DNA of 64,000 nt from an uncultured Chloroflexia bacterium (GTDB lineage Bacteria; Chloroflexota; Limnocylindria; Limnocylindrales; CSP1-4): assembly GCA_963813535.1 (NCBI GenBank), contig CAWEZH010000001.1, positions 1 to 64,000 on the forward strand, read 5' to 3'. Both the position numbers and the translations under genes were made by a program. The notes under the pieces are model-generated. The model was not told where the DNA came from. It saw only the letters and a list, made by a program, of their open reading frames with translations, and searched no databases. Every line of letters begins with the position of its first letter. The first letter of the stretch is position 1. This document shows positions 1 through 64,000 of this stretch, piece by piece.

Positions 1-1157
1 AACGTGGCCTCGTAGCCCGGCGGCAGCTCGCCACGGACCTCGCGGCCCGCGGTGGCGGCCGCGAACTTGTCGAACTCGTCGAACAGCCGCGGGATCTGGT
101 CGGTGCCGTCGGGGTCGAAGTCGATCGCGTGATTGGGCCGGTGGCGAAGGAACAGGAACCGGAGCTGCTCGGGCGGCACGACTTCGGCGATCGTGTGCGC
201 GGCGGCGCCGCGGCCCTTCGAGGTCGACATCTTCCTGCCGCCGATGTTGAGGAACTCGTACGGGACGTTGAGCGGCGGTTCCCGCTCGAAGACCTCGCGC
301 GCGATCGCGTCCGAGCGGTCGCGCGAGCCACCCGCCGTGGCCAGGTCCTTGCCGTTCGGTTCGATGGTCACACCGAAGAGCGACCACTGCGCCGCCCATT
401 CGAGGTTCCAGGGCAGCTTGGCATTCCCGCCGAACGGCGAGATCCAACCCGACTCGCCACAGCCGCGCGCCCACGTCACCAGTGACGGCCGGCACTCGAA
501 GTGCACGCGGTCGCCGTCCCACTCGGTGACGATGGTCGTGCCGACCTTGCCGCAGTTGGGACAGATGACGCTCACCGGGTGCCACGTGTCCGGGTGGCGG
601 ACGTTGGCGACGCGCTTGTAGATATCGCGCACCAAGGCCGCGCGGTCGAGCGCCGTCCGGATGAACGGGTCCATGTCACCGGCGGTGTAGATCTCGCTCA
701 TCCAGTAGTAGCGGTCGGGATGGATGCCGAGGCCCGCGAAGGTGTCGATGAACGTCTGCGCGTGGTGGCGTGCGTACGACGCGTGCCCGTCGTCGACCTG
801 GTCGGGGACGTGGGCGAGAGGTCGACCCATCTCGTGGTCGACGGCGTCGGGTGTCAGGAGCGCCTGGGCATCCATCGGGTCGAGGTCGTCGACCCCGTAG
901 AGGAGCGACGTCTCGATACCGTTCGCGCGCAGCGCGCGCGTGATCGCATCGAGGATGACCGGCCCGCGAAGGCTCCCGACGTGGACGGTGCCCGACGGGG
1001 TCTTGGAGTCGTTGACGACATGCGGGCCGGCGTCCCGGACCCGCTGCGCGAGCTCGTCCGCCCAATCCTCGGGCCGATGGCTCGCAGGGGCGTCGTCCTC
1101 AGACCGATGGCTCGCAGGGGCGTCGCCTCGGTCTTCGGAGCGCGAGTGTCGGTTCAC
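1..1157 (-). CDS. lysS: Class I lysyl-tRNA synthetase (3' part runs off the window)
   Basis: Manual minus-strand translation (not in the ORF track because it has no stop in the window): WADELA...DSKTPSGTVHVGSLRG (HIGH-like), CPNCG zinc motif, AKLPWNLEWAAQW, GKDL and KMSTSKG (KMSKS-like). GTG start at 1157. Confidence 0.92.
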   Translation of the reverse strand, partial: MNRHSRSEDRGDAPASHRSEDDAPASHRPEDWADELAQRVRDAGPHVVNDSKTPSGTVHVGSLRGPVILDAITRALRANGIETSLLYGVDDLDPMDAQALLTPDAVDHEMGRPLAHVPDQVDDGHASYARHHAQTFIDTFAGLGIHPDRYYWMSEIYTAGDMDPFIRTALDRAALVRDIYKRVANVRHPDTWHPVSVICPNCGKVGTTIVTEWDGDRVHFECRPSLVTWARGCGESGWISPFGGNAKLPWNLEWAAQWSLFGVTIEPNGKDLATAGGSRDRSDAIAREVFEREPPLNVPYEFLNIGGRKMSTSKGRGAAAHTIAEVVPPEQLRFLFLRHRPNHAIDFDPDGTDQIPRLFDEFDKFAAATAGREVRGELPPGYEAT

Positions 1158-1159
1158 CG
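1064..1159. repeat. Dispersed REP-like element, copy 1, with an internal 30-bp tandem duplication (1066-1095 / 1096-1125)
   Basis: Begins with AATCCTCGGGCCGATGGCT, identical to 20198-20216. Similarity continues to ...TCGGAG.GCGAG.G.C.GTT.ACCG. The two 30-bp units differ at 2 positions. Confidence 0.75.
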
Positions 1160-1188
1160 TCGAGGGTGGCAGTACACCACCGCGGGCT

Positions 1189-1653
1189 CTAGCTGATGCC
1201 GGTGATCTTGTACATGAAGTCGCCGGCCGGCACCTTGACGACGACCTTCTCGCCCTTCTTGCGGCCGAGCAGTGAACGACCGACGGGACTCTCGTTCGAG
1301 ATCCTGCCCTCGCCCGGCTTGGCCTCGGCGGAGCCGACGATCATGAACGTCTCTTTGCCGTCGTCGCTTTCGACGCTGACCGTCGAACCGATCTGGACAT
1401 GGTCGGTCGAGTGGTTCTCGTCGATGAGCGTCGCGTTCTTGATGAGCGCCTCGAGCGTCTGGATCCGGCCTTCGACGAAGGCCTGCTCGTTCTTGGCGTC
1501 CTCGTACTCCGCGTTCTCCGTCAGGTCGCCGTGCTCCTTCGCATCGTGGATGCGATTGGCGATCTCGGGGCGCTTGACGTTGGTCATCTCTTCGAGCTCC
1601 GCGCGGAGCTTCTGGAGGCCGTCCTTGGAGAGGTAGGTGGGCTTGTTGTTCAC
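1189..1653 (-). CDS. greA: Transcription elongation factor GreA
   Basis: HGDLTENAEYEDAK motif and C-terminal ISNESPVGRSLLG. Confidence 0.97.
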   Translation of the reverse strand: MNNKPTYLSKDGLQKLRAELEEMTNVKRPEIANRIHDAKEHGDLTENAEYEDAKNEQAFVEGRIQTLEALIKNATLIDENHSTDHVQIGSTVSVESDDGKETFMIVGSAEAKPGEGRISNESPVGRSLLGRKKGEKVVVKVPAGDFMYKITGIS

Positions 1654-1713
1654 GATCGGTCCCCGCTAGGCGAGGTCGCGCTCACGTGCACGACCGGTGG
1701 TCCGTCAGCTGAT

Positions 1714-1765
1714 AACAAAAAGGACTTCAGGCACGTTCGCGGCTATGCCGCGCGCCTGAAGGTCC
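1714..1765 (-). terminator. Intrinsic terminator-like hairpin in the greA leader
   Basis: Inverted repeat GGACTTCAGGC (1722-1732) / GCCTGAAGGTCC (1754-1765), followed on the minus strand by TTTTTGTT, a rare U-tract in this GC-rich DNA. Confidence 0.75.
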
Positions 1766-1778
1766 CAGCCGGACGCGA

Positions 1779-1807
1779 ATGGTAGTCGCGTCCCCGGTGG
1801 GTGTCAA
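1779..1807 (-). promoter_or_regulatory. Sigma70-type promoter upstream of greA
   Basis: Minus strand reads TTGACA (1807-1802), a 17-nt spacer, then TACCAT (1784-1779). Confidence 0.75.
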
Positions 1808-1835
1808 AAGGGTCGGTGCCCGTCGGCGTCACGAT

Positions 1836-2306
1836 TCAAGCCCCCTCGCTCAGCCGGTAGAGGCGGCGCTTCACCCGCTGCAGTGAGCCCCGGTCCGGCA
1901 TGGCGACGAACAGCGTGTCGTCGCCCGCGATCGAGCCCGCCACCTCCGGCCAGCGTGCCCTGTCGAGGGCTGCGGCGATGGCGTGCGCCGAGCCGGGCAG
2001 CGTTCGAAGCACCAGCAGCAAGCCGGCCTCATGGATCTCCAGTGGCAGGTCGGCCAGGAGCTTGCGGAGGCGATCCTCGCCCGATGTCTCGGCCTCGATG
2101 AGCCGCGGCGGAAGGGCGTACGCCGTCGTGCCCTCCCGGGCGACCTTGATCAGCCCGAGCTCGGCGACATCGCGGCTGATGGTCGCCTGGGTCGTCCGGA
2201 AACCACGCTCTCGGAGGGCTCCCGCAAGCTCGAGCTGGGTCCGGATGGGGCGTTGCGCGACGAGGTCACGGATCGCCCGTTGGCGGAGCTGCTTCATGAC
2301 CTCCAT
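1836..2306 (-). CDS. argR: Arginine repressor
   Basis: TQATISRD winged-helix motif and C-terminal GSIAGDDT arginine-binding motif. Confidence 0.95.
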   Translation of the reverse strand: MEVMKQLRQRAIRDLVAQRPIRTQLELAGALRERGFRTTQATISRDVAELGLIKVAREGTTAYALPPRLIEAETSGEDRLRKLLADLPLEIHEAGLLLVLRTLPGSAHAIAAALDRARWPEVAGSIAGDDTLFVAMPDRGSLQRVKRRLYRLSEGA

Positions 2307-2315
2307 CGGCCGGCC

Positions 2316-3149
2316 TCAGCTGCCCCGGGCTAACAGCACGATGATCACGAACGCCGCCAGACCGAACCTGTACCACACGAAGAGGTCGAGCGAGCGCGAC
2401 CGCAGGTAGTCGAGCATGAACCGGATCGCGACGAGGCCGGCGACGAGCGACGCGACCAGTCCGACGAGGAGCGGCGCATAGGCCACGTCCACACCCGCCT
2501 CGCCGGTCAGGAGCTTGCGCGCCTCGAACACGATCGCGCCAGCCGTGATCGGCGTGGCCATGAGGAACGCGAACCGCGCGGCGGCCTCGCGATCCAACCC
2601 GGCGAACCGCCCGGCGGAGATCGAGATGCCGGACCGGCTGATGCCCGGGATGAGGGCTAGCGCCTGGGCGGCGCCGATGCCGATCGCGATCGGGAAGGTC
2701 ACGTCCCCGACGCCCCTGGTCCGGGCGCCGACGTGGTCGGCGACCCACAGGATGATGCCGCCTACGACGAGCGTGACCGCCACGAGCCCGATCTGGCGGA
2801 CCTGGGTCTCGAATACGTCGCTGAACAGCGCCCCGACGATGGCCGCCGGGATCGTCGCCGCAACGAGCAGCCAGGCGAGCTTGCGGTCCGGGTCGCCCTG
2901 GAACGAGCGATCACGGATCGTCGCGAGGCCGGCCGGGATGAGCCGCAGCCAGTCCGCGCGAAAGTAGATGAGCAGCGCGATGAGCGTGCCGAGGTGCAGC
3001 ATGACGCTGAACGCCAGCGAGGTGATGAACGCGTCGTCCCATCCGAACAGCCACGGCACGATGATCAGGTGCCCGGACGAACTCACGGGCAGAAACTCCG
3101 TGAGTCCCTGGACGATCCCCATGATCAGGGCCTGGAGTACGAGGTCCAT
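2316..3149 (-). CDS. uppP: Undecaprenyl-diphosphate phosphatase
   Basis: QGLTEFLPVSSSGHL and PGISRSG motifs; multiple TM helices. Confidence 0.96.
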   Translation of the reverse strand: MDLVLQALIMGIVQGLTEFLPVSSSGHLIIVPWLFGWDDAFITSLAFSVMLHLGTLIALLIYFRADWLRLIPAGLATIRDRSFQGDPDRKLAWLLVAATIPAAIVGALFSDVFETQVRQIGLVAVTLVVGGIILWVADHVGARTRGVGDVTFPIAIGIGAAQALALIPGISRSGISISAGRFAGLDREAAARFAFLMATPITAGAIVFEARKLLTGEAGVDVAYAPLLVGLVASLVAGLVAIRFMLDYLRSRSLDLFVWYRFGLAAFVIIVLLARGS

Positions 3150-3157
3150 CTACACGG

Positions 3158-3274
3158 CGGCGCACCTGGCGGCGTCACCCGGCGTTGCTGCCTGCGCGCG
3201 CTCACTCGCCCACATCTCAGTGCGCTCGTTCACGTGCTCGGCAGCGCCTTGGTTGACACGCGCCATCTGCGCCG
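3158..3274. repeat. Long imperfect palindrome (REP/MITE-like or structured RNA) between hppA and uppP
   Basis: Outer arms CGGCGCACCTGGCGGCGTCACC and GGTTGACACGCGCCATCTGCGCCG are near reverse complements; inner GCTGCC/GGCAGC stem. Confidence 0.55.
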
Positions 3275-3290
3275 ATTCTCGGTTCGGGGG

Positions 3291-5522
3291 TTACCGAATA
3301 AAAAGGGGAGCAAGGACTAGGGAGATGGTCGCCAGGAGCTTCACCAGGACATGCAACGACGGCCCGGCGGTGTCCTTGAACGGGTCACCGACGGTGTCAC
3401 CGACGACGGCGGCGGCGTGCGCCTCCGAACCTTTGCCGAGCACGTTGCCCTGGTCGTCCTTGAGCTGCCCTGATTCGATGTACTTCTTGGCGTTGTCCCA
3501 TGCGCCGCCACCGTTGTTCAGGACGGTCGCGAGCAGCACGCCGGCGATCGTCCCGACCATGAGCATGCCGGCCACCGCTTCGAAGCCGAGCAGGAGGCCG
3601 ATGACGATCGGCAGGGCGACCGCGACGAGACCAGGCGCGATCATCTCGCGTAGAGCCGCACGGGTCGTGATGTCGACGACACGCGCGTAGTCCGGGCGCT
3701 GGCTGTAATCCATGATCCCGGGCATCTCGCGGAACTGGCGCCGGACCTCGACGATGATGGTCTGCGCCGTCTTGCCGACGGCACGGATCGCGAGCGAGCT
3801 GAAGAAGTAGACGAGCATCGCCGCGAGGAGCGCGGCGATGAAGACGTTGACGTTGGCCAGGTTGACCGAGTCGAGCAGCTCGGCTCCGGGGACACCGGCG
3901 GCGATACGCCGACCCTGGATGACGTTGATCTTGTCGATGTAGGCGGAGAACAGCAAGAACGCGGCCAACGACGCCGACGCGATCGCGTAGCCCTTGGTCA
4001 AGGCCTTGGTCGTATTGCCGACCGCGTCGAGACGATCCGTGATCTCCCGGGCGCCCTGCTCAGCGCGGCTGAACTCGGCGATGCCTCCGGCGTTGTCGGT
4101 GATCGGCCCGAAGGTGTCCATCGCGAGGATGTAGGCCGTGGTCATGAGCATGCCCATCGTGGCGACGGCGGTCCCGAAGATCCCGCCGACATTCGCGCCG
4201 CCTTCGCCCACGAGGCCCGCCTGGTTGCCCAGCCAGTAGCTCACGAATAGGGCGATGCTGATCGTGACCGCGGTCACGAGCGTCGTCTCGAAACCGACGG
4301 CGGTGCCGCTGATGATGTTTGTCGCCGGGCCGGTCTTGGATGCCTCGGCGATATCGCGGACCGGGCGGAACGATCCGGCCGTGTAGTACTGGGTGATGTA
4401 GACGAAGGCGACACTCGTGGCCAGACCGACCACGCCCGCGGCGAAGAAATACGTCCAGGTCGGCAGCCCACCGGTGCCGGTCCCGCCGTTGGTGTTCATC
4501 ATCACGGAGGTCACGAAGGCCATGCCGACCACGGACAGGAGGGTCGTGACCCAGTAGCCGCGGTTGAGCATGTTCATCGGGTCCTCGGTCTCTTTTCCGC
4601 GCACGAAGAAGATCGCGACGATCGTCGCCAGCAGGCCGAAGGCCCGGACGACGAGCGGGAAGAAGATCCAGGCCTCGGGGTTCGGCCACCCCGCCGCGAC
4701 CGCGATCGTGTAGACCGCGACCCCGAGGATCATCGCGCCGATGTTCTCGGCGGCGGTCGACTCGAACAGGTCCGCGCCACGGCCGGCGCAGTCGCCGACG
4801 TTGTCGCCCACGAGGTCCGCGACGACACCCGCGTTGCGCGGGTCGTCCTCGGGAATGCCTTTCTCGACCTTGCCGACGAGATCCGACCCGACGTCGGCGG
4901 CCTTGGTGTAGATGCCGCCACCGAGCTGGGCGAACAGGGCGACGAACGAGGCTCCGAACCCGAACCCGACGATGAGAAACGGCGCCTCCTTGACGGTCAC
5001 GTCCGCGACCACCGTGTCGTACAGCGTGAAGATGGCCCACACCCCGAGCAGCGACAGGGCCACGACGAGGAAGCCCGAGACGGCCCCACCGCGCATAGCG
5101 ACCTGGACGGCCTCGACCAGGCTCCGGCGCGCGGCAGAGGCCGTGCGGACGTTGGCCCTGACGGCGACGAACATGCCGATGATCCCCGAGGCCATCGAAC
5201 ACAACGCACCCACGAAAAAGGCAAACGCCGTCATCAGACCGATGGGCAGGCCGGCCAGGTCGGGCACGTCCGCGACCTCACGCGTCTCGACCACCGTGAT
5301 CAACGCACCGATGAGGACCGCGCCGACGACGGCGAGCACGAAGATCGTCGTGTACTGCCGACGGATGAATGCGACGGCGCCTTCGAAGATCGTGCCGGCG
5401 ACCGCCTGCATCTCGGCGGTACCGGTGTCGCGGGCCAGCACGTCGCGGGCCAGGTAGATCGCAAAGAAGACGGCGATGATCCCTGCCAGCGGGATGATCG
5501 GCAGGAGCGTACTCGCATCCAT
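3291..5522 (-). CDS. hppA: Membrane pyrophosphatase, K+-independent H+-pumping type
   Basis: GGIYTKAADVGSDLVGKVE, EDDPRN, DNVGD and GDTVGDPFKDT motifs. GNTTKA has Lys at the K+-dependence determinant. Start taken at ATG 5522. Confidence 0.95.
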   Translation of the reverse strand: MDASTLLPIIPLAGIIAVFFAIYLARDVLARDTGTAEMQAVAGTIFEGAVAFIRRQYTTIFVLAVVGAVLIGALITVVETREVADVPDLAGLPIGLMTAFAFFVGALCSMASGIIGMFVAVRANVRTASAARRSLVEAVQVAMRGGAVSGFLVVALSLLGVWAIFTLYDTVVADVTVKEAPFLIVGFGFGASFVALFAQLGGGIYTKAADVGSDLVGKVEKGIPEDDPRNAGVVADLVGDNVGDCAGRGADLFESTAAENIGAMILGVAVYTIAVAAGWPNPEAWIFFPLVVRAFGLLATIVAIFFVRGKETEDPMNMLNRGYWVTTLLSVVGMAFVTSVMMNTNGGTGTGGLPTWTYFFAAGVVGLATSVAFVYITQYYTAGSFRPVRDIAEASKTGPATNIISGTAVGFETTLVTAVTISIALFVSYWLGNQAGLVGEGGANVGGIFGTAVATMGMLMTTAYILAMDTFGPITDNAGGIAEFSRAEQGAREITDRLDAVGNTTKALTKGYAIASASLAAFLLFSAYIDKINVIQGRRIAAGVPGAELLDSVNLANVNVFIAALLAAMLVYFFSSLAIRAVGKTAQTIIVEVRRQFREMPGIMDYSQRPDYARVVDITTRAALREMIAPGLVAVALPIVIGLLLGFEAVAGMLMVGTIAGVLLATVLNNGGGAWDNAKKYIESGQLKDDQGNVLGKGSEAHAAAVVGDTVGDPFKDTAGPSLHVLVKLLATISLVLAPLFIR

Positions 5523-5812
5523 CAGGGTCGTCGGGTCCCTCCACGGTGGTGACTGGCAGGCATCCGACCCGGTCCGCGGCGTGCGGCGTTGCGGTCGGAT
5601 ATCCGGGGAAGCGTCGCCTCTGGTCCCGTCGGCATGCACCGATGGGTGGGACCTTTCAGGCCGGCGGCGAGTGTAACAAGGCGTTCTTCAGCGGGTCAAA
5701 CTCGCCGCCGGGCGCCGAATATGCAGGCCTGTGGCGGCTTGTCGACGGGCCTCATGACCCCACCGGGGGGCCATCGGCGTCGCCGGGCACCCGCCCCTAT
5801 ACTGCCGGACTT

Positions 5813-6412
5813 GTGAGTCAACGACCCGCGCTCGGGTGTCTCTTCGAGATCGTCGAGACGCTCGTCTTGACACTCCTGATCTTCTTCGTCATCCAAAACT
5901 TCGTCGCCCAGCCGTATAAGGTCCAGCAGAAGTCCATGCAACGGACGCTCGAGGAAGACCAATACGTGCTCGTCGACAAGTTGACCCCGCGCTTCGACGC
6001 GTACAACCGTGGCGATATCGTCGTCTTCGAGCCGCCCGAGGAATGGGGTGAATCGAACACGCCATTCATCAAACGGGTGATCGGCGAGCCGGGCGACACC
6101 GTCGAGATCCGGGACGATGGCTTCGTGTACGTCAACGACATCGCGCTTGACGAGCCGTACGTATACGCCGACGAGGTCGGTGGCCCGTCGCAGCCAACGA
6201 CGGCGCCCCTCGAACAGTCGACGTGGACCGTTCCCGAGGGCGACCTGTTCCTGATGGGCGACCATCGCGCCAACTCCGCTGACTCGCGCACGTTCGGCCC
6301 CGTGCCGATCGACCGTGTCGTCGGGCGAGCCTGGCTGCGCTACTGGCCGCTTGACACCTTCGGCATCCTCCAGACACCGACCTACCCGAGTCTCGCCCCC
6401 GCCACCCCATGA
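5813..6412 (+). CDS. lepB: Signal peptidase I
   Basis: KSMQRTL (catalytic Ser), FIKRVIG (catalytic Lys) and GDHRANSADSR; TATACT just upstream of GTG 5813. Confidence 0.95.
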   Translation: MSQRPALGCLFEIVETLVLTLLIFFVIQNFVAQPYKVQQKSMQRTLEEDQYVLVDKLTPRFDAYNRGDIVVFEPPEEWGESNTPFIKRVIGEPGDTVEIRDDGFVYVNDIALDEPYVYADEVGGPSQPTTAPLEQSTWTVPEGDLFLMGDHRANSADSRTFGPVPIDRVVGRAWLRYWPLDTFGILQTPTYPSLAPATP

Positions 6413-6431
6413 CGCCGTCCGGATCCCGGCG

Positions 6432-7100
6432 GTGAACCCGCTCCTCGCCGCGATCGCGCTCGGGGTCGTCGCCGGGACGGTGGTCACGGTCGCCTCGCGC
6501 GACACCCGTGTCGCGATCCTCGGGATGGCCGTGGTCCTCATCGGCTCCCCGGTCCTCTCCGATCCGCTGCCGGCGCCGCTCGGCCTCGCCGCACGGTTCG
6601 TCGGAGCCATCCTGGCCGCCTACCTGCTCTGGATCGTGGCTCGCGATCGTGACCGAAGCCGTGGTCCGGCGCCGGTGACGGGCGGTTCACGCATCGGCTG
6701 GCCAGCGGAGAGCCTGGTCGCCGGGGCGGCCTTGGTGGTCGGCTTCGCGGCGCACGGGCTCGGTGCGCCGGCACTCGGCTCGGCGTTGGCCAGCGCGGCC
6801 GGGTTCGCCGTGGCGGCGCTCGCGGTGCCCGCGACGATGACCGGCACGGACGTCGTCCGGGTCGGGATCGGCTCGCTGTTGCTGCTCGATGCCGGGCTCC
6901 TGGTGCGGGCGGGATTGGGGGGCACCCCCGATGAGCTGGAACAACTCATCACCAGCGGCATGCTCGTGGTCGTGGGGGCCGCCGTCGCGACGCTTGCCGG
7001 CAGCGCCCGGGCCGACGGGGCCGGGGGGTTCGAGTTCTCGCTGGAGGGTCGTCGACGTCGCCGCCGCGAACCCGACGCCCATCCGATCGAGCCCCGCTGA
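6432..7100 (+). CDS. Hypothetical multi-pass membrane protein (possibly distantly HyfE-like)
   Basis: About 7 hydrophobic segments; 20 nt downstream of lepB and 13 nt upstream of the next gene. Confidence 0.7.
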   Translation: MNPLLAAIALGVVAGTVVTVASRDTRVAILGMAVVLIGSPVLSDPLPAPLGLAARFVGAILAAYLLWIVARDRDRSRGPAPVTGGSRIGWPAESLVAGAALVVGFAAHGLGAPALGSALASAAGFAVAALAVPATMTGTDVVRVGIGSLLLLDAGLLVRAGLGGTPDELEQLITSGMLVVVGAAVATLAGSARADGAGGFEFSLEGRRRRRREPDAHPIEPR

Positions 7101-7113
7101 GGGACCAGGTCCG

Positions 7114-8703
7114 ATGAGCCTGCTCCCCTTCCTGCTGCTGACCAGCCTCGGGGCGATCGCGGTGATCGCGGTCCGCGGGAGGCAGCGGATGGCGACCGGT
7201 GTCGGCATCGCCGTCCTCGCACTCGCCGTGCTGGCCGCCGCGATCATCCGACCAGGGCAGTCGATCGCGATCGGCACGACTGGGATCGCGACGACTGACT
7301 ACCTGCGCGTGTTCCTGCTCCTCGCGGCGATGGCCGCGCTGCTCCTGGCGATCGTCGGCGAGGCGACCGAACGGCGGCGTGGCGCTCCTGTCGTGGCCCT
7401 GGGCATCCTCGCCACGTCCGCGCTGGCCCTGTCGCTGCCGGACGCCCGGATCGCCGTCCTCGCCGCGACCGCCGGGGGTGCCTTCGGGGCGCTCGTCGCG
7501 CTCATCCCGGACGCCGGCCGGACCGGTGCGACCGTCGGCACGCGCGTGCTTCGCGCCACGGCGGTCGCGGGGACCATGGCGATCGCGGCGACGGCATGGA
7601 TCGGTCGCGACCTGAGCGACCTCGCGGCACAACCGATCGTCTTCGGCCTTGCGTACCTCGCGTTCGCACTCGCTGTCGCCATCCGGTTCGGAGCCATCCC
7701 GGCACACACCTGGGCCGCGCGTCTCACCGACGCCGTGCCCGAGACGACGCTCCCACTGGTGACGGCCATCGCTCCGGCGGCCCTGGCGATCGTCGCCCTC
7801 GCGTGGGCGGATGCGTCGGTCGCGCCGCTGGCGCTCGACATGACGTCGGTCCGCTTCGTGGTGCTGGTCGTGGCCATCGCCTCGATATTCCTGGCCTCGA
7901 TCGCTGCCCTGATCCAGGACGACATCGAGCACGTCGTGGGCTACGCGATCGTCGGCGACGCGGGGGTGGTGCTGCTGGCCGTGGCGTCACTGGACCCGGC
8001 CTCCTGGGCGCCGGCGCGGACGTGGATCCTCGCGTTCATCGTGGCCCGCAGCGCGTTCGCGGCCTGGGCCGCGGCGACCCGGGCGACCTTCGGGACGGGG
8101 CGACTCATCGATCTCCGCGGCTGGGCCGTCCGGGCCCCGATCCTCGCGGGCGTGCTCGCCATCGTGGTCGTCGCGAGCATCGGACTGCCCGGGCTTGCCG
8201 CGGCGGAGGCCCGCGGCGAGTTGATCTCGCTCGTGCTCGATGGCCCGATCGCCTACCTCGTGATGCTCGGGACGCTCAGCCCGCTGCTCTATTACGGGCG
8301 CCTGTTCGTCATCGGGGTCGAGCGGCCCGCCAGCGGACCACGCGTCGCCTGGCGTCCGATCGCGTCGGGTCTCGACCTGACCGATCTCCGCGCTTCCCTC
8401 GGCCGTGCCTGGGCCGACAACCGGCTCGTCATCGCCACCGCCGGAGCGGGCGTGCTCGCCATCCTTGCCCTGACCGTGTCGGCAGGGGCGTTCGGCGGGC
8501 CGGAAGCGGCGGCGGGTCTGCCGCCGAGCGTCGGCGTCAGCGTCGAGTCATTCGCACCGGGCGCGTCGGAGCGACCGGTCGAGCCGGGGGCATCGGATCC
8601 ACCGTCCGTGCAGCCATCGACGGCACCCGCGGCGTCGTCCGAGCCGTCGACCGAGCCCGCGGCATCGTCTCAGCCGACCGTCGAACCCGTGCCGACCTCG
8701 TAG
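7114..8703 (+). CDS. Degenerate proton-conducting membrane transporter-like protein (NuoL/M/N-MrpD-HyfB family) with a Pro/Ser/Ala-rich tail
   Basis: AIRFGAIPAHTW resembles the K-x-G-x-x-P-x-H-x-W helix; QDDIEHVVGY resembles QxDxKxxxAY; SIGLPG motif present. Confidence 0.7.
   Translation: MSLLPFLLLTSLGAIAVIAVRGRQRMATGVGIAVLALAVLAAAIIRPGQSIAIGTTGIATTDYLRVFLLLAAMAALLLAIVGEATERRRGAPVVALGILATSALALSLPDARIAVLAATAGGAFGALVALIPDAGRTGATVGTRVLRATAVAGTMAIAATAWIGRDLSDLAAQPIVFGLAYLAFALAVAIRFGAIPAHTWAARLTDAVPETTLPLVTAIAPAALAIVALAWADASVAPLALDMTSVRFVVLVVAIASIFLASIAALIQDDIEHVVGYAIVGDAGVVLLAVASLDPASWAPARTWILAFIVARSAFAAWAAATRATFGTGRLIDLRGWAVRAPILAGVLAIVVVASIGLPGLAAAEARGELISLVLDGPIAYLVMLGTLSPLLYYGRLFVIGVERPASGPRVAWRPIASGLDLTDLRASLGRAWADNRLVIATAGAGVLAILALTVSAGAFGGPEAAAGLPPSVGVSVESFAPGASERPVEPGASDPPSVQPSTAPAASSEPSTEPAASSQPTVEPVPTS
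8611..8680 (+). repeat. 30-bp imperfect coding tandem repeat (QPSTAPAASS/EPSTEPAASS/QPT)
   Basis: Period-30 similarity visible in both DNA and protein. Confidence 0.7.
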
Positions 8704-8709
8704 CTCGGG

Positions 8710-9171
8710 TCACTCCTCCGGGGCGAGGACCCAGCGGTCGATATCGCGCTCGTATTCGAGCAGCTCGCCATCACGGAACCAGAGGCCGAGCTCGGCCTCC
8801 GCGGCGTCGGGGCCATCCGACGCGTGGACGATGTTCTGCGCTGTCTCGAGGGCGAAATCGCCGCGGATCGTGCCCGGCGCCGCCTCGTGCGGACGCGTCG
8901 CGCCATTGAGCGCCCGGACCACGCCGATCGCGTTGGGACCCTCGAGCGCCAGCGCGACCAGGGGTGCCGACGTGATGAACTCGACCAGGCCCGCGAAGAA
9001 CGCCTTCTCGCGGTGAGCCGCGTAGTGGCGTTCGGCGAGGTCGCGATCCACGTGCACGAGCTTCAGCCCGACGATCTTCAGCCCACGCTCCTCGTACCGC
9101 GCGAGGATCCGACCGGCAAGCTGGCGCTGGACGCCATCGGGCTTGACGAGGACGAGGGTGCGTTCGATCAC
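8710..9171 (-). CDS. ndk: Nucleoside diphosphate kinase
   Basis: ERTLVLVKPDGV, PGTIRGDF and NIVHASD (catalytic His). Confidence 0.97.
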   Translation of the reverse strand: MIERTLVLVKPDGVQRQLAGRILARYEERGLKIVGLKLVHVDRDLAERHYAAHREKAFFAGLVEFITSAPLVALALEGPNAIGVVRALNGATRPHEAAPGTIRGDFALETAQNIVHASDGPDAAEAELGLWFRDGELLEYERDIDRWVLAPEE

Positions 9172-10091
9172 TCGGGGTCTCCTTCGGACACGGGATCTGA
9201 CGGCGGATCCGATACATGGGGCGGCGGGAGCTGGTCGGGTCGGGCGGCGTCGACGTAGGCACGCCGCGCGTCAAGCTCGCGACCGACGAGACGATACGCA
9301 TCACCGCGGACGAGCGCCAGCCGTGGATCGTGGCGCTCTCCGACGAGGTCGATGACGGCGGGCGCGAGGGCTGGGGCGATCCGCAGCACGATGGCCAGCC
9401 GAAGCGCGGCGCCGGTCACGTCACCGACATCGAGCGCGGCCCGGCCGGCGTCGAGTGCCTCCTCGCCGGTCGGCAGCGAGGCGTCGATCGCCGCCTGTGA
9501 TTCGGCCTCCGCCTCGGCTGCGGCGGCGAGGTCCTCGTCCCATAGGCCCGCACCGACGGCGGCGGCGTCCTCGGCCTCGGCCGGTTGCGGCGGGGGCGGG
9601 TCCGCGCTAGCCGTTCGAGGCTCCGGGCTCGTCGCGCGTCCGGTCGCAGCGCGACCCGCGTGGGGCGCGTCGAACATCGTCGTCGCGGACGGCGGCGGGG
9701 CGGCCGGGTCGGGTGGCCAGGCCGGGCTGCGCGGCATGCCCGCGAACAGCGCGTCGATCGAACCGTCGGCGATCGCGAGTGCCTTGGCTGCGAGCCGTCG
9801 CGCTTCGGTCGGGCGACCGCGTTCCGCCGCCGCCTCGGCGGCGACGATCAGCGCGAGGACCGGGCCCTCGTCGTCGTCGAGCACGAGCGCGGCGGCCTCG
9901 CCGGCACCGGCGATGTCGCCCGTGCGCCAGCGCGCCTCTGCCAGGTCGACGACGCCATCGGCGTCGAGCATGTCCTTGCCGGCCAGGGTTTCCAGTTCCG
10001 CGCGCGCGAGGGACAACGAGCCGAGGCGGAGGTGGAGCCGCGCGAGGACCAGGTCGGGGGCTCGCTCCGACGAGCCTGGCTTGTCGCTCAT
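9168..10091 (-). CDS. Hypothetical helical-repeat (TPR-like) protein
   Basis: Ala-rich amphipathic helices with a Pro-rich linker; 4-nt overlaps with both neighbours. Confidence 0.7.
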   Translation of the reverse strand: MSDKPGSSERAPDLVLARLHLRLGSLSLARAELETLAGKDMLDADGVVDLAEARWRTGDIAGAGEAAALVLDDDEGPVLALIVAAEAAAERGRPTEARRLAAKALAIADGSIDALFAGMPRSPAWPPDPAAPPPSATTMFDAPHAGRAATGRATSPEPRTASADPPPPQPAEAEDAAAVGAGLWDEDLAAAAEAEAESQAAIDASLPTGEEALDAGRAALDVGDVTGAALRLAIVLRIAPALAPAVIDLVGERHDPRLALVRGDAYRLVGRELDARRAYVDAARPDQLPPPHVSDPPSDPVSEGDPE

Positions 10092-11356
10092 GCGGGCAGG
10101 TGCAGATGCCGATCGATGCCGCGCAGCGCCCGTCCTGGGGCGACCGCGGCGAGCCGCAGGCCCTCGTCGACGACCAGCGTCGTGGCCACGCGCTGGATGT
10201 CGTCGGCCGTCACGGCATCGACCTCGGCGAGGGCCTCATCGACGGTCAGGACACGATCGTGCAGCGCCTCCTGGCCGCCGATCCACGAGGCGACGTGGCG
10301 CGTCTCGTCCATCCGCAGCTCGAGGCCGCCCGACAGGTAGCGCTTGGCCTTGTCGAGCTCCTCCGGGGGCACCCGCTCGTCACGGAGTCGGATCAGCTCG
10401 ACCAGGATGGCCTCGAGCGCATCGTCGAGGGAGTCCGGGTCGACCCCGGCCGAGATCTCGAGGGCGCCGGCATCGGCGTAGTCGACCAGACCGGACGAGA
10501 TGTCGTAGGCGAGACCGCGTTCCTCGCGAACGGCCAGGAACAGCCGGCTGCTCATTCCGTCACCGAGGACGGCGTTGAGCAGGGCCAGCGTCCACGCGTC
10601 GGGATGGTCGCGATGCAGCGCCGGTACACCGACGACCAGCTGGGCCTGTGCGGTGGCTCGCTTGCCGACCAGGACGCGATCGCCGGCAGGCAGGGCAGGC
10701 GCCGCCTCGTACCCGGGAACGACGCCATCGCCCGTACCGAACGCGGTCGCGGCCAGGTCGACGGCAGCCGCATGGTCGAGATCGCCGGCCACGGCCACCA
10801 CCGTATTCGCCGGTCGATACGCCGTGCGCCAGAAACCACGGATCGTCGCGTCAGGGAGGGCCCGGATGCCGGCCTCGTCGCCACAGATCTCGCGACCAAG
10901 CGGCCCGTCGCCGAACATCGCGGTCTGGAACAGGATCTGGGCGTACTCAGTGGGGTCGTCCTGGTAGCCGCGGATCTCCTCGATGATGACGTTCCGCTCG
11001 CCCGCGATCTCGTCCGCGCTCAGTCGAGGGCGGACGATCAGCTCGCCGACCACGTCCATCGCCCGCCGGGCCTCGCGTATCGGGACGCGTACCCAGTACA
11101 CGGTCGACTCGCGATCGGTCGCCGCGTTGAACGAGCCGCCCACGCCCTCGATCGCCTCGCTGATGGCACGAGTCGTGGGGTAGGCGGCGGTGCCCTTGAA
11201 GGTCAGATGCTCCATGAAGTGGGCGACGCCGGCCTCGGCCGCGCTTTCCAGGCGTGAACCGGCCAGGACGTACGCTGCGATGGAGACCGAACGCGCCCCC
11301 GGCACGCGGGAGCTGATGACGCGCGGCCCATCGGGCAGCGCGGTCCGTTCGAACAT
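10088..11356 (-). CDS. M16 family zinc peptidase
   Basis: Inverted zinc motif HFMEH, FNAAT, and GDGMSSRLFLAVREERGLAY. Confidence 0.93.
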   Translation of the reverse strand: MFERTALPDGPRVISSRVPGARSVSIAAYVLAGSRLESAAEAGVAHFMEHLTFKGTAAYPTTRAISEAIEGVGGSFNAATDRESTVYWVRVPIREARRAMDVVGELIVRPRLSADEIAGERNVIIEEIRGYQDDPTEYAQILFQTAMFGDGPLGREICGDEAGIRALPDATIRGFWRTAYRPANTVVAVAGDLDHAAAVDLAATAFGTGDGVVPGYEAAPALPAGDRVLVGKRATAQAQLVVGVPALHRDHPDAWTLALLNAVLGDGMSSRLFLAVREERGLAYDISSGLVDYADAGALEISAGVDPDSLDDALEAILVELIRLRDERVPPEELDKAKRYLSGGLELRMDETRHVASWIGGQEALHDRVLTVDEALAEVDAVTADDIQRVATTLVVDEGLRLAAVAPGRALRGIDRHLHLPA

Positions 11357-11522
11357 CGCGACGGATGGTACAGGACGATGTCGGTCCCGCCGGTCGCGCC
11401 TCCGGAGTCGTGACGGCATCGGGCGCATGGCTGCTGGTCGGCGCCGCTATCCTGTCCCCCGGAGGCGCGCGATCCGTCAGCGGGCGAGTCCGGTCGCGTG
11501 CCCGTGGAGGAGGTTCCAGGTT

Positions 11523-12845
11523 ATGAGCCGACGACTGTCGTGGCTGACGGTCTTGATGACCGTCGCCCTCATCGCGGGTGCCTGCTCGGGTAGCGGCACG
11601 ACGACCTCGCCGTCGGGTGGAGCGTCGGCAGAGCCGCCCGCCTCCGCCTCGACAGCACCGTCGGGCAGCGCCGGCTCGCCGGCTGCCGCCGATTGCGCCG
11701 GGACCGGCACCCAGGGCGGCGGAGCCGACCTGCAGATCCCCGACGTCGAAGAAGGCAAGTTCAACGTGGCGATGGTGCTCATCGGCCCGCACGACGACGG
11801 CGGCTGGAGCCAGGCCCACTACGAGGGCCTCCAATACGTGTGCCAGAACGTGGCGGACAGCCACGTCGCCTACATCGAGCTCGTCCCCGAGGGCGCCGAC
11901 TCCGAGCAGGTCTTCCGGAGTCTCGCGCGGAAGGGCTTCCAGTTCATCATCGGCACGTCCTTCGGGTACATGGACCCGATGGCCACCGTCGCCGAGGAGT
12001 TCCCCGACGCGACCTTCCTGCATCTGACCGGCTTCAAGTCGAACGGCAAGAACTTCGGCAACTTCTTCGGCGCCATGGAGGACTTCAAGTACCTCGCCGG
12101 CATGCTCGCGGGCTCGCGCGCCAAGGCCGACGGCAACCCGAAGATCGGCTACATGGCGACGTTCCCCATCCCGGAGGAGCTGCGTCTCGGCAACGCGATC
12201 ATGCGCGGGGTCAAGCAGACCTGCCCCGAATGCACGATGGACGTCCGGTTCATCAACACCTGGCACGACCCGGTCAAGGAGCGTGATGGAGCGGCGTCGC
12301 TGTTCGACGCCGGCGCCCAGGTCGTGTTCACCGGCGCCGACACCCCGGCAGTCGCGGACGTGGCGCAGGAGAAGGGCAAGTGGGGCGTGACCTACGACCA
12401 TCCTGTGTCGTGCCATGTCGACGCCTGCCTGACCGCGCCGTACTGGATCTGGGGTCCCGAGTACGCGCGCATCGCCGAGCAGGTCAAATCGAAGACCTAC
12501 ACCGCCGGCTACGAGTACTTCGACGCCGACTCGAAGGCGATGGGCCTGTTCGGGTTCATGGACGGCGAGACGCCGCAGCCGGGCATCGCCGACCTGCCCG
12601 AGGCCGACGTGACCAAGGTGAAGGACACCCTCGCCCAGATGCTCGAGAGCAGCACGGCCAGGTTCGATGTCGTCTTCGCCGGGCCGATCGTCGACAACAC
12701 CGGCAAGGAGCTCGTGCCTGCAGGCCAGAAGCTCGAGCAGTCCGACCTCGACCAGTTCCCGCCCGGGGCACCCGGCGCGGAGTGCACGACCTGCATGTAC
12801 TGGTGGAACGAGGGCATCACCGTCGAGCTACCCGCACTCTCGTAG
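11523..12845 (+). CDS. BMP-family ABC transporter substrate-binding lipoprotein (probably nucleoside/purine)
   Basis: Lipobox IAGAC, DGGWSQAH and GTSFGY motifs; GGAGGAGG RBS upstream. Confidence 0.9.
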   Translation: MSRRLSWLTVLMTVALIAGACSGSGTTTSPSGGASAEPPASASTAPSGSAGSPAAADCAGTGTQGGGADLQIPDVEEGKFNVAMVLIGPHDDGGWSQAHYEGLQYVCQNVADSHVAYIELVPEGADSEQVFRSLARKGFQFIIGTSFGYMDPMATVAEEFPDATFLHLTGFKSNGKNFGNFFGAMEDFKYLAGMLAGSRAKADGNPKIGYMATFPIPEELRLGNAIMRGVKQTCPECTMDVRFINTWHDPVKERDGAASLFDAGAQVVFTGADTPAVADVAQEKGKWGVTYDHPVSCHVDACLTAPYWIWGPEYARIAEQVKSKTYTAGYEYFDADSKAMGLFGFMDGETPQPGIADLPEADVTKVKDTLAQMLESSTARFDVVFAGPIVDNTGKELVPAGQKLEQSDLDQFPPGAPGAECTTCMYWWNEGITVELPALS

Positions 12846-12903
12846 GTCCGAGTCGGTGGCGGGAGCCGGCCGGCCGGCACCCGCCGCTCATCCGGTCTAG
12901 CCG

Positions 12904-14451
12904 ATGACCGAGTCGGGATCGGCCGCGCCCGTCGCCGCTGAGGCGCCACCCGCCATCGAAGCGGTCGGGATCGTCAAGACGTTCCCGGGCGTGCGCGCCA
13001 ACGACCACGTCGACTTCGACGTCCGACCCGGTGAGATCCACGCCCTCCTGGGCGAGAACGGGGCCGGCAAGAGCACGCTCATGAACGTGCTGGCCGGGCT
13101 CTACCGTCCCGATGAGGGTGTGGTCCGAGTGGGTGGCCAGGACGTCGGACTCCGCTCGCCTCGCGACGCGATCGCTGCTGGCATCGGGATGGTGCACCAG
13201 CACTTCACCCTGGTGCCATCGCAAACGGTCGCCGAGAACGTGCTCCTCGGCCTCGACCGACCGCGCTTCCGGCTGGACCTGCGCCGGACCGAGGCCGAGG
13301 TCGATCGACTCGCCAAGGAAGTCGGTCTGCACGTCGACGCGGGCGCGCGGGTCTGGCAGCTGTCCGTGGGCGAGCAGCAGCGTGTCGAGATCATCAAGCT
13401 CCTGTTCCACGGAGCCCGTGTGCTCATCCTCGACGAGCCGACGGCAGTCCTGGCGCCCCAGGAGATCGCCGACTTCTTCGCGACCCTGCGATCGATGGTC
13501 GCCGGCGGGAGAAGCGTCGTCTTCATCAGCCACAAGCTCGGCGAGGTCCTGTCGATCGCCGACCGCATCACGGTGATGCGAGGCGGGGTCGTGACCGCGG
13601 CGGGCATCGACCCATCGACCGTCACGCGCGCCGACCTCGCCCGACTGATGGTCGGTCGCCCGGTCCTGGAGCAGCTCAAGCGGACGGAGGTCGAGCCCGG
13701 GCCGGTGGTGCTCGCCGTCGAAGACATCCACGCGGACAACGATCGAGGGCTGCTCGCCCTCCGCGGGGCGTCGCTCGAGGTACGCGCCGGGGAGATCGTC
13801 GGAGTGGCGGCCGTCGCCGGCAACGGCCAGTCCGAGCTGGCCCAGGTGATCACCGGTCTGCGGACGTGTACCGGCCGAGTCCTGATCGATGGCCGCGACG
13901 TCGCCGCGAAGCCATCGCGCGAGGCCATCCGGGCGGGCGTGGGCCACGTTCCCGAGGATCGGGCCGGCGTGGGGAGCGCCCCGAACCTGTCGCTCGTCGA
14001 CAACCTCATCCTCCGCGCGTTCCGCCATCCGCCGATCGCGAAAGGTCCGCTGCTGGATGATCGAGCGGCGCGTACCAAGGCCGACGGCCTCCGGACCTCG
14101 TACTCGGTCGTGGCGCCGACCATCGACGCTCCCGTGCGCATCCTGTCCGGCGGCAACCTGCAGCGGCTGATCCTGGCCCGCGAGATCGACGCCGCACCGA
14201 AGGCCCTGATCTGTGTACAGCCGACCAGGGGTCTCGACGTCGGCGCGATCGAGGGCGTCCACCAGATGCTCCTTGACCTCCGCGCCCGTGGGACCGCCAT
14301 CCTGTTGATCTCCGAGGAGCTGGACGAGCTGCTGGCCCTGTCGGACCGGATCCTCGTGATGTACGAGGGACGCATCGCCGCGACATTCGAGACGCCGAGC
14401 GGCGCCGACGTCGGCGCGATCGGCCTGCACATGACCGGGGGCGAGTCGTGA
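12904..14451 (+). CDS. ABC transporter ATP-binding protein (CUT2 type, tandem domains)
   Basis: GENGAGKST, LSVGEQQR, LILDEPT and LSGGNLQR. Confidence 0.95.
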   Translation: MTESGSAAPVAAEAPPAIEAVGIVKTFPGVRANDHVDFDVRPGEIHALLGENGAGKSTLMNVLAGLYRPDEGVVRVGGQDVGLRSPRDAIAAGIGMVHQHFTLVPSQTVAENVLLGLDRPRFRLDLRRTEAEVDRLAKEVGLHVDAGARVWQLSVGEQQRVEIIKLLFHGARVLILDEPTAVLAPQEIADFFATLRSMVAGGRSVVFISHKLGEVLSIADRITVMRGGVVTAAGIDPSTVTRADLARLMVGRPVLEQLKRTEVEPGPVVLAVEDIHADNDRGLLALRGASLEVRAGEIVGVAAVAGNGQSELAQVITGLRTCTGRVLIDGRDVAAKPSREAIRAGVGHVPEDRAGVGSAPNLSLVDNLILRAFRHPPIAKGPLLDDRAARTKADGLRTSYSVVAPTIDAPVRILSGGNLQRLILAREIDAAPKALICVQPTRGLDVGAIEGVHQMLLDLRARGTAILLISEELDELLALSDRILVMYEGRIAATFETPSGADVGAIGLHMTGGES

Positions 14452-15536
14452 TCGTCCGCCTCGAACCACGCGGCGAGCCACCGCGCTGGCTCTCCCCGGT
14501 GCTGACGCTGCTGGCAGTTGTGGTCGCCCTGCTGATCGGCGCGGTCATCCTGGCCCTGGTCGGCGGCGACCCCGTCACGTCCTACCTGCACATCATCGAT
14601 GCCGCGTTCGGCGATATCGGCGTGCTGTCGGACACCCTGGTCAAGGCCACGCCGCTCATCCTCACCGGCCTGGCGTGCGTCCTGGCATTCCGGATGCGGC
14701 TGTGGAACATCGGTGCCGAGGGCCAGTTCCTGCTCGGTGCGTGGGGCGCCAGCCTCATCGTGCTCGCACCCGTCCTGCCGCCGGGCACCCCGGCGATCGT
14801 CGTGATCCCGGTGATGATGCTGGCCGGCGCGCTGGCGGGCGCCCTGTGGGGCGTCATCCCAGGACTCCTCAAGGCCCGCCTCGGCGTGAACGAGATCATC
14901 ACGACGCTGATGCTCAACTACATCGCACTGGCGTGGATCCAGTTCTGGGTCTTCGGGCCATGGAGCGAAGGTGGATTCCAGCAGACCGAGACGTTCCCAA
15001 GGGAGGCGTGGCTGCCCCGCCTGATGGACTTCGGCAAGGACATCCCGGCGCTCTCGGGTCTGACGACTCACATGGGGCTGGTCGTCGCGTTGATCGCGAC
15101 CGCACTCGTGTCGTTCGTGGTGTCGCGCACCCGGTGGGGGTACGAGATGCGGCTGATCGGCGACAACCCGCGGGCCGCTCGCTATGCGGGCATCGACATC
15201 GCCAAGTACATCATCGTCGTCTTCGCGGTCTCCGGAGCCCTCGCCGGGCTCGCCGGGATGAGCGAAGTGTCGGGCGCGGTCCACCGGTTGCAGGATCGTA
15301 TCTCACCCGGCTACGGCTTCACCGCGATCATCATCGCGTACCTCGCGCACCTCGGACCGTGGCGGGTGGTCGTCGCCTCGATCCTGTTCGGCGCGCTGAT
15401 CCTGGCCGGCCGCGAGATCCAGCCCTCGGGCGTCCCGGCCATGATCCAGGGGATCATCCTCTTCTGTCTGATCGTCGCCGACGCCTTCGTGCGCTATCGG
15501 GTGGTCATCGGCCGGCGGGCGGCTGCGACGGCATGA
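14448..15536 (+). CDS. ABC transporter permease (nucleoside type)
   Basis: WNIGAEGQ, NEIITTLMLNY and GDNPRAARYAGI. Confidence 0.93.
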   Translation: MIVRLEPRGEPPRWLSPVLTLLAVVVALLIGAVILALVGGDPVTSYLHIIDAAFGDIGVLSDTLVKATPLILTGLACVLAFRMRLWNIGAEGQFLLGAWGASLIVLAPVLPPGTPAIVVIPVMMLAGALAGALWGVIPGLLKARLGVNEIITTLMLNYIALAWIQFWVFGPWSEGGFQQTETFPREAWLPRLMDFGKDIPALSGLTTHMGLVVALIATALVSFVVSRTRWGYEMRLIGDNPRAARYAGIDIAKYIIVVFAVSGALAGLAGMSEVSGAVHRLQDRISPGYGFTAIIIAYLAHLGPWRVVVASILFGALILAGREIQPSGVPAMIQGIILFCLIVADAFVRYRVVIGRRAAATA

Positions 15537-16504
15537 TCGACCTCACCCTGGTCCTGGCGGCCGGCGTCGCGAGCGGGACCATCCTGCTGTTCGCGGCCAT
15601 CGGCGAGATCTTCGCCGAGCGCTCGGGTGTCCTGAACCTCGGCGTCGAGGGCATGATGCTGATCGGTGCGGTCACCGGCTTCTCCGTGGCGGCGTCGACC
15701 GGTGATCCGTGGGTCGGCTTGATCACGGCGATGCTCGCCGGCGGGGCGCTGAGCTTGATCCACGCCGTCGTGACCATCCATTTCCGGGTGGAACAGGTGA
15801 TCTCGGGCCTGGCGCTGGTCTTCCTGGGATCGGGGCTCGCGCGGGTCCTGGGCGATGGGCTGTCGAATGTCGGGTCGATCCATACCCTCCCGCGCTTCAC
15901 GGTCCCGCTTCTCTCGCAGATCCCCGTCATCGGCCCGATCCTGTTCCGCGAGCAGAGCGTGCTGACCTACCTGGGTTTCCTCCTGATCCCGGTCGCCATG
16001 TACTGGATCGACCGGACACGCCCCGGCCTCCACCTGCGGGCGGTCGGCGAACGACCGGCGGCCGCCGATGCCCAAGGCGTCGACGTCATCCGGATCCGAT
16101 ACGCGTACGTGCTGGTCGGTGGCCTGCTGGCCGGACTCGCCGGCGCGACCATCACCCTGGCGATCTCGCCCGGCTGGTTCGGAGACCAGACCGTCGGGGG
16201 TCGAGGCTGGATCGCTGTCGGCCTCGTGATCTTCGCCCAGTGGAACCCGCTCCGCGCGGCGATCGGCGCCTACCTGTTCGGCGCCATCTTCCGCTTCATC
16301 ATCGACCTCCAGGGGCCCGCGACGATCTTCGGAGTCGCCAATCCCTTCACGGCCGGGCGCTCGGCGACATTCTTCCTCGAGATGCTGCCCTTCCTGTTCG
16401 TCATCCTCGTCGTGATCCTCGGCTCCCGGGAGGCGCTGCGCCGGAGGGTCGGCGCGCCGGCCGCTCTGGGCATCCCGTATGTGCGTGGGGAGCGCGGAGC
16501 CTAG
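15533..16504 (+). CDS. ABC transporter permease (nucleoside type)
   Basis: ERSGVLNLGVEGMML and GRGWIAVGLV; ATG overlaps the previous stop. Confidence 0.93.
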   Translation: MIDLTLVLAAGVASGTILLFAAIGEIFAERSGVLNLGVEGMMLIGAVTGFSVAASTGDPWVGLITAMLAGGALSLIHAVVTIHFRVEQVISGLALVFLGSGLARVLGDGLSNVGSIHTLPRFTVPLLSQIPVIGPILFREQSVLTYLGFLLIPVAMYWIDRTRPGLHLRAVGERPAAADAQGVDVIRIRYAYVLVGGLLAGLAGATITLAISPGWFGDQTVGGRGWIAVGLVIFAQWNPLRAAIGAYLFGAIFRFIIDLQGPATIFGVANPFTAGRSATFFLEMLPFLFVILVVILGSREALRRRVGAPAALGIPYVRGERGA

Positions 16505-16537
16505 GTCCGCCGCCGGCGACCCTCGAGGCGCGAGCCG

Positions 16538-16975
16538 TTATTCGTCCTCGTGGACGTCGAGCCCGAGCAATTCCATCTGGACGTAGTCGGACGTGTCGAA
16601 CTCGAGCTGCCGCGGTGCGAACGGCGAGGTGTCCTCGCTCCCGGCGCCGATCGGCGCGAACTCGACGATGACCCGTTCGTCACCCTGGACGAGCGTGTAG
16701 ACCAGCAGCTGGTCGGGCCGGGTCTCGAACTCGAGGTGCTCGAAGGAATCGATGTTCAGGGTGATGGCCAGCGGTGTGAAGTAGGTCGAGGTCTCCGGAG
16801 CATCGGTCACGATGCGTTCGACCCAGCCGGTCCCGTGCGCGATGACGTCACGCCCGCGGATGTACCGATACGTGACGGTCTGCTTCAACAGCGGCTTGAG
16901 CAGGTGGAGCATGTCCGTCGCACTGGCTACGACGCCCTGGTTCACGAAGAACTTGGCGGCCGGCGACGTCGACAC
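16538..16975 (-). CDS. Hypothetical protein (about 145 aa, beta-rich)
   Basis: 3' end of a long ORF with normal protein composition; AGGAG RBS before GTG 16975; fills the gap between recognised genes. Confidence 0.75.
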   Translation of the reverse strand: MSTSPAAKFFVNQGVVASATDMLHLLKPLLKQTVTYRYIRGRDVIAHGTGWVERIVTDAPETSTYFTPLAITLNIDSFEHLEFETRPDQLLVYTLVQGDERVIVEFAPIGAGSEDTSPFAPRQLEFDTSDYVQMELLGLDVHEDE

Positions 16976-17120
16976 GAGTCGGACTCCTGCAGTCGATGGC
17001 TGGGGGACATGGCCTCGGAGGACGCGGCGATGGTACCGCAGGGCGATGGCCGCCGGGACGGTCGTGGACACATCGCGCGCGTCGCGGAGTGCCGGTCGGA
17101 CGCCGCGTATCATCGCGGCC

Positions 17121-17933
17121 ATGCTCCTGGCGATCGACATCGGCAACACCAACGTCACGATCGGCCTGCTGCGCAACGGGGCGCTCGTCGCCACCCGTCG
17201 GGCGGCGACGATGCCGCGCGCCACCGCCGACGAGATCGAGGTGCTGCTCGATGGCCTCCTGCACCTCGACGATGCGTCGTTCGGCGACGTCGATGCGATC
17301 GCCTGTGCCTCTGTCGTTCCCGCCCTGACGGCGCACATCGAGTCGATCTCGGCCCGCCGTGAGCGACCGCTGACGCTGGCCGCTCCCGGCACCGTCCCGC
17401 TCGCAGTCCGGACCGAGCGTCCCGGCGAGGTGGGCGCCGATCGGCTGGTGAACGCCCTCGCCGCGGGCCGGCTGTACGGCATGCCGGCGGTGGTCGTGGA
17501 CTTCGGGACGGCCACGACGTTCGACTGCGTCGCCGCGGACGGGGCGTACGTCGGCGGCGCGATCGCACCTGGGCTCGAGCTCGGCCTCGAGGCGCTGGCG
17601 GCCCGGACCGCGAAGCTTCCACGCATCGAGCTGCGAGCGCCGGATCGGGCGATCGGCCGCGACACGGTGAGCGCGATGCAGTCGGGGACCGTCTTCGGGT
17701 ACCAAGCACTGGTCGCCGGGTTGCTGACCCGGATCCGGCGCGAGCTGGCGGACCAGGCGGGCGTCGCGCCGGCCGAGGTGCGTACGATCCTCACCGGCGG
17801 GCTGTCCGCGGCACCGTGGGCCAGCGACCTCGAGGGCATCGACGCGATCGATCCGGACCTGACGCTGAAGGGACTGGCCATCCTCCATGCCGAAGTCGCC
17901 GGCGGCGAGCGCCTCGAGCTGGGCCTGCCGTGA
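17121..17933 (+). CDS. coaX: Type III pantothenate kinase
   Basis: LAIDIGNTN, VGADR and VDFGTATT. Confidence 0.96.
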   Translation: MLLAIDIGNTNVTIGLLRNGALVATRRAATMPRATADEIEVLLDGLLHLDDASFGDVDAIACASVVPALTAHIESISARRERPLTLAAPGTVPLAVRTERPGEVGADRLVNALAAGRLYGMPAVVVDFGTATTFDCVAADGAYVGGAIAPGLELGLEALAARTAKLPRIELRAPDRAIGRDTVSAMQSGTVFGYQALVAGLLTRIRRELADQAGVAPAEVRTILTGGLSAAPWASDLEGIDAIDPDLTLKGLAILHAEVAGGERLELGLP

Positions 17934-19279
17934 CGGGCCGGCTCGAGGGGCGGCTCATCGGGCTGGGGGTCACCGGGTCGATCGCCGCATACAAGGCCGT
18001 CGAGCTGCTCCGGCTCCTCCGGGCCGAGGGCGCCGACGTCGTCGCCATGCTCACCCCGGCGGCGACCGCCTTCGTCGGGCCCCTGACCTTCGAAGCCTTG
18101 TCGCGCCACGCCGTCGAGACGGACGTCCTCGCCCTGCTCCCCGACGGTCGGATCGGGCACATCGTCGTCGCGGATACCGCCGATGCCATCGTCGTGGCCC
18201 CGGCCACGGCGCACTGGCTGGGCGCGATGGCCGGCGGGTTGTCCGGGGACGTCGTGACCGCGACGACGCTCGCGACGAGCGCACCGGTGGTCGTGGCGCC
18301 GGCGATGGACGGCGACATGTGGACGCATCGGGCCACCCGCGACAACGTCGCCCGGCTGCGCGACGACTTCTCGTACAGGATCGTGGAGCCAGAGGCCGGC
18401 GAGCTGGCCTCGGGCCAATCTGGCGTGGGACGGCTCGCCGAGCTGCCGGCCATCGTCGACGCGGTGGTGGCTGTCATCGGCTCGCGACCGGTGCGAGCTC
18501 CGGATGCCGCTGCGCGACCGCCGACCGTCGAGCCGCCGAGGGAGGCCGATCTGTCCGGTCGCCACATCGTCGTCAGCGCCGGTGGGACGCGAGAAGTGAT
18601 CGACCCGGTCCGCTTCATCGGCAACCGATCGACCGGCAAGATGGGCGTCGCGATCGCGGACGCAGCGCTGGCGCGTGGCGCACGGGTCACCCTCGTCGCC
18701 GCCGACATCGAGGTGACGCCGCCGCCCGGCGCGACCACCATGCGCGTCGAGACCGCGGCCGAGATGCGCGCCGCCCTCCATCGACTCACCCACGCCGACG
18801 ATGGACGGGCGGGCTTCGATGCGCTCGTCATGGCAGCGGCGGTCGGCGATTTCCGGCCGTCGAACCCCGCCGGCACGAAGCTCAAGCGTGGCGCCGGTCT
18901 GACCCTCGAGCTCGAGCCGACACCAGACATCCTCGCCCAGCTCGCGCGGATCGCGCGGGGGACCGATCGTGAGGGCGAGACCACGTATGAGCCGATGGCG
19001 CCCCGCCCATTCCTCGTCGGGTTCGCGGCGGAGACCGGTTCGCTGGACCGCGCGGAGGACAAGCTCCGCCGCAAGGGCATCGACCTCCTGGTCGCGAACG
19101 ACGTCGCAGAGCCGGGCTCGGGGTTCGGGACCGACACGAACCGCGTCACGATCCTCGACGCCGACGGTCAGCGCGACGAGCTGCCGCTCATGCCCAAGCG
19201 GGCGGTCGCCGAGCGCATCCTCGACCGCGTCGCCCGCGCGCTGGACGACCGCGATGCCGCAGCGCAGACTGCCGATTGA
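17930..19279 (+). CDS. coaBC: Bifunctional phosphopantothenoylcysteine decarboxylase/synthetase
   Basis: GVTGSIAAYK, DPVRFIGNRSTGKMG, GFAAET and VANDV. Confidence 0.95.
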   Translation: MTGRLEGRLIGLGVTGSIAAYKAVELLRLLRAEGADVVAMLTPAATAFVGPLTFEALSRHAVETDVLALLPDGRIGHIVVADTADAIVVAPATAHWLGAMAGGLSGDVVTATTLATSAPVVVAPAMDGDMWTHRATRDNVARLRDDFSYRIVEPEAGELASGQSGVGRLAELPAIVDAVVAVIGSRPVRAPDAAARPPTVEPPREADLSGRHIVVSAGGTREVIDPVRFIGNRSTGKMGVAIADAALARGARVTLVAADIEVTPPPGATTMRVETAAEMRAALHRLTHADDGRAGFDALVMAAAVGDFRPSNPAGTKLKRGAGLTLELEPTPDILAQLARIARGTDREGETTYEPMAPRPFLVGFAAETGSLDRAEDKLRRKGIDLLVANDVAEPGSGFGTDTNRVTILDADGQRDELPLMPKRAVAERILDRVARALDDRDAAAQTAD

Positions 19280-19280
19280 T

Positions 19281-20198
19281 ATGAGCGCACCGACCGACTC
19301 CCCCCGCCGACTGACGACCGCCGATATCGCCAAGCGCTACGCGGACGGCGAGCCCTTGCCGATGCTGACCGCGTACGACTACCCGACCGCGAGGATCATC
19401 GACGATGCCGGGATCCCGCTGATCCTGGTCGGCGACTCGCTCGGACAGGTGTTGCTCGGCTACGAGTCGACCGTCCGCGTGACGATGACCGAGATGCTCC
19501 ACCACACCAAGGCCGTCGTTCGTGGCACGCGCCAGGCCTTGGTCATCGGCGACATGCCGTTCCTGACGTACGCGTCGGTCGACGAGGCGCTCGACAATGC
19601 CGGCCGGTTCCTCCAGGAGGCCGGCGCCCAGGCCGTCAAGGTCGAGGGTGGCGTCAGGTCGGCCCGCATCATCGAGGCCATGGTCAAGGCCGGCATCCCG
19701 GTGATGGGCCACATCGGCTGGACCCCGCAGGCACAGCACGGTCTGGGCGGCAAGGTCAAGGTCCAGGGCAAGGACCGCAACCAGGCCCGCGCCATACTGG
19801 CCGACGCGTTGGCGGTCCAGGAGGCCGGGGCGTTCTCGATCGTCGTCGAGCTGGTTCCGGCGCAACTGGCCGGTGCGATCACGGATCGCCTCCGCATCCC
19901 GACCATCGGCATCGGGGCGGGTCCGCTGTGCAGCGGCCAGGTCCAGGTCGTGACCGACCTGCTCGGGCTGGGCGATTTCATCCCCCGGCACGCCCGGCCG
20001 TATGCGAACCTGCGCGAGACGATCGGTCAGGCGGCACGATCGTTCGCTGAGGACGTGGCGGCGGGCACGTTCCCGGGCGATGCAGAGACGATCCGCATGG
20101 ACGACGCGGTCCTCGACGAGGCGCTCGGGCGAGGTGCCTCCGACCGTGCGAGCTCCGAGGCGCCGATGGCGGGGATCCCGCTCGACCGCGACCTCTGA
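19281..20198 (+). CDS. panB: 3-methyl-2-oxobutanoate hydroxymethyltransferase
   Basis: LTAYDY, LVGDSLG, AVKVEGG and TIGIGAG. Confidence 0.97.
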   Translation: MSAPTDSPRRLTTADIAKRYADGEPLPMLTAYDYPTARIIDDAGIPLILVGDSLGQVLLGYESTVRVTMTEMLHHTKAVVRGTRQALVIGDMPFLTYASVDEALDNAGRFLQEAGAQAVKVEGGVRSARIIEAMVKAGIPVMGHIGWTPQAQHGLGGKVKVQGKDRNQARAILADALAVQEAGAFSIVVELVPAQLAGAITDRLRIPTIGIGAGPLCSGQVQVVTDLLGLGDFIPRHARPYANLRETIGQAARSFAEDVAAGTFPGDAETIRMDDAVLDEALGRGASDRASSEAPMAGIPLDRDL

Positions 20199-20264
20199 AT
20201 CCTCGGGCCGATGGCTTCGGCGGGGCTCAGCCTCGAACCTCGGAGAGCGAGCGGCAGTTGACCG
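20198..20264. repeat. Dispersed REP-like element, copy 2
   Basis: Homologous to 1064-1159; the minus strand contains the hairpin GGCTGAGCCCCGCCGAAGCC. Confidence 0.7.
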
Positions 20265-20314
20265 CTGAGGGTGCCAACACACCTGTCGTAGACGGAGCGG
20301 CCCAGCCTCGCGCC

Positions 20315-21205
20315 ATGACTCGTGTCGTGCGGACGCGAGCCGACCTCCGCGAGGCCCTCGCCGATGCCCCACGCCCGCTGGGTCTCGTCACGACGATGGG
20401 CTGGCTGCACGAGGGTCACCGGGCGCTGATGCGACGGGCTCGGGACGAGAGCGCGACGACGGTCGTGACGATCTTCGTCAACCCGCGGCAGTTCAACGAG
20501 CCGTCCGACTACACGCGCTATCCGCGCAACGAGGCGCACGACATCGCGATCTGCGAGTCCGAGGGCGTCGACATCGTCTTCGCACCCGACGTCGAGGAGG
20601 TGTATCCGCCGGGGTTCGACACCGTCGTGTCGGTCGGGGCGGTCTCCGAACCCCTTGAGGGCGCCGCCCGACCTGGCCATTTCGATGGCGTCGCCACCGT
20701 CGTCGCGATCATCTTCGGCCTGGTCGGCGCAGACCGCGCCTACTTCGGTCAGAAGGACGCCCAGCAGGTCATGGTCATCCGGCAGATGGCGCGCGACCTC
20801 GCACTGCCGACGGAGGTCGTCAGCTGCCCCACGATCCGGGAACCGGACGGCGTCGCGATGTCGTCGCGCAACGTCCACCTGTCGAACGAAGAGCGCGCTG
20901 CGGCCGCGGTCCTGCGGCGAGCGTTGATCGCGGCGCGCGACGCGTGGTCGGACGGCGAGCGGTCCGGCGAGGTGCTGCGCGCGACGATGCGCGACGTGCT
21001 CGCGACCGAGCCGCTGGCGAAGGTCGAGTACGTCTCGGTCGCCGATGGTCGGACGTTCGTCGAGCTCGACAGGGTCGATGGCCCCGCCCTCGCGTCGCTG
21101 GCGGTCGGCTTCGGCGAGACCCGGCTCATCGACAACGAGATCCTGGATGCGTCGGCCGAGGACGATCCGGGAACCGAAGTCCGACCGCAGGTGTACGGAG
21201 GCTGA
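20315..21205 (+). CDS. panC: Pantoate--beta-alanine ligase
   Basis: TMGWLHEGH, FVNPRQF, RPGHFDGV, FGQKDAQQ, MSSRN and RLIDN. Confidence 0.96.
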   Translation: MTRVVRTRADLREALADAPRPLGLVTTMGWLHEGHRALMRRARDESATTVVTIFVNPRQFNEPSDYTRYPRNEAHDIAICESEGVDIVFAPDVEEVYPPGFDTVVSVGAVSEPLEGAARPGHFDGVATVVAIIFGLVGADRAYFGQKDAQQVMVIRQMARDLALPTEVVSCPTIREPDGVAMSSRNVHLSNEERAAAAVLRRALIAARDAWSDGERSGEVLRATMRDVLATEPLAKVEYVSVADGRTFVELDRVDGPALASLAVGFGETRLIDNEILDASAEDDPGTEVRPQVYGG

Positions 21206-21231
21206 CACCACTCGCTGCGAGGTCATCGGCC

Positions 21232-21822
21232 ATGTCGCGTCGCACCACGATCCCGGGCATCCTCCTCGGCGTCATCGCCGTCCTGTCCCTGGCGCTTCCT
21301 GCCCTCGCGAAGGAGGGGGCGGAGGCGATGCTCGACACGGAGATCCCCCGCGACGCGCAACCCGGCTCCACGATCGACGTCGGCTGGTCGGTCTTCTCGG
21401 TGTCCGGCACCGAGCGACAGCCGATGTACGGCTCACCCGTGTACATCCGGCTCGTGTCGGTCGACCGGACCACCTCGACCGAGGTCATGGGGACCGAGTC
21501 GCCCTCCGGGTCGGGCCACTACGTCGCATCCATCGAGGTGCCCGCGGGTGGCATCGGCGAGGTCGTCGTCGGGCTCGTGGGCGAGGCATGCAGCGCCAGC
21601 GGCTGCGAGCGGTCCGACATGATCTTCCCGTTGACGGACGACGTGTTGGTGACCGGTGCGGCGCCCGTGGCGCCTCCACCCGTCAGCACGCCGAATGCGC
21701 CGATGGGCGTCCAGCTGCTGCCGCTGGTGGGGCTCGGTGTCGGGTTCGCGATCGTCGGCGGGCTGGCGGCGCTGCTGATCGGCCGGCGGCGGCTGCTCGG
21801 GGCGGATCCCACGGGCCGCTGA
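21232..21822 (+). CDS. Hypothetical exported protein with C-terminal membrane anchor
   Basis: Signal peptide ending ALA-K, beta-rich domain, Pro-rich linker, TM helix followed by RRR. Confidence 0.75.
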   Translation: MSRRTTIPGILLGVIAVLSLALPALAKEGAEAMLDTEIPRDAQPGSTIDVGWSVFSVSGTERQPMYGSPVYIRLVSVDRTTSTEVMGTESPSGSGHYVASIEVPAGGIGEVVVGLVGEACSASGCERSDMIFPLTDDVLVTGAAPVAPPPVSTPNAPMGVQLLPLVGLGVGFAIVGGLAALLIGRRRLLGADPTGR

Positions 21823-21893
21823 CACTGGACGCCCTGGACGACTGACGGCGGCGGCGCGGGTCGCGGCCCCGGCCCGCGCCACCGACCGGACCC

Positions 21894-23003
21894 TTACGCG
21901 GCGACCTCGACCTCGGCTGCGACTTCCAGGACACGATCGATGAACAGGTGCTCCCAGACGAGCGCCTTGATCTCGTCGATCTTCTCGCGGTCGGCGACAT
22001 GCGTCTTGACCAGCAGGTCGTGGATCTCCGACGCGACCGCATAGGTGTCCTCGGGCACGATCGTCGCGAACAGGTCCGCGTGGCGGATGGCGTCGATGAC
22101 GGCCTGCCGCGGCCGATAGCCGCCGGTCAGCACCAGCCCGAGAGCGTCGCCGGCGGCCGGTGCCTTGATCCGATGCGCGTGGACGATCGCCGCGATCACG
22201 TCGTCTCGATCGCCCGGGACGATGACCAGCGACCGCTCCCCGATGCGCTGGAGCATGTGGTGCGGCTCCATCGCGCCGATCGCGACACCGCCGATGACCT
22301 GGTCCAGGTCGGGGCCCGGATGGATCGTCTCGCCATGCACGCCCTCGAGGACCATCGCCAACGTCGGGTTGGACAGGATCGGCCGGTACGGCAGCACGCC
22401 GAGGAGCTGGATGTCGTGGCGGGCCAGGCCGCGCTCGAGCGTCCGTGCGAGGTCGGGCTTGGCGACGAGGTCGACCTTGTTCACGATCGCCCCCGCGACA
22501 CGAACGCCGGAGCGTTCGAACAGGGCCTTGTTGAGGACGATCTCGTCGATCGGGCGACCGACGCCGCCCTCCGAGACGATCACGGCCGGCGAGCCGAGCA
22601 TCGCGGCAACGACCGCGTTCGACAGGCCGATCACGGCGCCGACGCCCGCATGACCCGTGCCCTCGATGAGCAGGATCTCGCGTTCACGGGCGAACTGTGC
22701 GTGTGCGGCTCGGATCCGGGCGGGCAGGTCCTCGACGACCTTGCCGTCGATGTACGACTGCGTGAACCCGCGGGGGATGTGGACCGGGCTCATCTGGGTC
22801 AGCGGCTCATGGAGACCGAAGACGGTCCTCATGAGCACCGCATCCTCATCGGCCGGGACGCCGTCCTGGATGACCGTGCGCTGGCCGACGGGCTTGATGA
22901 ACCCGGTCGACAGACCGCGCCGCTGGAACCCATCCAGCACGCCGAGGCTGACCGTGGTCTTGCCGCGGTTCTGGCCAGTAGCGGCCAGGTATATGTGCCG
23001 CAT
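21894..23003 (-). CDS. Stand-alone Pta N-terminal-like protein (BioD-like AAA_26 + DRTGG domain)
   Basis: ATGQNRGKTT, FIKPVG, LIEGTGH, PGDRDD and LVLTGG; no Pta catalytic domain. Confidence 0.88.
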   Translation of the reverse strand: MRHIYLAATGQNRGKTTVSLGVLDGFQRRGLSTGFIKPVGQRTVIQDGVPADEDAVLMRTVFGLHEPLTQMSPVHIPRGFTQSYIDGKVVEDLPARIRAAHAQFAREREILLIEGTGHAGVGAVIGLSNAVVAAMLGSPAVIVSEGGVGRPIDEIVLNKALFERSGVRVAGAIVNKVDLVAKPDLARTLERGLARHDIQLLGVLPYRPILSNPTLAMVLEGVHGETIHPGPDLDQVIGGVAIGAMEPHHMLQRIGERSLVIVPGDRDDVIAAIVHAHRIKAPAAGDALGLVLTGGYRPRQAVIDAIRHADLFATIVPEDTYAVASEIHDLLVKTHVADREKIDEIKALVWEHLFIDRVLEVAAEVEVAA

Positions 23004-23021
23004 CGCCGTTGCGGCCTGCCG

Positions 23022-23627
23022 CTAGCCGTGAGCCCCGGTCTTGCGCTCGACCAGGCCCAGGGCGTCCCGCAATCGGGCGACCGTCTCGGCGTCCACCGCG
23101 TCGGACTCCAGGTACGGGCCGAGACGTTCGAGGATGTCGGTCACGAGGCCGAGGAAGACGCTTGCGTCGGCCACGAAGAACTGCGGCTCGTTGTTGTAGC
23201 GCACGAGCGTGAGGCGACCTTGCAGGACCCGCCGCTCCTCGACATGGGCCACCTGGGTCGCGAAGTTGTGACCCTGGATCCCGTCGGGGTTGTTCAGGAA
23301 GTTGAGGGCATTGTCGATCGCCAGACCGAATCGGGCCCGCCAGGCGACGAGTCGCTCGTGGACCTCGGACGGGATGCGGACCTCCGCGACCTCGTCGAAG
23401 ACCTCGGGCGCGACCGTCAGCAATCCCACCAGCGTGGTCCCCGCGCGCGGACCGAGCATCACCTGGAGGCTGCGCTCGAGGGTGAAGACTTCGGAGTCGA
23501 AGCGCGGGCTGGTGATGACGTCGGTCAGCAGGTCCTCGACGTTGTCGAGGACACCCGGCTCTCCGACAGCATTGGAGAGGTGGAGGATCTCCTCCTTGAA
23601 CAGGAACTTCTCTTCATGGTCTAGCAC
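23022..23627 (-). CDS. Hypothetical protein (about 201 aa)
   Basis: Normal composition from VLDHEEKFLF onward; TGcTACCAT 7 nt before GTG 23627. Confidence 0.75.
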   Translation of the reverse strand: MLDHEEKFLFKEEILHLSNAVGEPGVLDNVEDLLTDVITSPRFDSEVFTLERSLQVMLGPRAGTTLVGLLTVAPEVFDEVAEVRIPSEVHERLVAWRARFGLAIDNALNFLNNPDGIQGHNFATQVAHVEERRVLQGRLTLVRYNNEPQFFVADASVFLGLVTDILERLGPYLESDAVDAETVARLRDALGLVERKTGAHG

Positions 23628-23658
23628 GGCGGCGATGGTAGCACCGCGTCCCGGGCGC

Positions 23659-24234
23659 TCAGAGTCCGAAGCCGGACGGCTCGGCCAGATCCGGGTGCGT
23701 GCGTTCGAATTCGCGCGCGGCGGCCAGCGTGCGGACCCATTCGTAGTACACGCCCTTGGCGTGGCTGACGATCCCGCCGGCGTCGGCGATGCGGCGGAGC
23801 CCATGGTCGTGCATGGCACCCGGGGAGTAGGTGGCATCGGACACGACCACGACGCGCATGCCGCGATCGAGCAGCCCCAACGCGGAGTGGGCGACGCACA
23901 CATCGGTCTCCATCCCGACGAGCACCGCGGTGTGCCGCCCGGTCGCCTCGACAGCGGCGCGGATCTCGCGATCGTCGGCCAGGCCGAACACAGGCTTGAC
24001 GAGGACCGGCGTGCCGGACGGCAGGTTCGCAGCGATGTCGGCGTTCGTGGGGCCGTTCCGCTCCACGTCCTCCTCCGTCACGACCACCGGCACGTCCAGC
24101 GCCGCGGCGACCCCGACGAGCCACGCGATCCGGGCAAGGATGTCGGGGACACGCTCGTCCGGGATCCGATGGAAGCCTGGCTGGGCGTCCACGACGACCA
24201 GCAGCGAGTCGGAACGCTCGAGCAACCGGGACAT
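23659..24234 (-). CDS. Isochorismatase-family cysteine hydrolase
   Basis: Asp-Lys-Cys triad in VVDAQ, VKPVF and GMETDVCV. Confidence 0.9.
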   Translation of the reverse strand: MSRLLERSDSLLVVVDAQPGFHRIPDERVPDILARIAWLVGVAAALDVPVVVTEEDVERNGPTNADIAANLPSGTPVLVKPVFGLADDREIRAAVEATGRHTAVLVGMETDVCVAHSALGLLDRGMRVVVVSDATYSPGAMHDHGLRRIADAGGIVSHAKGVYYEWVRTLAAAREFERTHPDLAEPSGFGL

Positions 24235-24258
24235 CGGCGGCGACGGCTGCGCCGGCCG

Positions 24259-25521
24259 CTACGGGTAGAGGCCGCGGAGCTCCATCGCGTCGGCGACGCG
24301 CTTGACCGCCACCAGGTAGGCCGCCGTGCGCATGTAGCACTGCTCGCGGCGGGCCACGGCCAGCGTCTCGCTGAACGCCTTGACCATGATCTCCTTGAGC
24401 TTCTCGTTGACCACCTTCTCGCTCCAGTGGTCGCGGTTGAGATCCTGGACCCACTCGAAGTAGCTCACCGTCACGCCGCCGGCGTTGCACAGGATGTCCG
24501 GGATCATGAACTTCGAGTTCTTCCAGAGGATCTCGTCGGCTTCCGGCGTCGTCGGGCCGTTGGCGGCCTCCGCGATGAGGCGGGCCTTGACGTTGCCGGC
24601 ATTGCTGGCCGTGATCTGATTCTCGAGAGCGGCCGGGATCAGGATGTCGCAGTCGACCTCGAGCAGCTCGGCATTGCTGATATCGGACGTGCCCGGGAAG
24701 CCCTGGACCGTGCCGTGCTCCTGCTTCCAGGCCACGACCTTGGCGATATCGAGACCGGTGGGATCGTGGATCCCGCCGGTCGAGTCGGAGACGGCGACGA
24801 CCGTCGAGCCCTCCTCGCCGATGAGTCGCGCGGCGATCGAGCCGGCGTTGCCGAAGCCCTGGACCGCCACCCGAGACTTGGACAACTCCATGCCGAGATG
24901 GCGGGCCGCCTCGATGATGCAGTAGACCGTTCCGCGCGCGGTCGCCTCATTGCGGCCTTCGGAGCCGCCCAGGCTGATCGGCTTGCCGGTGACCACTCCG
25001 GGGACGGTGTACCCGGCGTGCATCGAATACGTGTCCATCATCCAGGCCATGATCTGGGCGTTGGTGTTGACATCCGGCGCCGGGATGTCCTTCTCGGGCC
25101 CGACCAGCACCTCGATCTCGGTGAAGAACCGGCGGGTCAGTGCCTCGAGCTCCTTCTGGCTCAGGCGCTTCGGGTCGACGATCACCCCACCCTTGCCGCC
25201 GCCATAGGGGATGCCGACCACGGCGCATTTCCAGGTCATCCACATCGCGAGGGCCTTGACCTCGTCGAGCGACACGTCCTGGTGATAGCGGATGCCGCCC
25301 TTGGCCGGGCCCCGGCCGAGGTTGTGCTGGACGCGATAGCCCGTGAACACCTGGACCGATCCGTCGTCCATGTGGACCGGGAAGTGGACGGTGAACTCGC
25401 GGCGTGGCTCGCGTAGGACGAGACGCATGCCTGGATCGAGGTCGAGGCGCTCGGCGGCGAGATCGAACTGGCGCTGGGCGACTTCCCACGCGTTGATACG
25501 AGCGACCTGCTCAGTGGTCAT
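24259..25521 (-). CDS. gdhA: Glu/Leu/Phe/Val dehydrogenase (glutamate dehydrogenase)
   Basis: GPAKGGIRY, GGGKGG, DIPAPD, QGFGNAG, EAANGP and NAGGVTVSYFEW. Confidence 0.93.
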   Translation of the reverse strand: MTTEQVARINAWEVAQRQFDLAAERLDLDPGMRLVLREPRREFTVHFPVHMDDGSVQVFTGYRVQHNLGRGPAKGGIRYHQDVSLDEVKALAMWMTWKCAVVGIPYGGGKGGVIVDPKRLSQKELEALTRRFFTEIEVLVGPEKDIPAPDVNTNAQIMAWMMDTYSMHAGYTVPGVVTGKPISLGGSEGRNEATARGTVYCIIEAARHLGMELSKSRVAVQGFGNAGSIAARLIGEEGSTVVAVSDSTGGIHDPTGLDIAKVVAWKQEHGTVQGFPGTSDISNAELLEVDCDILIPAALENQITASNAGNVKARLIAEAANGPTTPEADEILWKNSKFMIPDILCNAGGVTVSYFEWVQDLNRDHWSEKVVNEKLKEIMVKAFSETLAVARREQCYMRTAAYLVAVKRVADAMELRGLYP

Positions 25522-25775
25522 GGAAGGAGAGGCCTCCGTGTCGGGCGGCCGTCGGCGGACGCCTCGTCGGTGTGGGTCGTCTCCCGGACGACCCCACGGG
25601 GCGCGTCGACCGGAACGAGGTCCATCGGCCTGGTCCGCGACGCGCGACTCATATGCGTCCGGGAGTATAGCCGCAGGTGCCTCCCTGACGCCTGCCCGAT
25701 GGTACCGGTCGGCAAGGTTCTCGCAACCGAGTCGCAACCCGCGACCCCGTTGCAGCTCCGTGTCGGTGCCGGGCT

Positions 25776-26627
25776 CTAGCCGGGTCGATAGAGGATGGCC
25801 GCCCCGACGCAACCCGGGCCCACGTGGGGCCCGACCGAGGGGCCGACGAGCTCCGTCGTCACGGCGGCCGGATCGAAGCCGGGCAGGCGGGCGAGCAGCT
25901 CGTCCCGGAACGCCTCGACGTCGGGGGTCACGGAATGCAGGATCGACAAACGCTCGACCGGCTTCTCGACCACGAGCTCGATGAGCCGGTCGCGAGCCTT
26001 CGAGCGCGTGCGCACCCGGTCGATCGTCGTGACCTCGCCATGCTTGAGCATGATCACCGGCTTGACCGACAGGAGCGACCCGATGGCTGCCTGCGCGCCG
26101 CTGATCCGACCGCCTCTGCGGAGGTATTCGAGCGTGTCGAGGGCGAAGTAGATGCGCAGGTCCTGGGCGCGCTCGTCGAGGTCGGCGGCGATCTCCTCGG
26201 CCGGGACGTCGGCCTCGGCGAGCTCGATGCCCATGCGGGCCAGGATGCCGATGGCCATCGACGCGCTGAGCGTGTCCACGACGTGGATCTCGCGATCGGG
26301 CAGCATGTCGCGGGCGATGCGGGCGCTCTTGATCGTGCCCGACAACGTCTCGGCCACGTGGACCGACACGATCGCCGCGGCGCCCGCGGCGAAGGCCGCC
26401 TCGTAGGCATCCTTGAAGTCACCCGGCGACGACGCCGCGGTGGTCGGGAACGGGGCATCGGGCGCCGTCATGCGGTCCCAGAAGGCCGGGCCGGACAGGT
26501 CGACGCCGGCGCGGAACGACTGGTCCCCGAAGTTGACGATCAACGGCACGACGTGGATGCCCGACGCCGCGGCGTCCGCCGGGTCGAGGTCGGACGCGGA
26601 GTCGGTGAAGATCGCGACGCGAGCCAC
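25776..26627 (-). CDS. DegV-family fatty acid-binding protein
   Basis: IFTDSASDL, LSGT, LEYLRRGGRI and VGPHVGPG; AGGAGGAG RBS. Confidence 0.93.
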   Translation of the reverse strand: MARVAIFTDSASDLDPADAAASGIHVVPLIVNFGDQSFRAGVDLSGPAFWDRMTAPDAPFPTTAASSPGDFKDAYEAAFAAGAAAIVSVHVAETLSGTIKSARIARDMLPDREIHVVDTLSASMAIGILARMGIELAEADVPAEEIAADLDERAQDLRIYFALDTLEYLRRGGRISGAQAAIGSLLSVKPVIMLKHGEVTTIDRVRTRSKARDRLIELVVEKPVERLSILHSVTPDVEAFRDELLARLPGFDPAAVTTELVGPSVGPHVGPGCVGAAILYRPG

Positions 26628-26718
26628 GTGGGGAACTCCTCCTCCCGGTGGCCGGCGGGGCCGGCCGTTCGGGGCATGATACGGGCCGCGTCCAGCCGTT
26701 CCGGTACGCTTGCCCGGC

Positions 26719-28005
26719 ATGGATCGATCGATGTGGGCCGTGCTGGCCGGCACCTTCACGCTGCGCTTCAGCACCGGCCTCACCGGGGCCATGCTCGCGG
26801 TGTACCTCGCGACGCTGCCACAGCACGGCGGTCCGGAGGTCGACCCGATCGTCGTCGGCATCTTCTCGGCCACGTTCTTCCTTGCCGAGCTCGTCCTGTC
26901 GCCGATCTTCGGGGTCATGTCCGACCGACTCGGCCACCACCGGGTCATGCTGTTCGGACCAGCCTTCGGTGCGATCGCGGTCATCCTCACCGGGCTGACG
27001 ACCAACCTCGTCGTCCTCGGCGGGACGCGCTTGCTGGAGGGCGCGTCGACGGCGGCCAGCATCCCGTCGATCCTCGGCTTCATCGCGATCGTCACCGCCT
27101 TCGACGAGGGCCTGCGCGGCAAGATGTCGGCGCGGTTCGAGGGGGCGACGCTGCTGGGTCTCGGAGCCGGCTTCGCGGTCGCCCCGATCGCCTTCGCGAC
27201 GTTCGGCCCGACAGCGTTCTTCATGAATGCCGTGGTGTACGGCGTGTCCTTCCTCATCTTCTGGACCGTCAAGGATCCCGCCGGCGAGTCGGCGGCGATC
27301 AAGGCGCCGCACGTCGGGCTGCGGCGCTACGTCGAGCTGACGCGAAGCGCGCACGTCTGGCTCCTTGCCCCCACCTGGATCGCCGTCAACGCCTCGATCG
27401 GCCTGTGGTTCAGCCAGTCGATCTTCCAGTTCGCCAAGGCGAACCCGGAGTTCCCCGACCAGGTCCTGATGGGTGGTTTCACGGCCGTGCAGATCTCCGC
27501 GGCCGCGGTCGTCGTCGGGATCATCTTCGGCGCAGGCTTGCTCTATTGGGGCAACCGCTTCAAGAACCTGCGTCGCACGACGATCATCCTGTACGGCATC
27601 CTCGGCGGAGCCGCGCTGGTCGGGGCGGGCCTGGTCATCAACCACTCCGCCGGACTCGCCGTGCCTGTCGCGCTCGGCGCGGCCGCGGTGGCCGCCTTCG
27701 GGTTGTTCGTGATGGCAGGCGCGACACCGGCGGCGCTCGGGCTGCTGGCCGACATCTCCGAGCGCTTCCCCCACGACCGGGGGGCGATCATGGGCCTGTA
27801 CTCGGTGTTCCTGGCGATCGGCCAGATCATCGGCGCCCTCATCGGCGGTTTCGCGGCGGATGCGCGCGGCATCGACGGCATGCTGATCGCGACGGTCGCC
27901 TTGCTGGTGATCGCGCTTGTTCCGCTCGCCCAGTTGCGCCGCGACGAAGACGAGCTCGCGACCTTGCCACGGCCGTCCGACCAGCCGTCGGATCGGCCGG
28001 CATGA
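26719..28005 (+). CDS. MFS transporter
   Basis: 12 TM pattern with motif A (GVMSDRLG). Confidence 0.9.
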   Translation: MDRSMWAVLAGTFTLRFSTGLTGAMLAVYLATLPQHGGPEVDPIVVGIFSATFFLAELVLSPIFGVMSDRLGHHRVMLFGPAFGAIAVILTGLTTNLVVLGGTRLLEGASTAASIPSILGFIAIVTAFDEGLRGKMSARFEGATLLGLGAGFAVAPIAFATFGPTAFFMNAVVYGVSFLIFWTVKDPAGESAAIKAPHVGLRRYVELTRSAHVWLLAPTWIAVNASIGLWFSQSIFQFAKANPEFPDQVLMGGFTAVQISAAAVVVGIIFGAGLLYWGNRFKNLRRTTIILYGILGGAALVGAGLVINHSAGLAVPVALGAAAVAAFGLFVMAGATPAALGLLADISERFPHDRGAIMGLYSVFLAIGQIIGALIGGFAADARGIDGMLIATVALLVIALVPLAQLRRDEDELATLPRPSDQPSDRPA

Positions 28006-29666
28006 CGGTCGGTCGGCCACTCGGCCCGATCGTGCTCGCCCGCGGGACACATGGCGCGGTCGTGGCGCCACACCACCTCGCGACGGCGGCGGGACTCGGC
28101 GTCCTGCGCCAGGGTGGTTCGGCGGTCGATGCCGCCATCGCGACCAATGCGGTCCTGGCCGTCGTGGTGCCCGGCAGCTGCGGGATCGGCGGCGACGCCT
28201 TCTGGCTGATCTGGGACGCGGCGACCGGGAAACAGCTCGCCCTGAACGGTTCGGGTCGTGCGGCGGCGGGTGTCGACGCGACGCGGCTGCGCGACGCCGG
28301 TCATCGCCGCGTGCCGTTTCGCGGGCCGTTGAGCATCACGGTCCCCGGAGCGGTCCGATCCTGGGGCGATGCGCATCGGCGGTTCGGGCGGCTGTCGCGG
28401 GACGTCGTGCTGGGCCCGGCCATCGAGCTGGCACGGGACGGCTTCCCCGCCTCCGACGAGTTCGTGGGCGACGTCGAGGGGATGTCGCCCGTCGCGCGGG
28501 AGGCAACGGGTGTCGATGCCTTCGACACGGTCTTTCGACCGCTCGGTCGGTCCTGGCGACCGGGCGAGCGCGTCCGCCTCCCGGCGCTCGCCGCGACGCT
28601 CGACACGCTGGCTCGGGACGGCTTCGACGCCTTCTACGACGGAGACGTCGGCGAGCGGCAGGCACGCGCATTGGCGGCTGCCGGTTCCCCGATCACCGTC
28701 GACGATCTGCGCTCGCACTCCTCGACCTGGGGCGACCCGATCGGCATCGACTACCGCGGCGTCCGTGCGACGTCGCACCCTCCGAACAGTTCGGGCGTCG
28801 TCGCGCTCGAGATCCTCGGCATCCTGGCGCAGTTCGATCCGCCGGCGGCCGGGGACTTCGGCCCGGCCGGCGTCGCCGACGCGGAATGGATCCACCTCGG
28901 GCTGGAGGCGTCCAAGCTCGCGCTGGCCGATCGCGACGCCTATCTCACGGACCCCGACGTCCGTGACGTCCCAGTCGCGGAGCTCCTGGACCCGCAGCGG
29001 CTGGCGTCGCTCGCCGCACGGATCGATCGGGGGCGGGCCGCGCGACCCGTCCCGGCGACGAACCCGCCGGGCGGCGGGACGATCTTCCTCGCTACGGTCG
29101 ATGGCGACGGCAATGCGGTCAGCCTGATCGAGTCGAACTGGGCAGGCTTCGGCTCGGGCGTGGTCGATCCGGACACCGGGATCCACTACCAGAACCGGGG
29201 CAGCTACTTCAGCCTCGACGCCGATCACGCCAACGTCATCGCCCCTCGCAAGCGGACGCTCCACACGCTGCTCCCCGGGATGCTGTTCCGTGACGGCCAG
29301 CCGGGTCCCTGGATCGTCGTGGGTTCGATGGGCGGTGACGCCCAGCCGCAGATCCATGCCCAGTTCGTGAGCGCCGTCGTCGACGGCGGGGTCGATATCG
29401 CGACCGCGGTCGCCGCGCCACGCTGGTACGTCTCCCCGCGCGAATTGCTGGCGCCACCGATCGACGTCCACCTCGAACCGCGCCACGCGCCCGGCATCGC
29501 CGAGGCCCTGCGCGACCTCGGCCACGACCTCGTTCCGACGGCACCGTTCGACAGCAACCTCGGGCACCAGCACGCGATCGAGCTGGTTGATGGCGGGCCG
29601 GCCGAGGGCGGGTCGCTTGCGGCCACCACCGACCCGCGCAGCGAGGGCCTCCCCGCCCTGTGGTGA
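28002..29666 (+). CDS. ggt: Gamma-glutamyltransferase family protein
   Basis: GGSAVDAAIA, GIGGDAF, catalytic Thr in GTIFLATVDGDGNAVS, GSMGGDAQPQ and DPRSEG. Confidence 0.93.
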   Translation: MTVGRPLGPIVLARGTHGAVVAPHHLATAAGLGVLRQGGSAVDAAIATNAVLAVVVPGSCGIGGDAFWLIWDAATGKQLALNGSGRAAAGVDATRLRDAGHRRVPFRGPLSITVPGAVRSWGDAHRRFGRLSRDVVLGPAIELARDGFPASDEFVGDVEGMSPVAREATGVDAFDTVFRPLGRSWRPGERVRLPALAATLDTLARDGFDAFYDGDVGERQARALAAAGSPITVDDLRSHSSTWGDPIGIDYRGVRATSHPPNSSGVVALEILGILAQFDPPAAGDFGPAGVADAEWIHLGLEASKLALADRDAYLTDPDVRDVPVAELLDPQRLASLAARIDRGRAARPVPATNPPGGGTIFLATVDGDGNAVSLIESNWAGFGSGVVDPDTGIHYQNRGSYFSLDADHANVIAPRKRTLHTLLPGMLFRDGQPGPWIVVGSMGGDAQPQIHAQFVSAVVDGGVDIATAVAAPRWYVSPRELLAPPIDVHLEPRHAPGIAEALRDLGHDLVPTAPFDSNLGHQHAIELVDGGPAEGGSLAATTDPRSEGLPALW

Positions 29667-29770
29667 CGCAAAGGTCTTGTGCGATACTCCACGGCGCCGG
29701 TGACGGGCGAGCGCTCACACGACGCCGTCACCGGCATCTCCTCGTCGAGCGCGCGTAGTCGGAGGGGCCC

Positions 29771-30043
29771 GTGACCTCGAACGTGGCACAGAACTACCCG
29801 TACACGAGCGAGAGCGAAGCCGACCGGGCCGCGACCATCGAACGGCTCGTCTCCGAGCGTGAGGGTCTGGCCGCCACGATCGACGCCGGGGCGAGGCCGC
29901 TCGACGGCAACGACCGCTGGTGGGTCTGGAAATGCCCGACCCGTGGCTGCCCCGGGCTGCTGCACGCCGCGGGCTACGCGGCCGACAAGCACGCCGTGTT
30001 CGTCGTCTGCGACGGGACCTGCGGAAAGACGTTCCTGCGCTGA
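29771..30043 (+). CDS. Small Cys/His-rich (putative zinc-binding) protein
   Basis: GGAGGGG RBS; CPTRGC...H...CDGTC. Confidence 0.8.
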   Translation: MTSNVAQNYPYTSESEADRAATIERLVSEREGLAATIDAGARPLDGNDRWWVWKCPTRGCPGLLHAAGYAADKHAVFVVCDGTCGKTFLR

Positions 30044-30120
30044 GCGACCCCGTCCCACCCGCCGCCCCTCCCGCGCCGGAGCCGACCGAGGACCTCGCCA
30101 CCAGCCGACGTCGCGTCCTG

Positions 30121-30882
30121 ATGGATGGCGCCGGGATCGCCGTCGCCGCGCTGGGGTTCGGGTTCGTCTACGGGTTATCGGCACGGCAGGCCGGGTTCTC
30201 GCCGATCGAAGCCATGGCGATGAGCGTGATCGTCTTCGGTGGCGCGGCCCAGTTCGCCGCCGTTGGCTACGTGGCCAGCGGCCTCCCGTGGCCCGGCATC
30301 GTGCTCCTGACGGCGCTGCTCAATGCGCGCCACCTCCTGTATTCCGCGGCGCTCGGCCCGTGGCTGCGGCAGATCCCCTTCACCCGCCGGGCGGTGATGG
30401 CACACCTTCTGACCGACGAGGCGTTCGCGCTCTCGATCGCCCATTTCCGGCGCCTCGGACGGACGGACGAGTGGGGCTACTGGTTCGGGGCGATCGTCGC
30501 GACCTTCATCCCCTGGAACATCGCCACGATGGCCGGGGTCCTCCTCGGCGGCCAGATCCCGGACCCCGCACGCTTCGGCATCGACATCATCTTCCCGGCG
30601 GCGATGATCGGTCTCGCGGTCGGCTTGATCTCCGGTCGGCGGGAGCTCGTGGCCGCGATGGTCGGGGCGGCCATCGGCGTGCTCGTCGCGCTCGCAACGA
30701 GCCCGGCGATCGGCATCATCGCGGGTGGCCTGGTCGGACCGGTCGTCGGCCTCGTCGTGCCTGAAAGCCTGGCCCGCGAGACGGCGCCGCTCGGCTCGCT
30801 CCGATCGGCCGACCGGTTCGTCATGCCCGGTTCGCACATCACGCCGCCGCCGGATACCGACGACCCAGGAGCCGAGCGATGA
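30121..30882 (+). CDS. azlC: AzlC-family branched-chain amino acid exporter subunit
   Basis: FGGAAQF, NARHLLYS and LTDEAFA. The start may be earlier (in-frame CTG at 30040 overlapping the upstream stop). Confidence 0.9.
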   Translation: MDGAGIAVAALGFGFVYGLSARQAGFSPIEAMAMSVIVFGGAAQFAAVGYVASGLPWPGIVLLTALLNARHLLYSAALGPWLRQIPFTRRAVMAHLLTDEAFALSIAHFRRLGRTDEWGYWFGAIVATFIPWNIATMAGVLLGGQIPDPARFGIDIIFPAAMIGLAVGLISGRRELVAAMVGAAIGVLVALATSPAIGIIAGGLVGPVVGLVVPESLARETAPLGSLRSADRFVMPGSHITPPPDTDDPGAER

Positions 30883-31223
30883 GCACCGACCTCGTCGGCC
30901 TGGCCGTCCTCATGTTCCTCGTCACCTATCCGACCCGCGCCGTGGGCCTCCTGACACCCGGGATGGAGCGATTGCCCCAGAAGGCCCTCGACTATCTCCA
31001 GCTCGTCGGGCCGGCCATCCTCGCCGCGCTCGCGGCGGTCAGCGTGATGGTCGTGATCGACGACTCGGGCAGGCCGATGTTCCACATCGGCATCGAGTGG
31101 ATCGCGGTCCTCGCCTGTCTCGCCGTCACGGCCTGGCGACGCAACCTGCTGCTGGGTCTCATCGCCGCGGTGGGCATCGTCGTCATCGCCCGCGCGACGG
31201 GCTTCGCGGCGCTCCCCGTCTGA
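30879..31223 (+). CDS. azlD: AzlD-family membrane protein
   Basis: Small 4-TM protein with VTYPTR; ATGA overlap with azlC. Confidence 0.85.
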   Translation: MSTDLVGLAVLMFLVTYPTRAVGLLTPGMERLPQKALDYLQLVGPAILAALAAVSVMVVIDDSGRPMFHIGIEWIAVLACLAVTAWRRNLLLGLIAAVGIVVIARATGFAALPV

Positions 31224-31228
31224 CTTCC

Positions 31229-31624
31229 TCAGCCGACCCGGCGGGCGTCGACCTCGATCTCGACCAGCAGGCTCGGGTGCATCAACCCGGCGACCGCGAC
31301 CATCGTGGCGGCCGGCCGGATGTCCCGGAAGACCTCGCCGTGGACGGCTGACAGCTCGTCGGACAGGCTCATGTCGACGACGAACATGCGGGTCCGGACG
31401 ACGTCGAAGAGGGTGAACCCGCCCTCGATCAGGGCCCGCTCGATGATCGTGAAGATCGCCCGCGCCTGTCCGGTCACGTCCCCGGGATGCTGGGACGCTC
31501 CATCGGGTCCGGCGTCGGTCGTGCCGGCGACCCAGCACGTGTCGCCGATGGCCACTGCCCGGCTGTAGCCCGCGACCGACTCCCACGGCCCTCCCGACGA
31601 GATCCGTTTCCGGCCGCTCGTCAT
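31229..31624 (-). CDS. Rid (YjgF/UK114) family protein, probably a subfamily lacking the catalytic Arg
   Basis: WESVAGYSRAV and VEIEVDA; RPAATMV where canonical RidA has PARS. Confidence 0.88.
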   Translation of the reverse strand: MTSGRKRISSGGPWESVAGYSRAVAIGDTCWVAGTTDAGPDGASQHPGDVTGQARAIFTIIERALIEGGFTLFDVVRTRMFVVDMSLSDELSAVHGEVFRDIRPAATMVAVAGLMHPSLLVEIEVDARRVG

Positions 31625-32865
31625 GCGTGCCGGAACCGGGGATCATCATCACGCCACGCCATGATGTCCGGGTCGCGCGCGATCGCCAGCAGCAACCCGG
31701 CGAGCATCGTGGTCCGCGGGACGATCGAGTCGACCTCGAGATACTCCGCTGGGGAGTGGTCGTTGCCGCCGATCGGTCCAAGACCGTCGAGCGTCGGGAC
31801 GCCCATCCCGGACGTGGTGTTCGCGTCCGACGCGCCGCCGGTCGCCGCCTCCGCGACCGAGAACTCGAGACGCCGGGCGATGGCCTGGGCATGCTCGACG
31901 AGCCGACCCGAGCGCTCCAGTCGTTCCATCGGCAGCCAGGCGATCCGGACATCCGTCTCGATCGTCGTATCGGAATCCTCGGTGGCAGCCGCGATGTCGC
32001 GGACCGCGCCCTCGGCCGCATGCAGCCCCTCGGCAGTGGTCGCCCGGACATCGACCTCGAGATCGCAGCGCTCGGCGACGACGTTGGGACGCGTCCCGCC
32101 CGAGATCCGTCCGACGTTGACGGTGACCCCCGTCCAGCGGCCATTGAGCGCGTGCAACTCGCGGACGACCCGGGCAGCTTCGAGGATGGCGCTGCGGCCC
32201 TTCTCCGGCTCGACACCGGCATGGGCCGCCCGGCCGTGGACGGTGAGGCGCGTATCGAGGATGCCCTTCCGGGCCGACACGATGTCGCCGTTGGCGCGGG
32301 CGCACTCGAGGACGAGGCACGCGTCGACGTCCGCGGCCGCCGCGACGATGTGGTCGCGTGAGCTCGGCGAGCCGATCTCCTCGTCGGGGTTGGCGATGAA
32401 CCTCAGTCGCTCGAACGGCAGCTCGCCGACCTCCGCGAGGATCGCCTGCAGCGAGTAGAGCCCCGCCAGCAGCCCGGACTTCATGTCGGTCACGCCTGGG
32501 CCGTGGGCGATCCCCTCGTCGATCCGGAATGGACGGGCAGCCGCCGTACCCGGATCGAAGACGGTGTCCATGTGGCCGATCAGCAGGACCCGCGGCCGTC
32601 CGGGGGTGCCGGTGAACGTCCCGACGACGGTCGCCCCGTACTGCTTCGACGGGTCGGGTCGTACGTCGACCTGCGCGCCGAGCCGCTCGAGGAACGCGCT
32701 CGTCCAACGGCCGACCTCGTCGACACCATCGGGTGTGTACGACCCGCAGTCGATGTTCACGAGCCGCTCGAGGTCGGCCAGGTAGTCGCTGAAGTCGGCG
32801 GAGATCGTCGCGCGCAGCGCGTCGAGCTCAAGCACCGCACCGGCTCCGGTCGTCTCGGTCGCCAC
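31621..32865 (-). CDS. M20 metallopeptidase (glutamate carboxypeptidase-like)
   Basis: IGHMDTV, GPGVTDMK, DEEIGS, GGASDAN and HSPAE. Confidence 0.93.
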   Translation of the reverse strand: MATETTGAGAVLELDALRATISADFSDYLADLERLVNIDCGSYTPDGVDEVGRWTSAFLERLGAQVDVRPDPSKQYGATVVGTFTGTPGRPRVLLIGHMDTVFDPGTAAARPFRIDEGIAHGPGVTDMKSGLLAGLYSLQAILAEVGELPFERLRFIANPDEEIGSPSSRDHIVAAAADVDACLVLECARANGDIVSARKGILDTRLTVHGRAAHAGVEPEKGRSAILEAARVVRELHALNGRWTGVTVNVGRISGGTRPNVVAERCDLEVDVRATTAEGLHAAEGAVRDIAAATEDSDTTIETDVRIAWLPMERLERSGRLVEHAQAIARRLEFSVAEAATGGASDANTTSGMGVPTLDGLGPIGGNDHSPAEYLEVDSIVPRTTMLAGLLLAIARDPDIMAWRDDDPRFRHA

Positions 32866-32910
32866 GGCGGCAGTCTAGCGACCACGTCGTGTTGCTATCC
32901 TGCCCGGACC

Positions 32911-34680
32911 GTGCGCGTGATCGAGATCCGCCTGCTGGAGGGACCCAACGTCTACCGGCTGGAGCCGGTGGTCAAGGTGGAACTCGCGGTCGGCCGGCGA
33001 CGGACCTGGTACGGACAGCGCGATCCCGGGCGCCACGCGATCGTCCGGCTCGGGGCGGCGGTCCCGGCGCGGGACTGGCCGGACCCCGTCGCCGCGATCG
33101 TGGCGTGGGTCCGTCGACTCCGCGCTCAGCACGACGAGGGGCGCGGCGGACTGGCCGTCCACCGGTCGTCAGACCCGGGCCACTGGATCATCACCTACCC
33201 GTGGAGCGGCGAGGAGCGGGCACGCCTCCTGACCGAGGCTGCCCTGGCGCTGGCGGATCGCGACGTCTCGCCCTCGCGGACCGCGCAGCTGACGGGTGCG
33301 CAGGAGCGGCTGCTTGCCCGCTGGACCGAGCGGATCGCAGCGGCACGAACGACGCCCCCGCCCTGGGTCCGCGACGCCGACCGGCGGATGCCCGCCGTCT
33401 CGATCTCCGGGACGAACGGGAAGTCGACGGTATCGCGGTTGATCACCCACATCCTGCTGCGGGCGGGCCAGCACGTCGGCATGACGACGTCGGACGGTGT
33501 CCTCATCGACGAGCGGATGATCGAGCCGGGCGACTGGACGGGACCGGGCGGCGCCCAGCAGGTCCTGCGCCGATCCGACATCGACGTCGCCGTCCTGGAG
33601 ACCGCCCGTGGCGGGATCGTGCTGCGCGGCATGGGCTACGAGTCGAATGACGCGTCGGTGCTGACCAACGTCTCGTCCGATCACCTCGACCTGCAGGGCA
33701 TCCATACGCTCCCCGAGCTGGCCGAGGTCAAGTCGACGATCTGCCGCGTGACGAAGCCGTCGGGCTGGGTCGTGCTCAACGGCGACGATCCGCTGGTCGC
33801 ATCGATCGCCCGGCGCGTCCGTGCCCACGTCGCCTACTTCTCGATAGCGACCGGCGCCTTGCCCTCCGTCGTCCGCCGGCACGTCCGTGGCGGTGGTCGG
33901 GCCTACGTGGTTCGCGACGGCTATCTCACCGAGCTCGAGGGTGCCCGGTCTTCACCCATCGTCGACATCGGGCGGGTGCCGATCACGATCGCCGGGCTCG
34001 CCCGCCACAACGTCGCGAATGCGCTCGCCGCCGCGGGTGGTGCGCGTGGGATGGGCGCAACCCTCGCCCAGATCCGCGACGGATTGACGGACTTCGCGCC
34101 GTCGGCCGAGCGCTCACCGGGACGCCTGAACCTGTTCCGTCTCGGAGCACGGGTGGTGATCGTCGACTTCGCCCACAACGAAGCCGGCATCGACGCCGTC
34201 ATGGATGTCGCGGAGGGCATCGCGGCCGGTGGCGCGGGCCGTGCGTCACCCATCACGGCGATCATCGGGACCGCCGGGGACCGGCCGGACGACACGCTGC
34301 GCGGAATCGGGCGGATCGCGGCGATGCGCGCCCAGCGGGTCGCGATCAAGGAGACGCGCAAGTATCTCCGCGGCCGAACGGCGCCCTCGGTCGTCGGCGA
34401 GCTCTTGGCGGGCGTGAAAGCCGGCGGCGGGACGACCGCCGACGTCCCGGTCTACCGCTCCGAGACAGCCGCCCTGAAGGCCGAGTTGAATGGGGCCGGT
34501 GGGGCGGCTACCGGGCACGGCCGCGGTACCGACGCTCCCCGGGTCATCGTCCTGATGTGCCATGAGGAACGCGACGAGGTCTTCGAGCTCCTGGCGTCGC
34601 TCGGCGCCCGCCCGGTCGACATCGCGTCCGAGCTCACCACCATCGTGCCGCGACTCCAGGAGCGCCAACGCCGCGGCTGA
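32911..34680 (+). CDS. Cyanophycin synthetase-like protein: N domain + Mur-ligase domain, no ATP-grasp domain
   Basis: N-terminus IEIRLLEGPNVY parallels CphA ILETRVLRGPNYW. GTNGKST occurs at about residue 167, followed by LETARGG, TNVSSDHL, PGRLN, DFAHN and GDR. Confidence 0.85.
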   Translation: MRVIEIRLLEGPNVYRLEPVVKVELAVGRRRTWYGQRDPGRHAIVRLGAAVPARDWPDPVAAIVAWVRRLRAQHDEGRGGLAVHRSSDPGHWIITYPWSGEERARLLTEAALALADRDVSPSRTAQLTGAQERLLARWTERIAAARTTPPPWVRDADRRMPAVSISGTNGKSTVSRLITHILLRAGQHVGMTTSDGVLIDERMIEPGDWTGPGGAQQVLRRSDIDVAVLETARGGIVLRGMGYESNDASVLTNVSSDHLDLQGIHTLPELAEVKSTICRVTKPSGWVVLNGDDPLVASIARRVRAHVAYFSIATGALPSVVRRHVRGGGRAYVVRDGYLTELEGARSSPIVDIGRVPITIAGLARHNVANALAAAGGARGMGATLAQIRDGLTDFAPSAERSPGRLNLFRLGARVVIVDFAHNEAGIDAVMDVAEGIAAGGAGRASPITAIIGTAGDRPDDTLRGIGRIAAMRAQRVAIKETRKYLRGRTAPSVVGELLAGVKAGGGTTADVPVYRSETAALKAELNGAGGAATGHGRGTDAPRVIVLMCHEERDEVFELLASLGARPVDIASELTTIVPRLQERQRRG

Positions 34681-34792
34681 TGGCGATCACGGCCACGCGG
34701 GCGAGCCTTGCGAGCGGCCAGCAGCGGGGCGCATGATGCGCGTGAGGCGCCAGTCGGACGATCCGGCACGCCACGACGGAGGGATCGGATCC

Positions 34793-34888
34793 GTGGAGCA
34801 GGTGATCGGCATCGCCCTGATCGTGATCGCGGCCCTGGAGATCGTATTCATCATCCGGGCCGTCCAGGCGAACATGGGTCGCGCCTGA
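34793..34888 (+). CDS. Putative 31-aa single-TM small protein
   Basis: GGAGGG upstream of GTG; MEQVIGIALIVIAALEIVFIIRAVQANMGRA; GC-biased codon use. Confidence 0.6.
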   Translation: MEQVIGIALIVIAALEIVFIIRAVQANMGRA

Positions 34889-34918
34889 TCGACCCCTCGC
34901 GCCGCGACGCGGCGCGCC

Positions 34919-36052
34919 TCAACGTTCGCGATCGGCCACCAGCAACCCGTCGTCGACGGACCAGCCGAGCCTGACCTGGTCCCCACGCTGGAGTTCGCGC
35001 CCGTGCGACTCGCGTGGTTCTCTGACCGAGATGCGCTGGCCGGTGCCGAGCGCGAGGTGGTACTTGGTGTCGGGCCCGAGATACAGGACCTCGTCGACGG
35101 TGGCATCGATGAGATTCGTCGTGCCGTCGCTGGCCGTCTCCCCGTCCACGATGCGCATCCGCTCGGGCCGCACGACCAGTGCCGCCGCCGTTCCCGACGC
35201 GAGCACGGCACGCTCCGCGGCCGCCCGCCCGACCCGCCAGCGCGTGTCGCCCCAGTCCATCCAGCCGCCGTCACCGCCGTCGACTTCGTACCGGCCGCGA
35301 AGGATATTCGATTCGCCGATGAAGTCGGCCACGAACAGCGACTCGGGTCGGTCGTACAGGTCCTCGCCCGTCCCCAACTGCTCGATCCGCCCGTCACTGA
35401 AGATGGCGATCCGGTCGCTCATCACGAGCGCCTCTTCCTGGTCGTGGGTCACGTAGAGCACCGTCGCGCCCAGCTCCCGGCTCACCCGGATGATCTCGAG
35501 CTGGAGCGATTCGCGAAGTTTCCGGTCGAGCGCCCCGAGCGGCTCGTCCATGAGCAGGAGGCGAGGCTCGAACACGACTGCTCGCGCAAGCGCGATGCGC
35601 TGCTGCTGCCCGCCGGATAGCTGCCGCGGATAGCGGTTCCCGAGGTCGGCCAGCTTCACGAGGCCCAGCGCATCCGCCACGCGCCGCTGGATCTCCGGCC
35701 GCGGCAGCCGGCGCATACGCAGCGGGAAGGCGACGTTGTCGGCCGCCGTCATGTGCGGGAACAGCGCGTAGTTCTGGAAGACCATCCCCACGTCGCGGCG
35801 GTACGGCGGCACGCGGGTCATGTCCGTGCCGTCGATCTCGATGGAGCCGGCAGTGGGGCTCATGAAGCCCGCGACCATCCGCAGGGTCGTGGTCTTGCCC
35901 GAACCCGACGGGCCGAGCAGCGTCAGGAACTCCCCTGGGAGGACATCCAGGTCGATGCCGTCGACCGCGACCGCGCTGCCGAAGACCTTGCGCAGGCCGC
36001 GCAGGACGAGCGCCGGATGCTGGGTGCCGGTCGGCGCGCTAGTGCCGGTCAT
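34919..36052 (-). CDS. PotA-like polyamine ABC transporter ATPase
   Basis: GPSGSGKTT, VFQNYALFPH, LSGGQQQR and a TOBE-like C-terminus. Confidence 0.92.
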   Translation of the reverse strand: MTGTSAPTGTQHPALVLRGLRKVFGSAVAVDGIDLDVLPGEFLTLLGPSGSGKTTTLRMVAGFMSPTAGSIEIDGTDMTRVPPYRRDVGMVFQNYALFPHMTAADNVAFPLRMRRLPRPEIQRRVADALGLVKLADLGNRYPRQLSGGQQQRIALARAVVFEPRLLLMDEPLGALDRKLRESLQLEIIRVSRELGATVLYVTHDQEEALVMSDRIAIFSDGRIEQLGTGEDLYDRPESLFVADFIGESNILRGRYEVDGGDGGWMDWGDTRWRVGRAAAERAVLASGTAAALVVRPERMRIVDGETASDGTTNLIDATVDEVLYLGPDTKYHLALGTGQRISVREPRESHGRELQRGDQVRLGWSVDDGLLVADRER

Positions 36053-36846
36053 TGCGCCGGGGCCTGTCGCCGGACGACGACCAGCAGGAGCAGCAACACC
36101 GTCGTCACGACCAGCAGGGTGGTGGAGACCGCGGCGACGGTGGGGTCGACGGCCTGGCGGACCTGCTCCCACATCTCCACGGGCAGCGTCCTGAACCGCG
36201 CCGACGTCATGAAGATCGCGACGACCACCTCATCCCACGACGTGATGAACGCGAAGATCGCGCCCGTGAGGACGCCCGGCAGGATGATCGGTAACGTGAT
36301 GTGGGCGAATGTCCGGCGCGGATCGGCGCCGAGGTTCGCGGCGGCGAGCTCCAGGTTGCGATCCATCGTCCGGAGCGATGTGCTGACGGCCACGGCGACG
36401 AACGGCAGCGCGAGCGCGGTGTGGGCGATCACCAGCCCGGGCAACGACCCGCTCAGTCGCCACTGGACGAACAATCCGAACATGCCGATGGCGATGACCA
36501 CGACGGGCACGATCAGCGGCGACAGGGCCAGGGCGTTGACCAGGGTCTTGCCACGGAAGCGTCCGCGGTTCAGGCCGAGCGCCACCAGCGTCCCGAGGAC
36601 CGTGGCGAGGATCGCGGTCAGGACCGCGACCTGGAGGCTGTTGACGATCCCGGTCGACCACTGCCGATCGGTCAGCATCTGCTCATACCACTGGAAGGTG
36701 AAACCCTCCGGCGGGAAGCTCAGGATCCGTGCCTCGGTGAAGCTCATCGGGACGATGACGAGCGTCGGGGCAAGCAGATAGAACACGGTCAGCGCGCCAA
36801 GGGCCGCCATGAGGATCCGCCGCGGCTGACGCCACGAGTCACTCAT
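36049..36846 (-). CDS. PotC-like ABC permease
   Basis: EAA-like loop (LELAAANLGA), SWDEVV and TLPV. Confidence 0.9.
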   Translation of the reverse strand: MSDSWRQPRRILMAALGALTVFYLLAPTLVIVPMSFTEARILSFPPEGFTFQWYEQMLTDRQWSTGIVNSLQVAVLTAILATVLGTLVALGLNRGRFRGKTLVNALALSPLIVPVVVIAIGMFGLFVQWRLSGSLPGLVIAHTALALPFVAVAVSTSLRTMDRNLELAAANLGADPRRTFAHITLPIILPGVLTGAIFAFITSWDEVVVAIFMTSARFRTLPVEMWEQVRQAVDPTVAAVSTTLLVVTTVLLLLLVVVRRQAPAQ

Positions 36847-36849
36847 CGA

Positions 36850-37737
36850 TCAGTCCTCGACCACGCTGCCGAAGACGTCCTGCAACTTGACCGCCCGGGA
36901 CGCCACGAAGAGGATCACCAGCGTGATCCCGACCAGCAGCACGCTCATCGCCGTCCCGAAGCCCCAATCGAGGCGTTGCTGGATCTGCTGCACGATGAGC
37001 TGGCTGATCATCTGGTCCCTCAACCCGCCGAGCAGCGCCGGCGTGATGTAGAACCCGAGCGCCAGGATGAATACGAGGAGGCAGCCCGCCAGGACGCCGG
37101 GAAGGCTGAGCGGGACGAAGATCCGAAGGAACGCCGACATCGGCGAGGCACCGAGGTTCGCCGCGGCACGGCTGAACTCGGGGTCGATCCTGCGCATCAC
37201 GGCATAGAGCGGCAGCACCATGAACGGCAGCAGGATGTGGGACATCCCGACGATCACCCCTCCGGTGGTGCGGATCAGAGTTAGGGGCTCGCTGATGACG
37301 CCGAGATCGAGCAGGAAGCGGTTGATGATTCCCGTGTCGCGCAGAAGTACCTGCCACGCGAAGGTCCGCACCAGCAGGCTTGACCAGAACGGGAGAAGCA
37401 CCGCGATCAGCAACAGCCCGGCCAGCCTGCCGGGCACGATCGTCATCAGGTAGGCGAACGGATAGCCGATCACGAGGCACACGACCGTCGCCAGGACGGC
37501 GATCCAGAACGTGTTGAGTAGGACCCGGACGTACGCCTCCTCGGCGAAGAAGCGTTCGTAGTTCGACAGCCCGGCACCCACCGGGTCGGTGACGCTCCTG
37601 ACGCTCATGGCCACGAGGGGCACGAGGAAGAACGCCACGAGGAACACCATCGCCGGCACGACCAGCCACGACCAACGGTCGCGGCGAGCGCCGATAAGGC
37701 CCGACCACGGGCGGCGGGCCTTACCGGTCGTCGACAT
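36850..37737 (-). CDS. PotB-like ABC permease
   Basis: PFWSSLLVRTFAW, LPFMVLPLY and GFYITPALLGG. Confidence 0.9.
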   Translation of the reverse strand: MSTTGKARRPWSGLIGARRDRWSWLVVPAMVFLVAFFLVPLVAMSVRSVTDPVGAGLSNYERFFAEEAYVRVLLNTFWIAVLATVVCLVIGYPFAYLMTIVPGRLAGLLLIAVLLPFWSSLLVRTFAWQVLLRDTGIINRFLLDLGVISEPLTLIRTTGGVIVGMSHILLPFMVLPLYAVMRRIDPEFSRAAANLGASPMSAFLRIFVPLSLPGVLAGCLLVFILALGFYITPALLGGLRDQMISQLIVQQIQQRLDWGFGTAMSVLLVGITLVILFVASRAVKLQDVFGSVVED

Positions 37738-37763
37738 CGGGTGCGCCTGTCTCGACTAGCGGA

Positions 37764-38906
37764 TCAGGACGCCTTCCAGGCCTGCCACGCGGCATCGATC
37801 TCGTCGAAGTTCTCGCCGAGATACGTGTCGTCGAAGTAGGCCGAGTTTTCGTCGGCGTTAGTCACCGACAGGTCGTTGACCATCGCCGGATTGGCTGTGG
37901 AGTTCGTGTTCGTCGGGCCGTACGGGATGAACTCCGACGGGCCGGCGTTGTTCGCCGCGCACGCCGTGTACGCGATGAACTTCATGGCCGCATCCTTGTT
38001 GGGCGAGCCCTTCGGCACGACCAGGTAGTCGGCGGTCACGATCTGCTGGTTCCATTGCATCTCGACCGGCTTGTTGTCGATGTTCTTGGCGCTCCAACCG
38101 CGCCCATTCCAGATCATCGACATCGCCACCTCGCCTGAGCCGATGAGCTCCTGCGACTCGGCACCCGACGCCCAGAAGACGATGTCGTCCTTGATGGTGT
38201 TCAGCTTCGCGGTCGCCCGCGGCAGGTCGAGCGGGTAGAGGTCGGCCGGCTTGACGCCGTCCGCCATCAGGGCGAACTCGAACATGCCGCCCTCGGAGTA
38301 GTCCCACGCTCCCCGCTTGCCGGGGATCTTGGTGGTGTCGAAGTAGTCGGCCCAGCCCTCGGGCACCGCGCCGGCGGTGGCTTCGGTGTTATACGCGAGG
38401 ACGACGCCGTACGTGATGTCCGGGATGCGATAGTCGGTGATGCCGAGGTCGGCGTTGAGCTCGTCCTTCGGGATCAGCGTGAAGTCAAGGGGCTCGAGCA
38501 GGTCCTTGTGGACATCGAGCCCGAAGTCGTTTCCGACGTCGACGACGTCCCACGTGACCTGGCCAGCTTCGACCTGGGCCTTGATGGTCGCGTTCGACGA
38601 GTTTTCGTCCTCGGTGAACTGGACGCCGGTCAGCTCCGTGTATGGCTCGAGCCATGCCTTGCGCTGGGCTTCCTGGTACACGCCGCCGAACGAGACGAAC
38701 GTGAGTGTCACGCCCTCCTGACGAGGCGGGTTGCAGGCCGCAGACGCCGGCGACGCCCCCGCGGACTCGCTGGCCGCCGGCTCGCTGGCGGCTGGTTCTG
38801 AGGCCGCCGGCACCGACGCCGCGGGCGACGCCCCACCTCCTCCCGAACAACCCGTGACGATCGCGGTGATCGCCAGGAACGCGATGACGGTCGTCGAGCG
38901 ATGCAT
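37764..38906 (-). CDS. PotD/YdcS-like substrate-binding lipoprotein
   Basis: Lipobox VTGC, ASEPA-repeat linker, FGGVYQ and WNGR; GGAGG RBS. Confidence 0.88.
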   Translation of the reverse strand: MHRSTTVIAFLAITAIVTGCSGGGGASPAASVPAASEPAASEPAASESAGASPASAACNPPRQEGVTLTFVSFGGVYQEAQRKAWLEPYTELTGVQFTEDENSSNATIKAQVEAGQVTWDVVDVGNDFGLDVHKDLLEPLDFTLIPKDELNADLGITDYRIPDITYGVVLAYNTEATAGAVPEGWADYFDTTKIPGKRGAWDYSEGGMFEFALMADGVKPADLYPLDLPRATAKLNTIKDDIVFWASGAESQELIGSGEVAMSMIWNGRGWSAKNIDNKPVEMQWNQQIVTADYLVVPKGSPNKDAAMKFIAYTACAANNAGPSEFIPYGPTNTNSTANPAMVNDLSVTNADENSAYFDDTYLGENFDEIDAAWQAWKAS

Positions 38907-39031
38907 GCTCGTGCCCTCCTCCAAGGCGAAGCGCGGGCGACCTCCACCGCCCGGTCCGGTGCATCGTAGTCCGCGGCGCAAGGCCCGACCAAGCGTGTCC
39001 ACGGTCGCCCTTGGTGCGAAGATGGTCGGTG

Positions 39032-40690
39032 ATGGGCGGACTCGTCCTCGTCAACGGTCGCGTATCCACCGCACGGCCCGGGGAGCCGCCGTTCAGCGGC
39101 GGTCTCGCGATCGTCGGCGACCGGATCGTGGCGGTCGGTGGAGACAGTGCCGTTCGGGTGATGGCACCACCCGAGGCACAGCAGATCGACGTCGCCGGCC
39201 GGACGATCGTCCCGGGCTTCGTCGACCCGCACAACCACCTTGCATTCACCGGGGCGGAGCTCGCGTCGGTCGACGTCCGCTATCCCGGCGTGGCGTCGAT
39301 CGCCGATATCGTCGCCCGCATCGCAGACGCCGCGGAACGGACGCCCGATGGGACGTGGATCCGCGCCGTCGGCATGAACCCGGAGCAGTTCGCGGACGGC
39401 CGGCTGCCGACGCGCTGGGACATCGACGAGGCCACGCGCGTCCATCCGGTGCTCGTCCAGCACATGAGCGGTCACCACGCCCTCGCAAACAGCCTAGCCC
39501 TTGAGCGGCGTGGCCTGGCCGACTCCGCCGGCGACCCCGAGGGTGGTCACCTCGTGCGCGACGACCGCGGCCGCATCACGGGCTACTGTCTCGATGCGGC
39601 CCAGGCCCTGGTCGTGCCCATCGCGGTCGATATCGGTCACCACGGGCCGGGCTTCCACGACGACGCACCGCTGGAGGAGATCGTCGGCGACATCGACCGT
39701 GGCGCCCGCGCCTACCTCGCCGCCGGCATCACCTCGATCGTGGACGCCCAGGTCACGCGTCGCGAGCTGGAGGGCTATCGCCGTGCGCGGGAGCGCGGCA
39801 TGCTCGGCGTGCGGGTGACGGCCATGCCGATCTCGTCCCAGCTCGAGGAGTACACCGCCATCGGTCTGAACGGACGGTTCGGCGATGACCGGCTGGCGAT
39901 CGGTCCGATGAAGTTCTACGCGGACGGTGCGCTGACGGGTGGGACGGCGGCATTCTCCGCACCGTATGGCGCGAACGGCGAGTTCCAGGGCTCGCTGTAC
40001 TGGCGCTCGGAGGACGAGTTCCGCGACGCCATCCGCAGCGCACACATGGGCGGCTGGCAGATCGGCGTCCACGCGCAGGGCGATCGCGCGATCGACCGCG
40101 TCCTCGACGCGTACGAGCCCGCGCTCGAGGCGCAGCCGCGTGACGACCACCGCCACCGGATCGAGCACTGCGGCGGCCCGCGACCGGACCAGCTCGAGCG
40201 GATGGCGAGACTCGGCGTCATGGCCGTCGGCCAGCCTCGCTACTTCTGGGATGCCGGCGACGCCTGGCTCACGGCCATCGACACGGAGCGCGTCCAACGC
40301 CTCCAGCCCTATCGCGAGATGAGCGACGCCGGGGTCCGGTTCGCGTTGTCCAGCGATGCGCCGGTCGCGTCATACAAGCCACTCGACACCATCTGGTCGG
40401 CGGTCACGCGGACGACGGTCGGCGGCGCGATCGTCGGGCCGGACCAGGCCCTCACCGTGGAGGAGGCGCTGCGTGCCTGCACGTTCGACGCGGCGGCGTC
40501 CTATTTCGCTGACGACCGGCTCGGCTCGCTCGAGGTCGGCAAGCTCGCCGACGTCGTGGTCCTCGACGGTGACCTGTTCGCGACGCCGATCGACCGACTC
40601 GGCGACGTCGGCGTCGACCTGACCCTCGTCGGTGGGGAGATCGTCTACCGCGGTCCGCGCTGGAGGGCGACGAGCGACAGCATCTCGTAG
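39032..40690 (+). CDS. Amidohydrolase_3 (YtcJ/NfdA-like) metallohydrolase
   Basis: PGFVDPHNH, KFYADG, HAQGD, RIEH, SSDAP and GKLADVVVLD. Confidence 0.9.
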   Translation: MGGLVLVNGRVSTARPGEPPFSGGLAIVGDRIVAVGGDSAVRVMAPPEAQQIDVAGRTIVPGFVDPHNHLAFTGAELASVDVRYPGVASIADIVARIADAAERTPDGTWIRAVGMNPEQFADGRLPTRWDIDEATRVHPVLVQHMSGHHALANSLALERRGLADSAGDPEGGHLVRDDRGRITGYCLDAAQALVVPIAVDIGHHGPGFHDDAPLEEIVGDIDRGARAYLAAGITSIVDAQVTRRELEGYRRARERGMLGVRVTAMPISSQLEEYTAIGLNGRFGDDRLAIGPMKFYADGALTGGTAAFSAPYGANGEFQGSLYWRSEDEFRDAIRSAHMGGWQIGVHAQGDRAIDRVLDAYEPALEAQPRDDHRHRIEHCGGPRPDQLERMARLGVMAVGQPRYFWDAGDAWLTAIDTERVQRLQPYREMSDAGVRFALSSDAPVASYKPLDTIWSAVTRTTVGGAIVGPDQALTVEEALRACTFDAAASYFADDRLGSLEVGKLADVVVLDGDLFATPIDRLGDVGVDLTLVGGEIVYRGPRWRATSDSIS

Positions 40691-41622
40691 GCCAGGTTCG
40701 CGGCGAGGAAGGCGGTCTGACCGGCCGGGTCGTAGGCCGGGATGACCTCGACGACGTCGAACCCGACGAAGTCGATGTCGGTGAGGCGCCGGACGATCGC
40801 CAGCGCGTCATGCGAGGAGAGGCCGCCGGGCTCCGGCGTCCCGGTCCCGGGCGCGAATGCCGGGTCGACCACGTCGATGTCGTAGCTGATGAAGGCCGTG
40901 GCGTCACCGACCCGCTCGCGGATCCGCTCGGCGGTGGCTACGGGCCCGATATCGAGGACCTCCTCGGTGGTGAGGTACTCGAGACCGAGCTCATCGCGCA
41001 GGTCTGTCCAGTCATCCTTGTCGTACACCGACCCGCGCAGCCCGACCTCGATGGAGTGGCCGACGTCGACCAGGCCCTCCTCGATCGCGCGGCGCATCCA
41101 CGTCCCGTGGTTGTACTTCTCGCCGAAGTAGCTGTCCCAGGCGTCGGTATGCGAGTCGAAGTCGATCACCGCGACCGGGCCCCGCGAGCGGGTCGCCCGC
41201 AGGTGCGGCAACGTGCACGCGTGATCGCCTCCGATGAGGAGCGGCACGACACCGGCCTCGACGATCGGCGCCACGGTCTGCTCGATGGCCTCGTAGCTGC
41301 GCTCGATGTAGCCCGGCACGATCGACACGTCGCCGTAGTCGACGCAGGACAGGATGTCGAACGGCTTGACATCGAGATTGGCGTTGTAGGGCCGCAGCAT
41401 CACGCTGGCCGCGCGGACGCCGTTCGGCCCGAAGCGCCCGCCGGCGCGGTACGTCACGCCAGTGTCGAACGGCACCCCGACGATCACCAGATCGACGTCT
41501 TCGAGCGTGCGAACGTAGGGCAGTCGGGCGAAGGTCGACGGTCCGGTGAAGCGCGGGCTCTTGAGCGAGTCCTCCGGGCCATAGCGCGGCGGCCCGGCGC
41601 GCCGCGCACTCCGCGTGCTCAT
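40645..41622 (-). CDS. speB: Agmatinase-family ureohydrolase
   Basis: GGDH, DSHTD and SYDIDVVDP metal motifs, plus PGTGTP; ATG overlaps the cphA stop. Confidence 0.9.
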   Translation of the reverse strand: MSTRSARRAGPPRYGPEDSLKSPRFTGPSTFARLPYVRTLEDVDLVIVGVPFDTGVTYRAGGRFGPNGVRAASVMLRPYNANLDVKPFDILSCVDYGDVSIVPGYIERSYEAIEQTVAPIVEAGVVPLLIGGDHACTLPHLRATRSRGPVAVIDFDSHTDAWDSYFGEKYNHGTWMRRAIEEGLVDVGHSIEVGLRGSVYDKDDWTDLRDELGLEYLTTEEVLDIGPVATAERIRERVGDATAFISYDIDVVDPAFAPGTGTPEPGGLSSHDALAIVRRLTDIDFVGFDVVEVIPAYDPAGQTAFLAANLAYEMLSLVALQRGPR

Positions 41623-44495
41623 CCCTCCGGCGCCTCGAGCTCGCCCGGATCGGCGAAGGCCGTGCCGCCACGCGATGCGCCGGTCGCCGACATCGCCTCG
41701 CGATAGACGGCGATCGCGTCGTCGACGCAGCACACGACGAGGTCACCCGGCATCGCTCGACGCAGCGCCGTACGGACGGCGGTCATCTCGTCGAGGACCT
41801 TGTCGGCCCTGCCCACGCGGGCCTCGCCCGCGGTCGTTGCCGAGCGGACGCCCTCGATGACATTGGTCGCCGTCTCGCCGGGTGCCCGACCTCGAAGGTT
41901 CTTGTCCTCGCGCACGATGATCTCGTCGAACGCGCCGGCCGCGATCGCGCCGTATCGGCGCTGGTCGTCGTCGCGCCGGTCGCCCGGGATGCCGAGCACG
42001 CCGATCGCCCGACCCGATCGGGCGGCGGACTTGCTCGCTCCGATCCGACCCGCCTTGGTCTGCGGCTCGACCATCATCCGCTGGACGAAGTCGGCCAGCT
42101 GGCGCATGCCATCGACGTTGTGGCAGTAGTCGATGACGACACGCACGCCGCCGACATCGAGCAGGTTGAGCCGCCCCGGCGCCTGGAAGAACGACGTCGA
42201 GAACGTGCGCAGACCCTGTCGGATGTCGTGCAGATGCGCGCCCGATGCCCACGCCGCCGCTGCGGCGGCCAGCGCGTTCGCCACGTTCATCCGCGCCCGG
42301 CCACCGAAGGTCGCCGGGATGAGGTGGGTGTAGAGGACCGGCATCTTGCGGCTCCCGAGCCGGAGCACGATCAGCTCGCCCTCCTTGGTCGGCTCGAGAC
42401 AGAACGCGGCATTGCCCCGTGACGTGTGACCGTCCACCCGGTCGAAGCCGTCTTCACCCTTCTCGGTCGCCATCGAGAACAGCACGACGCGGCCCGCACA
42501 GTGGCGGCCCATCCGGTAGACATGGCTGTCGTCGGCGTTGAGGACGGCCGTCCCGGAACGGGGAACTGCCTCGACCACCACCCCCTTCACGTTGGCGAGC
42601 TGACCGATCGAGTCGATACCGCCCAGACCGAGGTGGTCGCCGGTCACGTTGGTCACCACGGCTACGTCGTTGCGGTCGTAGCCGAGCCCTTCGCGCAGGA
42701 TGCCGCCGCGCGCGACCTCGAAGACCGCCGTATCGACCGTCGGGTTCTGCAACACCATCTGGGCCGACTTGGGCCCCGACATATCGCCCTTCTTGATGAG
42801 CCGGCCGTCGACCACGATGCCGTCGGTCGAGGTCATGCCGACCCGCCTGCCCATCAGCTTCAGGATGTGGGCGATCATCCGCACGGTCGTCGTCTTGCCG
42901 TTCGTGCCGGTCACCGCGAGGATCGGGATGCGCGACGGGTTGCCGGGCGGGAACAGGCCATCGATGACCGGCCGGGCGACGTACTGCGGCTCGCCTTCGG
43001 TCGGATGGGTGTGCATCCGGAACCCGGGCGCGGCGTTCACCTCGACGATCGCCCCGCCGGTCTCGCGGACGGGGGTCGTGATGTCGGGGCAGATGAAGTC
43101 GATTCCGGCCACATCGAGCCCGACGATCTGCGCCGCCGTCTCGGCGATCTCGACATTGTCGGGGTGGGCCTCGATCGTGCGGTCGATCGAGGTCCCGCCG
43201 GTCGACATGTTGCCGGTCAGCGCGAGCTTGATCCACGTGCCGTCGGGCGGGACGTCATCGAGGGCGTAACCCTGGACGCGGACGAGCTCCTCGGCCGCCT
43301 CGTCGAGCTTGATCCGGGTCAGCACCTTCTCGTGCCCGATGCCCCGGCGCGGGTCCTGGTTGGCAAGATCGACCAGCTGACGGACAGTGCGCTCGCCGTC
43401 GGCGGTCACGCTCGCCGGCACTCGCTCGGCGATGGCGGCGACCTTGCCGCCGATCACCAGGCAGCGGTAGTCGTTGCCAGCGACGTAGGTCTCGATCACC
43501 ACGTCCCCGGAGCGGCTCTGGGCGAGCGCACCAGGGAAGGCGGCGCGGACCTGCGCCTCCGAGCGCAGGTCGAGGTGGACGCCGCGGCCGTGGTTGCCGT
43601 CGAGCGGCTTGAGCACGCATGGGAACCCGAGTCGGGTCGCGACGCTGACGGCCTCGTCCTCGGTCGTGACGACGTCGGCGCGCGGGACCGGCAATCCGGC
43701 GCTGTCGAGCAGCCGGTTGGTCAGGCTCTTGTCCGAGGCGACGTCGACACCGATGGCCGATGTCTTCGAGGTCATCGTCGCCCGGATGCGCTGCTGGTGG
43801 ACACCGTGGCCGAACTGGACGAGCGAATGGCGGTCGAGCCGGATGAAGGGGATGTCGCGGCTGACCGCCTCGTCGATGAGCGCCTGCGTCGAGGGACCGA
43901 ACGCCTGTCGCTCGGCCAGCCGGATGAGACGCTCGAGCTCGTTCGCGAAGTCGAAGAAGAAAGCCTCGTCGTCGGGCGCGACCAGGTGGTTGACCAGGGC
44001 GACGGCCATCTTGCCGGCCTCGAGGCCGACCGCCTCCTCCTTGTACTCGTAGATGCAGTTGTACTGGCCGTGCACGCCCGCCGAGCGGGTCTTCCCGTGC
44101 CGAACGTCGGTGCCGGCAAGGTTCTGGAACTCGAGTGCGATGTGCTCGGCGATGTGGCCGGCCCACGTGCCCTCCTGGAGCCTCGTGACGAAGCCACCGC
44201 GACGGCCCAGCGAGCAGGCGTGGTCCTCGAGCGTGGGCAGGAGCGCGACGAGGGCGTCGCTGAACCCCGGGAGGCGGTTCGACGGGAACTCCTCGAGGAT
44301 GCCGAGGTCGACCAGCATCCGGATGACCGGCTCCCGCGCCCAGTAGTTCGGCCCGCGCAGCACGCGGGTCTCCAGGATCCGCAGCGTCGGCAGCGGCGTC
44401 GTGGGGACCGCCGTGGCAGGTGGCGTCGCCGACGCCGCGGTGCGCTTGGCGCGCGGGCGCTTGGGCTTGGCGGTCGGCTCGGCCGTCTCGGTCAC
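41619..44495 (-). CDS. cphA: Cyanophycin synthetase CphA1
   Basis: N domain with Cx19HxxEH; ATP-grasp (KPLDGNHGRGV, NMSTGG, EVNAAPG); Mur domain (GTNGKTT, EVARGG, DYCHN). Confidence 0.97.
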   Translation of the reverse strand: MTETAEPTAKPKRPRAKRTAASATPPATAVPTTPLPTLRILETRVLRGPNYWAREPVIRMLVDLGILEEFPSNRLPGFSDALVALLPTLEDHACSLGRRGGFVTRLQEGTWAGHIAEHIALEFQNLAGTDVRHGKTRSAGVHGQYNCIYEYKEEAVGLEAGKMAVALVNHLVAPDDEAFFFDFANELERLIRLAERQAFGPSTQALIDEAVSRDIPFIRLDRHSLVQFGHGVHQQRIRATMTSKTSAIGVDVASDKSLTNRLLDSAGLPVPRADVVTTEDEAVSVATRLGFPCVLKPLDGNHGRGVHLDLRSEAQVRAAFPGALAQSRSGDVVIETYVAGNDYRCLVIGGKVAAIAERVPASVTADGERTVRQLVDLANQDPRRGIGHEKVLTRIKLDEAAEELVRVQGYALDDVPPDGTWIKLALTGNMSTGGTSIDRTIEAHPDNVEIAETAAQIVGLDVAGIDFICPDITTPVRETGGAIVEVNAAPGFRMHTHPTEGEPQYVARPVIDGLFPPGNPSRIPILAVTGTNGKTTTVRMIAHILKLMGRRVGMTSTDGIVVDGRLIKKGDMSGPKSAQMVLQNPTVDTAVFEVARGGILREGLGYDRNDVAVVTNVTGDHLGLGGIDSIGQLANVKGVVVEAVPRSGTAVLNADDSHVYRMGRHCAGRVVLFSMATEKGEDGFDRVDGHTSRGNAAFCLEPTKEGELIVLRLGSRKMPVLYTHLIPATFGGRARMNVANALAAAAAAWASGAHLHDIRQGLRTFSTSFFQAPGRLNLLDVGGVRVVIDYCHNVDGMRQLADFVQRMMVEPQTKAGRIGASKSAARSGRAIGVLGIPGDRRDDDQRRYGAIAAGAFDEIIVREDKNLRGRAPGETATNVIEGVRSATTAGEARVGRADKVLDEMTAVRTALRRAMPGDLVVCCVDDAIAVYREAMSATGASRGGTAFADPGELEAPEG

Positions 44496-44544
44496 GCTCG
44501 CCCTCCTGCGCACACGGGATGGTCCGTCAGTGTACGGCGATACG

Positions 44545-44979
44545 TCAGGCCAGCCGGACCCGGCGTGGCGTGATCCGAACAGGCACCGAAAAGTCGCGTG
44601 CCACGTCCGCCACCTCCATCTCCCAATGCGCGTGCGGCTCCAGGTACTTGGCGTGGTACGCGCGATGCCGATCGGATGGCGGTACGGACGGATCGATCGC
44701 CGCGGTGCCTTCGATGACCAGGTAGTGGTCGCCGTAGGGATCCGACTGGAGGTGGAACGAGACCTGCGGGGAGTGCGCGAGGTTGCGCAGCTTGGCCGTG
44801 TCGGGCTGGCTGTAGAACAGGATCGTGTCGTTCTCCTGCAGGAAGGAGATCACCGACGATTGCGGTCGACCATCCGGCGCGACGGTCGTCAGCCAGGCGA
44901 CGACGTCCCTCCCAAGGTGTTCGCGAGCCCAGACGGCGTCGGCGCGTCGCAGGGCACTGTCCAGCGGGCTCTCGTCCAT
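44545..44979 (-). CDS. PPOX-class (split beta-barrel) putative F420-dependent protein
   Basis: AWLTTVAPDGRPQS, KLRNL..SPQVS and RITP. Confidence 0.85.
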   Translation of the reverse strand: MDESPLDSALRRADAVWAREHLGRDVVAWLTTVAPDGRPQSSVISFLQENDTILFYSQPDTAKLRNLAHSPQVSFHLQSDPYGDHYLVIEGTAAIDPSVPPSDRHRAYHAKYLEPHAHWEMEVADVARDFSVPVRITPRRVRLA

Positions 44980-44995
44980 CCGGTCTCCTCGACGG

Positions 44996-45832
44996 TCAGC
45001 TCGAAGCGGCTTCGCCGCCGGGCAGCGCGTGGAGCGTCGGCGCGAGCACGCGCTCCCGTCGCTGGAGGTCGAACCGGTAGCCCGCCGGGAGCGAGTGCAA
45101 GACGACGCCGCTGATCATCAGCGGTCGGTGGCCCTTGACCTCCCACGCATCGGTCTCCGAGCGGGCCCCGTCCACGACCGTGATCGAGCCGCGCCCGATG
45201 ACCTCCATGATGTGGTCTGGTCCGACCACGCCGGCGGTGTCCTCGTCGACACCGAGGCCGAGCAGGGACGGGTTCTGGGCGATCAGGCTGAGCAGCCGCC
45301 CGAGCCGGTTCCGCTGCTGGAAGTGCTGGTCGATGATCACGCCGGGCAGCACCCCGAGCCCGGCGGCGATCTGCGCCATGCGATGTTTCGGTGTCGCACC
45401 GGACGCGCCGAAGGCGATCATGTGGCTCGACATCGCCGAGGCGCCCGCGCTGGTGCCGGCGACGACGGCGCCCTTGCGGAACTGCTCCAGGACGGCGTCG
45501 GCCAGGCGTGTCCCGCCGATGATCGACGACAGCCGGAGCTGGTTGCCACCGGTCATGAACACGCCTGTCGCATCACGCAACGCGAGGCCCACGGTGTCGT
45601 CGTTCGCCTGGGCGCGCGTGACGGCGTGGATCGCTCGGACCTTGCTCACGCCGAGCTCGCCGAGGACCTGCTTGTAGCGCTCACCGGCCAGCTCGCCGAG
45701 CGACGAGGCCGTCGATATGACCGCGACGGTCGCATCGCGACCGCCGGCGAGGCTGGCGAAACGGCTGAGGATGACGCGGTCGCGGACCTTGTCCTCCGCG
45801 CCGCCGATGATGATGACGTGTCCGTCGCTCAC
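44996..45832 (-). CDS. cphB: Cyanophycinase
   Basis: IIGGAEDK, TGGNQLRL, GTSAGA nucleophile, DQHFQQRNR and GVDEDT; no signal peptide. Confidence 0.96.
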   Translation of the reverse strand: MSDGHVIIIGGAEDKVRDRVILSRFASLAGGRDATVAVISTASSLGELAGERYKQVLGELGVSKVRAIHAVTRAQANDDTVGLALRDATGVFMTGGNQLRLSSIIGGTRLADAVLEQFRKGAVVAGTSAGASAMSSHMIAFGASGATPKHRMAQIAAGLGVLPGVIIDQHFQQRNRLGRLLSLIAQNPSLLGLGVDEDTAGVVGPDHIMEVIGRGSITVVDGARSETDAWEVKGHRPLMISGVVLHSLPAGYRFDLQRRERVLAPTLHALPGGEAASS

Positions 45833-45939
45833 GGGCGTTGGCTGGGCTCCCAGGGCGTCGATTCGTTCGCGACAGGATACCCGGCCCGTCCGGCATCCGG
45901 CGGCGGCGGCTCGGGGATGCCGTGCGAGAATGCCGGCGC

Positions 45940-46824
45940 ATGGCCGACACCCAGCGACCGCCGGAGCTGCAACCGGTCCCGGGCACGGCCCGGGGACGCG
46001 GACGTGTCGTCGTCGGCTGGCAGGACCTGTTCGGTCAGCCGAACCGGCGGCGGGCGGGGGTGTACCGCCGCGCGATCCGTCGCGAGATCTCGCGCTTGCG
46101 GGACCACCGCCGCCTGATCGCGATCGTGCTGATCGGCCTGGTCTTCTCGCTGCTGGCCGCCGGCATGATCGGACGGGGCGATGCCGCCGGCGCGGACGCT
46201 CGTGCCTACTGGGCAGGCGTCCGGATCTGGCTCAACGGGGGCGATCCCTACCACCCCACCGGTCCGTTCCTGCCATACGTCTACGCGCCGTGGATGCTGC
46301 CGCTCTTCGCGCCGTGGGCGCTGCTGCCGTGGGACGTCGCCTGGGTCGTGTGGCGCGTCGGGACGATCCTGCTGCTGCTCTGGACCGTCGACTGGGCGTA
46401 CCGCCGTCAGCCGCTCCTGACCGCCGTGATCATCGTGCTCCTGGCCTTCCCGGTCGGCGCCAACCTCGACACCGGCAACATCAACCTCCAGCTCACACTG
46501 ATGCTGTGGGCAGCGCAGTTCACCGGTCCGCGGCTGGGTGGCCTGCTGTGGGCGCTGGCCACATGGATGAAGTGGGTGCCGATCATCGTCTGGCCGATCC
46601 TGCCGTCGGCGACGCGCCGCTGGGGCCTGGTCTGGCTCGCGGTATCGATCGGACTCAGCGTGATCCTGCTGCCATTGACGATCGTCCAGTTCCAGACGCT
46701 GTTCGGCTTCGGGGCACGGCCGATCCGGCTCGACTACCTCGTCTACCTGTGGGCGTTCATCCCGTGGGCATACCGGCGGCTCGACGCTCGGAGCGCGGCG
46801 GCTCCACGACCGGCCGCAGCGTGA
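45940..46824 (+). CDS. GT87/DUF2029-like membrane glycosyltransferase
   Basis: DARAYW...GDPY...YVYAP and GNIN motifs; multi-TM. Confidence 0.75.
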   Translation: MADTQRPPELQPVPGTARGRGRVVVGWQDLFGQPNRRRAGVYRRAIRREISRLRDHRRLIAIVLIGLVFSLLAAGMIGRGDAAGADARAYWAGVRIWLNGGDPYHPTGPFLPYVYAPWMLPLFAPWALLPWDVAWVVWRVGTILLLLWTVDWAYRRQPLLTAVIIVLLAFPVGANLDTGNINLQLTLMLWAAQFTGPRLGGLLWALATWMKWVPIIVWPILPSATRRWGLVWLAVSIGLSVILLPLTIVQFQTLFGFGARPIRLDYLVYLWAFIPWAYRRLDARSAAAPRPAAA

Positions 46825-48085
46825 TCGCCGCGATCACGTAGTAGACCGCCCCGAGGAGGTAGGCGGCGCGCGGTCCCGCCCCGAGGCCAAGACCGATGTT
46901 CACGGTGTCGAGCAGGAGGCCGGCCGTCGCGACGGCGATCACGGTGGCGGACGTCGTGGCGACGTTCGACAGCCCCATGTAGCGCCCCGATGACGCCTTG
47001 GGGATGATGTCGGTCATCAGTGCCCAGTCGACCGCCAGGAACGTGCCGGCCGAAGCACCGAACAGCGCTCCGCCGACGATCGCTACGGACGTCGAGGGGG
47101 CGAGCGCAGCCAGCATGACCCCGATCCCCCCGATCAGACAGCTGGCGTAGATGACCGGCTTGCGGCCGATCCGGTCCGACAGGCGCGCGGACGGGATGAT
47201 CGACACGATGCTTGTGACCGCGATCGTGGCGAGCAAGACGAAGTTCGTCGAGTTGGCACCGTCCTCGTCGAGCCCGTGGGTCTGCTTCAGGTACGTGATG
47301 AACAGGTTGACGAGGACGGCGCCGCCCATGAGGAAGAAGAACCGCGAGGTCAGCAACCAGACGTAGGACCGCTCCTGGAGGACGTCGGTCGCCCACGCCT
47401 CGCGAGCGATGACGGACCACGACCTGCCCTTCCGGGGCTTCGGTGGCTGACCCTCGCCGACCCGCGCGACGACGGCGATCATCGTCACCAGTTCGACCAC
47501 CGCCACCGCCGCGATGGCCAGCTCGATCCGGTTGTAGACGACCACGGCGATCGTGACCAGGGCGAAGCCGATGACGTTGCCGAGGACCTGCATCAGGCCG
47601 ACCATGGCGCTGGCCAACCCGACCTGCTTCTCCGGCACGAGGTCGGGCACGTATCCCTGGAACGGACCTCGGGCGATGTTCGTGCTGAACGCCAGGAGGG
47701 CAACGAAGGCGCCGAGCATCAGGATCGTGCTCGACAGCGCGATGCCGGTCAGGAAGACGAGGTCGAGCAGCGACCCGACGACGATGTACGGCTTGCGTCG
47801 ACCCCAGCGGCTGACGGTGTAGTCGCTGATCGAACCGATCGTCGGCTGGACGAGGATCGAGATCACCGCCACCGGGATCGAGAGCAAGAACAGGATCCGG
47901 CCGACCTCGTTGGGATCCACCGCCATCGGCCCGAAGTTGAGGCGGTTCTGGATGAACACGCCGACCGCGCCGTCGATCGCGGTCAGGCCCAGCCAGTACA
48001 GCGAGATCCGGATCAGGTGGCCGATCGGCAGCGTGGCGGTCGGTCGGAGATAGGGCTCGTCTGCGAGCGTTGCTTCTGCCTGCAT
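46757..48085 (-). CDS. MFS transporter
   Basis: GSISDYTVSRWGRRKP and LSDRIGRK. Confidence 0.9.
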   Translation of the reverse strand: MQAEATLADEPYLRPTATLPIGHLIRISLYWLGLTAIDGAVGVFIQNRLNFGPMAVDPNEVGRILFLLSIPVAVISILVQPTIGSISDYTVSRWGRRKPYIVVGSLLDLVFLTGIALSSTILMLGAFVALLAFSTNIARGPFQGYVPDLVPEKQVGLASAMVGLMQVLGNVIGFALVTIAVVVYNRIELAIAAVAVVELVTMIAVVARVGEGQPPKPRKGRSWSVIAREAWATDVLQERSYVWLLTSRFFFLMGGAVLVNLFITYLKQTHGLDEDGANSTNFVLLATIAVTSIVSIIPSARLSDRIGRKPVIYASCLIGGIGVMLAALAPSTSVAIVGGALFGASAGTFLAVDWALMTDIIPKASSGRYMGLSNVATTSATVIAVATAGLLLDTVNIGLGLGAGPRAAYLLGAVYYVIAAITLRPVVEPPRSERRAAGMPTG

Positions 48086-48140
48086 CGCGAGGCACCTCTT
48101 GGGCCGAGGATGTCGGACGCTCTATGCCCTCGGTCGAATG

Positions 48141-48860
48141 CTACGACGCGCCCGTCGGTCTCCCGTTACGGTCGAGGTCGATGGCCTGCGTCTGGCGGAC
48201 CAGCCGCCGGTCGACGGCGCCCGGCGCGGCGAACCGGAACAGCGACCGATCGAGCGAATACAGGCCGGTGCTGACGATGCCGATGCGACCGAGGCGGAAC
48301 GTGAAGACGGGGTTCTCCGTGTTGCCGGCGTAGTGGGTCGGCGTGCCATCCCGGGTCAGGACCGCGAGATTGGCGTGTCCGCCGAACTCGTCGTGGAGGC
48401 GCGCGAGGGTCCTCGCCGATGGTTCATCCGGGCGCCAGGCGTCCTCGAGCCAGCGTTCGGCGACCTCCGTGTCGGCACGCCCGTGGATGCGACCTTGCTG
48501 CTGATATCGGGTCCGAGCCGGTCGCCAGTCGCGAAGGTCACCGTTGTGCGAGAAGGCGAAGCGGCCATCCGGGTCGTCGAACGGCTGCGAATCGGGCAAC
48601 TGGAGGGTGGACAGCCGCGACGGTCGCCGGAGGTGGACGAGCAACGCCGTCGTCTCCTCCCGGCCGACGCGGGCTGCTCCGTCGGTGTCATCGCGGAACG
48701 CCTGCAGGTCGCGGTGACTGCACAGCCGCCCGTCGGCCCGAAGCCAGGATGCGCCCCAGCCGAAGCCCGCCAGCCCGAACCGCTCGAGCCGTTCCGTGAA
48801 TGGCCCCAGCTCGGCGATCTGAAAGGGCTCAGCGGATCGCGCGATGAACTGCTCGCACAT
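48141..48860 (-). CDS. Class II glutamine amidotransferase-like Ntn hydrolase (EgtC/YafJ-like)
   Basis: N-terminal Met-Cys, GWG, HLRR, QPF, HNG and DTE. Confidence 0.85.
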   Translation of the reverse strand: MCEQFIARSAEPFQIAELGPFTERLERFGLAGFGWGASWLRADGRLCSHRDLQAFRDDTDGAARVGREETTALLVHLRRPSRLSTLQLPDSQPFDDPDGRFAFSHNGDLRDWRPARTRYQQQGRIHGRADTEVAERWLEDAWRPDEPSARTLARLHDEFGGHANLAVLTRDGTPTHYAGNTENPVFTFRLGRIGIVSTGLYSLDRSLFRFAAPGAVDRRLVRQTQAIDLDRNGRPTGAS

Positions 48861-48901
48861 CGCCGGGATGATACGCGCCGACCGCGGTGCGACAGGGCCG
48901 A

Positions 48902-49195
48902 TCAGGGCGCGAGGCGGCTCCTGATCTCGTGTTCGTACTCGGGGAAGTAGCGGCTCACCTCCGACACGTCGAACGAGCGCAGGATCGACTCCTTCGGTTC
49001 GCGTTCGAGAAGAAAATCGAAGGTCTCGTAGAGAAGCCGCTCGACATCGGCGGCGTCGGCGGCCGCGGCAAGGCTCGTGGCGTCGGAGGCTGCGATGGTG
49101 ACGGCGTGACTCGACGAGCCGCGGTCGTCGCGCACGGTCACGGTGCAGCGCCAACCGTCGGGCGCCGGCTCGCATCGGGCATCGATGTCGCTCAT
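48902..49195 (-). CDS. Small hypothetical protein (97 aa)
   Basis: ATG overlaps the nei stop; distinctive C-terminus FLLEREPKESILRSF...YFPEYE. Confidence 0.8.
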   Translation of the reverse strand: MSDIDARCEPAPDGWRCTVTVRDDRGSSSHAVTIAASDATSLAAAADAADVERLLYETFDFLLEREPKESILRSFDVSEVSRYFPEYEHEIRSRLAP

Positions 49196-49977
49196 CGCGG
49201 TCCACTCTGGCAGGTCGGGCACCAGTACGTCGTGCGTGGGATCTCCGTGGACAACGGACCCGAGCGGATCAGGGTGCCGCACCGCGGACACGGTCGTCCG
49301 GCGCGCCGGTACACCCGCATCGGAACCCGACCGGGTGCGGCAGCGGCACCGTGCGTGAGCAACCGGCGAGCGGTCGTGACCAGCCGGCCCAGCGTGGCAT
49401 CGTCGAGGTCAGCCACGGCGACGAATGGATCGACGCGCTCGGCAAACAGCGTCTCGTTGCGCCAGATGTTGCCGATGCCGGCCAGTGCCCGCTGATCCAG
49501 GAGCGCGGCGCTGATCGACATCGATGAGCGTTCGGGAGAGCGCAACCGACGCTGCGCTTCCGCCGAGTCGAAGTCGGGCGACAGCAGATCGGGTCCAAGC
49601 CGGGACAGGGACGGATGGAGGGGTTCCGCGCGGGACTCGAACAGCTCGACGACCGGCGCGTCGAAGCAGACCGCGACCGCGCCATCGACCTCGAGCACCA
49701 ACCGGGCTCGACCCGGTGGTCGACGCCACCGCTCACCCGGCCGATAGCGGTGCCAGGAGCCGTTCATCCGCAGATGCGTCCGGAGCTCGAGACCGCCATC
49801 GAAGCGGATCAACAGGTTCTTGCCGTGCGCTTCGACCGCGTCGACGCGCTTGCCAACCACCCGTTGGATCTGTGGGACCGCTCCGGGACCCTGGGCTCGC
49901 GCCGCGATCACGTCCCGGCCGACGAGGTACGGTCGCAGACCCGCCGCGGTCCGGAAGAGCGTGTCGCCCTCAGGCAT
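49192..49977 (-). CDS. nei: Fpg/Nei family DNA glycosylase (endonuclease VIII-like)
   Basis: N-terminal PEGD, HLRMNG, H2TH motif (LLDQ..AGIGN) and CPRC/CPTC zinc finger. Confidence 0.94.
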   Translation of the reverse strand: MPEGDTLFRTAAGLRPYLVGRDVIAARAQGPGAVPQIQRVVGKRVDAVEAHGKNLLIRFDGGLELRTHLRMNGSWHRYRPGERWRRPPGRARLVLEVDGAVAVCFDAPVVELFESRAEPLHPSLSRLGPDLLSPDFDSAEAQRRLRSPERSSMSISAALLDQRALAGIGNIWRNETLFAERVDPFVAVADLDDATLGRLVTTARRLLTHGAAAAPGRVPMRVYRRAGRPCPRCGTLIRSGPLSTEIPRTTYWCPTCQSGPR

Positions 49978-49997
49978 GCGTGCCGATCAGCCCACGC

Positions 49998-52900
49998 TCA
50001 GCGAGGCGCACGCAGGACGAGGCCGCGGTACCCAGCCGAGAAACCGGCCTGGAGCAGCCGCTCGCGCCACGGCGATTCCCCCACGGCGACGCCATCGATC
50101 TTGCGGATGACGAGCTCGCGGGCGCGTCCGGTCCCGACGATCGACGTCAGCCCGCGGAGCGCCGACTCGGCGACGTCCGGGTCGTCGGCGGCCGGCAGGG
50201 TCTGGATCGTGGCCCCGCCGCGCTCGAGGTACAGAGCGGCGATGCCGTCGACCAGCACGACGTACGCGCCGGCAGCCCGCTGGAACGGCCGCCGATCATC
50301 GTCACCGCGGCGAGGCCAGGCGAGCGCGGCACCGTACGGATTCGCGGGGTCGGCCGCCGCGAGGACGTGGACGGCCGGTGCGGCCGAGCCTTCCTCTCCA
50401 TCCCGCACGGCGCGAAGTCGGTCGAGCGCGCCGGCCAGGGCGAATTGCGCCGCGCCGAGCCCGTCGACGAAGTAGCCGCGCCGGATCCGGCCCGCCTCCT
50501 CGAGCGCCCGGAGCACCGGGTACACGCCGGAGAAGCCGCCCTCGAGCCCCTCCGACACGACGGCCTCCCGTGTCAGGACCCCATGACGTTCCAGGAGAGC
50601 GAGTGCCTGCGCGTGGAGCCGCTCGGTCGGCGTCACCCCGTCGATCGGCTCGACGAGCGACCAGCGACCCGCCGCCTCGGGTGGTCCCAGCGCGGTGAGC
50701 CGACCTGGGCGAGCGCGACGAGCACCCGACCCCGGACCGGTGGGTCGCTTCCAGCGCAGCGCGCGCAGCGGCGCGAACGTGTCGTTGGTGACTTCGCCCG
50801 CCCAGACCAGGTCCCACAGCGCGTCGAGCATCTCGCGGTCCGAGCCACCACCCGCCGCCGCATGGACCGCGCGGTAGAAGCTCGCCCCGCGGCCAGCGAG
50901 GTGCTCGCGGATCTTCTCGTGGCGCGGGCTCGACGGCCGCGACGTCGCGTCGTCGTTCGCGTCGACCAGTGCGTGGGGCCGGAGGATCTCGCGCTCGGGC
51001 CGATAGAGGGCGATCCGCCCGTCGTCGCGGCCGAGGCTGCCCCGCCCGACCCACGCGACCTCTCCCATCGCGCCGAGCTCGTCGAGGAGGCGCGGGGTGT
51101 AGCCAGGGACTCGCGCCGGCAGGACGTCCCGTTCCAGGACCGATGCCGGGATCGCGACACCGGCGAGCTGGTCGACGATCTCGGCCAGTCTCTCCATCGC
51201 GGCCGTGCCGCGGAAGAGCGGCGGGTCGGCGCCGGGTCCGGCGGCCGGTGCGATCCCGTGCCAGGCGGGCAGGAACCGGCCGAGCGCCGCCGGGTCGACC
51301 GGTTCGACCTCACGCCGCAGGCGCGCCAGCGAACGGCGGCGAAGGAGGCGCAGGACATCGGCATCGGACCACTCGCGTTCCACGCCACCCGGCCGGAACT
51401 CGCCCCGGATGATCGTTCCTGCGGCAAGCAGCCGCTCGAGCGCGTCGTCGACGATGCCGACGGGCAGACCCCAACGCGCCGCCGGGTCCGGCGTCAGGAA
51501 CGGGCCGTGGGTGCGGGCGTACCGGGCGAGCAGACCGTCGAGTGCGCCCACGGCGGGAGCCAGGAACGCCTCGGGTACGCCAACGGGTGCGGTGACGCCG
51601 ACGCCGTCACGGTAGCGTGCGACGTCCTCGATCGCGATCCAGCGGTCGTCGCCCGCCATCCGGACGCGCACAGCCCGCCGGCCACCCTCGAGATCCGCCA
51701 GCCACGGTCGGACCGCGTCGGACCCACCGACCACGCGCGCAGCGAGCTCGTCGGTCGACAGGTCGCCGAGCCGGCGCAGCAGGTCGTGCACCTGGTCGAC
51801 CGTCGTCGCCTGGCGATCCTCGGCCAGGGCCTGGAGCGACAGCTCGAGGTCGGCGAGCGCCTCGGGATCGAGCAGCTCGCGCAGCTCCTCCTGGCCGAGC
51901 AGCTCGCGGAGGAGGTCGCGGTCGAGCGTGAGGGCACCGGCCCGCCGCTCGGCCAGCGGAGCGTCGCCTTCGTACATATAGGCCGCCACGTAGTCGAAGA
52001 GCAGGCTGCTCGCGAACGGACTCGCGCGGGGCGTCTCGACGCCATGGACCGCGATCTCCCGACTCGCCACACCGCGCAGGACGTCGCGCAAGGCGTCGAG
52101 GTCGAAGACGTCCGACAAGCACTCCCGGTAGGTCTCGACGAGGATCGGGAAGCTGCCATAGCGACTCGCCACCGACAGCAGGTCGGCCGCTCTCTGGCGC
52201 TGCTGCCACAGCGGCGTGCGGGTGCCCGGGCGGCGGCGCGGCAACAGCAGCGCACGGGCGGCGTTCTCGCGGAAGCGACTCGCGAACAACGCGGAGTTCG
52301 CGACCTGACCGACGACCAGGTCCTCGATGTCCTCGGCCGCCGGGAACAGGAGATCCTCGATGCCGTCGACGCTCCCCTGCCCTTCCGGGAGACGGATGGC
52401 GATGCCGTCGTCGGACCAGATCGTCTGGACCTCCGTCCCGAGCCGATCGGCGAGGCGCGCCTCGATCCCGAGCGACCACGGGGCGTGGACCCGACCGCCG
52501 AACGGCGTCAGCAGGGTCAGCCGCCAGTCCCCGAGCTCGTCGCGGAACCGCTCGACCACGACCCGTTTGTCGGTCGGCAGGGCTCCGGTCGCTTCACGCT
52601 CGTCCTCGAGGTAGTCCAGCAGGTTCTTGGCCGCCCGGTCGTCGAGGTCGTGGTGTTCGCGGAGACGATCGTGCGCTGCCTGCCGGCCCTTCGGACCGCG
52701 CTGCAGGTCGCCTTGGATCTCGCCGACGAACGCGCCGAGTGCGCGGCCCAGCTCGATCGGGCGGCCGACGGCGTCCCCCTTCCAGAATGGCAGCTTGCCG
52801 GGGACGCCTGGGGCAGGCGTGACAGTGACCCGGTCGTGGCTGATGTCCTGGACGCGCCAGGAGCTGGCACCCAGGACGACCACATCCCCGTGCATCCCGG

Positions 52901-54578
52901 CTCGCAGCTCGTAGACCATCTCTTCGTCGAGCTCGCCGACGCGCCGACCCGGCGTGCCGGCCTCGCCCTCCATGAACACGCCGAACAGCCCCCGGTCGGG
53001 GATGGTCCCGCCGCTGGTCACGGCCACGACCCGGGCGTCGCGCCGACCCTCGATGGTGTCGGTGACGCGGTCCCACACGAGACGCGGCTTGAGCTCGGCG
53101 AACTCGTCGGATGGGTATGCGCCAGCGAGCATGCCCAGCACGCCGTCGAGGACGTCGCGGGTCAGCGTCTCGTACGGCGCCGCCGCAGTGACGGTCCGGA
53201 ACAGGTCGTCGCCGGTCCATCGATCCATGACGGTCATGGCGACGATCTGCTGGGCGAGGACATCGAGTGGGTTGCGCGGGATGCGCGTCTCCTCGATCTC
53301 ACCCTCGTGCATGCGCCGCGTGACGACCGCGACCTCGAGCAGGTCGCCGCGGTACTTCGGGAAGATGACGCCCTTGCTCGGGGCGCCGACCTGGTGCCCG
53401 GCTCGGCCAACGCGCTGGAGACCCCGGGCGACACTCGTCGGCGATTCGACCTGGATGACCAGGTCGACGGCGCCCATGTCGATGCCGAGCTCGAGCGAGC
53501 TCGTGGCGACCAGCGCCGGGAGGCGGCCGGCCTTGAGCTCCTCCTCGATCTCGAGACGCTGCTCGCGGGCGATGCTGCCGTGATGGGCGCGGACGAGGTC
53601 CTCGCCGGCCAGCTCGTTGAGGCGCTGGGCGAGTCGCTCACTGAGCCGTCGGCTGTTGGTGAAGACGATCGTGCTGCGGTGGCTCCGGATCAGCTCGAGG
53701 ATCCGCGGGTGGATGGCCGGCCAGATGCTCGAGCGCGCGTCCGGGCTGATGGCCGGCCCGCCTGGCTGCTGCTCCTGGGGAAGGACATCGCCAAGGGCGG
53801 CCATGTCGTCGACCGGGATGACGACCTCGAGCTCGAGCGGCTTGCGCGCACCGGCATCGACGACGGTGACCTCACGGTCGGGGCCGATGCCACCGAGGAA
53901 CCGAGCGATCGTGTCGAGTGGTCGTTGCGTGGCGGACAGGCCGATCCGCTGCGGGGGCGGGGTCGTCTCGGCGTCTCGGAGCCGGTCGAGGCGTTCGAGG
54001 CTGAGAGCGAGATGGGCGCCCCGCTTCGTGCCGGCGATCGCATGCACCTCATCGATGATCACGTGCTCGACGTTGTGCAGGATCTCGCGCGCCTGGCTCG
54101 TCAGCAGGAGGTACAGGCTCTCGGGGGTGGTGATGAGGATGTCGGGCGGCCGGCGGGCGATCTCCCGTCGGTCCTCGCTGGGCGTGTCGCCGGTCCGGCT
54201 GGCGACGGTGATCGTCGGAGCCGCATCGCCGAGCTTCTGGGCGGCGAGTCCGATGCCGGTGAGAGGTGCCCGGAGATTTCGCTCGACGTCGTAGGTCAGC
54301 GCCTTGAGTGGCGAGACATAGAGGACACGAACGTGACCGGGGTCCTGCTTGGTGGCAGCCGGGCTGGGATCCCGGGCGAGCCGGTCCAGCGCGAACAGGA
54401 ACGCAGCCAGGGTCTTGCCGCTGCCGGTCGGGGCATGGATCAGCGTGTGCTCGCCCCGGGCGATGGCCTCCCAGCCCCGCGTCTGGGCGTCGGTGGGCGC
54501 CTCGAAACTGGCTTCGAACCATGCGCGGACTGCGGGTGAGAACGGCGCGAACGGGTCGGCGGGAACGATGGTGGCCAC
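49998..54578 (-). CDS. lhr: Long Lhr helicase with C-terminal winged-helix/glycosylase-like extension
   Basis: APTGSGKT, DEVH, SAT, HHGS, SSLELGID and QRVGRAGH; about 1526 aa; C-terminal AADPANPYG. Confidence 0.95.
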   Translation of the reverse strand: MATIVPADPFAPFSPAVRAWFEASFEAPTDAQTRGWEAIARGEHTLIHAPTGSGKTLAAFLFALDRLARDPSPAATKQDPGHVRVLYVSPLKALTYDVERNLRAPLTGIGLAAQKLGDAAPTITVASRTGDTPSEDRREIARRPPDILITTPESLYLLLTSQAREILHNVEHVIIDEVHAIAGTKRGAHLALSLERLDRLRDAETTPPPQRIGLSATQRPLDTIARFLGGIGPDREVTVVDAGARKPLELEVVIPVDDMAALGDVLPQEQQPGGPAISPDARSSIWPAIHPRILELIRSHRSTIVFTNSRRLSERLAQRLNELAGEDLVRAHHGSIAREQRLEIEEELKAGRLPALVATSSLELGIDMGAVDLVIQVESPTSVARGLQRVGRAGHQVGAPSKGVIFPKYRGDLLEVAVVTRRMHEGEIEETRIPRNPLDVLAQQIVAMTVMDRWTGDDLFRTVTAAAPYETLTRDVLDGVLGMLAGAYPSDEFAELKPRLVWDRVTDTIEGRRDARVVAVTSGGTIPDRGLFGVFMEGEAGTPGRRVGELDEEMVYELRAGMHGDVVVLGASSWRVQDISHDRVTVTPAPGVPGKLPFWKGDAVGRPIELGRALGAFVGEIQGDLQRGPKGRQAAHDRLREHHDLDDRAAKNLLDYLEDEREATGALPTDKRVVVERFRDELGDWRLTLLTPFGGRVHAPWSLGIEARLADRLGTEVQTIWSDDGIAIRLPEGQGSVDGIEDLLFPAAEDIEDLVVGQVANSALFASRFRENAARALLLPRRRPGTRTPLWQQRQRAADLLSVASRYGSFPILVETYRECLSDVFDLDALRDVLRGVASREIAVHGVETPRASPFASSLLFDYVAAYMYEGDAPLAERRAGALTLDRDLLRELLGQEELRELLDPEALADLELSLQALAEDRQATTVDQVHDLLRRLGDLSTDELAARVVGGSDAVRPWLADLEGGRRAVRVRMAGDDRWIAIEDVARYRDGVGVTAPVGVPEAFLAPAVGALDGLLARYARTHGPFLTPDPAARWGLPVGIVDDALERLLAAGTIIRGEFRPGGVEREWSDADVLRLLRRRSLARLRREVEPVDPAALGRFLPAWHGIAPAAGPGADPPLFRGTAAMERLAEIVDQLAGVAIPASVLERDVLPARVPGYTPRLLDELGAMGEVAWVGRGSLGRDDGRIALYRPEREILRPHALVDANDDATSRPSSPRHEKIREHLAGRGASFYRAVHAAAGGGSDREMLDALWDLVWAGEVTNDTFAPLRALRWKRPTGPGSGARRARPGRLTALGPPEAAGRWSLVEPIDGVTPTERLHAQALALLERHGVLTREAVVSEGLEGGFSGVYPVLRALEEAGRIRRGYFVDGLGAAQFALAGALDRLRAVRDGEEGSAAPAVHVLAAADPANPYGAALAWPRRGDDDRRPFQRAAGAYVVLVDGIAALYLERGGATIQTLPAADDPDVAESALRGLTSIVGTGRARELVIRKIDGVAVGESPWRERLLQAGFSAGYRGLVLRAPR

Positions 54579-54587
54579 GGACCTTGC

Positions 54588-54624
54588 AGTATAGGGTCCC
54601 GGGCACGTTTCGACCACATGTTCG
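54588..54624 (-). promoter_or_regulatory. lhr promoter with a putative LexA (Cheo-type) box
   Basis: Minus strand CGAACATGTGGTCG (54624-54611) is one mismatch from CGAAC-N4-GTTCG and overlaps the -35 position of a TATACT -10 (54593-54588). Confidence 0.65.
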
Positions 54625-54657
54625 GTTTGCGACGAGATCCGATCGACGGGTCGGCCG

Positions 54658-56430
54658 CTAGGACACGACCGAGTCGATCAAGGCGCGCACCTCCGCCACC
54701 GACCCTGCGCGCAATGCCTCATGTGCGATCGCTGCGCAGGTCCCTGGGTCCAGGCCGAGCAGGGCGCTTCGCACGGATGCGATCGCGCTGGGGGTGACGC
54801 TCAGCTCATCCACGCCCAGCCCGACAAGCAGTGGGATGACCATCGGATCCGCGGCTGCCTCGCCGCACACCCCGACATGTCGTCCTCTGGTTCGGGCGGC
54901 GCGAACGACGCCCCCGATGAGCCTGATGATCGCCGGCTGAAGGGCGGATGCGAGGTCGGCGAGCTCCGGGTTCGTCCGGTCCGCCGCGAGCGTGTACTGC
55001 ACGAGGTCGTTCGTCCCGATCGAGAAGAACTCGGCAGTCTCGGCGAGCGTGTCGGCCATGATGGCGGCTGATGGCACCTCGATCATCACCCCGAGGGAGA
55101 TGCTCGCAGGCCGGGCTCCCGAGGATGCCTCCACACGCTCGGTCGCCGTGTCGAGACGCTCGCGCACCGACTGGAATTCTTCGCGAGTGGCGATCATCGG
55201 CACCATGACGCGGAGCTCGGCAGTGCCGGCCGCAAGCACCAATGCCGTGAGCTGGTCGTCGAGCGTCTGTGGCAACCGACGTGCAAGCCGGACACCACGT
55301 ACGCCGAGCGCCGGGTTCGACTCCGCGGGACCAGTCTGCCAGGGGGCGGGCTTGTCTCCGCCAACATCGAGCGTCCGGAACACGACGGGTCGACCGTCCA
55401 TGGCGGCGCGGATCCGCGCGTAGGTCGCCCGCTGTTCCTCGACCGTCGGCGGCGTGTGGCGTCCGAGGAACAGGAGCTCGGTTCGCACCAACCCGATGCC
55501 ATCCGCCCCGGCCGATAGTGCAGCATCCGCCTCGAACGGCGATCCCACATTTGCCGCCACCCGCACGGACACGGATGAGCCGGCGGTCGTGCGATCGGAT
55601 GGATCCGGGCGGGGGCGGGTTGTCGCCTGTCGACGCTCGGTGGCGTCCTGGAGCTGCATCACGTCCACCGCACCAGGCTCGATCACGACGCGCCCGCCCG
55701 TGCCGTCGACGGCGATCCTGGCGGCGTGCGGGATGCTCGTCGTCGCCGAACCGAGCCCGAGCACCATCGGGATCCCGAGGGCCCGCGCCACGATCGCCGC
55801 GTGCCCGGTCGCGGTCCCACCGCCCAGCGCGATCCCCGCCACGAGCTCGCGGCGGAGAGTGGCGACGGCTGACGGCTCGAGATCGGTGGCCACGACCACA
55901 GCGGGTTGGCCGTCGGGATGCCACAGGTCCGGCTGCTTCTCGCCGCGGATGTGGGCTGCCACCCGTCGTCCGACATCGCGAACGTCGGCAGCTCGCTCGC
56001 GGAAGTAGTCGTCATCGACGGCAGCGAGAGCATCCGCGTGCCGCGCGGTCACGGACAGGATCGCCTCGGCCGCGGTCGCGCCCGCCGCAATCTCGGCGAG
56101 CGCGGGCTCGACGATGCCCGGGTCCGTCGCGAACAACGCCTGAGCGGCGAAGATCGCCCCGACCTCCTCGCCGGCCAGCGACGCGGTCCGTGCACCCAGG
56201 GCCTCAAGGTCGATCGCCGCCGCGTCGAGCGCTGCGCGCAGGCGGCCCGCTTCGTCATCGTCACCTGGCGGGCCACCTTGGGGTGGCCGCATCTCTGACG
56301 AGATCGGATCCGCATGCAGGGCCCGTCCGATCCCCACCCCTGGGGATCCGGGCTGCCCCGTCAATGTCCACGGTTTGCTCGGGGTCGCTCGCAACGGCAC
56401 GCCGTCGACCCCGGGCACGGTCCGAGCCAT
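54658..56430 (-). CDS. ptsI: PTS enzyme I (PEP-protein phosphotransferase)
   Basis: TGHAAIVAR phospho-His, GLVRTE, RTLDVGGDK, SIGTNDL and VCGE. Confidence 0.94.
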   Translation of the reverse strand: MARTVPGVDGVPLRATPSKPWTLTGQPGSPGVGIGRALHADPISSEMRPPQGGPPGDDDEAGRLRAALDAAAIDLEALGARTASLAGEEVGAIFAAQALFATDPGIVEPALAEIAAGATAAEAILSVTARHADALAAVDDDYFRERAADVRDVGRRVAAHIRGEKQPDLWHPDGQPAVVVATDLEPSAVATLRRELVAGIALGGGTATGHAAIVARALGIPMVLGLGSATTSIPHAARIAVDGTGGRVVIEPGAVDVMQLQDATERRQATTRPRPDPSDRTTAGSSVSVRVAANVGSPFEADAALSAGADGIGLVRTELLFLGRHTPPTVEEQRATYARIRAAMDGRPVVFRTLDVGGDKPAPWQTGPAESNPALGVRGVRLARRLPQTLDDQLTALVLAAGTAELRVMVPMIATREEFQSVRERLDTATERVEASSGARPASISLGVMIEVPSAAIMADTLAETAEFFSIGTNDLVQYTLAADRTNPELADLASALQPAIIRLIGGVVRAARTRGRHVGVCGEAAADPMVIPLLVGLGVDELSVTPSAIASVRSALLGLDPGTCAAIAHEALRAGSVAEVRALIDSVVS

Positions 56431-56434
56431 CGTG

Positions 56435-57112
56435 TCAGTCGCTCCCGGCGACATCCGCCAGCGCACGCAGCAGCAGCGCGGACGAGGTTGCCCCGGGGTC
56501 CTGGTGACCGATCGAGCGTTCGCCCAGGTATGACGCTCGACCCTTCGTCGCAAGCATCGGAACCGTGGCGGAGGCTCCTGCCTCGGCGGCGTCGGCCATC
56601 GCGAGGGTCACCGCCGCACCGTCGGCCCCGGCGCTATCGGCCTCGCGGCCGGCGGCTACAGCCGGTATGAGGGCATCGAGCATGGTCTTCTCACCCGCAG
56701 AAGCCTTCCCGAGCGACTGGATGCCACCTATCGCCGCCTCGAGGCCTGCGACCAGGGCCCCCCGACTGCTCGTTCCCTCGGGCAACGAGGCGATGGCACC
56801 GGCGGCCCGCACCAGCGCGGTCCCGTACAGCGGACCCGCGGCGCCTCCGACGGTGCTGATCAACGTGCGGCCGGCCGCTCGGAGCCGCGCCGCACCCATA
56901 GCGAGCTCGCCCTCCGCATCGGGAAGTCCACCATCGAGGCTCGCGACGATCGCGGCAAACCCGCGGTCCATGTTGGTGCCGTGATCCCCGTCACCGATCG
57001 CCTGGTCGAGGGCGGTGAGAGCCGCCGCGTGTTCGTGGATGCGCGCCGCGGCAAGGCGCAGCCAGGCATCGATGATGTCGATCACGATTAGGTACCTCGA
57101 CGGTGTCGTCAT
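56435..57112 (-). CDS. dhaL: Dihydroxyacetone kinase ADP-binding subunit L
   Basis: LDQAIGDGDHG, GGAAGPLYG and KGRASYLGERSIGHQDPGA; start uncertain. Confidence 0.95.
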   Translation of the reverse strand: MTTPSRYLIVIDIIDAWLRLAAARIHEHAAALTALDQAIGDGDHGTNMDRGFAAIVASLDGGLPDAEGELAMGAARLRAAGRTLISTVGGAAGPLYGTALVRAAGAIASLPEGTSSRGALVAGLEAAIGGIQSLGKASAGEKTMLDALIPAVAAGREADSAGADGAAVTLAMADAAEAGASATVPMLATKGRASYLGERSIGHQDPGATSSALLLRALADVAGSD

Positions 57113-57171
57113 GCCGAGTCTAGAAGGCGGCCGCCGCGCGAAGGCATCCTGCGCGGCGGCCACCGTGGTGG

Positions 57172-58194
57172 TCAGATGCCCCAGCGCAAGGCCGGAGTGT
57201 TGACCGGTGCGTCCCACCATCGAATGAGCGCATCATCCAGCCGCAGCAGGGTCACGGAGAACCCGGCCATCTCCAGGCTGGTGATGTAGTTCCCGACCAG
57301 CGAACGTCCGATCGAGATGCCCTGCCCCCCAAGGATCTTCGCGACGCTATTGAACGCCACGTAGAGCTCGATGAGCGGTGTGCCACCCATGCCATTCACG
57401 AAGGCCAAGACCGCATCGCCGCGGCTGAGTCCAAGGTCCGAGACGATCGGCGACACTAGCCACTCGGCCATGTCGTCGACCGGAGCGAGCTTCTCGCGGC
57501 GGCGGCCCGGCTCGCCGTGGATGCCGATGCCGACCTCGACCTCGTCGTCGGGCAAGTCGAACGTCGGCGTGCCGGCCGCTGGCACGACGCACGACGTCAG
57601 CGCCAAACCCATCGACTTGCCCTGCTCATTGACCTTGGTCGCCGTCGCGGCCACCTCCGCCAACGAGCCGCCGGCCTCGGCATGCGCGCCGGCGATCTTC
57701 TCGAGCAGGACCGTGACGCCGACACCACGCCGGCCCGCCGTATAGAGCGAGTCCTGGACCGCCACGTCGTCGTTGGTGACGACGGTCGCGACCTCGATCT
57801 CGCCAGCCACGAGCTCGGAGGCGAGTTGGAAATTCAGCACGTCCCCGGTGTAGTTCTTGACGATGTGCAAGACGCCGGCCCCGCCATCGACGGCCCGTGT
57901 CGCGGCCTCCATCTGGTCAGGTACCGGCGACGTGAAGACATTGCCGGCGGCTGCCGCGTCGAGCATGCCCAGGCCGACGAAGCCGCCATGGAGGGGTTCG
58001 TGACCGGAGCCACCGCCGGAGATCAGGGCGACCTTGCCCCGCTTCGGCCCGCCGGCGCGGAGGACGAGATTCTGGCTCAGGTCCACTTTGACAAGGTCCG
58101 GGTGAGCGGCCTGCATGCCGCTGAGGCTCTCGGGGACGATGTCCTCGATCGCGTTGAAGAGCTTCTTCACGCGGGTCGGTGCGGTGGTCGCCAT
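57172..58194 (-). CDS. dhaK: Dihydroxyacetone kinase subunit K
   Basis: [14 protein letters not shown] and GIGIHGEPG. Confidence 0.97.
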
Positions 58195-58245
58195 CGGATG
58201 GATCCTCCTCGGGTCAGGCTGTGACGGTTGGACGACGTGAGGCGT

Positions 58246-59013
58246 TCAAGCGGCTTCGTGGGCGTGCTCGGCGACTGCCGCGCCCGGCACGGTGGCCGTA
58301 CGCGTGTGGCCGATGAACTGGTACGCGAAGGCGCCGACGAGACCGCCGACGATGGGGCCAGCCACGTAGACCGGGAGCAGGGCTCCGAGGTTGGTCTTCG
58401 AGCCGATGATCAGCTCGAGGATCTCGGGACCGATCTGGCGGGCCGGGTTCAGCGCGGCGCCGGTGATCGGGCCGACCAGGATGATGATCCCGTACACGAT
58501 GAAGCCGATCACGATCCCGGCGAAACCGGCCGGGGCTCGGCCGTCGACGGCGGCACCGAACACCGTGAAGACGAGGATCGCCGTGCCGATGACTTCGGCC
58601 GCGAAGCCGATGCCGATGCCGGCGTTGGCATTGACATCGACCGCGCCCAGACCAAGGGCGACGGGGTCATTGCCGGTCAGGATGATCAGCGTCAAGCCGG
58701 CGCCGAACAGCGCGCCGACGAGCTGCGCGCCGATGTACCCGATCGCGGTATTGGTGTCGATCTTGCGGGTCGCGAGCAGGGCGATCGTCACCGCGGGGTT
58801 GATGTGGCAGCCGCTGATGTGGCCGACCGAATACACCGCCGCGAAGATCGCGAAGGCGAAGGCGAACGAGATCGTCGAGAGTTCGGCGCTGCCGAACGGG
58901 TTCTCGCCGGTCAGCAAGAGGGTGAGCGGGACCGAACCTGCGCCGATGAAGACGAGGATCGCGGTACCGATCGCTTCGGCTGTCAGTTTCTGGGACATGG
59001 TCGGGGACGACAT
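58246..59013 (-). CDS. MIP family channel (aquaporin/glycerol facilitator)
   Basis: Two NPA motifs (HINPAVT, LNPAR). Confidence 0.94.
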   Translation of the reverse strand: MSSPTMSQKLTAEAIGTAILVFIGAGSVPLTLLLTGENPFGSAELSTISFAFAFAIFAAVYSVGHISGCHINPAVTIALLATRKIDTNTAIGYIGAQLVGALFGAGLTLIILTGNDPVALGLGAVDVNANAGIGIGFAAEVIGTAILVFTVFGAAVDGRAPAGFAGIVIGFIVYGIIILVGPITGAALNPARQIGPEILELIIGSKTNLGALLPVYVAGPIVGGLVGAFAYQFIGHTRTATVPGAAVAEHAHEAA

Positions 59014-59042
59014 CGGGTGCTTCCTCCTTCGAGAGTGATGGG

Positions 59043-59312
59043 TCAGCCGGCCTGGCTGACGTATGGGGCGAGCTCCGCCCGAAGGGCGGCGAGCGCGGCA
59101 TCGGCATCTGGGCCATCCGCCGCGAGGGTGATCTCGGATGACGGTCGGATGGTCATCCCGAGTAGGGCGATGAGGCTTTTCGCGTCCGCCTCGCGACCGT
59201 CCTGCCGGACGATGATCCGGCTGGTGAATCGACTCGCCGCCTGGACGAATCGAGCCGCTGGCCGCGCGTGGAGCCCGGATGGGTCAAGGACGACGAGACG
59301 GATCTCCGACAT
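59043..59312 (-). CDS. ptsH: HPr phosphocarrier
   Basis: GLHARPA (His15) and DAKSL (Ser46). Confidence 0.95.
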   Translation of the reverse strand: MSEIRLVVLDPSGLHARPAARFVQAASRFTSRIIVRQDGREADAKSLIALLGMTIRPSSEITLAADGPDADAALAALRAELAPYVSQAG

Positions 59313-59315
59313 CTG

Positions 59316-59720
59316 TCAGTCCCGCGGCAACTTGGCCATGGTCGCGGCCGATCCGGCCGCGGTAACGACCTCGTCGATCGACGCGCCGACGCTGGCCTGG
59401 ACGGCGGCGAGCACGGCGCCCTCGACGAGTGGCGCCTCGCTGATGCGGACCCGGGCTCGGTCCGTGTCGCTCAGGTCCTCGAGCGCCAGCTCGAGACTCA
59501 ACGCGGCGCTTCCGAGATCAAGCAGGACGACCGCGCCATCGGCGCGGTCGAGAACGAAACGGACCGCCTCGCCGATGCGCAGTGCGCTCGTACCTAGACG
59601 GCCATCCTCGGTCCCGCCCGCGGTCGCCACCGGAACGGCTGCACCCGCCACCTGCGCGACCATCTCGCGCAGGCCCTCGACAAGCGTGCTGCTGTGGGAA
59701 ACGAGGATCAGGCCCACCAA
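59316..59720 (-). CDS. dhaM: DhaM EIIA(Man)-like phosphotransferase subunit
   Basis: LVSHS, GGTEDGRLGT, DLGSA and APLVEGA; AAGGAGG RBS. Confidence 0.93.
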   Translation of the reverse strand: MVGLILVSHSSTLVEGLREMVAQVAGAAVPVATAGGTEDGRLGTSALRIGEAVRFVLDRADGAVVLLDLGSAALSLELALEDLSDTDRARVRISEAPLVEGAVLAAVQASVGASIDEVVTAAGSAATMAKLPRD

Positions 59721-59792
59721 GCGCGCCTCCTTTCACATCCGGGTGGGTTGCACCCGGGTTGTCGGTCGGGAGCGATCCTCCGCCCGATGTCG

Positions 59793-59831
59793 TCAAGAAG
59801 AAAGCAAGGGCGCAGCAAGAGGTGCGCAGAA
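59793..59831. promoter_or_regulatory. 11-bp-period direct repeats (candidate OmpR/PhoB-type operator)
   Basis: CAAG at 59794, 59805 and 59816, and CAGA at 59827, in the divergent intergenic region. Confidence 0.5.
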
Positions 59832-59906
59832 TGTCGCGATCCGGAGGTGGGTCCCGCACAGATGGCGTTGCCCCGGTGTCGGCGACTGGACTATCGTCGG
59901 CCGACC

Positions 59907-60560
59907 GTGTCCGCCCGGCCGTCACCCCCGAGTCACGACATCATCGATGCGACCGCGATCTGCGCTGCCCTCGGTCGCTGTCGCGTGATGGTCGAGCGGC
60001 ATTCCACCTACCTGACCCGGCTCGATGCGATCCTCGGCGACGGTGACCATGGCGACAATCTGGTGATCGGCTTCCGTGCCGTCGACACGATGCTCATGGA
60101 CCTTCCCCGAGGCACGCCACCCGGCGAGGTGTTGCGGGCCGTCGGACATCGATTGGTCGCCGCCGTCGGGGGAGCGTCCGGACCCCTCTACGGCACGGCC
60201 TTCCTCGAGGCAGGGGCCACGGCCGGGGACGCGCCGACCCTCGACTCGTCGCTACTCGGCCCGATGTTGTCTGCCGCAGCCGACGGCCTCGCCCGCCGTG
60301 GACGGTGCGCCCTGGGCGACAAGACGATCCTTGACGCCCTCAGACCCGCGGCCGACGCATTCCTCGAGTCGATCACAGAGGGTCGGTCGCCGGCTGATGC
60401 GATGGCCGCCGCGGTGCGGGGGGCGGCCCGTGGGATGCGAGCGACCCGCCCCCTCGTCGCCCGGCGGGGGCTCGCCTTGCGACTCGGTGAACGCTCCATG
60501 GGCCATCTCGATCCAGGAGCCGTCTCGTGTGTCCTCCTGCTCAAGGCGATCGGTGGCTGA
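59907..60560 (+). CDS. Second DhaL paralog (GRASY loop changed to GLALR)
   Basis: LDAILGDGDHG, GGASGPLYG, GDKT and LGERSMGHLDPGA; start taken at GTG 59907 after TATCGT. Confidence 0.88.
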   Translation: MSARPSPPSHDIIDATAICAALGRCRVMVERHSTYLTRLDAILGDGDHGDNLVIGFRAVDTMLMDLPRGTPPGEVLRAVGHRLVAAVGGASGPLYGTAFLEAGATAGDAPTLDSSLLGPMLSAAADGLARRGRCALGDKTILDALRPAADAFLESITEGRSPADAMAAAVRGAARGMRATRPLVARRGLALRLGERSMGHLDPGAVSCVLLLKAIGG

Positions 60561-62169
60561 GCGAGCCAGGTCGTCCGTGCGGATGGACATGGTGGACAAG
60601 TCCGCGCTACTGAGCCGGATCGACGCGCTCGAGCGTGACCGACGACGGGCGTTCGATGATGCCCAGCGCGAGGCAGATGCCCTCTTCGCTCAATACCAGC
60701 TCAGCCAGCTCATCTCGACCGGCGGGACCCTCCAGGAGCTGACTGGTGCCGTCCTGCTGGAGCTGCTACGCCTGGCCGACGCGGCCGGTGGTGCATTGTG
60801 GATCGGCGATCACGGTGAGACAGGCATCAACCTCGTGACGACCGTCGGGTCCACACCCGACGCGTCGATCGAGGCGACGTTCGCGGACATCGACGCCCTG
60901 CGAAGCTGGGCAGCGTCCCTGCCCGGTGCCAGCGACATGCAGCTTGGGGACGCGGTCCTACGGGCGGCGATCGTGATCTGGCCGGCAGCCGGGCAGGACC
61001 TCGATGAGGATGGGCTCCGGATCGTCCTGCTCGCACGACACGAGCTGCTGGTCGCCTTGCAGGGCGCCCGGCTCCGGGAGGCACTGGAGCGAGAGCGCGA
61101 CGAGCTGGGCGCCATCGTCGACGGCGCCACCGACCTGATCCTGCAGGTCGACGCGGACGGCTCGGTCGTGCGGCTGAACCCGGCCGGCGAACGATTGCTC
61201 GGCATCGCGGCTGAGGCGGCTGTCGGTCAGTCGTGTGCGGACGTGCTCGGCTGCGAGATCGCCGGTGGGCACGCATCGGTCGAATGCCCGCTGGCCGAGG
61301 TGCGCAGCACCGGCCAGCCGATCGCCTATCGCGAGTCAGCGATCCGTGGAGCCGCTGGAGCCCCGATCCGGGTCGCCGGCAGCTTCGCGGTATCGGGTAC
61401 GACCTCCGGATCCGATGCTCGCGCGACGGCCATCCTGCGTGATATCAGCGCCGTCCAGGCGCTCGAGGAATTGCGCGAGGGTTTCGTCGCGACGGTGAGT
61501 CACGAACTTCGGACACCCTTGGCCCTCATCCGTGGGTATGCCGAGACACTCCTTCACCTCCCGCTCGAACCGGACCAGCAGCGCGCCTACGTCGAGCGGA
61601 TCGATGAGGCCACCAATCGGCTCGCGACTCTCGTCGACGAGGTTCTCGACGTCACCCATCTCCAGGCCGATCCGCTGATCCTCGATCGTCGGGTGACGAC
61701 GTTCGACTCGCTCGTTGCCCGCTTGCGCGGCGACCTCGCGATGTCGCGGCAGGACGAGCGTCTCGTCGTCGATGCCAGCCCCGACCTCCCGGAGATCGAG
61801 GTCGATATCACGCGCGTCGGCCAGATTCTGGCGAACCTGGTGGGCAATGCGATGAAGTACGCGCCGGAGAGCAGCCTCGTGGTCCTGGGCGGGACCATCG
61901 CTGACGACCAGTGGCTGGCGGTCACTGTCGACGACGAAGGCATCGGCATCCCCGAGCAGGAGCGAGTCCTCGTCACCGAGCCGTTCCATCGCGCGTGGAA
62001 CGTTCGCGAGTCGCGCATCCCCGGGACCGGCCTTGGCCTGTTCATCTCGCGTCGCCTGGTGGAGGCCCACGGTGGTGAGCTCAGCGTGGGCGATCGCCCG
62101 GACGGCCGCTCCGGCACGCAGGTGCGGATCACGCTGCCACTCGCGTCGAACCAGCCCGACGATGGCTGA
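60553..62169 (+). CDS. Soluble sensor histidine kinase (GAF-like + PAS + HisKA + HATPase)
   Basis: No TM segment; PAS (RLNPAGERLLG), SHELRTPL, NLVGNAMKY, DEGIGI and GTGLGL. Start at 60553 or 60583. Confidence 0.93.
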   Translation: MAERARSSVRMDMVDKSALLSRIDALERDRRRAFDDAQREADALFAQYQLSQLISTGGTLQELTGAVLLELLRLADAAGGALWIGDHGETGINLVTTVGSTPDASIEATFADIDALRSWAASLPGASDMQLGDAVLRAAIVIWPAAGQDLDEDGLRIVLLARHELLVALQGARLREALERERDELGAIVDGATDLILQVDADGSVVRLNPAGERLLGIAAEAAVGQSCADVLGCEIAGGHASVECPLAEVRSTGQPIAYRESAIRGAAGAPIRVAGSFAVSGTTSGSDARATAILRDISAVQALEELREGFVATVSHELRTPLALIRGYAETLLHLPLEPDQQRAYVERIDEATNRLATLVDEVLDVTHLQADPLILDRRVTTFDSLVARLRGDLAMSRQDERLVVDASPDLPEIEVDITRVGQILANLVGNAMKYAPESSLVVLGGTIADDQWLAVTVDDEGIGIPEQERVLVTEPFHRAWNVRESRIPGTGLGLFISRRLVEAHGGELSVGDRPDGRSGTQVRITLPLASNQPDDG

Positions 62170-62872
62170 CACGGTCCTCATCGTCGAGGACGAACCCGAA
62201 TTCCTCGGCCTGGTCGAGTTGTGGGTGGGACAGGCGGGCTTCCGGACCGTCACTGCCCGCACCGGGCCCGATGCACTGCGCCGCTTCTACGACGAGCGCC
62301 CGGACCTCGTGGTCCTCGACGTCGCATTGCCCGGCCTTGACGGCTGGCAACTGCTGGAGCGGCTACGCGAGTTCAGCCGCGTGCCGATCATCATGCTCAC
62401 GGCACGAGGCTCCGAAGCCGAGAAGATCCGTGGCTTGAAGCTCGGCGCCGACGACTACATCACGAAGCCCGTGTCCTTCCCCGAGCTCATCGCCCGCGTG
62501 GAAGCGGCCCTCCGCCGGGCGGGAACCAGCACGCCGGAGCGGTCGAGGCGGCTCCGTCACGGGGAGATGGTCGTCGACCTCGACGATCATCGAGCGCACC
62601 TGCGCGGCGTCGAGATCGACCTGACCCCGACCGAATTCCGCCTGCTCGCATTCCTGGTCGAGCACAGTGGTCAATTGGTCACCCATCGGCAGATGCTCGG
62701 CGGGGTCTGGGGAGCCGGCTACGACCGTGATGTCCACCTGCTGCGCATGACCGTCCGCAACCTGCGCCTCAAGCTCGATGCGGTCGCGCCCGGCGAATCG
62801 TTGATCGCGACGGAGTACGGCCTCGGCTATCGGCTCGTGGGCGCGCACTCGGACGACGCCGCCAGAAGCTAG
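62162..62872 (+). CDS. OmpR/PhoB-family response regulator
   Basis: IVEDE, VLDVALP, GADDYITKP and winged-helix LTPTEFRLL...GLGYRL. Confidence 0.95.
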   Translation: MADTVLIVEDEPEFLGLVELWVGQAGFRTVTARTGPDALRRFYDERPDLVVLDVALPGLDGWQLLERLREFSRVPIIMLTARGSEAEKIRGLKLGADDYITKPVSFPELIARVEAALRRAGTSTPERSRRLRHGEMVVDLDDHRAHLRGVEIDLTPTEFRLLAFLVEHSGQLVTHRQMLGGVWGAGYDRDVHLLRMTVRNLRLKLDAVAPGESLIATEYGLGYRLVGAHSDDAARS

Positions 62873-62968
62873 CGCCGGTGAATGCGCGGATACGCGGCAG
62901 GTGACTCCGCGCCGATAACCTGATCCCGGACGCCGATCGATCGTCGCCCGCCGCTCGAGGTAGGTGGC

Positions 62969-63547
62969 ATGCGTCGTTTCGTCTGGTTCCCGCTGCTCCT
63001 GGTCGTGCTGCTCGTGACCGGCCTCGCCGCGCCCGTCGGCGCCGCGGCGGGTGCACCCAGTCCCGACGAGGTCGTGACCTTCGTCAGCCGCCCCGACCTG
63101 ATCCGGCAGGGTCTGATCCGGTCCGGCACTCCGGCGCGCACATCGACACAGGCGCTCTGCCTGTTCGACTGCATCTATGTCGCGAATCGCCGCTATCTGC
63201 GGACGGTGAAGCCGTTCGTGACCATGGTCAAGGGCAATGGACCGGCCACGATCGCCATCGACATCACCCGCACCGTGAAGAACAGCTTCTCCGCGACGGT
63301 CGGCGTCACCGCCCAGGTCGTGACGGCCGGTGTCGGGTTCAGCGTCGAGCGGTCGGAGAGCGTGACGTATCGGTCGAGCACGAGCGTGCCCAACAAGGCG
63401 TGCTGGACGATGCGTGCCTACAACGTCTTCTTCGAATACGCGTTCGAGGTGTGGCGAGAGCCGTTCATCGGGGCCGACACCAAGATCGGCTCTGGCACAG
63501 CACGGGACTTCCAGGGCATCGAGTTCCGCCTCTCGAAGTCGTGCTGA
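62969..63547 (+). CDS. Secreted beta-rich protein (aerolysin/ETX-MTX2-like pattern)
   Basis: Signal peptide; Ser/Thr-rich strands around an amphipathic hairpin, followed by VP. Confidence 0.75.
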   Translation: MRRFVWFPLLLVVLLVTGLAAPVGAAAGAPSPDEVVTFVSRPDLIRQGLIRSGTPARTSTQALCLFDCIYVANRRYLRTVKPFVTMVKGNGPATIAIDITRTVKNSFSATVGVTAQVVTAGVGFSVERSESVTYRSSTSVPNKACWTMRAYNVFFEYAFEVWREPFIGADTKIGSGTARDFQGIEFRLSKSC

Positions 63548-63930
63548 TCCGGCTGGCGGCTGCGGTCGGGCTCGCGTGGTCGGCGGTGGCGTGCGCGAGC
63601 GCGCCGCCGACCGGCTCGCCCGTCCCGCCGGCCGCCCGTGTCGTCGCCCGGTGGGTCGCCGCCGACGCCTCGATCGTGGTGCTGAACGTGTCGCTCGAGC
63701 GCGGGTTCGATCGTCGCCGGATCCCGGTGCAGGCGCGCATCTACCGGCAAGCGCACCCGGCCTCCCGACTCATCATCACGTTCTTCGATGACACGGCCGG
63801 CCAGGAACGGTTCGTGATCGGCCATGTTCCGACCGACGGCTCGGCCCTCCCCGCCGGCCGACCGGCATCGGCCATCGCGACCTTCGACTTCCCGAGACCG
63901 ACGCCGACGGCTACGAACGGTGCGCCGTGA
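63541..63930 (+). CDS. Putative lipoprotein
   Basis: Lipobox AVAC after a hydrophobic stretch; GTG overlaps the upstream gene end. Confidence 0.7.
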   Translation: MLIRLAAAVGLAWSAVACASAPPTGSPVPPAARVVARWVAADASIVVLNVSLERGFDRRRIPVQARIYRQAHPASRLIITFFDDTAGQERFVIGHVPTDGSALPAGRPASAIATFDFPRPTPTATNGAP

Positions 63931-64000
63931 TGGCTCCCGGATCAAACAAGCGAACGGGCTCGTCAGCGGTGTGGACATCGAAGCCGGCGCGCTCGAGCAG
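63911..64000 (-). CDS. 3' end of a gene entering from beyond the window (possibly a SAM methyltransferase)
   Basis: Minus frame LLERAGFDVH...AHRS-stop; LL..AGF is common near methyltransferase C-termini. Confidence 0.4.
   Translation of the reverse strand: MLERAGFDVHTADEPVRLFDPGAITAHRS

Follow-up and report, generated by a model that had tools for sequence, protein, structure and literature searches.

A DhaL paralogue encoded with a GAF-PAS histidine kinase opposite a dihydroxyacetone kinase operon: a candidate protein co-sensor in Limnocylindria

The window considered here (the whole stretch of DNA analysed, 64,000 nucleotides) contains two divergent gene groups. On the forward strand lie dhaL2 (59907–60560, GTG start; 217 aa, Pfam Dak2 at 1e-45 and 156 bits, where the cut-off is 27), a histidine kinase gene (60553–62169, GTG start; 538 aa, Pfam PAS, HisKA at 8e-18 and HATPase_c at 4e-24) and a gene for an OmpR/PhoB-type response regulator (62162–62872; 236 aa, Pfam Response_reg at 3.5e-28 and Trans_reg_C at 4.5e-19). 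On the reverse strand, the divergent dha operon begins with dhaM (59316–59720), which encodes a single-domain EIIA-man-type phosphoryl carrier (Pfam EIIA-man, 2.6e-25), and continues through ptsH for HPr (59043–59312), a MIP channel gene (58246–59013), dhaK (57172–58194; Dak1, 5e-124), the canonical dhaL (56435–57112; Dak2, 5e-45) and ptsI (54658 to about 56430, its start being uncertain), all assigned by Pfam. This gene map agrees with the first-pass annotation, which had described a three-gene unit divergent from dhaM-ptsH-MIP-dhaK-dhaL-ptsI; of the span it gave for the unit, the end at 62872 stands, but 59316 is the end of dhaM and the unit itself starts at 59907. The 8-nt overlaps ascribed to the unit are found at both junctions (60553–60560 and 62162–62169), and in six intact orthologous loci the genes again overlap at both junctions, by 4, 8 or 11 nt. 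The GTG start of dhaL2 is backed by matching orthologue N-termini; for the kinase, an in-frame ATG at 60583 provides an alternative start that would abolish the first 8-nt overlap.

The intergenic region between the two operons holds a candidate operator at 59793–59822, composed of three direct repeats (TCAAGAA, GCAAGGG and GCAAGAG) whose CAAG cores at 59794, 59805 and 59816 give a spacing of 11 bp. The phylogenetic footprint is pronounced: CAAG-N7-CAA occurs in all 59 aligned rows, with two exact boxes in 47 and three in 33 of them, while shuffled sequences contained the repeat in a mean of 0.18 rows. The triple repeat occurs once in the 3.28-Mb genome, and a distant subclade carries another 11-bp repeat in the same place at 6/6 loci. 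The encoded regulator, which falls below all NCBIfam equivalog cut-offs, has a receiver domain with D53, T80 and K102 (read in the sequence) followed by a winged-helix output domain, and would be the protein that binds these repeats. A -10-like TATCGT (TAnnnT) lies on the forward strand at 59892–59897, 9 nt 5' of the dhaL2 GTG, and near and distant loci alike keep a TA[CG]ACT or TAnnnT 7–11 nt ahead of the start codon. A consensus promoter scan of the region returned no match; the short distance to the GTG suggests that the dhaL2 transcript may be leaderless or have a very short leader.

Conservation of the gene order was examined in two sets of loci. In the 59 near loci, which were retrieved with the kinase sensor region alone, dhaL2 stands immediately 5' of the kinase and dhaM is divergent in every case, the synteny of the dha operon is kept, and the regulator follows the kinase in 57, the remaining two contigs stopping within the kinase. 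Twenty distant loci were picked by a DhaL2-like match from a 401-genome sample of the class Limnocylindria; 18 of these possess the module, at kinase identities of 37–59%, and dhaM adjoins it in 17 of the 18 as it does in 59/59 near loci. The distant loci carry a second dhaM, and several loci have multiple DhaL and DhaM copies. The linkage of dhaL2 to the kinase persists down to 34–37% kinase identity and extends to a soil metagenome contig (L131) in which a DhaL2-like gene precedes a homologous kinase and no dha gene lies in the 884 bases upstream. Taken together, these loci bear out the expectation that the linkage would be conserved in other genomes, and dhaL2, kinase and regulator form a translationally coupled unit kept across a bacterial class, the Limnocylindria. 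Public metagenomes contain no fewer than 468 clusters of kinases that share this sensor. Only about 51 of the 401 sampled Limnocylindria genomes have a DhaL2-type match by score, and two of the loci examined (L108 and L115) contain dha genes but lack the module; as such, the module is dispensable for dha expression in general.

DhaL2 is readily recognized as a relative of DhaL: it scores 180.7 bits against the NCBIfam DhaL equivalog TIGR02365 (cut-off 138.3), and hhalign pairs it with E. coli DhaL at a probability of 99.9% and 37% identity. The Mg/ADP-binding residues are retained (D40, D45, D47, H48, GGASGP, K139-T140 and DPG); E. coli D30, D35, D37, H38, the GGxxG loop, K128, T129 and D191-P-G are common to DhaL2 and the canonical copies, and each set of rows (53 DhaL2, 77 canonical) conserves D40, D45, D47, H48 and G88-G89-A90-x-G92 to 95% or more. 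The motifs on which the first-pass annotation built its case, namely LDAILGDGDHG together with RRGLALRLGERS in DhaL2 where the metabolic DhaL has TKGRASYLGERS, are present as described. The equivalents of E. coli R44, R178, S180 and Y181 are replaced in 53/53 kinase-linked copies and kept in 77/77 canonical copies of the same loci. At the R178 position (K-G-R-A-S-Y), DhaL2 rows have Leu (51/53) or Ile (2/53) and canonical rows have Arg without exception, so that the proposed co-occurrence of GRASY arginine loss with kinase adjacency is complete among these rows. Just past the Asp motif, the D-R of canonical DhaL has become a hydrophobic V-I. The canonical DhaL of the present locus retains GRASY, which is found also in C. 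freundii DAK, and where a locus has two or three canonical copies the change is confined to the copy adjacent to the kinase. The DhaL2 rows form one clade in the tree (support 99), and dhaL2 has a dN/dS of 0.12–0.20, similar to that of the kinase. In the 59 near and 18 distant loci the gene after dhaL2 is always that of the kinase, and dhaL2 is never paired with dhaK, whereas the canonical dhaL comes after dhaK. A catalytic need for the GRASY arginine, which the earlier annotation had taken as established, is echoed in a 2026 review (PMC13663913), according to which kinase activity requires the corresponding L-subunit arginine and triokinase is abolished when human Arg543 is mutated; we tentatively equate Arg543 with the GRASY arginine from the wording of the review and from the neighbouring Gly542. 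Judged by its residues, DhaL2 is a DhaL paralogue in which the nucleotide/Mg pocket is kept and two arginines and a Ser-Tyr pair are lost.

The kinase comprises an N-terminal helix (residues ~15–55, conserved), a GAF domain (~60–160), a linker helix (162–192), a PAS domain (195–297), HisKA with H317, and HATPase_c. The earlier claim that it has no transmembrane segment is consistent with a highest Kyte-Doolittle mean over 19 residues of 1.44. As to the GAF-like and PAS domains named previously, Pfam recovers only PAS in the sensor, with a weak GAF hit in one of seven orthologues (GAF_3, E 0.003), and the GAF is supplied by the predicted structure, a helix-GAF-helix-PAS arrangement (pLDDT 91.2) whose residues 22–172 align to the solved GAF 3cit_A (Z 12.7, rmsd 3.2, 142 residues); structural matches of the PAS domain reach Z 13.9. 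In Foldseek searches with the sensor model, the DhaR(N) chains 4lry_C, 4lrx_C and 4lrz_H ranked 2, 5 and 13 (E 6e-9 to 9e-8), with alignments of ~290 columns to chains of 291–295 residues, although the TM-scores were only ~0.40 and bacteriophytochromes scored equally. A sensor profile run against the PDB with hmmsearch gave DhaR as the fourth-best match (E 0.0032, 20.4 bits), while hhalign of the sensor with DhaR(N) returned a probability of 10.9% covering just 58 PAS columns. Given this low probability, the equal scores of the phytochromes and the modest TM-scores, the likeness to DhaR(N) may be that of GAF-PAS proteins generally. The PAS domain also contains three invariant cysteines, so that a different signal may be read by the kinase at this domain. 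Across seven kinase orthologues H317 and the residues of the N, G1 and G2 boxes do not vary, and the classical features of a two-component system are all in place (phospho-accepting His, ATP-binding boxes, receiver Asp and winged-helix domain); kinase and regulator have all of their catalytic residues. Annotation pipelines label the kinase as generic or PhoR-type.

The genome, which is ~93% complete, encodes one HPr and one EIIA-man (dhaM), and no EIIC match was found in it. The phosphotransferase system of this organism is apparently dedicated to the Dha kinase, and the earlier suggestion that the module reports "PTS flux" is for these reasons too broad.

We lean, on balance, towards the view that DhaL2 is a non-catalytic paralogue of the ADP-binding subunit of Dha kinase that acts as a protein co-sensor for the co-transcribed GAF-PAS kinase. 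DhaL2 would bind the helix-GAF-PAS module of the kinase, as E. coli DhaL does the GAF-PAS of DhaR, and DhaM~P would charge its bound nucleotide from ADP to ATP. Charged DhaL2 would be unable to discharge onto DhaK-bound dihydroxyacetone, such that its ADP/ATP state would mirror the drain of DhaM~P by the canonical DhaK-DhaL reaction. One nucleotide form of DhaL2 might then toggle the kinase between its kinase and phosphatase modes, and the phosphorylated regulator, acting at the 59793–59822 repeats, would control the dha operon and its own. Should transfer from DhaM to ADP likewise depend on the lost arginine, DhaL2 could not be charged and the ADP/ATP-reporter step would fail.

In another reading, DhaL2 is a partner-switching adaptor locked in one nucleotide form, neither charged nor discharged, for which the kinase competes with DhaK or DhaM; DhaK, whether loaded with substrate or free, or else DhaM~P would capture or let go of DhaL2 and thereby switch the kinase. 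Such an arrangement would parallel the competition of DhaK and DhaL for DhaR, and the lost arginine, which PMC13663913 calls essential for productive phosphoryl transfer, could block both half-reactions. It would also make use of the hydrophobic V-I segment: in PTS-type DhaL a ten-residue cap inserts into DhaK and DhaM, according to PMC9136124, and from a 4-residue gap in C. freundii DAK we would place this cap at the D-R/V-I segment. The constancy of dhaM as divergent neighbour and the second dhaM of the distant loci are likewise in keeping with it. A mere adaptor, however, would be expected to lose some of the nucleotide and Mg residues, and these, with His38, are strictly kept, leaving us to regard partner switching as rather unlikely. 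Less probable still, in our estimation, is that DhaL2 senses the free cellular ATP/ADP ratio, or some other nucleotide or ligand, and feeds the energy state to the kinase independently of DhaM. A retained nucleotide pocket beside an altered catalytic loop would suit such a sensor, as would the L131 pair with its lack of dha genes in the 884 bases upstream, yet DhaL2 has the PTS-type GDGDHG with its His and a full-length segment thereafter, unlike the ATP-dependent C. freundii enzyme, and the module sits beside dhaM in nearly every locus (59/59 near, 17/18 distant). In E. coli, those PTS-type hallmarks go with tightly bound ADP, for which PMC9136124 quotes a half-life of 100 min. Finally, DhaL2 might simply be a second working DhaL that acts on a different ketose or with a different DhaK and shares its transcript with a two-component system of unrelated function, the kinase of which would detect another signal by its GAF domain or by its cysteine-bearing PAS domain. 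This would accord with the score of DhaL2 above the equivalog cut-off, the multiple DhaL and DhaM copies at several loci and the three PAS cysteines, but we judge it very improbable given the loss of four residues that all 77 canonical copies keep (among them the arginine reported as essential), the absence of any DhaK gene paired with dhaL2 in 59 near and 18 distant loci, and a linkage that holds to 34–37% kinase identity and, in L131, without dha genes in the 884 bases upstream.

Beyond the co-sensor reading of this one locus, we put forward tentatively, and with more doubt than conviction, that catalytically dead members of the DhaL family serve as protein ligands of histidine kinases, their bound ADP/ATP being charged by the PTS and read through DhaR-like GAF-PAS modules. 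If so, information would be relayed from the PTS to a two-component system without transfer of the phosphoryl group, and sensing of DhaL by GAF-PAS would either predate enterobacterial DhaR or have arisen independently of it. Few cytoplasmic histidine kinases have a known signal; in the present case the genome context points to the ligand, a presumed pseudo-enzyme from the regulated pathway, which brings the signal within reach of a direct test with just four purified components (DhaM, DhaL2, kinase and regulator). Were the proposal true, it would bring into two-component signalling the "trigger enzyme" principle known from DhaR/DhaL and DhaS/DhaQ, and provide a clear example of an enzyme subunit that, once duplicated, gave up catalysis for a sensing role. 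Because DhaL2 exceeds the NCBIfam equivalog cut-off, annotation pipelines label it a working DhaL; with the kinase passed over as generic, Dha kinases are over-counted and a regulator is missed in reconstructions of abundant soil Chloroflexota. The module carriers belong to a soil Chloroflexota lineage.

Small soluble proteins that reflect metabolism or PTS phosphorylation, and that bind a kinase and shift its kinase/phosphatase balance, are familiar from PII-NtrB and from EIIA-Ntr with KdpD or PhoR. To our knowledge, these accessories include no Dak2-fold protein that carries its nucleotide permanently, nor any pseudo-enzyme derived from the pathway under regulation. FakA, a Dak2-domain fatty-acid kinase, influences SaeRS two-component output in Staphylococcus aureus, but does so indirectly through fatty-acid pools, and is a working enzyme that is not known to be encoded with the kinase. 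Our literature search found nothing resembling a DhaL pseudo-enzyme as co-sensor of a histidine kinase, in line with the earlier remark that no description of the arrangement was known, and the module seems to represent a new mode of sensing, in which a two-component switch would read an enzyme subunit in place of a small molecule. In Lactococcus lactis, a dedicated paralogue of a Dha kinase subunit, DhaQ, is likewise the sensory partner of a dha regulator, DhaS (as set out in PMC7590123); DhaQ derives from the substrate-binding DhaK, binds dihydroxyacetone and partners a TetR-family protein, whereas DhaL2 derives from the nucleotide subunit and its proposed partner is a histidine kinase. The closest comparison is with E. 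coli DhaR (PDB 4LRX, 4LRY and 4LRZ), which is co-activated by DhaL and repressed by DhaK, as PMC12821955 and PMC10084136 have it. Its DhaR(N) is the only known DhaL-binding sensor and belongs to the best structural matches that cover the kinase sensor over its full length; DhaR controls a divergent dha operon through a cytoplasmic GAF-linker-PAS sensor whose ligand is a Dha kinase subunit, as the kinase would do here with DhaL2. The two systems differ in that the working enzyme subunits moonlight in E. coli, whereas a dedicated paralogue without the catalytic arginine would take that role in the Limnocylindria, and in their output, which is a one-component AAA+/HTH activator in DhaR and a HisKA/HATPase_c kinase with an OmpR-type regulator in the system described here.

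Two divergent operons occupy the final 9 kb of the window, a region with a G+C content of about 69%. The minus-strand operon encodes a complete PTS-type dihydroxyacetone system, comprising dhaM (59316-59720, EIIA-man type), ptsH (59043-59312), a MIP channel (58246-59013), dhaK (57172-58194), the canonical, GRASY-bearing dhaL (56435-57112) and ptsI (54658 to about 56430); directly downstream of ptsI, the list of open reading frames also holds a 1539-aa frame with helicase-like motifs (49998-54617, minus strand). The plus strand carries dhaL2 (59907-60560), which encodes a second DhaL paralogue, followed by a histidine kinase (60553-62169) and an OmpR-type regulator (62162-62872). The 8-nt overlaps reported for this three-gene unit in the first-pass annotation are present at both of its junctions, and the DhaL2 and DhaL motifs quoted there match the sequence exactly. 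The genome to which the window belongs (about 93% complete) contains a single HPr and a single EIIA-man (DhaM), and EIIC has no match; the PTS therefore appears to serve the Dha kinase alone, with the operon-encoded PtsI-HPr-DhaM chain apparently acting as its private PTS. The same genome has three Dak2 matches, the third of which (G000:C2:530310-530801) lies inside a 571-aa open frame and may belong to a protein of the FakA/YloV type.

The genetic linkage of dhaL2 to the kinase, first seen at this one locus, recurs in many other genomes. A DhaL2 orthologue (67-92% identity) occurs in 8 of the 24 same-genus genomes of a first draw, in each case approximately 3.5 kb from the canonical dhaL and in an identical gene order, with one stretch (L031) cut by a contig end and two (L029 and L034) bearing frameshifts across many genes, which we take as assembly errors. 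Across six intact loci, dhaL2 and the kinase gene overlap by 8, 8, 11, 4, 4 and 4 nt, and the kinase and regulator genes by 8, 8, 8, 8, 4 and 4 nt. In two further genomes of the genus, dhaK-dhaL is present and the module absent. When one genome per species was scanned with just the first 175 residues of the kinase as query, 59 loci came back, the eight same-genus genomes among them; dhaL2 is directly upstream of the kinase, and dhaM divergent to dhaL2, in all 59, and the regulator follows the kinase in 57, the contigs of the other two stopping within the kinase.

At the level of the class, 133 of 401 sampled genomes have a Dak2-type match, and about 51, as judged by score, have one that reaches DhaL2 strength (identity of 51% or more, E <= 4e-51), a tally that includes seven genomes flagged as unpublished (G273, G156, G122, G319, G182, G263 and G102), from which no fetched locus derives. 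Of the 20 loci fetched from this sample, 18 contain the module, with kinase identities of only 37-59% and three families represented; L108 and L115, also from this sample, are dha operons without it. In loci L096-L109 (e.g. L097:2520-11264) as many as three DhaL copies of the canonical GRASY type and two dhaM genes surround the module, and in family f4 one DhaL gene lies convergent, just after the regulator. Among 401 genomes sampled from the phylum, 12 have a match of DhaL2 strength, every one of them a member of the window's class, and the three next-best matches that were fetched, in other Chloroflexota (G604, G631 and G491), are all canonical GRASY DhaLs with no kinase beside them. Metagenome contigs were scanned with P0012, a DhaL2-like representative of 53% identity that is sister to the DhaL2 clade, and a soil contig (L131:885-2921) encodes a DhaL2-like protein with the loop ARCGLAMQYG. 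About 130 nt downstream lies the gene of a homologous kinase, which shares the N-terminal helix motif, the GAF domain and the cysteine-bearing PAS domain and has an extra N-terminal PAS-like domain. On the short stretch available there is no dha gene upstream of this pair, the neighbour there being a small zinc-finger-like frame and not dhaM. The constant element is the dhaL2-kinase pair rather than the dha neighbourhood. Three long database representatives considered as natural DhaL2-kinase fusions (P0078, P0105 and P0106) have only partial Dak2 or HisKA matches, and we read them as frameshifted read-throughs.

The residues that distinguish DhaL2 from its canonical counterparts were examined by aligning E. 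coli DhaL, whose numbering is used here, with 53 kinase-linked DhaL2 proteins and the 77 canonical copies of the same loci. Conserved at 95% or above in both groups are D30, D35, D37, H38, N41, the G77-G78-A79-x-G81 loop, K128, T129, D132, R185, H189 and D191-P-G, a set that contains the Mg/ADP ligands given by PMC9136124 and PMC10848957. The first-pass annotation proposed testing whether loss of the arginine of the K-G-R-A-S-Y loop (R178) accompanies adjacency to a kinase, and the two coincide without exception: R178 is replaced by leucine or isoleucine in 53/53 DhaL2 proteins, whereas arginine is found in 77/77 canonical copies. The same division holds for R44 (I, T, V or A in all DhaL2), S180 (L, M or V) and Y181 (R), each invariant in all canonical copies. 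DhaL2 also has conserved gains of its own, namely R31, H32, R38, E101, C134, R192 and C208 (window numbering). According to a review (PMC13663913, citing Zurbriggen 2008 and Shi 2011), the kinase needs the corresponding arginine of the L subunit for its activity, and mutation of this arginine abolishes triokinase. G-R-A-S-Y is present in the ATP-dependent C. freundii enzyme as well. The replacement of R178 and its companions, together with retention of the Mg/ADP residues, argues that DhaL2 very probably cannot carry out the normal reaction yet still holds a nucleotide; annotation pipelines would nonetheless name it DhaL. In a FastTree phylogeny of 209 rows, for which the near-clade canonical copies were taken from only every fourth of the 59 loci, the 53 DhaL2 proteins and seven database representatives form one clade (support 99), and dN/dS against four orthologues is 0.12-0.20 for DhaL2 and similar, 0.12-0.14, for the kinase. 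Fusions of Dak2, either real or read-through artefacts, also occur among the representatives (P0042, P0130, P0083, P0137 and P0021), the partners being a cytochrome P450 (648 aa; loop GRASRLG, no Tyr), a 3-hydroxyisobutyrate-dehydrogenase-type NAD domain, a MIP channel, a full PtsI, and EIIA-man plus HPr.

The kinase lacks a membrane segment, and the usual catalytic residues are present in both it and the regulator. A full-length model (pLDDT 65.8) was too poor for structure search. Residues 11-300, modelled from 53 sequences, reached a pLDDT of 91.2; in this model a long N-terminal helix precedes an alpha/beta domain, from which a linker helix of 30 residues leads to a PAS domain. Even at 37% identity the N-terminal helix retains its motif, F-x-x-A-Q-R-x-A-D-x-x-F-A-x-Y-Q-L. 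Pfam assigns no family to the sensor N-terminus of the window's kinase, and a weak GAF match to one of seven orthologues; the modelled alpha/beta domain aligns with a GAF domain of known structure, 3cit_A (Z 12.7, rmsd 3.2, 142 residues), and PAS matches reach Z 13.9. In a Foldseek search, chains of E. coli DhaR(N), the GAF-PAS sensor bound by DhaL, rank 2, 5 and 13 and align over their full length, with bacteriophytochromes scoring equally and TM-scores of about 0.4, and the sensor profile matches DhaR weakly (E 0.0032; hhalign probability only 10.9%), too weakly for us to claim homology. As modelled, the architecture is common to the kinase sensor and DhaR(N). Public data hold at least 468 clusters of this sensor family at 90% identity, all with generic names. 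Three PAS cysteines, C228, C234 and C245 (C-x5-C-x10-C; window 61234-61287), are invariant in 53/53 aligned kinases, the intervening H240 is conserved in the near clade alone, and the kinase of the soil contig has a similar C-x5-C-...-C-x3-C; these cysteines may form a metal, Fe-S or redox site that gives the kinase a second input.

The DNA between dhaM and dhaL2 was aligned in 59 rows (the window and 58 loci) and contains one strongly conserved block, TCAAGAA-N4-GCAAG-N7-(T/G)CAAGAG, whose CAAG boxes lie at 59794, 59805 and 59816 in the window. CAAG-N7-CAA is present in 59/59 rows, against a mean of 0.18 rows for shuffled sequences, with two exact boxes in 47/59 and three in 33/59, and the triple repeat occurs once in the window's genome. 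A distant family does not have the CAAG repeats; 6 of 6 loci there have two or three xT(G/C)AGGA repeats in the same place, also 11 bp apart. OmpR/PhoB-type regulators bind direct repeats arranged in tandem with a spacing of one helical turn, and by analogy we infer that the regulator would bind these repeats as a candidate operator. A consensus promoter scan of 59650-59990 gave no sigma-70 match, and a terminator-like site on the minus strand within the repeats was taken as chance. A -10-like TAnnnT hexamer lies 7-11 nt before the dhaL2 start (59892-59907 in the window, and in L097-L111) and recurs in many loci; it suggests that the dhaL2-kinase-regulator message may be leaderless, and no Shine-Dalgarno sequence is present at the start in the window or L097-L111.

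The first-pass annotation proposed that a non-catalytic DhaL2 reports the ADP/ATP state (PTS flux) to the two-component system. The best-supported reading, in which we have moderate confidence, is that the helix-GAF-PAS module of the kinase binds DhaL2 as its protein ligand and that the dha locus is under the control of this system. Most likely, the ADP bound by DhaL2 would be charged by DhaM~P and, lacking R178, DhaL2 would be unable to hand on the phosphate; in that case its state would mirror the extent to which, in the presence of dihydroxyacetone, the canonical DhaK-DhaL drains DhaM~P. A serious rival is that DhaL2 is instead a locked adaptor for which DhaK or DhaM competes.

Sensing through a protein subunit is itself a known principle, as described for DhaR with DhaL/DhaK (PMC10084136, PMC12821955) and for DhaS with DhaQ (PMC7590123). 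Searches of a full-text collection that lacks many subscription papers turned up no account of a histidine kinase coupled to a DhaL paralogue. What is new here is the proposed wiring of such sensing into a two-component system via a dedicated, putative pseudo-enzyme.
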